DNA of 39,442 nucleotides. Source: Octopus bimaculoides. Lineage: Eukaryota. The DNA lies in assembly GCF_001194135.2 (NCBI RefSeq), contig NC_069002.1, forward strand, positions 13,143,637-13,183,078, written 5' to 3'. Shown one piece after another: positions 1 through 39,442 of this stretch (within the stretch, counting starts at the first letter, position 1; each line of letters begins with the position of its first letter). A model generated the notes under the pieces. That model had not been told where the DNA came from. It searched no databases and worked only from the letters and a program-made list of their open reading frames with translations. A program made the translations under genes and the position numbers.

Positions 1-45
<45 letters not shown>

Positions 46-220
46 CTTTACCTCTTCTTCTGTCTTTGAAAATTCATCCTCCCCCCATCTCTCCTTGCTC
101 AATGTGTGTAGGAGACGGTCATGGTTGGAACGTCTCTGATCATACAGTCTCTGGACGATAATCGCCTCCTCTTCCCCTCTCTCCCATTTTAGCTTCACTG
201 CCAACTCCTCCATTGCCCAG

Positions 221-530
221 TGTGTGTATATAAATGTATGTGCTTGTGAGGACCTCAGTATGTATGCCTGTGTTGGTGTATGCCTGTATATGTATATGTG
301 TATGTATCTATATGTATGTGTGTCTATGTATGTATGCATGTCTGTGTATGAGTATGTCTGTGTATGAGTATGTCTGTGTGTCAATTGCGTATGCCTGTAT
401 GTGTTTGTGTGTCTCTGTGTGTATGCCTTATGTCTGTATGAATTATATGTGTATGCCTGTATGTATCAGTGTATGCCTGTTTGTGTATGGATGTGTGTGT
501 GTGTGTGTATGTGCCTGTTTGTGTATATGT
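221..530. repeat. Degenerate (TG/TA)n low-complexity tract; (CT)n at 1-41
   Basis: Directly visible. Confidence 0.9.
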
Positions 531-954
531 GGGATGAGTCATCCATAAGCCATTCATTTTGCTGTCCTGGGTTTAATGTCAGTTTATAGAAGACCTTTAT
601 CACTAACCACAACACTGTGACAAGGGTGGTGGTGCTGTATCCACCCCATTGATTGTGTCCTCCCCTTCTGACCTCTGGTTGACACTCAACAAGAAAACCA
701 CATCAGTGAACCTGACAAACAAACAAACAAACCTCCATGATGCTTGCTCTACAAGAAACAACTAAATCTCCTTTGGATCACACACACAGTCTTATTCTTT
801 ATTTCCTTGAGTTCAAATCTTATTGAGATCAACTTTGATTTTCCTCTTTCTGGGTCAATGAAATAAAGGACCAGTCAGATACTTGGGTGGGAGTGGGGGT
901 CTCACCCCCATCAACCCCTGCCATCCTCTTCAAACTGCTGGCCTTGGACCTAAA

Positions 955-1208
955 TGAACCCTTTAATATTTAGATTTCACTGCCAAATGTAATATGCTTA
1001 TTTATTCATGATTACTCTTTTATTTACTTGTTTCAGTCATTTGACTGTGGCCATGCTGGAGCACCGCCTTATTCTTTGTAAGCCCAGTACTTATTCTATT
1101 GGTCTCTTTTGCTGAACCACTAAGTTACGGGGACGTAAACACACCAGCGTCGGTTGTCAAGCAATGTTGAGGGGACAAACACAGACACACAAACATATAA
1201 ACACACAT

Positions 1209-1243
<35 letters not shown>

Positions 1244-1617
1244 NNNNNNNNNNNNNNNNNNNNNNNNNNNNNNNNNNNNNNNNNNNNNNNNNNNNNNNNN
1301 NNNNNNNNNNNNNNNNNNNNNNNNNTATATATACATATATACGACAGGCTTCTTTCAGTTTCCGTCTACCAAATCCACTCACAAGGCTTTGGTCGGCCCG
1401 AGGCTACAGTAGAAGACACTTGCCCAAGGTGCCGCACAGTGGGACTGAACCCGGAACCATGTGGTTCGTAAGCTAGCTACTTACCACACAGCCACTCCTG
1501 CGCCCATAAATCATTTCTAGAATAATATTGTCGAATAAGTATAAGGGGCCTGATCTGGCCAGTTTGAAGATGAAACCAGGTAGATTATTTTGGCTGGTTT
1601 AAATGCTAAAGGGTTAA
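955..1617 (+). mobile_element. TTAA-CCC (piggyBac-like) MITE interrupted by SINE A
   Basis: Left end TGAACCCTTTAATATT, right end AATGCTAAAGGGTTAA; internal blocks shared with 14685-14951. Confidence 0.7.
1014..1504 (-). mobile_element. SINE family A (tRNA-like head, CORE-like CCTTGGGCAAGTGTCTT block, internal (TA)n, GTAAAAGA tail)
   Basis: Near-identical to the copies at 2294, 5624 and 11149. N-gap in the central microsatellite; 27-nt deletion at 1070/1071. Confidence 0.9.
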
Positions 1618-1642
1618 AAAAAGGATTATTTTTAGGTGGTAG

Positions 1643-1862
1643 AAAGTGGTATACTGGCTGAATCATTAGCACACCAGACAAAATGCATAGCAGCTTCTAC
1701 ATTCATCTTTACATTCTGAGGTTTTGAGTTCAAATACTGCCGAGGTCAACTTTGCCTTTCATCCTTTTGGAGGTTAATGATATAAGTACCATTTGAGCAC
1801 TGGGGAGCCTCCTTCTCCTCCTCCAAAATTTCAGGTCTTGTGCCTATAATAGAAAAGGTTAT
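1643..1862 (+). mobile_element. SINE family D (central GTCAACTTTGCCTTTCATCCTTT..ATAAGTACCA block, Meta/MESC-like from memory)
   Basis: Shared with the copies at 14466, 15238, 16822 and 33161-34290. Confidence 0.75.
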
Positions 1863-2293
1863 CAAGGATGGTGGATTGGCAAAATTATTATTTTAGTGGT
1901 GATATTGTTGTTTGTGTTGTATTGTTTGCCTGTTTTATTTTGTATCCCCTTTGATATTGGAATCAATGAGTCTTTGTGCTTCTTGCCGCTATGTGTGAAG
2001 TGCTGTACATGGTGTGGAATCGTATGCCATAACTAGGAATATAACACTTGACAATATAAAAGTATGACTGTCCAATTTCTCTTTTAGACTTTGCTTTTTT
2101 TTCTCTCACTTATGTACAACTAACCGATAATGTGTACACACAGACACACACACATAAAAGCAAAGTAGCTTGTTAGAAAATCTCTACCAAACAGCCATGT
2201 TGAAGTGGCAATTAACATTACTTCTCTCTTTCTCTCTTCCTCCCTTTCACTCTCCTTCTCTCTACATTTTGTGTGTGTATGTGTGTGTATGTA

Positions 2294-2696
2294 GGCGCAG
2301 GAGTGGCTGTGTGGTAAGTAGCTTGCTTACCAACCACATGGTTCCGGGTTCAGTCCCACTGCGTGGCACCTTGGGCAGGTGTCTTCTACTATAGCCTCGG
2401 GCTGACCAATGCCTTGTGAGTGGATTTGGTAGACGGAAACTGAAAGAAGCCCGTTGTATATATATATATAAACATATATATATATACATGTTTGTGTGTC
2501 TGTGTTTGTCCCCCCACCATCGCATGACAACCGATGCTGGTGTGTTTACGTCCCCGTAACTTAGTGGTTTGGCAAAAAGAGACCAATAAAATAAGTACTA
2601 GGCTTACAAAGAAGAAGTCCTGGGGTCGATTTGCTCAACTATAGAGGGTGCTCCAGCATGGCTGCAGTCAAATGACTGAAACAAGTAAAAGAGTAA
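2294..2696 (+). mobile_element. SINE family A, full length
   Basis: Runs from GGCGCAGGAGTGGCTGTGTGGTAAG through the B-box-like GGTTCAGTCC and (TA)n to AACAAGTAAAAGAGTAA. Confidence 0.92.
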
Positions 2697-2925
2697 ATAT
2701 ATACATATATTTATTTTATTTAATAAACACAATATATATTTGTATGAGCTATTAGTTTCATGTGATGAAAACAGCTCAGAGAGCATGGATACAGCCTGAG
2801 GATTGCAAGCATGAAGGCACCAGACGTTAAAAAATGCTGTCTACATCCCCATACCAGTGGCATGTAAAAAGCAAGCTCTCGTAAACATATAATAATTCTA
2901 GTGAAATGCATTCACTGATTTAACT

Positions 2926-3148
2926 GCTTGACAGGCATCTCCAACTAGCAGGCCATTGCTATTCCAGACTAATGACGAGCAAAGACTCAGAAACATGTCT
3001 CTGGATGCAGGCTTCGCTGGGTGGAGGTACTCGTCTCCCCTTTGTAAACATGAGGACACAGGAAATGTGTCAAGGCTGACAGGAAGCAGTGCAGTTTCCT
3101 AGGGCTAAATAGCAGTAGTATTATTCCCTTCATGGGACTGTCACATTA
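2926..3148 (+). ncRNA. Retrozyme-like unit 1 with degenerate type I hammerhead (fold 2963-3005; G5A)
   Basis: Reads TCCAGA-CTAATGA-C-GAGcaaagaCTC-A-GAAA-CATG-TC-TCTGGA: 6-bp stem I, palindromic ACATGT stem III, GUC site ending at 2999. Stem I extends to GACAGGCATCTCCA (2930-2943) pairing with 3022-3035. Confidence 0.7.
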
Positions 3149-3277
3149 AGTTGACAGTATACAACTACTTTATCGCATCACTACTGCTTAAATCTCTCTG
3201 AGAAATTTAGAAATGTATTATTTCTATTTTTGAAATCAGTGAATGTGTTTCACTAGAATTATTATATGTTTATGAAA

Positions 3278-3502
3278 GCTTGACAGGTATATCTCCAACT
3301 AGCAGGCCATTGCTACTTCAGACTGATAACGAGCAAAGATTCAGAAACATGTCTCTGGATGCAGGCTTAGCTGGGTGGAGATGCTTGTCTCTCCCTTGTA
3401 AACATAAGGACACAGGAAATGTGTCAAGGCCGACAGGAAGCGGTGCAACTTCCTAGGTCTAATCAACAGTAGTATTATTCTCTTCATGGAACTGTCACAT
3501 TA
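3278..3502 (+). ncRNA. Retrozyme-like unit 2 with degenerate type I hammerhead (fold 3317-3359; G8A)
   Basis: Reads TTCAGA-CTGATAA-C-GAGcaaagaTTC-A-GAAA-CATG-TC-TCTGGA. Direct repeat of unit 1. The stem I and II differences become G-U wobbles. GUC site ends at 3353. Confidence 0.7.
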
Positions 3503-3934
3503 GGAAATAATTATGTTAAATTCAAATATGTGAATGGAAATTAAATTTAATTTGTAGTTGAAATAGTACTGAATCTTTTGATACCCCAAACGTCAAAATC
3601 TGTAACTCGGTTTTGGAAAGCGTAAGGAATATATATCAATAATGCAGACCTTTACATGGTAGCTAGACCTGGTGGAAATAACAGCTAAATCTCCCTCCAA
3701 ACACCCTACTGTCTTACTCCGACAATTCTGCCTATTATGTAGTTTGAATGAGAAACTAACTAAAGATTAAGATTATTAACCCCACACAGAGAGGAAAGAA
3801 GAGAGACAGCATAGCGACGGTTTTGGCTGACTGTCATCCTGTATTCCCCTTGTTGCTAGTGAAATGGTATATGCAAAGATAGCGATTCTCACTTTGAAAC
3901 TAACGATTTTGAAAATCATTTTAGATTATGGAAC

Positions 3935-4042
3935 GCCCAGGCTATAGTAGAAGGCACCTGCCCAAGGTGCCACGCAGTGGGACTGAACCCGGAACCATGT
4001 GGTTGGTAAGCAAGCTACTTACCACACAGCCACTTCTGCGCC
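3935..4042 (-). mobile_element. SINE family A head fragment
   Basis: Matches the first ~105 nt of the other A copies. Confidence 0.85.
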
Positions 4043-4466
4043 TTTTAGGTTAAGTTTTATTTGTGAAATACAGTTGCTTTGAATTTGCTTCAGAAAGAGN
4101 NNNNNNNNNNNNNNNNNNNNNNNNNNNNNNNNNNNNNNNNNNNNNNNNNNNNNNNNNNNNNNNNNNNNNNNNNNNNNNNNNNNNNNNNNNNNNNNNNNNN
4201 NNNNNNNNNNNNNNNNNNNNNNNNNNNNNNNNNNNNNNNNNNNNNNNNNNNNNNNNNNNNNNNNNNNNNNNNNNNNNNNNNNNNNNNNNNNNNNNNNNNN
4301 NNNNNNNNNNNNNNNNNNNNNNNNNNNNNNNNNNNNNNNNNNNNNNNNNNNNNNNNNNNNNNNNNNNNNNNNNNNNNNNNNNNNNNNNNNNNNNNNNNNN
4401 NNNNNNNNNNNNNNNNNNNNNNNNNNNNNNNNNNNNNNNNNNNNNNNNNNNNNNNNNNNNNNNNNN

Positions 4467-4809
4467 CCAGTTGATCCGATCAACGGAACAGCCTGCTCGT
4501 GAAATTAACGTGCAAGTGGCTGAGCACTCCACAGACACACGTACCCTTAACATAGTTCTCGGGGATATTCAGCGTGACACATAGCGTGACAAGGCTGACC
4601 CTTTGAATTACAGGCACAACAGAAACAGGAAGAAAGAGTGAGAGAAAGTTGTGGTGAAAGAGTACAGTAGGGTTCGCCACCATCCCCTGCCGGAGCCTCG
4701 TGGAGCTTTTAGGTGTTTTCACTCAATAAACACTCACAACGCCCCGGTCTGGGAATCGAAACCGCGATCCTATGACCGCGAGTCCGCTGCCCTAACCACT
4801 GCGCCTCCA
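4467..4809 (-). mobile_element. SINE family B (tRNA-like head), 3' end in the gap
   Basis: Reverse complement of the B consensus seen at 30880 and 38349; 8-nt deletion in the head. Confidence 0.9.
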
Positions 4810-5292
4810 CAAACTCTGACCCATACAAGCATGGAAAAGTGAATGTTAAAATGATGATGATGCTGTTGATGAAATATTGTTAAGCTACAAACAGCTAAGT
4901 TTGACTGATTGTACGATAAAGTTGTGGTTGTATGTGCATGTGTATGTATGGCCATGTGGGGATGTCAGCAGCAGCTTGTGATAGACTATATGTTTATTTA
5001 TTTATAATTTTAAGTATACTCCAGTTATTCAATAATTTTCACATTATAGAATTAGGTCAAAGCAATCTACTTTAGCTGGTAATTAGCTAAAAACTGTTTG
5101 TGTTTTTTTTTGATCATCTAATGAATGTGCATGTGTGTGTGTGTGTGTATATATAGAGTGTATGTATGTATGTATATATCCATGTATATAAAGATGGGAT
5201 TGGTTTATAATCTAAATTATTAGGTTGATATTCAGAGAAATTGGAAGAGTTTTGGATTTTGTCTTTGGAATATAGATGTAGAGTGGGAAGAC

Positions 5293-5507
5293 AGTCCAGG
5301 GGAAATAGACCCCCACCCTTGCCTGTATCATCATCATCACGTTAATGTTCACTTTCCCAAATTCATATTAATTGGACAGAATTTGTTAAGGTGGATTTTC
5401 TATGGCTGGATGCTTTTCCAGTTGCCAACCTTTTCTTGTTTCCGATTGAAGTAGTATCTCTCCATGATCAGAAATGTTTTCGCAAAATATGAGAAGCTGT
5501 AAATCTC
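5293..5507 (+). repeat. Local duplication, copy 1 (partner 9739-9950)
   Basis: 4 substitutions plus one 3-nt indel over ~215 bp. Confidence 0.9.
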
Positions 5508-5511
5508 GGTA

Positions 5512-6149
5512 TCAACCCTTTAGTGTTTAGATTACTGCATGAAAAGGAATAATATTTATCTGTTCACATTACTTTGAATTAATCATGCATATCTTGTAGC
5601 TTTAAGTTTTTGATGAAATGATTACTCTTTACTCTTTTACTCTATTACTTGTTTCAGTCATTTGACTGCGGCCATGCTGGAGCATCGCCTTTAGTCGAGC
5701 AAATCGACCCTAGGACTTATTCTATCGGTCTCTTTTGCCGAACCGCTAAGTTACGGGGACGTAAACACACCAGCATCGGTTGTCAAGTGATGTTGAGGGG
5801 ACAAACACAGACACACAAACATATACACACACATACATACATATATATATATATATATACATATATACGACAGGCTTCTTTTAGTTTCCGTCTACCAAAT
5901 CCACTCACAAGGCTTTGGTCGGCCCAAGGCTGTAGTAGAAGACACTTGCCCAAGCTACCACGCAGTGGGACTGAACCCAGAACCATGTGGTTGGTAAGCA
6001 AGCTACTTACCACACAGCCCCTCCTGCGCCTATGATTCTTTATTTTTTAAAACAACATTGTAGAGTAGGTGTATGAGGCTGGGTCTCGCCAATTTGAACA
6101 CAAAACAATATTTGGATGGATATGGCTGATGTAAATGTTAAAGTGTTAA
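5512..6149 (+). mobile_element. TTAA-CCC MITE interrupted by SINE A
   Basis: TCAACCCTTTAGTGTTT...AAATGTTAAAGTGTTAA; internal homology to the other copies. Confidence 0.7.
5624..6030 (-). mobile_element. SINE family A, full length, nested in a TTAA MITE
   Basis: Flanked by the ATGATT direct repeat (5618-5623 and 6032-6037). 22-nt deletion between ACTTATTCT repeats near 5723. Confidence 0.92.
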
Positions 6150-6600
6150 GACCTTTATTTCTCTCTCTCTCCCCAAAGAAGGACATCTTTTCTGAAACAT
6201 TAGACTTGACATCTTCCTCACAACACAAGTATTTTCTTTTATCTAAACTATTTGTTTAACGATTTTACCAACAGAGAACATTACTAATTTTACTGGATTC
6301 TACTGTTTTACTAAATACCATTTTCATTATCCAGACTGTCTCACTGCAGTGCCTTAAAGGCGATCATTTAGCCAAGTACCTCTGCCAAGGGGTAATTGCT
6401 CAATGAGAGCTGATCTAGGGCCACACTGTAACAATTACAACTGGACTTGACTTTTTCCCCAGCACTCAACTGCCCAGTCATATTACGTCCACATCAACAT
6501 AAGTAAGCTTTGGCCTGTCCAGTCACACTCTTTGCTCATACACAATTCATCTTTCATGCAAATTCATTTTGGGCTTATACGTCATCCACTAATCTCTCTC

Positions 6601-6668
<68 letters not shown>

Positions 6669-6906
6669 GCCACAGATCTTCCATGTTCAATGTTTGCATC
6701 TTGTTATCCTGTTGACATTACAAACTATCATGTTTCCATGCAGGATAGGGTGGAGGAGAGACTGTTGCTAAGTGAACTAACGATTCTCTTGTCTCCTTCC
6801 ACCCTCTTCTTTTTTTCTTTTTACTAAAGGGGAGCCAAGAAGCCGATAAGGTGACGTGCAGCTAAATCTACCTCAAAACGTACATGTTTCTGCCTTAAAT
6901 AAAGAT

Positions 6907-7034
6907 GGATGTTGTAATCTTTGGATGTTGTAATCTTTGGATGTTGTAATCTTTGGATGTTGTAATGTTTGGATGTTGTAATCTTTGGATGTTGTAATGT
7001 TTGGATGTTGTAATGTTTGGATGTTGTAATCTTT
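6907..7034. repeat. Minisatellite, 8 x 16 bp (GGATGTTGTAATSTTT)
   Basis: Eight contiguous units differing only by C/G at one position (order C,C,C,G,C,G,G,C). Confidence 0.95.
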
Positions 7035-7361
7035 GACATACGGAGATGAAATGCTTTTTAATTATAAGTCCTTTCAATTAGGGTTGAGCTGGGAGTAAAT
7101 AACATCTTGGTCAACTTCAGTATTTTATTTTGAAGTCCGGTACTTATGAATCCTTATCTTATGGGACATAAGCAATGACATTTTTGCATACTTTCCGTCT
7201 AATTTCACTCGAAAGGCATTTCTTAAGCATAAGACTGAGAAGATGCTTACCCAAGGTGCCGTGGAGTGGATCAAACTTGAGATCTCCTGGTTGTGAAGTG
7301 AAGTCTTTAACTGCAGAATGTTTTCTACGTTTCTATATTTATCAAGTGTAACAAGAACAAT

Positions 7362-7467
7362 ATCATCATCATCATCATCATCATCGTTTAACGTCCGCTT
7401 TCCATGCTAGCATGGGTTGGACGATTTGACTGAGGACTGGTGAAACCAGATGGCAACACCAGGCTCC
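7362..7467 (-). mobile_element. RTE-type 3' end fragment
   Basis: (CAT)n followed by CGTTTAACGTCCGCTTTCCATGCTAGCATGGGTTGG; matches the 21770-22060 copy. Confidence 0.85.
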
Positions 7468-7491
7468 TGACTTTTTCAAAATTTGCAATAT

Positions 7492-7650
7492 AGGTGCAGG
7501 TGTGGTTGTGTGGTAAGACACTTGCTTTCCCACCACATAGTTCCAGGTTCAGTACCACTGTGTAATACCTTGGGCAAGTGTCTTCTACTATAGCCATGGG
7601 CCAACTGAAAGCCTTGAGTAGATTTGGTAGATGGAAACTGTAAAAGCTCG
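7492..7650 (+). mobile_element. Older SINE family A head
   Basis: Diverged match: GGTGCAGGTGTGGTTGTGTGGTAAG...CCTTGGGCAAGTGTCTTCTACTATAGCC. Confidence 0.8.
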
Positions 7651-8517
7651 TCAGATAAAAATATATATCGACATCCACCAGTTGCGAAGTACCATGGGGG
7701 AAGGGGACACAAAGACACGCACACATGCAGATTATGGTTTTTTAATGTTGTTTTCACTGTCCAATTTTTCCTGTCTGTGTTTGTTACCTTGGAATCCTCT
7801 GTTTCGTGGGTTAATCCACTACTCAGGAAGAAACTATTCTAAGAGTGCCCTGCCTTATCTTCAAAACGCCTAGTTTTAGAATAGAGGCAGCTGATAAAGG
7901 AATAATTCCATAAGTGGCTTGTTTGTTTTCCTATGTGTTCGTTCTGTTGTCTGTAAACAAAGTCCGTTTTGTTTTTATGCTCCCGTTCATTTTTCTAATG
8001 TCTTGTACCCGAACATGCATCTATATATACATGTAGATGTAGATATACATGCATATGCTTATATATCATTTGTTTTAGTATATATATATATATATATNNN
8101 NNNNNNNNNNNNNNNNNNNNNNNNNNNNNNNNNNNNNNNNNNNNNNNNNNNNNNNNNNNNNNNNNNNNNNNNNNNNNNNNNNNNNNNNNNNNNNNNNNNN
8201 NNNNNNNNNNNNNNNNNNNNNNNNNNNNNNNNNNNNNNNNNNNNNNNNNNNNNNNNNNNNNTTTAAAATGAAATTCCATTATGCAGCTAAGGAGTACATT
8301 TTCATTGTACATTCTATGTAGTGTTCTCACTACATGAATAAATGGAGCTTGTACGAAACGTACGTACTGCGATAACCTATTGAATTTTTGTTGCTTTTCT
8401 TCAAATTTTATTCACCAAATCTCTTGATTTTGTTTTTGGTTTTTACCCTACCAAATTCTGGTGCCGCAAACATTTTAAGTACCACATTTAATCTTTTGAT
8501 TAAATCTATATTATTAT

Positions 8518-8551
<34 letters not shown>

Positions 8552-8753
8552 ATTACAATCAAGGATAAAATCTATATAGTATTTTATCAAGTAGCTAGCA
8601 TGTAAAAACCAATTTAGGTAAAAATTAATACAAAGTATATAATTTTATAAATATAATTATAACATTATAATAAGGGCAACTACCAAGTAATGTTACATGC
8701 TAGCAGAAGATGCTAAATGGCTCTGAAACTACTTTATTTATCACATAGACATG

Positions 8754-8847
8754 GGCTGAAAGCGAGGGAATGAACAAAAAAGATTTTTGAAAAAGTTTTT
8801 GAAAAACTTTCAAAAAATCTTTTTTGTTTATTCCCTTGTTTTCAGCC
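8754..8847. repeat. Near-perfect 94-bp palindrome
   Basis: The arms GGCTGAAAGCGAGGGAATGAACAAAAAAGATTTTTGAAAAAGTTTTT and its imperfect reverse complement meet at G8801. Confidence 0.9.
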
Positions 8848-9420
8848 TTAAAATTTCCTGAAAACCGTTTTATTCCTGCTTTCTGCGATGCAAAGAGTAA
8901 CTAACTGGGATTAAGGACAGAGACCCACAATGTGTACAAGATGTCTTGGCACAGCTGTTTTGGTGCTGCTTGTTCAGCACCACAGATTTCATGCTGACTT
9001 ATTTGACATCAGACGTTATAATGTCTTTGTTCTCTTTCTCCCCTCCCCAATCTCTCCCCATCCCCTTCGCCCCCCCCTCTGTGTGAACATGTTTCTATTT
9101 ATGTGTCTGAGAAGAGGGAAAGTGTTATTATGTCAAGTGTGTTTATGTAATACATTGTAATATCTCTCACTATCTCTGTATATATTTCTGCATGTGTGTG
9201 CGTGTGTGATTTTTGTCCCCATAGAGTCATAAGGTACAGTCACCAAAACACACTGCGTGTCTAGTCAGCCGTGAAAAGTTGTCTCATTTTCACCTGCAAT
9301 ATATAACCACGACAAGTACAAGTACGATATAAACTTGCATGTTCTGGCCTCTCACACCTACCTTACAATGTCATTATAAAAATAAACAATCGCATGATCA
9401 GAATTCTGAAGTGACAAGAT

Positions 9421-9712
9421 TCATCATCATCATCATCATTTAACGTCCTCTTTCCATGCTAGCATGGGTTGGACGATTTGACTGGGGACTGGTGAAACCA
9501 GATGGCAACACCAGGCTCCAATCTGATTTGGCAGAGTTTCTACAGCTGGATGCCCTTCCTAACGTCAACCACTCAGAGAGTGTAGTGGGTGCTTTTACGT
9601 GCCACCCGCACGAAGGCCAGTCAGGCGGTACTGGCAACGGCCACGCTCAAATGGTGTATTTTATGTGCCACCCGCACAAGAGCCAGTCCAGGGGCACTGG
9701 CAACGATCTCGC
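9421..9712 (-). mobile_element. RTE-type 3' end, young subfamily
   Basis: Reverse complement of 21770-22060 with high identity. Confidence 0.9.
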
Positions 9713-9738
9713 TTGAAAGATGAGGGGGAAAAAATAAA

Positions 9739-9950
9739 AGTCCAGGGGAAATAGACCCCCACCCTTGCCTGTATCATCATCATCATGTTAATGTTCACTT
9801 TCCCAAGTTCATATTAATTGGACAGAATTTAAGGTGGATTTTCTATGGCTGGATGCTTTTCCAGTTGCCAACCTTCTCTTGTTTCCGATTGAAGTAGTAT
9901 CTCTCCATGATCAGAAATGTTTTCGCAAAATATGAAAAGCTGTAAATCTC
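9739..9950 (+). repeat. Local duplication, copy 2
   Basis: See copy 1. Confidence 0.9.
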
Positions 9951-9954
9951 AGTC

Positions 9955-10030
9955 CATTGTGTATGATTAATTCAAAGCAATGTGAATAAATAAGCATTAC
10001 ATTTGACAGAATGATCTGAATGCTACAGGA
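9955..10030 (-). mobile_element. TTAA MITE end fragment
   Basis: ATTAATTCAAAGCAATGTGAATAAATAAGCATTACATTTGACAGA..CTGAATGCTA matches 19151-19247. Confidence 0.65.
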
Positions 10031-10367
10031 TTTTACCGGTTGGTCTATGGGCTTGCCCCGTCTGTAAATGAATAACCTAATTTTTCTGCCACTCCCCCAC
10101 ATTCCTCTCTCCCCTTCTCTGATTCAAATAAATTTACGAACTAGAAGTTTTGATTTCTTTTCATTGCTGTCTTTTTCACCTTTTTGTATGAGAAGCACAC
10201 CCACTTTATTGTTTATCTCTGTATCATCATCATTTGACACCTGTCACTCTTTCTGTACTCACACGCATGCACACATACACCCACGCACACATGCACACAC
10301 ATTACATGATACACCAGTCACTACATATTTAATTGGATTCAAACAACTTTGTTTTTCGCCTATAAAA

Positions 10368-10370
<3 letters not shown>

Positions 10371-10429
<59 letters not shown>
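10371..10429. repeat. (CA)n microsatellite (others: (CT)n 6606-6667, (TG)n 11972-12007, (TA)n 39406-39442)
   Basis: Directly visible. Confidence 0.95.
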
Positions 10430-10434
<5 letters not shown>

Positions 10435-10504
10435 TTTTATATTACATATCACTACACCACACACTCTACCGAATATGTATAGATATAGGCATGATTGTTG
10501 CTCT

Positions 10505-11047
10505 AAACTGTTGAGGGAACTTGTGGTAGAGGTAGACCCAGGAAGACATGGGACAAGGTGGGGAAGCATGATCTTCAAACTGTGGTCTCAGAGAGACCTT
10601 TGGCGATATGCTGCGCTTGAGAAGACCTGTCAAGCCAAGTGAAATCGTAGTTGTGGCTGATGCTGGTACCACATAACTGGCACCTATGCTGGTAGCATGT
10701 AAAATGACCTTTCAAGCATTGGGTTTCACGGAAGCCAAGTAGCTGAGCTCCTTTCAAGTGTTGGGCCTCACGGAGGCAATGTTCAAGACCTTTGGCATTA
10801 TGTCATGCTTGAGAAGACCCATCAAGCCAAGTAAAATCGCAATCGTGGCAGGTACTGATGTCATGCAAAAGGCACGTAAAAGCACCCATTATGCTTTCGG
10901 AGTGGTTGGTGTTAGGAAGGGCATCCAGCCGTAGAAACCATGCCAAATGAGACTGGAGTCTGGTGCAGCCTTCCAGCTTGCCAGCCCTGGTCAAACTGTC
11001 CAACCCATGCCAGCATGGACAACGGATGTTAAATGATGATGATGATG
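10505..11047 (+). mobile_element. RTE-clade LINE 3' fragment: decayed ORF C-terminus plus 3' UTR and (GAT)n tail
   Basis: Translates TVEGTCGRGRPRKTWDKVGKHDLQT, frameshift, RDLWRYAALEKTCQAK*. RGRPxxxW...DR..WR is the typical RTE ORF end. This ties the abundant GGAAGGGCATCCAGC..(GAT)n repeats to an RTE partner. Confidence 0.8.
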
Positions 11048-11148
11048 AACATAATGATGGGCAAAATACCATTAAACATTTTGCCTGGTGTAGTAACAAT
11101 TTTGCCAGCTCGCTGCCTTAAGAAATAAAAAAAAGAATAATAATAATA

Positions 11149-11322
11149 GGCGCAGGAGTGGCTGTGTGGTAAGTAGCTTGCTTACCAACCACATGGTTCC
11201 GGGCTCAGTCCCACTGCGTGGCATCTTGGGCAAGTGTCTTCTACTATAGCCTCGGGCCGACCAAAGCCTTGTGAGTGGATTTGGTAGACGGAAAACTGAA
11301 AGAAGTCCGTCGTATATGTATG

Positions 11323-11389
<67 letters not shown>

Positions 11390-11593
11390 TTGTATGTCTG
11401 TGTTTGTCCCCCCACCATCGCTTGACAACCGATGCTTGTGTGTTTACGTCCCCGTAACTTAGTAGTTCGGCACAAGAGACCAACAGAATAAGTACTAGGC
11501 TTACAAAGAATAAGTCCTGGGGTCGATTTGCTCGACTAAAGGTGGTGCTCCAGCATGGCCACAGTCAAATGACTGAAACAAGTAAAAGAGTAA
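11149..11593 (+). mobile_element. SINE family A, full length
   Basis: Head, long internal (TA)n and tail ending GTAAAAGAGTAA. Confidence 0.92.
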
Positions 11594-11969
11594 TAATTAT
11601 GAACTTACTGTATACAGTTCTCAGGTGTACTAGTACTACAGTTTATCAGTAAGGAATAAAAGAGGGAACAGAAAGTAGCAATAAGTCGTGTACAGAAAGA
11701 CAATAATGAAAGCTGAAAGTAAATGTGTTATATATGGGATAAACCACACAAAGAGAGAGAAATGAACAGGGAAAGAACCACAAAAGGGAAAGGATACATA
11801 AGCACATCAGAGGTAGTGCTGGTGAATTTCTGGGAAGCATGGAATTCTTGAAAGATGCTGTGTCCCGACAGGATTAACAGCTGATGCAGAGGAAGGGTTA
11901 ATAAAATAACGATGATGGCACAATTAAATGAGACTCCACTGCCTTCATATAGTTTTGATATCAGAGATT

Positions 11970-12010
<41 letters not shown>

Positions 12011-12737
12011 ATCCAATAGACCTGGTGGTGGTGGTGGTGGAAAGTAGAGTAGATGTAATACTGGGTCAGTAAATATGTTATGTTGTTCACTTCCTCCCTC
12101 TCTCTGTTTGTTGTTGTGAAGAAGGGGTAGGAAGAGGCTAACCCCCCCCTCCTACCATCTCTGAAGACTTCTTTCACTGTCTTATTGTGGAAGTTATATT
12201 TATCGAACACATTACAAATGATGGAGAATATGTGTGTGTGTACATGCATGGAGGAGATTAAGATGTGTGTGAATGTGAAAGTGGTGAAAAGAAAATGCAT
12301 GCACATGTATATGTGTAAGATATATATATAGATGTGTTATATGTATAAACACGTGTTTACATTTTTGAGAAAGAGATTAGGAGTGAAAGGGAGAGAGAGA
12401 GAGAGAGAGAGATTCAGTGAAAGATCATTTGTGGTTGAGTGTCTGAAGTAGTTGGTGGTGGTGGTGATGGCAGCATGCATTTGGTGTGTGAGATTGAGAG
12501 AAAGAGATATCATCAGAGAGAGAGAGAGAGAAAGGTAGGCAGGATGGAGTTGAACCAGCATCGAGCTATGATTAGATCACCAAAAAGAAGCAATGTGTTT
12601 TGTAAAAAAAAAATCAATAGATTTCCACAATTATCAATGTTGCTTCTTTATTTATCTTTTTATTTACATTATATTGAACAGTTTTTCAGCTCTCTAAACT
12701 CTGGTACACATGGAGGATAATATTAATAGAAATATTA

Positions 12738-13025
12738 ATGGTGGTGGTGGTGGTAATAGTTGTTGTAGTAGTAGTAGTAGTGGTGGTGGTGGTTGTAGTA
12801 GTAGTAGTAGTGGTGGTGGTGGTTGTAGTAGTAGTAGTAGTGGTGGTGGTGGTGGTTGTAGTAGTAGTAGTAATAGTGGTGGTTGTAGTAGTAGTGGTAG
12901 TGGTGGTGGTTGTAGTAGTAGTAGTAGTGGTGGTGGTTGTAGTAGTAGTAGTGGTGGTGGTTGTAGTAGTAGTGGTGGTGGTTGTAGTAGTAGTGGTAGT
13001 GGTGGTTGTAGTAGTAGTAATAGTG
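12738..13025. repeat. Compound trinucleotide microsatellite (GGT)n-TGT-(AGT)n with higher-order repetition
   Basis: Directly visible; the source of the poly-T/V/S/G pseudo-ORFs. Confidence 0.95.
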
Positions 13026-13910
13026 GTGGCGGTGATGGTGAGGAATAAGATGGAATTTGTAAGAGGAGACGGGGGTGTTTNNNNNNNNNNNNNNNNNNNN
13101 NNNNNNNNNNNNNNNNNNNNNNNNNNNNNNNNNNNNNNNNNNNNNNNNNNNNNNNNNNNNNNNNNNNNNNNNNNNNNNNNNNNNNNNNNNNNNNNNNNNN
13201 NNNNNNNNNNNNNNNNNNNNNNNNNNNNNNNNNNNNNNNNTGTTATTGCCTTGTCAGGGTGTGGAGTGGGGCTGTGGTAGGGGTGGGATAAAAAAAAAAG
13301 AAAAGCAAGGTCAGTAGGTAATGGTTGAAATTGAACTTGGCTCATAAAGGGATTTAAGTAAAACCTGGCAATGTGTTTTGTCCACTTCTGCTGCTATTTC
13401 ACTGCCAGCCCCCTACCCAGGGCCTTCAGTTCTGATGATGATGATGATGATAGAAATAAACAAGATATTTGATTCTTGTATGCTAGGAAAAGCAGTAATA
13501 ATTGCAACAAGAATATGAAGAGTAGGAAAAGATAAAAAGAAATGGAAGACCCTTGCCCTACCAACGAAAAAAAAAAAAAAATACATGATAATCAGACACT
13601 TTTACATTACTGCAGCTTTCTTCTATCTTCTGTTACAATCCATTTTGTCACTTCAGGCCATGGGGAGCTCAGAACAGAAGCCTTGAAGAAACATACACAA
13701 CTCTCTCTCTCTCCTTACCTCTGTTTATGTACCTCTCTCTCTCTCTCTTTGTTGCTGCGTCACTCTGTCTATTTGTCTCTCTGTCTCTCACTCTGCTGTC
13801 ACTCACGTATTCACACTGATACACATACTGCTATCATCTAGTGTGCTAAAAATAACAGCTATATCCAGCTATTAAAATTATAAATCTAAAGATAAATTTT
13901 GATTAATTCA

Positions 13911-14120
13911 TCATCATCGTCATTTGACATCCGCTTTCTTTGTTAGCACAGGTTGAACAGTTTGATGGTTTGACAAGATCCAGCAAACTGTAAGGCCATC
14001 TCAAGTTCCAGGGTCGGCTTTGGCATGATTTTGATGGCTGGATGCCCTTCCTAATGCCAACCACTCTACAGAGTGCACTGGGTGCTCTTTTTTCATGCCA
14101 CTGGCACTAGTGGAGCTGCT
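13911..14120 (-). mobile_element. RTE-type 3' end, diverged
   Basis: GGCTGGATGCCCTTCCTAATGCCAACCACT core with a (CAT)n tail. Confidence 0.75.
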
Positions 14121-14465
14121 AAGTAACTTGCAAGACAAAAAAGTGAAAGAGTGAAAAGGAAAAAAATTTGACTAAATAGGGGATTAGTGTTTAAGAGGGA
14201 GAGGAGGGTTTTTTTTTTTTTTTTTTTTGGCCAGGGTTTGAGAGGCTAAAGCATGATGGAGGGACACGTCCAGGTGTCTTACTACTGAGGTGATGCAAGG
14301 ATACCCCTCATTCTAATTCTAATGATAAAATTAATTATGAAATTTATACTGTATCTGATGGCATAAAAAACTAACAGGCATATTAGATGCACCTGAATAT
14401 CAGCAGTTCATATTCAGGAAAAAGTTTTTTTAGTTCCTTAAAGCATGTAATATTAAAAACAACCG

Positions 14466-14684
14466 AAGGCTGTGAGCTGGCAGGATTGTTACCATGCCAG
14501 GTAAAATGCTTAGTGGCATTTTGTCTGTCTTCACATTCTGAGTTCAAATTCTGCTAAGGTTGTCTTTGCCTTTCATCCTTTTGGGGTCAATAAAATAAGT
14601 ACCAGTTCAGCACTGGGGTTCGTGTAATCAATTTACTCCCCACCCTGTAATTGCTGGCCTTGTGTCAAAATGTGAAACCAATAT
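14466..14684 (+). mobile_element. SINE family D
   Basis: GAGCTGGCAGGATTGTTA...CTTTGCCTTTCATCCTTTTGGGGTCAATAAAATAAGTACCAG...GGCCTTGTG. Confidence 0.8.
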
Positions 14685-14951
14685 TTAACCCATTAACATT
14701 CAGATCACTCTGGCAAATGTAATACTCCATTATCCACATTGTTTTTTAATGCATCATGCATTACCTCATAGCTTTGTGGTTTTGAAGATGTATATTTTTA
14801 TATATATATATATATTTTTAGATGTATATTTTGTATATTTTTAGAATGATGTTGTAAGACAGGTGTGACAGGCCAGACCTGGCTGGTTTGAACATAAAAC
14901 AGGTACAATATTTGGGCTGGATATGGCCAGTTAAAATGCTAAATCTTTTAA
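14685..14951 (+). mobile_element. TTAA-CCC MITE with no nested element
   Basis: TTAACCCATTAACATTCAGA...AAATGCTAAATCTTTTAA. Confidence 0.7.
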
Positions 14952-15237
14952 AAACCTTTTATTTGCTCATCAATAATCCTAATTTTATTAATTAAATGAT
15001 GATAAATTATTATTAATTGTTTTTATGATTAAAAAAATTTTTGAGTTCCTAATTTTTAAACCTCTACCTATGACACTCATGGGTAGCACTTGTGTTTGAA
15101 AAGGGCTGCATGTGGTCTGCGGGCTGCTTATTTGACATGCCTAGCCTATGTCATGTGCAAAGATACTTTAGTACAGAAGCACTATTGACATAGTAAACTT
15201 CCTGCACTACTCGCATGCACATATATTCTTTTCTACT

Positions 15238-15412
15238 CTAGGCACAAGGCCTAGAACTTTTGGAGAGGGGGCCGGTCGATTAGATCAACCTCAGTACACA
15301 ACTGGTACTTAATGTATTGACCCTGAAAGGAAGAAAGGCAAAGTCGACCTTGGTGGAATTTGAACTCAGAATGTAAAGACAGATGGAATACTGCTAAGCA
15401 TTTTGCTTGGCA
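15238..15412 (-). mobile_element. SINE family D
   Basis: Reverse complement of the D core (AAAGGCAAAGTCGACCTTGGTGGAATTTGAACTCAG). Confidence 0.78.
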
Positions 15413-16299
15413 TAAAAAGAAAATATTTTTATCCTCTTCCTCCAAGTGAAGCAGTTTTTTTGTCATAAGACATGAATATTTAAATCTAGTTAAAGTTATT
15501 TTATATTTACATTTTGAATATATATTCTAAACATAATCAGATTTAACTTGTAAAATCAAAGCCTCTAATTTGATGGGAGACATACCAAAGGTTCCTTTGG
15601 TGCAATCGATATGTCTATCATGATTACAGAAAATGAATGGTTTGTGTCCCACACAAAGTTTTCGACCATTTTGATCAATACAGTTAATATTCGATATCTT
15701 TGATCAATATGCTTAATGTTCAATATCTTGACTATTATTTATAGTTGTATTCACTTTAAGATACGCTGTTAAAGATTTAAATATTTTATGTCATTGTTTG
15801 TTCTTTTTTCTTACCTATTATTTTCCCACCATTTGTTGATGCAGGTTTCAGTCTCTTGCAACCTCATTAGTATAGCTCATGGATAATTAATGAAATGAAG
15901 CCTAAGTTTAGGTTTTCAGAGTTCTGTATAAACCTTACGTGTGCATGCATAAATGTGCAAGCATATATGCACATGCATGCATGTAACAAATCTGAAGTAC
16001 TGTCTAATGTGTAGGTTGCTGCATGTCTTGTACAAACTCTTTGGAATTACCATGAAGTGATAAACGAGATTTTGTAAACCATGTAGACAATAACAAGAAC
16101 AATGACTATTGATGAAGTTTTTGGTTCCTCAGTTTATAACAAATCTTTCTTTCATGTTCAAAAACAATCTTATTTTCCTCAAAGACTGCAAAATAAGGTT
16201 GAAGTGAATAATTTGGTTTCACAAGAAGAGGAAAAACAAATATTGGAAAATTAAAATAGTAAAATTTACAAGTAAAAGAATAAAAGAATATATATATGA

Positions 16300-16450
16300 C
16301 ATATTTCTTTATTTCCGTCTACGAAATTTACTCACAATGGTTTAGTTGAGCCAGGGTTATAGTAGAAGAAATTTGCCAAAGGTGCTACGCAGTGAGGTTG
16401 AACCTAAAACCATGTGATTGAAAAGCAAGCTTTTTAACACACAGCTCTGC
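16300..16450 (-). mobile_element. Diverged SINE family A head
   Basis: TTTCCGTCTACGAAATTTACTCACAA...TATAGTAGAAGAAATTTGCCAAAGGTG matches the reverse complement of the A head. Confidence 0.7.
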
Positions 16451-16821
16451 TTGTGTTTTGAATGTTGAGATTTTAGTCATAGTAAAAATAAATTCTTGTA
16501 TGATTTTGTTTTTCATAAAGACTCGAGATGGCTGTGGTAAAATTTTCTGCTATGAAAAGTGAAAAATTGTAAGACTGAGCTTAGTAGAATTGTAAAATTT
16601 TGGCAGAAGGACAGTATGTGTATGTTGTAGTTTGTTAGAGGTGAAGAACTGACTAACTGCTATTGTTGCAGTGTCTGCTATAATCAGGATTCTGTCTGGG
16701 TTATTGTTGTTGTTGTTGTTGTTGTTCTCTATCGAGGGTCCCTCAGTATAGAGCTATTGGTTTCTTTGCCGATCAATAAATATTGCTTCTTGTGTTTTCT
16801 TGTATCTGTTCAAGAAAGACT

Positions 16822-16960
16822 GTAAGCTGGCAGAGCTGTTAGAGATAATGGCAGATAGAATGCCTTGTGGTGCTTGTTCTGGTGCTCTGTACTCTTGAGT
16901 TCAAATGCCACCAGGGTCAGCTTTCCTTTTCATCTTTTTAGTGGGTCGAGAAAGTACTAG
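16822..16960 (+). mobile_element. SINE family D fragment
   Basis: AAGCTGGCAGAGCTGTTAG...GAGTTCAAATGCCACCAGGGTCAGCTTTCCTTTTCATC. Confidence 0.65.
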
Positions 16961-17145
16961 TCTAGTACTGTCGTCAATTCTTCTCTCCCTCTCTCCCTCC
17001 CCATTTCTCTTTCTCTCTCTTGAAGAAATCAGATGTGTTGAGACATGGAGAAGGATGAGTTCCTCCAAGTTTTAATGTCTCCAAGACTTCATCAGGAATT
17101 GAGGGCCTAAGAAAGGTTTATGAGGTAGCCCAATTCCATCTGGAT

Positions 17146-17375
17146 CAGTGTCTCTCAACCATTTTTTGCCTATGGATCCCTTTGATTCCTGTTTTACTCT
17201 ACTGGACTTCCATAGCCATTCGATTTATTTCTTAATTAAATGTTATTAAGAATCGTATGAAAAAAATTAAAATATTTTGTGTATTGTAGAAGTATAAAGA
17301 ATTTATTGGACATAAATTTTAACAAATCTTACATGGACCCCCAGGGGCCATATGGACCCTGGTTGAGAACCACTG
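17146..17375. mobile_element. hAT/Charlie-like MITE, 230 bp
   Basis: TIRs CAGTGTCTCTCAACC and GGTTGAGAACCACTG. The 8-bp TSD ATCTGGAT/ATCTAGAT fits the NTCTAGAN target typical of Charlie-type hATs. Confidence 0.9.
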
Positions 17376-17479
17376 ATCTAGATTGTGTGGCATTAAATTT
17401 CATCATTTATAACGATAATTACTGCCAAGCAAAGTGAGAACAATCATATTTACATACGTTTTTGCATTTTATGTTTACT

Positions 17480-17812
17480 ACATTTGAAATCGGGATGGCA
17501 CCTGTGCCCAGCGTCGCCTTTCTGGCACTTGTGCCCGTGGCATATGTAAGGACATTCGAGAGAGATCGTTGCCAGTACCCCTAGACTGACTCTTGTGCGG
17601 GTGGCACATAAAATACACCATTTTGAGCGTGGCTGTTGCCAGTATCGCCTGACTGGCCTTTGTGCCGGTGGCACGTAAAAGCACCTACTACACTCTCTGA
17701 GTGGTTGGCGTTAGGAAGGGCATCCAGCTGTAGAAACTCTGCCAAATCAGATTGGAGCCTGGTGTAGCCTTCGGGTTCCACCAGTCCTCAGTCAAATCGT
17801 CCAACCCATGCT
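17480..17812 (+). mobile_element. RTE-type 3' region, young subfamily, running into the gap
   Basis: GTTGCCAGTA...GGTGGCAC(A/G)TAAAA repeat units, then GGTTGGCGTTAGGAAGGGCATCC. Confidence 0.88.
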
Positions 17813-18438
17813 NNNNNNNNNNNNNNNNNNNNNNNNNNNNNNNNNNNNNNNNNNNNNNNNNNNNNNNNNNNNNNNNNNNNNNNNNNNNNNNNNNNNNNNN
17901 NNNNNNNNNNNNNNNNNNNNNNNNNNNNNNNNNNNNNNNNNNNNNNNNNNNNNNNNNNNNNNNNNNNNNNNNNNNNNNNNNNNNNNNNNNNNNNNNNNNN
18001 NNNNNNNNNNNNNNNNNNNNNNNNNNNNNNNNNNNNNNNNNNNNNNNNNNNNNNNNNNNNNNNNNNNNNNNNNNNNNNNNNNNNNNNNNNNNNNNNNNNN
18101 NNNNNNNNNNNNNNNNNNNNNNNNNNNNNNNNNNNNNNNNNNNNNNNNNNNNNNNNNNNNNNNNNNNNNNNNNNNNNNNNNNNNNNNNNNNNNNNNNNNN
18201 NNNNNNNNNNNNNNNNNNNNNNNNNNNNNNNNNNNNNNNNNNNNNNNNNNNNNNNNNNNNNNNNNNNNNNNNNNNNNNNNNNNNNNNNNNNNNNNNNNNN
18301 NNNNNNNNNNNNNNNNNNNNNNNNNNNNNNNNNNNNNNNNNNNNNNNNNNNNNNNNNNNNNNNNNNNNNNNNNNNNNNNNNNNNNNNNNNNNNNNNNNNN
18401 NNNNNNNNNNNNNNNNNNNNNNNNNNNNNNNNNNNNNN

Positions 18439-18605
18439 CTGGTGTGTTTACGTCCCCGTAACTTAGCGGTTCGGCACAAGAGACCGATAGAATAAGTACT
18501 AGGCTTACAAAGAATAAGTCCTGGGGTCGATTTGCTTGACTAAAGGCGGTGCTCCAGCATGGCCACAGTCAAATGACTGAAACAAGTAAAAGAGTAAAAG
18601 AGTAA
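18439..18605 (+). mobile_element. SINE family A 3' half (5' part lost in the N-gap)
   Basis: Matches the tail of the 11149 copy and ends (GTAAAAGA)2GTAA. Confidence 0.9.
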
Positions 18606-18752
18606 CTGTTCCCCCGAGTGTTTTGTGATTTGTCCTCATAATGCCATTCCAACTTCTTGTTTGTTGCCTTTCCAGTAATAAAAGAAATATTCTATTAATG
18701 TCATTATTCAAGAATTGCTTTTATTGTTTTCCTTTTTTTTTCTTCTCATCAG

Positions 18753-18813
18753 GGTCGTTGAATATATCTCAATGGTATTGTTAACCCACACTGTCAAGTC
18801 CTCAAGCTACAAC
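18753..18813 (+). other. 5' leader part of the first coding exon of the USP16/45 gene; an upstream exon is implied but was not located
   Basis: A long polypyrimidine tract ending TTCTCATCAG (AG at 18751-18752) precedes the exon. The leader contains an in-frame ATG at 18772. Confidence 0.6.
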
Positions 18814-18892
18814 ATGGGTAAGAAGAATCGACTGAAATCTCACCGAGAATCAGTGGTTAATGGCTCTGAATCTTCAGAAGAAAGTTTCGTAG
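18814..18892 (+). CDS. USP16/USP45: USP16/USP45-family deubiquitinase, coding exon 1 (MGKKNRLKSHRESVVNGSESSEESFV-G)
   Basis: ATG in strong context (AACATGG). The MGKK start resembles the USP16 N-terminus. The GTAAGT donor is phase 1 and joins the next exon in frame (G|GA). Confidence 0.85.
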
Positions 18893-19150
18893 GTAAGTCA
18901 GTTCAATCATGGTTTCTACAGTAGGCCACAAACAATACACTTCACCTCGTTTATCACCATTTCATTTGTCACTGACCCAGGATAACATATGCTTAACAGT
19001 GAACCATGTTACGCTTATCACAGATATGAATCTGTGATAACATGGGTCAGCAATCAGTCAAAAAAATTTCCTTTTATTGTAAAAACATACCTCAACAACC
19101 AACCACAATACCCAGCTACCCAAAATCTTTTGTGTTTACATGACTTTTCG

Positions 19151-19247
19151 AAATCTCAAAGCTATGAGATAATGCATGATTAATTCAAAATAATGTGAAT
19201 AAACAAGCATTACATTTGACAGAGTAGTCTGAATGCTAAAGGGTTAA
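19151..19247 (-). mobile_element. TTAA MITE end fragment (a second one lies at ~19840-19911)
   Basis: Ends CTGAATGCTAAAGGGTTAA. Confidence 0.7.
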
Positions 19248-19257
19248 TGATATATAT

Positions 19258-19441
19258 TGTTGGCACTCCGTCGCTTACGACGTCGAGGGTTCCAGTCGAT
19301 CCAATCAGCGGTACAGCCTGCTCGTGAAATTAACGTGCAAGTGGCTGAGCACTCCACAGACACGTGTACCCTTAACGTAGTTCTCAGGGATATTCAGCGT
19401 GACACAGTGTGACAAGGCTGGCCCCTTTGAAATACAGGTAC
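19258..19441 (-). mobile_element. SINE family B 3' part (remainder in the gap)
   Basis: TTGGCACTCCGTCGCTTACGACGTCGAGGGTTCCAG is the reverse complement of the B tail. Confidence 0.9.
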
Positions 19442-19950
19442 NNNNNNNNNNNNNNNNNNNNNNNNNNNNNNNNNNNNNNNNNNNNNNNNNNNNNNNNNNN
19501 NNNNNNNNNNNNNNNNNNNNNNNNNNNNNNNNNNNNNNNNNNNNNNNNNNNNNNNNNNNNNNNNNNNNNNNNNNNNNNNNNNNNNNNNNNNNNNNNNNNN
19601 NNNNNNNNNNNNNNNNNNNNNNNNNNNNNNNNNNNNNNNNNNNNNNNNNNNNNNNNNNNNNNNNNNNNNNNNNNNNNNNNNNNNNNNNNNNNNNNNNNNN
19701 NNNNNNNNNNNNNNNNNNNNNNNNNNNNNNNNNNNNNNNNNNNNNNNNNNNNNNNNNNNNNNNNNNNNNNNNNNNNNNNNNNNNNNNNNNNNNNNNNNNN
19801 NNNNNNNNNNNNNNNNNNNNNNNNNNNNNNNNNNNAATGCCTGATTAGTTCCAAACAATGTGAATAAATAAGCATAACATTTGGCTGAGCAATCTGAATG
19901 CTAACGGTTACCTCCTCCCCCGGTGATAAACAAGGACAGATGTATTATAC

Positions 19951-20199
19951 TACATTATTTACATTATTTACATTTGACGTATATTTGTCCTCATCTTGTT
20001 TGTTGTTAACACAACGTTTCGGCTGATATACTTTCCAGCCTTCATCAGATGTCTTGGGGGAAATTTTGAACCTGGGTTCTCATTCCTAAGGTATTTTTTG
20101 ATGTTATTATTAATCAGGTCACTGCTTGGAATCAAACTCGGAATCTTGGGGTTAGTAGCCTGCACTCTTAACCATTATGCCATATGCCCGTGGGCATAT
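19951..20199 (-). mobile_element. SINE family H: tRNA-like Pol III head plus a hammerhead-bearing, Penelope-like 3' part
   Basis: A box TGGCATAATGG (20182-20172) and B box GAGTTTGATTCC (20139-20128). The head resembles tRNA-Ile(AAU) from memory. Hammerhead at 20053-20008; tail of AATGTAAAT repeats. Confidence 0.75.
20008..20053 (-). ncRNA. Minimal type I hammerhead ribozyme with intact core
   Basis: Minus strand reads GACAT-CTGATGA-A-GGCTGgaaagtatatCAGCC-GAAA-CG-TT-GTGTT. It has a 5-bp stem II, a loopless palindromic ACGT stem III, a GUU site (cut between 20013 and 20012) and stem I GACAT/GTGTT with two wobbles. Confidence 0.8.
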
Positions 20200-20267
20200 A
20201 ATGTAATAATGTAAATAATGTACATAATTCCTCATCTCTTAAATATAGAACTATTACATATTTTTAT

Positions 20268-20325
20268 AGTGGTTAGGGCAGCGGACTCGCACTCATATTA
20301 TCACGGTTTCGATTCCCAGACCGGC
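20268..20325 (+). mobile_element. SINE family B head fragment
   Basis: TAGTGGTTAGGGCAGCGGACTCGCA..GGTTTCGATTCCCAGACCGG. Confidence 0.75.
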
Positions 20326-20426
20326 GAGGTGTGCAAACAGTTGCTTATCATTTTTTTTTTTTTATAAGATATCCTGAAATGATGCATTTTCACTAATATC
20401 CAACCATTTTTGTTCTTTTGCTCTAG

Positions 20427-20512
20427 GACAAGGTTGTCCTCACGTAAACAAGGCTGTGAATTTTGCAGCTATGAAGAAATCATTGCTGAAGGAAAAATTT
20501 GGAATTTGCAAA
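20427..20512 (+). CDS. USP16/USP45: USP16/45 coding exon 2 (G-QGCPHVNKAVNFAAMKKSLLKEKFGICK), start of ZnF-UBP
   Basis: TTTTGCTCTAG acceptor and GTATGT donor. The C-x-H and first Cys of CxxC align with the USP16/45 zinc finger. Confidence 0.93.
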
Positions 20513-20768
20513 GTATGTAGCAAAACAAAGTTGTGTATGTTTGAGTGGAATGTTTCAGTCAAGTTTTTGATGGAAGTCTTTGTATATATATGTTTAAGTT
20601 CTGATTAGACATGTATCTGTGAAAGATATCTACATTACCTTTGTAGATGTGTGTGTGCATGTGAGCAAGTTTATATATATTTCTGTGTGTGTAAAATTGT
20701 ATCCAAATAAAGGTACATATCATGTCTGTGTAAAACTATAATTGCAATTTTTGATGTGTGTGTGTGAG

Positions 20769-21144
20769 TGGAGGCGCAATGGCCCAGTGGTTAGGGCAGC
20801 AGACTCGCAGTCATAGGATTGCGGTTTCGATTGCCAGACTGGGCGTTGTGGGTGTTTATTGAGCGAAAACACTTAAAGCTCCACGAGGCTCCGGCAGGGG
20901 ATGGTGGCAAACCCTGCTGTACTCTTTCACCACAACTTTCTCTCACTCTTACTTCCTGTTTCTATTGTACCTGTATTTCAAAGGGCCAGCCTTGTCACAC
21001 TGTGTCACGCTGAATATCCCCAAGAACTATGTTAAGGGTACACATGTCTGTGGAGTGCTCAGCCACTTGCATGTTAATTTCATGAGTAGGCTGTTCCGTT
21101 GATCAACTGGAACCCTCGACGTCATAAGCGACGGAGTGCCAACA
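20769..21144 (+). mobile_element. SINE family B, full length
   Basis: A box TGGCCCAGTGG and B box GGTTTCGATTGCC. Flanked by ATGTGTGTGTGT on both sides, a probable TSD. Confidence 0.92.
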
Positions 21145-21342
21145 TGTGTGTGTGTATGTGAAAGATACTGTATATGTACATACATCTTTTATTTGTGTGT
21201 TTGTATGCATATATACTTGTGAATGAGTATTTATAATTGTGAATGTATTCTATAAGTGTGTGTATATGTTTATGGTTTTATTTTTCAATCATTTGTAAAC
21301 ATCCATCAAGAAATGATGTGAATGTTGTTTTTCCCTAAACAG

Positions 21343-21450
21343 GACTGTCCCAAGAAGACTGAGAATAAGAAAATTTCCGACACTCCACTGGCTGTAAACG
21401 GAGATGATTATGAAGGAACATTGTGGGTTTGTCTTCTATGTGGAAACCAG
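21343..21450 (+). CDS. USP16/USP45: USP16/45 coding exon 3 (DCPKKTENKKISDTPLAVNGDDYEGTLWVCLLCGNQ)
   Basis: TAAACAG acceptor, GTGATG donor, 108 nt, phase 0/0. WVCLLCGNQ corresponds to WLCLKCG(H/F)Q of USP16/45. Confidence 0.95.
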
Positions 21451-21589
21451 GTGATGGATTATTATTCTTTTATTACTTTAGTTGCTCTTCAACTCAGTTT
21501 TTAGTATCATCATGGGAGTCCTTGGAGTCCAAAGAAACACACACTGTGTTAACAGTTTGCAGTATGTTAGTTGATGTGCATACCACTTG

Positions 21590-22060
21590 GCCAGCACCCT
21601 TGTTGGTGTCGTGTATAAAGCACCCAGCACACTCTGTGAAGTGGTTTGGCATTAAGAAGTGCTCCCAGCTGTTGTAACCATGTGAAAACAATTGGAGCTT
21701 AGTGCAGCTCTCCAGCTTGACAGCTACTGTCAAAGTGTCCAACCCATGCCAGCATGGAAAACAGATGCTGAGATCGTTGCCAGTGCCCCTGGGCTGGCTC
21801 TTGTGTGGGTGGCACATAAAATACACCATTTTGAGTGTGGCTGTTGCCAGTACCGCCTGACTGGCCTTCGTGTGGGTGACATGTAAAAGCACCCACTACA
21901 CTCTTGGAGTGGTTGGCGTTAGGAAGGGCATCCAGCTGTAGAAACTCTGCCAAATCAGATTGGAGCCTGGTGTTGCCATCCGGTTTCACCAGTCCTCAGT
22001 CAAATCGTCCAACCCATGCTAGCATGGAAAGCGGACGTTAAACGATGATGATGATGATGA
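21590..22060 (+). mobile_element. Two RTE-type 3' ends in tandem (older 21590-21769, younger 21770-22060)
   Basis: The older copy stops at GCATGGAAAACAGATGCT and the younger copy starts immediately. Ends in (GAT)n. Confidence 0.88.
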
Positions 22061-22734
22061 CATGAAGTAGTGTTGAATAAAATGTATTCATTTTAAAGTT
22101 GTATTTAATGTTTGAGTGTATTTGAATTATTTTGTGTCTATCAAGCTGTGAACATCAGATTTGGTGTCCATTGCTGACAAAGTGAAAAAATGTAGAAAGA
22201 ACATGCATCCGACATCAAATGAGAAATTTCAAAGCCATAAATGTGTTTTCACACATGTTAAAGAGGAGAATTTTCTCTTGGGATATCTGCAAAGGAAGGT
22301 CTTCTTGTACTTCAATACATTCAATTGTTAAATATGACTGAATAGTTTTTATTCTCTGCTGCTTTGCATAACATTATTTATTTAATTCTAGTTTGACCAA
22401 GCCTTATGCATATCAGCAAACATATTGTTTTAGTAAGAATAATTTTGTTCTTATCAGGCTGTGGATGACATTTGGTATTCGTTGCTGACAAATTGTAAAG
22501 ATGCAAAAATGCTTGTGTCCAATGATCCAATGATGCTGTTCACAGCCCAAGATGTATTTCTACACGTGTCTAGGAGGAAAACTTTCCTCTGGGAATATTT
22601 CCACAACAGCAGGTCTTCTCACACAAGGACTGTCCAAAGCCTTGTGAGTGGATTTGGTAGATGGAAATCCATCATATTTGTGTCTTCCTGTCTTGACATT
22701 GTGTGATTGTTATGAATGAATGCTATTCATTTCC

Positions 22735-22900
22735 AGTATTCTATGGAAGCATATCTGGTCATGGGGAAATATTACCTTATTTGGAAATAGGTAAGGGTTA
22801 GCTACAGGAAAGGCATCTGACTGTAAAAAATCTACCTCAATAAACTCTGCTGATCCATGCAAGCATGGAATATTGGACGTTAAGAACGATGATGATGATG
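22735..22900 (+). mobile_element. Older RTE-like 3' end
   Basis: GGAAAGGCATCTGACTGTAAAA...GCATGGAATATTGGACGTTAAGAACGATGATGATG. Confidence 0.7.
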
Positions 22901-23062
22901 ATGTGGATGGGTATCTAGTCACATCCATGGCTTCCATCTCTTGGATTTTAGCATCCTTCTGGACTCCTTGATTCACTAATTTTTTTTGTTTGTTTTTATG
23001 TATGTATCTGTTCATCTTTTTTTTTTTTCTTGCCATATTTATTTCTGTCTCTTCTTTTTCAG

Positions 23063-23163
23063 GGCTGTGATCGAAACTCCACCAGTAAACATGCTTTGAA
23101 ACATTACGAAAATTCTCATTCATGTCACTTCATTGTCATTAACACAACATCGTGGACTGCATG
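23063..23163 (+). CDS. USP16/USP45: USP16/45 coding exon 4 (GCDRNSTSKHALKHYENSHSCHFIVINTTSWTA-W)
   Basis: CTTTTTCAG acceptor and GTAAGT donor. GCxRNS..HALKHY is the ZnF-UBP signature. The phase 2 end completes TGG with the next exon. Confidence 0.96.
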
Positions 23164-23237
23164 GTAAGTTAAGAGTTACAAACACATGTTAGGGTATACA
23201 CATGGCTGGGTGCTTAACCAGTTTGCTTCACAGACAT

Positions 23238-23855
23238 CATCATCATCATCATTTAATGACCATTCTCCATATTGGCATGGGTTGGACAGTTTAACTGGAA
23301 CCAATAAACCATAGTATTGTGCCAGGCTCCAATGTCAGCTTTGGCATGGTTTCTATGGTTGGAGGCTCCTCTTGATACCAACAACTTTACAAGGCATCCA
23401 GGGGGTGATCTTACGGAACGAGTCCTTAATATCGGCCTTTTCCGTAAAAAGTGTCTTCGGCGATCTTTACCAAACATCGGCCTTTTCTGTAAAAAGTGTT
23501 GGAGTGAAACAGGGAAATGACATCATAAAAGCGAAAGACATACAGAGAGCGCGATTTATTTTGAAGGGGTTAGGGTTTGGATTTTAGGGTTTGTGTTAGG
23601 GAATTCCGTCCCTAACCGTAGCCCTAACACTAACCCTAACCCTAAAACCCTAACCCTGACACTAAAACCCTAACCCTAACACCATAGTGAAGATCCTGCA
23701 GGTATTACGGAAAAGGCCAATGTTTGGTAAAGATCGCCGAAGACACTTTTTACAGAAAAGGCTGATATTTAGGACTCGTACTGTAAGATCGCCCATGCAG
23801 GGTGCTCTTTAAGTGGCACCAGCACCAGTGAGATTACCAGGTAACTCGCAAAACA
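23238..23855 (-). mobile_element. RTE-type 3' end split by the foldback element at 23403-23794
   Basis: (CAT)n tail and GGCATGGGTTGGACAG lie left of the insertion; GGGTGCTCTTT..GTGGCACCAGCAC resumes to its right. Confidence 0.7.
23403..23794. mobile_element. Foldback/MITE-type DNA element with ~90-bp TIRs and internal telomere-like repeats
   Basis: TIRs at 23403-23492 and 23705-23794. Flanks ATCCAGG (23396-23402) and ATGCAGG (23795-23801) form a 6/7 direct repeat. TTAGGG-like tract 23566-23601 faces CCCTAA-like tract 23610-23680. Confidence 0.85.
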
Positions 23856-24108
23856 AGATCACTCAAAAGAGGTGGATGGGATGTATTGTGGGAGGTGATG
23901 AAAGGGACAAGGTGGTAAATCAATGAATAATTGTTTTTTTAATTTTCAAAATGTAAAATAACTGTAAAAACATTTACAGTTCATAATTTTTTTTCTTTTT
24001 CCATTTCCGTACAAAATCTTGGTTGTTTCATTCTTGTTGCCTGACTTTTTTAAAATTCTTACTCTTTTTAATTATGATATAATGATTTTAATTCTGCTCT
24101 TTTTACAG

Positions 24109-24212
24109 GTGTTACGTATGTGATGATGAAGTACCTGTAGAAAAAAATAAAAAAATTATGGAGTGTTTAGATTTTCTGAAGAAAGAAGCTGGTATTTCTA
24201 ATTTAGATTCTG
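24109..24212 (+). CDS. USP16/USP45: USP16/45 coding exon 5 (W-CYVCDDEVPVEKNKKIMECLDFLKKEAGISNLDS-V), end of ZnF-UBP
   Basis: TTTTTACAG acceptor and GTGAGT donor. Contains the WCYVCD motif; frame is continuous with both neighbours. Confidence 0.95.
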
Positions 24213-24461
24213 GTGAGTTATTTTAAGGGTTTCACTGGATTTGTTTTCTTTTATTTTTCTTTCATCTGTTCAAATTTTCTCCATTTGCTATTCCTGTGAT
24301 GAGGGTTACGGGGGTGGAGTCCTCTGCGTTCTTTGAAAGCTTTGAGTATATCTCTAAGGTGATTAGCTTTTCTTTCAGTATTTCCTAGTAAGATGTGAGT
24401 GTAGCTTTACTGGAGATTGGCTTCTCTTTGAGTACGTTCTTGAGTGTGTGAACAACTAAAT

Positions 24462-24682
24462 CATCATCATCATCATTTAATCCGCTTTCCATGCTGGCAT
24501 GGGTTGGACGGTTTGACTGAGGACTGGCAAGCTAGGAGGCTGCACCAGGCTCCAGTCTGATTTGGCAAGGTTTCTACAGCTGGATGCCCTTCCTAATGCC
24601 AACCACTCTGAGAGTGCAGTGAGTGCTTTTTATGTGCCACCGGCACGGGGGTCAGTCAGGTGACATTGGCATCGATCACGCT
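24462..24682 (-). mobile_element. RTE-type 3' end
   Basis: (CAT)n..CCGCTTTCCATGCTGGCATGGGTTGG...GCTGGATGCCCTTCCTAATGCC. Confidence 0.85.
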
Positions 24683-24905
24683 TCTGGTGATGGTCTCTAT
24701 TAGTTGACATGGTTGTCAGACATTTGAGGCACAGTTCACCAAGGTTTACTAGACAAAGGTGCACATGTAGAAACACAATGGGAATATACATAAAGCCCTA
24801 AAATACATACACACTTACTCGCTCACATTCATACATGTACACATACACTCATACCCCCCCTCTCAAATTCTATTGGTCCTCATGCATTTTCTCTCTCTTT
24901 TACAG

Positions 24906-25006
24906 TTCAGAAAGATTCTTCGTTGCAGTCACTCAATGATAGCAAACGGAACAAGACCAAAACAGCTTCAAAGTTAACAAACAGTGCATTGAATGTACGA
25001 ATCAAG
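24906..25006 (+). CDS. USP16/USP45: USP16/45 coding exon 6, linker (V-QKDSSLQSLNDSKRNKTKTASKLTNSALNVRIK)
   Basis: CTCTTTTACAG acceptor and GTATAT donor. Phase 1 in and phase 0 out is exactly what is needed to join exons 5 and 7. Ends in ..VRIK just before the Cys box. Confidence 0.85.
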
Positions 25007-25336
25007 GTATATATATGTATATGTAAATTTAGTAAATGGAGTAAAACGCATATATTAACTGAATACTTTTATTTCCAACATATGTTTCGAAGATTACAAA
25101 TTATACCTTCCATAGGAATCGGCGATGTTGATAAGAATGTATCATACTAATGATAATCTGTTCTCACAGGCAACCAGTTATAGCATGGAGAACTAAAAAA
25201 AAAAAAACAAGAGGAGGTTGAGAACCCGGCCCACCTCCTTCTTCCACCAATTTAGTGTTGTTTTATAAAGTTGTTGTCTATTACTGTTGAAATCTTTTCT
25301 TTCCTCTCATATTTTTTCTGTTTGTTTTTTTTGTAG

Positions 25337-25384
25337 GGTATCAGTAACCTGGGCAACACATGTTTTTTAAATGCTGTGCTTCAG
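25337..25384 (+). CDS. USP16/USP45: USP16/45 coding exon 7, catalytic Cys box (GISNLGNTCFLNAVLQ)
   Basis: TTTTTGTAG acceptor and GTAAGA donor. GxxNLGNTCFxNxxxQ is the USP (peptidase C19) Cys box; the catalytic Cys codon is TGT at 25361-25363. Confidence 0.96.
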
Positions 25385-25534
25385 GTAAGAAATTTTTTTT
25401 CTGGTGTAGCAATTTTTGCTGCATTCAATGTAACTAGGCAGCAAGTTGGATAATAAGCATGAGAGACACAAAGACAATGGTGGGGATGAGGAACGTAGAG
25501 AGTGATAATAAGAGAAATGGACAGAGGGGAAAAT

Positions 25535-25567
<33 letters not shown>

Positions 25568-25765
25568 AAGAGAGAAAGAGAGAGAGAGAGAGAGATGTGG
25601 GGATCAGATTGAGATGGAAGAGAAAACAAATTGTGTCGTTTGGATGGATAGAACTCATTGGGTTGGGAAGGCAATCCATCTTAGAGAAAGAGTAAGTCCA
25701 TGAGAGATGTTATCTCAGGATAAATACAACAGTAACTGGGCTATTGACTGTGTATATACATTACA

Positions 25766-26075
25766 TGGAGGCGCAATGGCCCAGTGGTTAGGGCAGCGGA
25801 CTCGCGGTCATAGGATCGCAGTTTCGAATCCCAGACCGGGCGTTGTGAGTGTTTATTGAGCAAAAATACCTAAAGCTCCACGAGGCTCCGGCAGGGGATG
25901 GTGGCGAACCCTGCTGTACTCTTCCACCACAACTTTCTCTCACTCTTTCTTCCTGTTTCTGTTGTACCTGTATTTCAAAGGGCCAGCCTTGTCACACTGT
26001 GTCATGCTGAATTCCCCCTGAGAACTACGTTAAGGGTACATGTGTCTGTGGAGTGCTCAGCCACTTGCACGTTAA
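25766..26075 (+). mobile_element. SINE family B, truncated by the gap
   Basis: High identity to the other B copies. Confidence 0.9.
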
Positions 26076-26644
26076 NNNNNNNNNNNNNNNNNNNNNNNNN
26101 NNNNNNNNNNNNNNNNNNNNNNNNNNNNNNNNNNNNNNNNNNNNNNNNNNNNNNNNNNNNNNNNNNNNNNNNNNNNNNNNNNNNNNNNNNNNNNNNNNNN
26201 NNNNNNNNNNNNNNNNNNNNNNNNNNNNNNNNNNNNNNNNNNNNNNNNNNNNNNNNNNNNNNNNNNNNNNNNNNNNNNNNNNNNNNNNNNNNNNNNNNNN
26301 NNNNNNNNNNNNNNNNNNNNNNNNNNNNNNNNNNNNNNNNNNNNNNNNNNNNNNNNNNNNNNNNNNNNNNNNNNNNNNNNNNNNNNNNNNNNNNNNNNNN
26401 NNNNNNNNNNNNNNNNNNNNNNNNNNNNNNNNNNNNNNNNNNNNNNNNNNNNNNNNNNNNNNNNNNNNNNNNNNNNNNNNNNNNNNNNNNNNNNNNNNNN
26501 NNNNNNNNNNNNNNNNNNNNNNNNNNNNNNNNNNNNNNNNNNNNNNNNNNNNNNNNNNNNNNNNNNNNNNNNNNNNNNATGTTGTGGTTGTTTAGCCACA
26601 TTCTAATTAAAACAAAGTTTCTAAATATGATACCTGCTAATTGT

Positions 26645-26835
26645 TGTTTTTGTTTAGTGTCTGGTCAGCCTAGCAGACCAATTATCAAAGCATTCCAGCC
26701 ATGACCATTCCCTTTTATTTTTCAGACAGTCTATATATTCATGACTACATATTACGTAGTGAGTCTTTCATGCTTAACTTTTTTAAGACAGTAAGATATG
26801 GTATGAAGGGAGATTTGGCTGCTATTTTTAGCAGG
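26645..26835 (+). repeat. Unclassified interspersed repeat (relatives near 29680-29870, 30100-30290 reversed and 3660-3720 reversed)
   Basis: Shared GGTCAGCC..ATCAAAG..ATTC and TTTGGCTGCTATTT(C/T)TAGCAGG blocks. Confidence 0.5.
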
Positions 26836-26894
26836 TCATTGGCTTGACATCTGCAAATTGCTATATTCTGTTAAAATCTACTGTTTGCTTCATC

Positions 26895-26925
<31 letters not shown>

Positions 26926-27877
26926 TAATATTATATTCTTAACATTTCAGTTCTTGTTTTTTGGTGGATTTTTTTCTCTCAACAACACCAGTTTTTGTCA
27001 GAGATGAAGAAAATTTTTCAATAAGAACCAACTTAGAACTATGTTTTAGAAATGCTCCAACCATTCCTAAAATGCATAATTTTTCTTCTTCAAACAGTCA
27101 ACCATCAGGAGCTAAATTCCTGGTGAGCTGCATCCAAGACTGAGTACTAACAACTCCTGGTTGTAGTAATTTCGTTTCACTCCACTTGCATAGTTTAGTG
27201 CCGTTAAGGCTTATTTGTCATGCACTCTCATTCCATATTCTTCACTTAAGAATCTTTGTGTGTTTATAATAACTTGATATCATTTAATCTTATTCCAAGG
27301 TGGTGAGTGGCAGAATTGNNNNNNNNNNNNNNNNNNNNNNNNNNNNNNNNNNNNNNNNNNNNNNNNNNNNNNNNNNNNNNNNNNNNNNNNNNNNNNNNNN
27401 NNNNNNNNNNNNNNNNNNNNNNNNNNNNNNNNNNNNNNNNNNNNNNNNNNNNNNNNNNNNNNNNNNNNNNNNNNNNNNNNNNNNNNNNNNNNNNNNNNNN
27501 NNNNNNNNNNNNNNNNNNNNNNNNNNNNNNNNNNNNNNNNNNNNNNNNNNNNNNNNNNNNNNNNNNNNNNNNNNNNNNNNNNNNNNNNNNNNNNNNNNNN
27601 NNNNNNNNNNNNNNNNNNNNNNNNNNNGTATCTAATGCAAGAAATTAATACTTTTCCCCACTGAACCTTCGGTTTGCAAGACATCAGTTACATAGGGCCA
27701 TTGTGTGGACACTGATACATCTAAAGATGTTATATTAACATTTGAGAACTTTTGTTACGTTGTTTATTATCTTGTAGTCATTGTTAAAGTTTCATCATTC
27801 ATGTGCAAATGTTAGCATTTGTTAAATAATCTCTCCATACGCTATTGTTGAAAATGAATGAAAGGTAGATTTTTACA

Positions 27878-28250
27878 TGGCTGTGTGGTAAGAAGTTTGC
27901 TTCCCAACCCTATGGTTTCAGGTTCAGTCCCACTGTGTGGCACCTTGGTCAAGTTTCTTCTATTGCCCCAGACCAACCAAAGCCTTTGGAGTGGGTTTCA
28001 TAGAGGGAAAATGAAAGAAACCCATCATGTGCATGTATATATATATATTGCCGGACTGGCCCTCGTGCCGGTGGCACGTAAAAAGCACCCACTACACTCT
28101 TGGAGTGGTTGGCGTTAGGAAGGGCATCCAGCTGTAGAAACTCTGCCAGATCAAATTGGAGTCTGGTGTAGCCATCTGGTTTGCCAGTCTCCAGTCAAAT
28201 CGTCCAACCCATGCTAGCATGGAAAACGGACGTTAAATGATGATGATGAT
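27878..28250 (+). mobile_element. Chimeric retroposon: family A head + (TA)n + RTE-type 3' tail
   Basis: A head 27878-~28028, microsatellite, then GGACTGGCCCTCGTGCCGGTGGCACGTAAAAAGCACCC...(GAT)n. Confidence 0.8.
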
Positions 28251-28261
28251 GATATATATAT

Positions 28262-28775
28262 AGTGGAGGTGCATAGCCTATTGGTTAGGGTGTTGTACTC
28301 ATAATCATAAGATTGTGGTTTCGATTCCTGGACCAGGTGATGCAATGTGTTCTTGAGCAAAACACTTCATTTCATATTGCTCCAGTCCACTCAATTGGCA
28401 AAAATGAGTAATCCTGCGATGGACTGGTGTCCTGTCCAGGTGGGGAATATATGAAACCGGGAAACCAGCTCTTATGAGTTGGTATGACTTGAGAAGGTAA
28501 CTTAATGTATGTGTGTGTGTGTGTGTGTGTGTATGTATTACTGTCTCTTTGTATTGACATTGCATGGTGGTTGTAAATGAATGTCACTGTCATACAAGCA
28601 GTGTCCTTCATTTCCAATCTTCCATGGAAACACCTGGTTATGGGGAACCTTGCTGAGAAACAGGTGTGGGTTGGTGACAGGAAGGGCATCCAGCTGTAGA
28701 AAATTCCACCTCAACAAAATTCCACCTGACCTATGCTTGCATGGAAAAGTGGACATTAAATGATGATGATGATGA
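28262..28775 (+). mobile_element. SINE family F (different tRNA-like head) + (TG)n + older RTE-like tail
   Basis: B box GGTTTCGATTCC, CORE-like GTGTTCTTGAGCAAAACACTT and CCTGCGATGGACTGG block. The tail is similar to 38995-39230 and ends (GAT)n. Confidence 0.7.
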
Positions 28776-28902
28776 TTTTAAATGTGGTCTTGTGGATAAA
28801 GACATACATAGACAACTGCATTGAACATCCTGGACAGGGTTCGATTCTGCCACAGGTCTGCATTAAGAGATCCTTTAAAAATATTTCACTTATTGTTTTA
28901 GG

Positions 28903-29270
28903 TACCTGTGGTTATGAAGCTTGCTTTGCAACCTTGTGACTTTGGGTTCAATCTCATTGTGCAGCACCTTACTATAGCCACAGGCCAACCTATGTCTTGT
29001 GAATGAATTCAGCAGGAGACTGTGTAGAGGCCCAATGTTGTGTGTGTGTGTGTGTGTGTGTGCTTTTGTGTTTGTATTTGTACCCCCGCCTCTTAGTAAC
29101 CGGTGTTGGTTTGTTTATGTCACTATCTTAACGGTTCAGCAATAGAACCGTTAAACAATAGAAACTGGTAGAATAAAGTACCAGAGTTAATTTATATAGA
29201 TAAAACGCTCAAGGCAATGCTCCTGCATGGCCATGATCTAATGACTGAAGCAAGTATAAGATAAAATACA
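28903..29270 (+). mobile_element. Old, diverged family A copy
   Basis: Residual blocks CACCTT..ACTATAGCC, (TG)n and GCATGGCC..ATGACTGAAGCAAGTATAAGATAAAA. Confidence 0.65.
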
Positions 29271-29285
29271 TTTACACTAAATGCT

Positions 29286-29319
<34 letters not shown>

Positions 29320-30359
29320 TCTACATTGGCACAGATACCCCTGGGTCATTAAAAAATTTGTTTTACAGTGACGTTCCCAGGCTTGGTCCCGCTATACAGT
29401 GGAGGTCCAACTAATGCCTTGTGAATGCAAATGGTTGATGGGAAACTGTATGGAAGCCCATTGTATGTGTGTGTTCATATCCTGTTGGTGAATCTGTTGC
29501 TCTTTTCTATCCCCAGTTGTTGTTTATAGTGTCTAATGTGTTTATGTCATATATTTATGAGGTCATTTATGATATCTTATATGCTTATGATGTCATGAAT
29601 TTATGATGTTATAAATTTGTGATGTTGGAAATAATTCAACCACATTACTTTGCTTTGTAGAAATACAATGTTTGTTGTTTTAGCCCCAGGTCAGCCCTGA
29701 TGGAACTGGCTTATCATCAAAGGGATTCTAATCATCACCACCTTGCTCTTTTCTTGTGTATTGTGTGTCTTGGAATACATTATCTTGTGTGTCCTTCCAC
29801 TTTTCAAGATGTTTAGCTGCAGTTATCTGCCAATGGTTTGGTTGCTATTTCTAACAGATTGAGTAACCTCCTAGAGGCCTCTTCATTACCTCATGGTGTT
29901 TGATGTAATGAGGAGAGAAGTAATAAACAATTAACCTGTAAATCTCACACCCTGCCTAATTACTTTTATATAAACCTGACAGATTACAGGGATCAAAGTA
30001 GCTCTCATCTGGATTATCTCTTTATTGGATTATCAATCACCTCTTTCGCTGTTCTAATTAACATGTTGGTGAGAACTGAACTGTACTGTAAACATATGTT
30101 GCTGGACCTGCTAGAAACAGCAGCTAAATCTTCCTAAGTTACACCATACTAACTTGAAAAAAGAAGGATTGTGGTGGGGATAAAGATACAAAAACTGAAT
30201 TGTTATAAATGGAATGACTTTAATCAAGGATGTGCTCAATCAGGTCTGACCTAGGGCTAAACAGTGTCATAGTTTAAGAACAATCCATATTAAGATCGCA
30301 TACTTTAGATTTTTATTTGTGATTTTTGTTTCTTAGCTTTAAGAAGATATTTTTTCTAC

Positions 30360-30515
30360 TCATCGTCATCAACTCCTCACTACTGTCATCACCACCACCA
30401 CCATCACCACCACCACCATCGTCATCACCACCGCTATCATCACCACCGTCACTGCCATCATCATTATCACCATCATCATCATCATCGTCACTGCCACCAC
30501 CACTATCATTATCAT
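30360..30515. repeat. (TCA/CCA)n compound microsatellite merging with an RTE (CAT)n tail
   Basis: Directly visible. Confidence 0.9.
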
Positions 30516-30720
30516 TATTTAATGCCCATTTTCCATATTGGCATGGGTTGGATGGTTTGACAGGATTTAGGGAGCTGCAGGACTGCATTGAGCCCCAATT
30601 GTCTGTTTCCACATGGTTTCTACAGCTGGGTGCCTTTTCTGACCGTAACATTATTGTGTGTACTGACTGCTTTTTCCATGTCCCCAGCGCTAGTGCAGTT
30701 TGTCAAGTAACTTGCAAGAC
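30475..30720 (-). mobile_element. RTE-type 3' end, diverged
   Basis: TTTCCATATTGGCATGGGTTGGATGG...CATGGTTTCTACAGCTGGGTGCC. Confidence 0.75.
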
Positions 30721-30879
30721 AGAATAAGAACAGGGAAAAGATAAAAAGCCCCACACAGCTGAGCAGTGGGAAGTAATTTAGAGGAGGAGGTGGCTTTATG
30801 CCCTTTGTTGAAAGGCTTATATTATGATAGAGGGACAAGCACAGGTGTCTTGATATAGAAGTGATACCTGGCTACCCTG

Positions 30880-31268
30880 TGGAGACACAATGGCCCAGTG
30901 GTTAGGGCAGCGGACTTGCAGTCATAGGATCACGGTTTCGATTCCCAGACCGGGCGTTGTGAGTGTTTATTGAGCGAAAACACCTAAAGCTGCAGGAGGC
31001 TCCGGCAGGGGATGGTGGCGAACCCTGCTGTACTCTTTCACCCACAACTTTCTCTCACTCTTACTACCTGTTTCTGTTGTGCCTGTAATTCAAAGGGTCA
31101 ACCTTGTCACACTGTGTCACGCTGAATATCCCCGAGAACTACGTTAAGGGTACACGTGTCTGTGGAGTGCTCAGCCACTTGCACATTAATTTCACGAGCA
31201 GGCTGTTCCGTTGATCGGATCAACTGGAACCCTCGACGTTGTAAGCGACGGAGTGCCAACAACAACAA
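30880..31268 (+). mobile_element. SINE family B, full length with (AAC)n tail and TSD
   Basis: ACCTGGCTACC direct repeat at 30866-30876 and 31268-31278. Confidence 0.95.
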
Positions 31269-32109
31269 CCTGGCTACCGTACATTATATAAAGTTGGGTG
31301 GGAGTAACTTGGAAAATTATTTTATTGGGCTCAGCTACTTCTTAACCTTTAACTTTTTGTCTCAGATTATTTAATTAATATTTTCAAAATAAATACCAGT
31401 TGAATACTAGGGTTGATTTAAGTCACTGACGTTTCTTGTCCCTGTGAATAAGGGGTTGAGTAGAGTCACAACTTTAACCCTTGTACATATGAAATCATTG
31501 TGATTAGTTTCATTGTTAGTGTATTGGATTGGCAGAATTGTCAGAGCATTAAGATATTATTAAAGATACAGATTTAAAAAAGAAAAAAGTTGTATAAATT
31601 TATAAAACGGGGATTTTTTTCTTTCTTAAGATTGTAATTTTTCAAGCAATTAAAAGTCTTGACTGGTGATAAAAAGATCTTCAGATATTTACACCTCAAT
31701 CCTATCTTTTGTTCAGTTTATTCCTGATTATGTTTGAATCTTTTATTCTTGGATGTCTCTGTAGAATAAAGCTGGTTGATTGGCATAATTGTTAGAGTGA
31801 AGAGAATCAGAAGAGATTTTGCAAAGCAATTCATCCAACATGTTAGGTTTAAATCCTGCTAAGCTCAACTTTGCATATTGTCCTTTCAGTGCTGGCATGG
31901 ACCTTTTCCCCAGTAGGTCAAAGTTAGGCAAGCTGAAAAGTGTTTGTGTCCCCTGGAAAACTTCACAATCTTCTGGAGTAATTAGTAAAAGCATCGTACA
32001 TGCTCCCAAGTTATCTTCCCTTGCAAGTGGAAGCTGTAATTTGATACAGAGCCAGACAAGATTTGAACCAAAGCTTCCTCCTCAATTGAGATCTTGCAAG
32101 TTACTTGAT

Positions 32110-32290
32110 GACCTCACTAGTGCTGGTGCTGCATAAAAAGCACCCAGTACACTCTGTAAAGTGGTTGGCATTAGGAAGGGCATCTAACCATAGAAACCAG
32201 GCCAAAGTAGACATGGAACTTTGGCTAGTTCCTGTCAGAACATCCAACCCATGATGGCATAGAAAAGCGGATGTTAAATGATGATGGTGA
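32110..32290 (+). mobile_element. RTE-type 3' end, diverged
   Basis: AAAAAGCACCCAGTACACTCTGTAAAGTGGTTGGCATTAGGAAGGGCATC...GATGTTAAATGATGATG. Confidence 0.8.
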
Positions 32291-33160
32291 GAATAATGCC
32301 ATTCTGGTCCACTAGGTCACTGATGCATGTTGCTTAGCTAACCATTATTGTGGTCCACTAATAATATTTACATCAAGGAATAAAGACATCAGGTGATCAC
32401 AGGTCAAACCAGTTAAATTGTGGTGCAAATGTGAATGTTGAAAAGAGAACATCTTCCTTGTCTGAAGATTAATAGTGAGAACAAGAAAAATCTTGTTGAA
32501 CTCTGCTTGATCATTTAGGCATTTAATTTTTCACAGTTCTTTCTTTCCATCTTTTATTTTTTTCATTCTCCTCCATGCCTGTTCTTTGACCGTGTTTTCT
32601 TGTAAGTAACATATTCCTAAGACAATGCAAAACAATGTTACTTCTCTCCTTCTCTTTCGAATGGTGTTATTTGCTGCTTCTGCTGTTATTACTTGTTGCT
32701 GTTGTTGTTGTTAATGCTGTCTCTCACTGACCGTTAAGTTTTGAATTACATGCAGGCTAGAATCAGCTCCCTTGTATGGCGGATGTTTACAAAAGAACGA
32801 AGAAGTTTCAGAGCAGAGATTACATCAGGAATCCCTGCAAACGGCCCCAAAAACCAGGTCAGGTGGGATCAGCTCTTGATTGGCCCCTTCACTCTGTAAC
32901 TCCTCTCTCTTTAAACTTCAGCTTCTACAAATCTTGTCCTTCATTTCTTCTTCTTCTTCCTTTTCTTCATTGTTATTATTGTATTGTCATCTTCACCCTC
33001 CCACCCATCTTCAACTACAGCTAATCTCTGTAAACACAGACCCCTTTCATTCTCACTTGTAGCTGTGTCACTTCATTTACATTGTCCTCTGGAATACCAT
33101 AAGGTCTCAAACTTCCTGCCTTTTCTCCATAAACGTAAGGTTTTTCTCCTCAGTCAAAGT

Positions 33161-34290
33161 AAAGTGGTACGCTGGCGGAATCGGTGCATTGGGCAAACTG
33201 CTTAGTATCATTTCTTCTGGCCTTACATTCTGACTTTGCTTTTTACTCTTTTATGTGTGTATGTGGGGGTTCAATAAAATAAGTATCAGTTGAGCACTGG
33301 GACCAATGTAATTGACTGACCCTCATCCCCAAAATTTCTAGCCTTGTGCCTGTAGTAGTAAAATTATTATTTTTATTAAAAGCAGCAAGTTGGCAGAATT
33401 GTTAGCATGCTGGGGAAAATGTTTAGCAACATTTCTTGTGGCTTTGCATTTTGAGTTCAAATTCCACAACAGTTAACTTAGCTTTTTACCCTTTTGGGGG
33501 TTGATAAAATAAGTACCAGTTGAACACTGGAGTCGATGTAATTGACTAGTCCACTCCCCCATAATCTCAGACCTTGTGCTTTTAGTAGAAAGGATTATTA
33601 TTATTATGCCAGTGAGCTGGCAGAATTGTTAGCATGCCGGACAAAATGCTTAACGGTATTTCATCCGTCTTTATGTCCAGTGTTCAAATTCCGCCAAGGT
33701 CGACTTTGCCTTTCATCCATTTGAGCTCGATAAAATAAGTACCAGTTGAGCACTGGGGTTGATGTAATCGATTTACCCCTCCCCCAAAATTGCTGGCCTT
33801 GTGCCAAAATTTGAAACCATTATTATCATTATTATTGTTGTATACAAGCTGGAAGAGTCATTAGCACACAGAAAAAAAGGGTTAGCAGCATTTCTTCTGG
33901 GTTCAAATGCTGCCAAGGTCAACTTTGCCTTTCATCCTTTCATGGTTGAGAGAATAACGTACCAGTTGGGTACTGGGGTTGATGTAATCGACTAGTCCTG
34001 TCCCCTAAAATTGCTGACCTGTCCCCTAAGATTGTCGTTATCAAAGGCAGTGGATTGGCTAAATCATTAGTGTCGGAGAAATTGCTGTGCAGTATTTATT
34101 CCAGGTTTTTGCGTTCTGGATTCAGATCCTGTTGAAGTCAACTATACAACTTCCCCTCCCCTCAAAAAATCAAGCCTCGTGCCTATGTTAGAACTATTAG
34201 GGGAAGTGGATTGGTAGAATTGTGTCGGACAAAATGTATTGCAGAATTTTTTCCTGTTGACTACTGGGGTTGATATAATTGACTATGCTC
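33161..34290 (+). mobile_element. Head-to-tail cluster of about six family D SINE copies
   Basis: Units start near 33161, 33381, 33608, 33842, 34045 and 34201. The first three end in (ATT)n tails. Confidence 0.85.
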
Positions 34291-34812
34291 CTCTGTGTGT
34301 GTGTGTGTGTGTGAAATAGAGAGACTGACCACCATAATCTCCTTTTATCTCATTTCCCTCCATGTTTCTAATTTCTCTCTAAGGCTTTCCATCTTCCTTT
34401 TTCCATAAATTTCTCTTCATGCCTCGTTTTCCCTATCCTGTTTTTACTTTGTCCTATTGTTCTCTCCAATTGGGAGCTGTATCCCACCATCCAAAGGAAT
34501 ATTGCATTATTGTCCTTTGATAAAAATAGACTTTCTATGAAGTTTTTTAATTTATTTTAAAGAATTCATTAGTTCTTTTTTTTAAAAGTCTTGTAATTAA
34601 TTAAACTCAGTCATTAACTTGTTTTCATCCATCATTACAAAGAAATAAGAATCTTAAAATATTTTATTTCTTATAAGTTCTGTCATCCTTCATGTAACTC
34701 AGCGGCTGAAGAAGATGGCAACTGTAACCAATGTCATTAATTTCTTTCTAAAGTAGGAAACCTCTTGTCTAACGTTCTTCCCAATCCTTAAATTATCCAT
34801 CAACTCTACATG

Positions 34813-35595
34813 NNNNNNNNNNNNNNNNNNNNNNNNNNNNNNNNNNNNNNNNNNNNNNNNNNNNNNNNNNNNNNNNNNNNNNNNNNNNNNNNNNNNNNNN
34901 NNNNNNNNNNNNNNNNNNNNNNNNNNNNNNNNNNNNNNNNNNNNNNNNNNNNNNNNNNNNNNNNNNNNNNNNNNNNNNNNNNNNNNNNNNNNNNNNNNNN
35001 NNNNNNNNNNNNNNNNNNNNNNNNNNNNNNNNNNNNNNNNNNNNNNNNNNNNNNNNNNNNNNNNNNNNNNNNNNNNNNNNNNNNNNNNNNNNNNNNNNNN
35101 NNNNNNNNNNNNNNNNNNNNNNNNNNNNNNNNNNNNNNNNNNNNNNNNNNNNNNNNNNNNNNNNNNNNNNNNNNNNNNNNNNNNNNNNNNNNNNNNNNNN
35201 NNNNNNNNNNNNNNNNNNNNNNNNNNNNNNNNNNNNNNNNNNNNNNNNNNNNNNNNNNNNNNNNNNNNNNNNNNNNNNNNNNNNNNNNNNNNNNNNNNNN
35301 NNNNNNNNNNNNNNNNNNNNNNNNNNNNNNNNNNNNNNNNNNNNNNNNNNNNNNNNNNNNNNNNNNNNNNNNNNNNNNNNNNNNNNNNNNNNNNNNNNNN
35401 NNNNNNNNNNNNNNNNNNNNNNNNNNNNNNNNNNNNNNNNNNNNNNNNNNNNNNNNNNNNNNNNNNNNNNNNNNNNNNNNNNNNNNNNNNNNNNNNNNNN
35501 NNNNNNNNNNNNNNNNNNNNNNNNNNNNNNNNNNNNNNNNNNNNNNNNNNNNNNNNNNNNNNNNNNNNNNNNNNNNNNNNNNNNNNNNNNNNNNN
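34813..35595. other. Largest assembly gap (others: 1244-1324, 4100-4466, 8098-8260, 13081-13240, 17813-18438, 19442-19835, 26076-26578, 27319-27627)
   Basis: N-runs, most of them inside or abutting repeats. Confidence 0.99.
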
Positions 35596-36893
35596 CTTTC
35601 TACTAAAATGTTAAGTCTATCAATTTTTTCTCAAAAATAAATTGTTAGTGCTTCTTCTTGGCTGAAGACAGTTGAACTGATATTAAGTGATTTGAAGATC
35701 AAATTATTTCTTTAGGAATCCAGGACTCTTTAAATAAATAAATAAACAAAATCTTCAAGTAAATAAAACTTAAATTTTGGTAAATTCTTCAGTGGAATTT
35801 CCACTTCAAATTTCAAAACAACTGATTGCAAAGTTTATTGATCATATATTGTAGCAAGATTTCCAAAAAAAAAAAAAAAAATTCTTGTGCTATCCTGCAA
35901 CTTCCTTTCAAGTTAAATAGTTTTATAAATGTTGTTAGTATGAAGTTGGTAGTATTTGTGGCATCATTTGGTAGAATTAGTGTTTCATTATAGCCATATC
36001 TTAGTAGTTCCATCATCTATGGACCTGTGTGTATGTGTGTATGTATGTATGTCTATAGTTGCACCTATATTTCAAACTTAGTCACGTTAGTATTGTCTAT
36101 ACTGTGAAACAAAATTAGCTTCCTTTATCAGATTTTGTTTACAGGTTCACAAATTTTGGAAGGAAACAAAACAAAACCATTCCAACAAAAAGACTGAAAT
36201 AGTGAAGTAACAATCAATATTTTAGATTGTTATTTCACAACATTAACATTTAAGTAATGGCTACTTCATCTCAACCAAACTGCTCATTTTTATTATTATT
36301 ATTTTTGAAGCTGCATCAGCCTAAATTTTTAGGCTTTTCTTTATATTTTGTTGTGATTTTAATTTTGTTTTCTTTTCAGTGAAGTTGCAATTGTTTTTAT
36401 TCAAATATTTTTTTTTTTCCAAATTGCAAAATTTCTTTAAACGAATTTGTCTTTTTAACTGATTGCCTTTTTTTTACTTTACTTTTATCAATAAATCCTG
36501 CAGTTGATATCAGTGTTTCTTATTTTATTTTTTATCTTCATCAGCAAAAAAAATCAAAAAAAACAACAAAAAAAAGCCCAAGCTACAAATTGTTGCTATT
36601 TGTGTGTTTTTAGATTGTTATAGTCTACACAAATTTCTCTTTTTATTTGCCACCAGTTTCTTCTGATTTTTGGCTTTGATGTCAACCTATGCTGTTATGA
36701 ACTCCATCTTCTGAGATGAGATGAGCAATGATGTGTCTTTTTTTATAACGCTGACATTATTCAAACAATAATAATAATAATAATAATAATGTTGTTGCCT
36801 TGTTTGTTTGCAAGTTCATAATTATGAGAAAAGCACCAAAGCAAAATAACATGCCTCACTTTATTTCATTGTTTCTTTTTTCTCTGTGTATTA

Positions 36894-36934
<41 letters not shown>

Positions 36935-37269
36935 ATGTGTGTGTATGCACATATATGCGTGATGTATATCAATACACTGTCTATTTTTGCTTTGAACAAA
37001 TGTAATTTTCCTTTGTGGATCTTAAAGGTTGTATTGTTTTTGTTAGTTTCTCTCTCTTTCTCTCTCGTATATAGCCATGTATCTTCTCTATAGTAAGACC
37101 CCTGTTCTTATCCCTCTGTCAGACTTTAAACTCTCAACACTTTGCATAAAACTACCTTTGCCCTCTCAAATACTCCCTCCTTCCACACACTCTTAGTTAA
37201 GGGGGGCTTTCCTTCTTCCTAGTTTTTTGTCTGTCTCGCGAGTTATGTGACAACCTCTTTAGTGCTGGT

Positions 37270-37456
37270 GACATAAGAAAATCCCCAAATACACTGTAAA
37301 GTGGTTGTGTTTGGAAGGGCATCCAGTTGTAGAGACCATGCCAAAACTGACACTGGAACTTAGTGCAGCCTTTTTGCTTGCCAGATCCTGTTCAAACCAT
37401 CCACCCTTTGCCAGCATGGAAAAATGGATGTTAAATGACGACGACAACGATGATGG
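37270..37456 (+). mobile_element. RTE-type 3' end, diverged
   Basis: GGAAGGGCATCCAGTTGTAGAGACCATGCC...GGATGTTAAATGACGACG. Confidence 0.8.
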
Positions 37457-38348
37457 TGATATATGTGACTTCTGTCATTGAAGGTTGATTGTGCATCTGC
37501 ACAGATATGTGTAAGCCTTGAGCAAGCTTTTTTTTCTGGAAGACAGGTATGCAGATCTTCCTTTTCCACAAATATTGGTGTTCATCCAAAAATGGTCATT
37601 GCTGGCATTGCTGTCTGAACAGTTGGAACCAGAAGGTATCTGGGCCCTGACCTTTTAACAGTTTTGTTACTCCACTGGCCTGGATTCTTTTATCCTTTTA
37701 CTGGTTTTCATGAGGCACTGATGATGGTGTTTTGTTTTAAACAATTCTCAGAAGAATAAAAGACAATGTTGGACTCAGTGAGGTTGAGAGAAATACTGTT
37801 AGCAATTCTGTCAAATGGTCTGATGGAGCTGGGTCTTCCTTCTGTTGCTGTGTGTTTATTGATTGTTGCTGCTGTTGTTTTTACAAGTGAGCATGGGAAA
37901 CTCAGAATAGCAACTGGAGAGGGCAGGGGAGCCGCAGCTTTGAATGCACACACATACAAACCATACATACACTGACACAAAAGAATACACATTCCCAATG
38001 CAAAGTGAAAGATTGAAAGAAAAAATAGCTCAACAAATGTCTGTCTGTTTGTCTATCTATCCATCCATAGATAGATAGATAGACATGAAATGGGTGTGCG
38101 GGTACATATTTGAATTGTATGTGTGACTCTCCCTCCTTCTCTCTCACTTGTTCTCCTCTCTCCCTCCCCCTCACCGATTCTCTTCTCTTTAACTGCCTTC
38201 CTTCTCACACTACTAAATTATCAACATAAATTTTAAAGTTATCCCCTCTCCCATTCACAAAACTTCATTTTTTCCAGGTATTCAACTGTTTAACCATCAC
38301 ATTATCAACTCTTCTAAAAAAAATTGTCATAAGTTTTCTTCAGGTGTG

Positions 38349-38738
38349 TGGAGGTGCAATGGCCCAGTGGTTAGGGGAGCGGACTCGCGGTCATAGGATC
38401 GCGGTTTCGATTCCCAGACCAGGCATTGTGAGTGTTTATTGAGCGAAAACACCTAAAGCTCCATGAGGCTCCGGCAGGGGATGGTGGTGAACCCTGCTGT
38501 ACTCTTCCACCACAACTTTCTCTCACTCTTACTTCCTGTTTCTGTTGTGCCTGTAATTCAAAGGGTCAGCCTTGTCACACTGTGTCACGCTGAATATCCC
38601 CAAGAACTACGTTAAGGGTACACGTGTCTGTGGAGTGCTCAGCCACTTGCACGTTAATTTCACGAGCAGACTGTTCCGTTGATCAGATCAACTGGAACCC
38701 TTGACGTCGTAAGCGACGGAGTGCCAACAACAACAACA
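38349..38738 (+). mobile_element. SINE family B, full length with (AAC)n tail
   Basis: High identity to the 30880 copy. Confidence 0.93.
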
Positions 38739-38994
38739 TGTATATGTATCTATGTGTGTGCTTACATTTTAAAGTTACTTACCTGAGTAGTTTTTTTCCC
38801 TGTCAACAAGTTATCCATTTACTTCACACCTTCATAGACATGTGAAAATAAAAATTCCTTATTTGAAAAATTGGTAAGGGTTAGTGACAGGAAGAGCATC
38901 TAACTATACAACAATCTGTCAGTAGTATATCCATCTAACCCATACTGACATGGCAAAATGGATATAAACCAAATAAACAAATATATATGTGGCT

Positions 38995-39400
38995 GTTTTA
39001 ACATCCGCTTTTCCATGCTCTTATGGATCAAATGGAGTTTATTTATGCAGAATTTCTACAACCAGATGCCCCTCCTGTCACCAACCCTCACCTGTTTCCA
39101 AGTGAGGCAATATTTCTCTATGACAATTCATTTTTTCACTGAAGATTGGAAATGAAGGACTCTGCTTGCATGACGGTGGCACTTGTTTACAACTCTCCTG
39201 AAATTGTCAAGGCAACGTGATAGTAACACACACACACACATGATGGGCTTCTTTCAGTTTCCATCTCTGAAATCCACTCACAAGGTTTTGGTTGGCCTGG
39301 AGCTATAGTAGAACATACTTGCCCAAAGTGCTATGCAGTGGGACTGAACCTGGAACAATGTGGTTGGAAAACAAACTTCTTACCATGCAACCACTCCTGC

Positions 39401-39403
<3 letters not shown>
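38995..39403 (-). mobile_element. Chimeric retroposon: family A head (39403-39243) + (TG)n + older RTE-like tail
   Basis: On the minus strand the A head is followed by a TG repeat and then GGTTGGTGACAGGAGGGGCATC...GCATGGAAAAGCGGATGTTAAA. Confidence 0.75.

Positions 39404-39442
<39 letters not shown>

What the first reader, a model, noticed from the sequence alone, without database searches (positions are those of the whole stretch)
2926..3502. Tandem hammerhead units with a 354-nt period: a retrozyme/circRNA-like system
Seen: two ~223-bp direct repeats with no consistent coding signal. Each folds into a long rod whose apex is a type I hammerhead: stem I TCCAGA/TCTGGA, core CT(A/G)AT(G/A)A, stem II GAG/CTC, GAAA, self-complementary ACATGT stem III and a GUC site (2999 and 3353). 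The repeat boundary nearly coincides with the base of the extended stem (GACAGGCATCTCCA pairing with TGGAGATGCTTGTC). Further hairpins follow (GACACA-ggaaa-TGTGTC; AGGAA/TTCCT). Differences in stems I and II are G-U-compatible. Established: minimal hammerheads with palindromic stem III work as dimers, and tandem ~170-400-nt hammerhead repeats in animals (retrozymes, Penelope-associated repeats) yield circular RNAs. Caveat: each copy has a different core mutation (G5A, G8A) and the base of stem II is a C-A mismatch, so this locus is probably a fossil. The two-copy consensus CTGATGA is intact, implying an active source family elsewhere.
Basis: partly seen in the sequence, partly recalled or inferred. 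Interest (0 to 1): 0.85.

Follow-up and report, generated by a model that had tools for sequence, protein, structure and literature searches.

The report
Decayed hammerhead retrozyme insertion in octopus
This is a dead copy of a small non-coding mobile element carrying a self-cutting hammerhead RNA motif, sitting in repeat-rich octopus DNA; such elements are already known from other animals, so it is a modest addition and not a new kind of system.

Summary
Two direct copies (2926-3148 and 3278-3502, 89% identical, 352/354 nt apart) each carry a type I hammerhead-shaped motif (2963-3005, 3317-3359) at the tip of a long rod.

A covariance model built only from four published animal retrozyme hammerheads ranks these two sites first and second in the window (25.5 and 18.1 bits; next best 12). 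A relaxed descriptor matches nowhere else, and it matched 9 times in 4000 shuffled windows.

Rfam's own hammerhead models do not reach E<=10. Each copy has one substitution at an essential core base (G5A, G8A). Both share a C.A mismatch at the base of helix II. The motif has diverged as fast as its surroundings, so the locus is a fossil.

The host is Octopus. The "223-bp repeat" is best read as 1.63 rounds of a 354-nt monomer, preceded by a 50-nt inverted piece (2872-2921) whose outer end matches the array's start. That suggests one retrotransposition of a multimeric or circular template.

An unrelated 25-kb Octopus bimaculoides locus holds another decayed hammerhead inside a 352-nt partial tandem.

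Verdict: new member of a known kind (metazoan non-LTR retrozyme). I could not test for live copies or circular RNA.

The parts
2872..2921 (-). 50-nt inverted piece: reverse complement of monomer segment 3233-3282. Its outer (left) end, CAAGC, is the same monomer coordinate as the first 5 nt of the direct array.
   Evidence: (I1, 92% complementary)
2922..2925 (.). 4-nt filler (AACT) between the inverted piece and the direct array
2926..3148 (+). Copy 1 of the repeated part of the monomer (223 nt), read as the 5'-truncated first round
2930..3040 (+). Long imperfect rod (extended helix I) with the hammerhead at its tip, copy 1
   Evidence: MFE -74.1 kcal/mol, z -2.65
2963..3005 (+). Hammerhead-like motif 1: helix I TCCAGA/TCTGGA, core CTAATGA (G5 to A), helix II CGAG/CTCA (C.A at the base), loop 2 CAAAGA, GAAA, helix III A-CATG-T, GTC ending at 2999
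   Evidence: (25.5 bits, E 2e-5, full-length match)
3000..3353 (+). 354-nt RNA that would be released by cleavage after C2999 and C3353 (predicted linear or circular monomer)
   Evidence: circular fold -101.2 kcal/mol, z -3.9, 62% paired; an inference from the motif, not shown
3055..3071 (+). Hairpin GACACA-GGAAA-TGTGTC (copy 2 equivalent is in the second unit)
3081..3100 (+). Hairpin AGGAAGC-AGTGCA-GTTTCCT
3149..3277 (+). Remainder of the monomer, present once (A+T-rich, G+C 0.26). Includes 3233-3282, the direct-orientation original of the inverted piece.
3278..3502 (+). Copy 2 of the repeated part (225 nt). With 3149-3277 it makes one full 354-nt round.
3317..3359 (+). Hammerhead-like motif 2: helix I TTCAGA/TCTGGA (one U.G), core CTGATAA (G8 to A), helix II CGAG/TTCA (C.A plus one G.U), CAAAGA, GAAA, A-CATG-T, GTC ending at 3353
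   Evidence: (18.1 bits, E 0.0035)

Best explanation
A single, old, now inactive insertion of a small non-coding retroelement that carries a canonical-architecture type I hammerhead ribozyme. It is an octopus member of the animal 'non-LTR retrozymes', elements thought to be mobilised by Penelope-like retrotransposons.

The monomer is about 354 nt. The locus holds 1.63 head-to-tail rounds of it (2926-3502), preceded by a 50-nt inverted piece (2872-2921).

How a live copy would work (inferred from published retrozymes, not shown here):
1. A transcript spanning two units folds so that the two palindromic ACAUGU segments pair and form a dimeric ribozyme.
2. Each site cuts after GUC, giving a 354-nt RNA with 5'-OH and 2',3'-cyclic phosphate ends.
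3. A host RtcB-type tRNA ligase closes it into a highly base-paired circle.
4. A retrotransposon reverse transcriptase copies the circle or multimer for more than one round, and the cDNA integrates as a partial tandem.

The outer end of the inverted piece and the start of the direct array fall on the same monomer coordinate, with a 5-nt duplication. That is the geometry of a 'twin-priming' 5' inversion, so all parts are most simply one integration event.

In this copy the ribozymes are predicted dead. The essential core bases G5 (copy 1) and G8 (copy 2) are each replaced by A. Both copies share a C.A mismatch where helix II normally starts with G-C.
For: Hammerhead identity:
- Model R1 was built from four published retrozyme hammerheads (coral, mussel, two axolotl), none from this window. 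It scores 2963-3005 at 25.5 bits and 3317-3359 at 18.1 bits as full-length matches. The next best hit in the window is 12 bits, and the best in 25 kb of unrelated control DNA is 10.6 bits.
- The descriptor's chance rate is about 0.002 per window.
- Architecture equals the published 'canonical' animal type: helix I 6 bp, helix II 4 positions, helix III 1-2 bp capped by a small palindromic loop. It shares GAAACATGTC and a six-base CAAA[A/G]A loop 2 with axolotl Ax330.

Retrozyme features:
- Monomer 354 nt, G+C 0.39. Published values are about 300 bp, under 45% G+C, occurring as dimers to multimers.
- Rod-like fold.
- No coding capacity and no protein relatives.

Single event: the direct copies (89%) and the inverted pair (92%) have similar divergence, and the breakpoints coincide. 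Partial tandems with an adjacent inverted truncated copy are described for Penelope-like elements.

Decay: 20 transitions, 3 transversions and one 2-nt indel. The motif diverges like the rest. The best basal stem is cross-copy (I2), so each copy has lost pairs that the ancestor had.

Host and family context:
- Repeat-derived peptides from the window match only Octopus bimaculoides proteins.
- A 25-kb O. bimaculoides locus fetched for unrelated reasons has another hammerhead-like motif (28.4 bits). It also sits at the tip of a rod and lies within a partial tandem of period 352.
Against: - Rfam hammerhead models give no match even at E<=10 on 71 nt.
- Tandem Repeats Finder does not report the array.
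- Only two copies exist, so there is no covariation test and no way to polarise the core substitutions. The intact ancestral core is an inference.
- The C.A at the base of helix II is shared, so even the source may have been a poor ribozyme.
- No other copy of this sequence family was found anywhere I could search.
- No target-site duplication could be recognised.
- No reverse-transcriptase or GIY-YIG coding remnant was found in the ten long ORFs scanned.
- E-values of model R1 are rough. One of its four training sequences has the same helix III as this motif.
- The twin-priming reading rests on one locus.
Confidence: 0.68

Rival explanations
1. These are the 3' ends (pseudo-LTRs) of heavily 5'-truncated autonomous Penelope-like elements in partial tandem, not a dedicated non-autonomous retrozyme.
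For: Penelope-like insertions are typically 5'-truncated partial tandems, often with an inverted truncated copy next to the upstream repeat, and carry hammerheads in the pseudo-LTRs. A 2026 preprint finds retrozymes and pseudo-LTRs to be close relatives. The octopus locus L005 also holds a minimal hammerhead-like motif next to a (TA)n tract.
Against: The published hammerheads of animal Penelope-like elements are the minimal type: helix II 6-8 bp, helix I 4-5 bp, no helix III. This one has the canonical 6 bp / 4 bp / 1 bp-plus-CAUG layout. The second round begins directly after the first with only 129 nt between the repeated parts, so the 'full-length' element would be 354 nt with no room for an ORF. 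No RT or endonuclease domain was found in the scanned ORFs.
Confidence: 0.12
2. The 223-bp unit is itself a discrete SINE-like hammerhead element (as Sm-alpha is in schistosomes) that inserted twice, independently, 131 bp apart.
For: Both copies start (GCTTGACAGG) and end (CTGTCACATTA) at the same points. The sequence between them has no significant similarity to the flanks.
Against: It needs two hits within 131 bp in the same orientation. It also needs a third coincidence: the inverted 50-nt piece ends exactly at the unit's first 5 nt. No target-site duplications flank either copy. No other copy of the unit exists in 64 kb of octopus DNA. No tRNA-like promoter part was found.
Confidence: 0.07
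3. The hammerhead likeness is accidental: the locus is a local duplication of a hairpin-forming repeat (for example a foldback or MITE-like element bounded by the 50-nt inverted repeats).
For: Rfam finds no hammerhead. Both cores deviate from consensus. The 50-nt inverted repeats bracket 2872-3282 like terminal inverted repeats.
Against: The chance rate of the relaxed descriptor is about 0.002 per window. The independent model separates the two sites from background by 6 to 13 bits. The two core deviations are at different positions, so each copy vouches for the other's consensus base. Copy 2 lies outside the inverted-repeat bracket.
Confidence: 0.05
4. The locus is still functional: the variant cores cleave in the dimer context, or the transcribed rod serves another role such as a small-RNA precursor.
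For: Natural retrozyme hammerheads tolerate a mismatch at the base of helix II: axolotl HHR_Amex2 has U.U and still cleaves. A U3-A8 core variant is known. The structures fold better than shuffles.
Against: G5 is needed for activity (established mutagenesis knowledge). In the full-length structure G8 pairs with C3 (my knowledge), and its 2'-OH is the proposed general acid. Copy 2 has A8 without the compensating U3. The motif shows no slower divergence than its flanks.
Confidence: 0.05

Closest known systems
Axolotl/newt retrozyme Rtz_331 with HHR_Amex1 (the classical 'satellite 2' hammerhead), Cervera & de la Pena 2020, PMC7229834
   Same: Type I topology. Helix III is one A-U pair capped by the palindromic CAUG loop (GAAACATGTC in both). 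Helix II has 4 positions with a six-base CAAA[A/G]A loop. Monomers are 330-350 nt, non-coding, rod-like, and expected to cleave as dimers.
   Different: No sequence similarity outside the ribozyme. Here helix II starts with C.A instead of G-C, and each copy has a core substitution. There are 1.63 rounds here instead of long arrays, and the host is a cephalopod.
Mussel (Mytilus galloprovincialis) retrozyme Mg353, same paper
   Same: Mollusc host, 353-nt monomer, type I hammerhead, low G+C, head-to-tail copies.
   Different: The mussel ribozyme has a longer palindromic helix III (CGCGCG) and an intact core. It has thousands of copies and circular RNA shown experimentally. None of that is shown here.
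Minimal hammerheads in pseudo-LTRs of Penelope-like elements, Cervera & de la Pena 2014 (PMC4209133); Craig et al. 2021 (PMC8557442)
   Same: Partial tandems, an adjacent inverted truncated copy, and a dimer-dependent ribozyme. These elements are the likely source of the reverse transcriptase.
   Different: Those ribozymes have a long helix II, a short helix I and no helix III, and they flank an RT-endonuclease ORF. Here the architecture is canonical and there is no ORF.
Twin-priming 5' inversions of L1 insertions (Ostertag & Kazazian 2001; recalled from memory, not checked with a tool)
   Same: An inverted upstream segment abuts a direct 3' segment. The outer end of the inverted part and the start of the direct part fall at the same template coordinate, with a few bases duplicated (here 5 nt).
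   Different: The retroelement class is different. Here the template would be a multimer or a circle read for more than one round. No poly(A) and no recognisable target-site duplication.
Rfam hammerhead families (Hammerhead_1 and its clan)
   Same: Same core and helix layout by eye.
   Different: No match at the gathering score or at E<=10.

Membership tests
Hammerhead ribozyme, type I | Conserved core 5' part CUGANGA | tested here: not met
   Copy 1 is CUAAUGA (G5 to A) and copy 2 is CUGAUAA (G8 to A). Each deviates at one essential base. Only the two-copy consensus is intact.
Hammerhead ribozyme, type I | GAAA, an A15.1-U16.1 pair and a cleavable UH triplet | tested here: met
   GAAA-CAUG-UC in both copies, with GUC ending at 2999 and 3353.
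Hammerhead ribozyme, type I | Three helices around the core, with helix I open | tested here: met
   Helix I has 6 bp (one U.G in copy 2). Helix II has 3 bp plus C.A at its base. Helix III is 1 bp plus a palindromic loop. Both are full-length matches to model R1, with only the C.A flagged as non-canonical.
Hammerhead ribozyme, type I | Score above Rfam's curated threshold for a hammerhead family | tested here: not met
   No hammerhead family is listed at gathering score or at E<=10 on 1 kb or 71 nt.
Hammerhead ribozyme, type I | Compensatory changes in the helices across relatives | not testable with these tools
   Only two copies exist. Both stem differences are C-to-U opposite G. No octopus genome is searchable here.
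Hammerhead ribozyme, type I | Self-cleavage | not testable with these tools
   Needs in vitro transcription.
Metazoan non-LTR retrozyme | Head-to-tail repeats of a 150-450 bp non-coding monomer with low G+C | tested here: inconclusive
   Period 352/354, G+C 0.39, no coding signal. But there are only 1.63 rounds, and Tandem Repeats Finder makes no call.
Metazoan non-LTR retrozyme | [quoted passage not shown] 2026) | tested here: not met
   Both units have a damaged core.
Metazoan non-LTR retrozyme | Canonical (not minimal) type I hammerhead at the tip of a highly paired monomer | tested here: met
   Architecture as.
Metazoan non-LTR retrozyme | Multi-copy family in the genome; circular RNA in the transcriptome | not testable with these tools
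   No further copy in the window, in L005, in metagenome or viral contigs, or in the protein collection. None of these collections holds an octopus genome or transcriptome as DNA.
Penelope-like element (pseudo-LTR) | RT plus GIY-YIG ORF between or beside the repeats | tested here: not met
   Only 129 nt lie between the repeated parts. The ten long window ORFs scanned have no RT or endonuclease domain. This was a limited scan, not all six frames.
Penelope-like element (pseudo-LTR) | Minimal hammerhead (long helix II, short helix I, no helix III) | tested here: not met
   Helix I 6 bp, helix II 4 positions, helix III present.

The most novel reading that the evidence does not exclude
The locus may preserve the integration scar of a retrozyme. 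It shows more than one round of a 354-nt circle or multimer copied into DNA, plus a twin-priming-type 5' inversion. That would be structural evidence that these circular-RNA elements integrate by target-primed reverse transcription.

Together with three hammerhead-like motifs in only 64 kb of octopus DNA, it also hints that cephalopod genomes are dense in hammerhead elements, which the paper library searched here does not mention for cephalopods. Some of these could still be live and produce abundant small circular RNAs.
Probability: 0.3. Interest if true: 0.55.

Novelty: new member of a known kind. Interest (0 to 1): 0.35.

Why it matters
Hammerhead-bearing retrozymes are a recently recognised source of abundant small circular RNAs in animals, and how they move is still hypothetical. 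This locus adds a cephalopod to their hosts.

If the same pattern recurs genome-wide, the partial-round-plus-inversion structure would give a testable footprint of the integration mechanism. By itself the locus is an inactive relic with no expected function.

Tried and rejected
- **Rfam scans** of the whole window at gathering score, of 1 kb at E<=10 and of 71 nt at E<=10: only chance snoRNA and lncRNA rows, no hammerhead. The same holds for the L005 site.
- **Looking for other family copies:**
  - BLAST of the unit against the window found nothing.
  - Translating the unit and searching 5.8 billion proteins found nothing, first with one frame, then with all long frames of both copies joined by X linkers.
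  - An exact 19-mer scan of metagenome contigs gave 4 hits, all chance, with no flanking similarity. The scan of viral contigs gave 0.
  - More octopus DNA through other repeat-containing proteins: not on record.
- **Is the spacer or the downstream flank a diverged further copy?** Local alignments were not better than shuffles (p about 0.08 at best). The TTGACAG right after copy 1 resembles the unit's start but is not significant.
- **Sequence relationship between the window unit and the L005 unit:** none beyond the ribozyme.
- **Coding reading:** one frame is open in both copies, but the changes are almost all amino-acid-changing and there are no homologues. Rejected.
- **tRNA-derived SINE head in the unit:** none.
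- **Protein domains in ten long window ORFs:** none relevant.
- **Target-site duplications around 2872 and 3502:** none convincing.

Full report
**1. What is in the sequence**

The window is repeat-rich, gene-poor eukaryotic DNA with nine runs of N.

At 2926-3502 there are two direct copies. U1 is 2926-3148 and U2 is 3278-3502. They are 89% identical with one 2-nt indel, and their starts are 352/354 nt apart. No other copy exists in the window.

Between them lie 129 nt (3149-3277) that occur once. A 50-nt segment overlapping the start of U2 (3233-3282) recurs in inverted orientation, at 92%, immediately left of U1 (2872-2921) (I1).

Tandem Repeats Finder reports nothing here.

**2. The hammerhead-like motif**

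Both copies read, 5' to 3':
- helix I strand TCCAGA (TTCAGA in U2)
- CTAATGA (CTGATAA in U2)
- CGAG, CAAAGA, CTCA (TTCA in U2)
- GAAA, CATG, TC
- then TCTGGA

This is the order of a type I hammerhead, with the cleavage site after C2999 and C3353.

I tested it in three ways.

*Relaxed descriptor.* It allowed at most one core mismatch and at most one helix II mismatch, and it required GAAA, a paired helix III, UH and a 6-bp helix I with G.U. It matches only these two sites in the window. It matched 9 times in 4000 block-shuffled windows, about 0.002 per window.

*Independent covariance model.* I built it from four hammerheads printed in the supplement of Cervera & de la Pena 2020: coral Amil224, mussel Mg353, axolotl Ax353 and Ax330. 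Searched with filters off:
- 2963-3005 scores 25.5 bits (E 2e-5).
- 3317-3359 scores 18.1 bits (E 0.0035).
- Both are end-to-end matches whose only non-canonical pair is the base of helix II.
- The third-best hit in the window is 12 bits.
- The best in 25 kb of unrelated control contigs is 10.6 bits.

The model's E-values are rough, and one training sequence shares this helix III.

*Rfam.* No hammerhead family is reported at the gathering score, at E<=10 on 1 kb or at E<=10 on 71 nt.

So the motif is hammerhead-shaped well beyond chance, but it falls below the curated family threshold.

**3. State of the ribozyme**

Copy 1 has A at core position 5 and copy 2 has A at position 8. G8's 2'-OH is the proposed general acid, and G12 is the general base. 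That G8 pairs with C3, and that G5 is intolerant of change, is established mutagenesis and structural knowledge recalled from memory, not checked here.

Both copies share C.A where helix II normally begins with G-C. A mismatch at that position is not unprecedented: axolotl HHR_Amex2 has U.U there and still cleaves weakly.

The 25 differing alignment columns between U1 and U2 are 20 transitions, 3 transversions and one 2-nt indel. The 43-nt motif differs at 0.093 per site, against 0.117 elsewhere. Nothing has protected the ribozyme since the copies separated.

The two stem differences (C2964T, C2986T) keep pairing only because any C-to-U opposite G does.

The best basal stem joins the 5' arm of U1 to the 3' arm of U2 (I2). 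That means each copy has lost pairs the ancestor had.

These are dead copies of a once better-structured element. That its core was intact follows only if each copy is taken as witness for the other.

**4. Architecture and likely origin**

U1 runs straight into 3149-3277, which runs into U2. The simplest reading is therefore a 354-nt monomer (3149-3502) preceded by the last 223 nt of another round, giving 1.63 rounds.

The inverted 50-mer covers monomer coordinates from 45 nt before the U start to 5 nt after it. Its outer end (CAAGC, 2872-2876) is the same coordinate as the first five bases of the direct array (GCTTG, 2926-2930). A 4-nt filler lies at the inner junction.

Two independent breakpoints would fall within about 5 nt of each other in a 354-nt unit only about 3% of the time (my estimate).

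This matches two known patterns:
- the geometry of twin-priming inversions of L1 (recalled from memory);
- the 'partial tandem with an inverted 5'-truncated copy adjacent' described for Penelope-like elements.

The similar divergence of the direct (89%) and inverted (92%) pairs fits one event.

I therefore infer a single retrotransposition from a multimeric or circular RNA copied for more than one round. [quoted passage not shown] I found no target-site duplication. This step is an inference from one locus.

**5. Predicted RNA**

Cleavage at both sites would release 3000-3353 (354 nt). Folded as a circle it gives -101.2 kcal/mol (z -3.9 against dinucleotide shuffles, 62% paired), closed by the long extended helix I.

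Flanking control windows mostly give z near 0. Windows rich in TA repeats reach similar z values, so this is supportive and not decisive.

**6. Host and relatives**

Peptides translated from the window's abundant repeats match only Octopus bimaculoides proteins. The window is therefore octopus DNA, either O. bimaculoides or a close relative.

The one octopus locus I could fetch is L005: 25 kb of chromosome CM046609.1 (assembly GCA_001194135.2), chosen through a repeat and not through this element. It shares the window's SINE families.

L005 contains another hammerhead-like motif at 2962-3008 (28.4 bits, E 1.7e-6):
- It reads GCGGCA-UUGAUAA-GUCA-AAACAA-UGAC-AAAA-CAUCAAUG-UC, then UGUCGC.
- It has the known U3-A8 core variant, but A in place of the general base G12.
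- It too sits at the tip of a long rod.
- It lies inside a partial tandem whose repeated part recurs at a spacing of 352 nt, about 1.3 rounds, ending at a SINE.
- Outside the ribozyme it shares no sequence with the window unit.

A third, minimal-type motif lies at L005 12070-12115, next to a (TA)n tract.

Three hammerhead-like motifs in 64 kb suggest that such elements are common in this genome. The sample is tiny, however, and one of the three loci was picked because of the motif.

**7. Comparison with known systems**

The published definition of animal non-LTR retrozymes is: canonical type I hammerheads in short head-to-tail repeats of about 170-450 bp, G+C under 45%, non-coding, from dimers to long arrays, expressed as highly paired circular RNAs, and co-occurring with Penelope-like elements.

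- Met here: monomer size (354 nt), G+C (0.39), non-coding nature, ribozyme architecture and rod shape.
- Not met: intact ribozymes in two consecutive units and a clean tandem call.
- Untested: copy number and circular RNA.

The ribozyme is closest in design to the amphibian HHR_Amex1, with the same GAAACAUGUC and the same loop 2 type. That ribozyme cleaves poorly as a monomer and much better in dimeric constructs. The monomer size matches mussel Mg353 and axolotl Ax353.

It is not the minimal hammerhead typical of animal Penelope-like elements.

In the paper library, 'hammerhead ribozyme' plus 'octopus' returned five papers, none reporting an octopus hammerhead element. The only relevant one concerns Naiad elements, which lack canonical hammerheads. 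In the retrozyme-plus-cephalopod search, none of the 15 top-ranked papers contained the word retrozyme.

**8. Verdict**

This is a real, non-chance, hammerhead-bearing retroelement relic: a new (cephalopod) member of a known kind, and inactive at this locus.

Three things need correcting:
- The repeat is 1.63 rounds plus an inverted piece, not a plain tandem.
- The G-U 'compatibility' carries no weight.
- Rfam does not recognise the motif.

Whether a live source family and circular RNAs exist in octopus remains open. It needs a genome-wide and transcriptome search that these tools could not run.

Noticed in passing
L005 2734-3207 (Octopus bimaculoides CM046609.1, about 80.98 Mb): A second, sequence-unrelated hammerhead-like motif (2962-3008, 28.4 bits; U3-A8 core variant, G12 replaced by A). 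It sits at the tip of a rod, inside a partial tandem with a 352-nt period that ends at a SINE.
   Followed up: partly
L005 12070-12115: A minimal hammerhead-like motif: GGCC-AUGACGA-AGGG-AAAUAG-CCCU-GAAAC-UCGA-GUC, then GCC. It has a 3-bp helix I and a palindromic helix III, and directly abuts a (TA)n tract. It resembles the 3' end of a truncated Penelope-like element. Score 13.3 bits, E 0.064.
   Followed up: partly
window 2289-2697 (+), 5629-6033 (-), 11145-11593, 18439-18606 and others: Many copies of a roughly 400-bp tRNA-derived SINE with an internal TA/TG microsatellite. They are 82-95% identical to copies in L005. Peptides from them are embedded in several Octopus bimaculoides gene models in UniProt, which suggests repeat sequence annotated as coding.
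   Followed up: partly
window 9419-9648, 17625-17811, 21842-22065, 28050-28254, 10760-11048: A second abundant repeat family of about 220 bp (one frame reads ...WHGLD.LT...LDALPNANHSES...), also present several times in L005.
   Followed up: no
window 23610-23683: An interstitial telomere-type repeat, (CCCTAA)n, about 11 units with interruptions.
   Followed up: no
window 6906-7035: A very regular 16-nt tandem repeat (TGGATGTTGTAATCTT), 8.1 copies at 96% matches.
   Followed up: no
window 12740-13039: A roughly 300-nt compound trinucleotide array, (GTA)n/(GGT)n with a 24-27-nt higher-order period. It abuts an assembly gap at 13081-13240.
   Followed up: no
window 19395-19414, 20993-21012, 31105-31124, 38573-38592: The same 10-nt motif doubled (TGTCACACTG or its complement) recurs at four places. 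It marks another dispersed repeat family (frames read ...SLVTLCHAE.P...), often next to assembly gaps.
   Followed up: no
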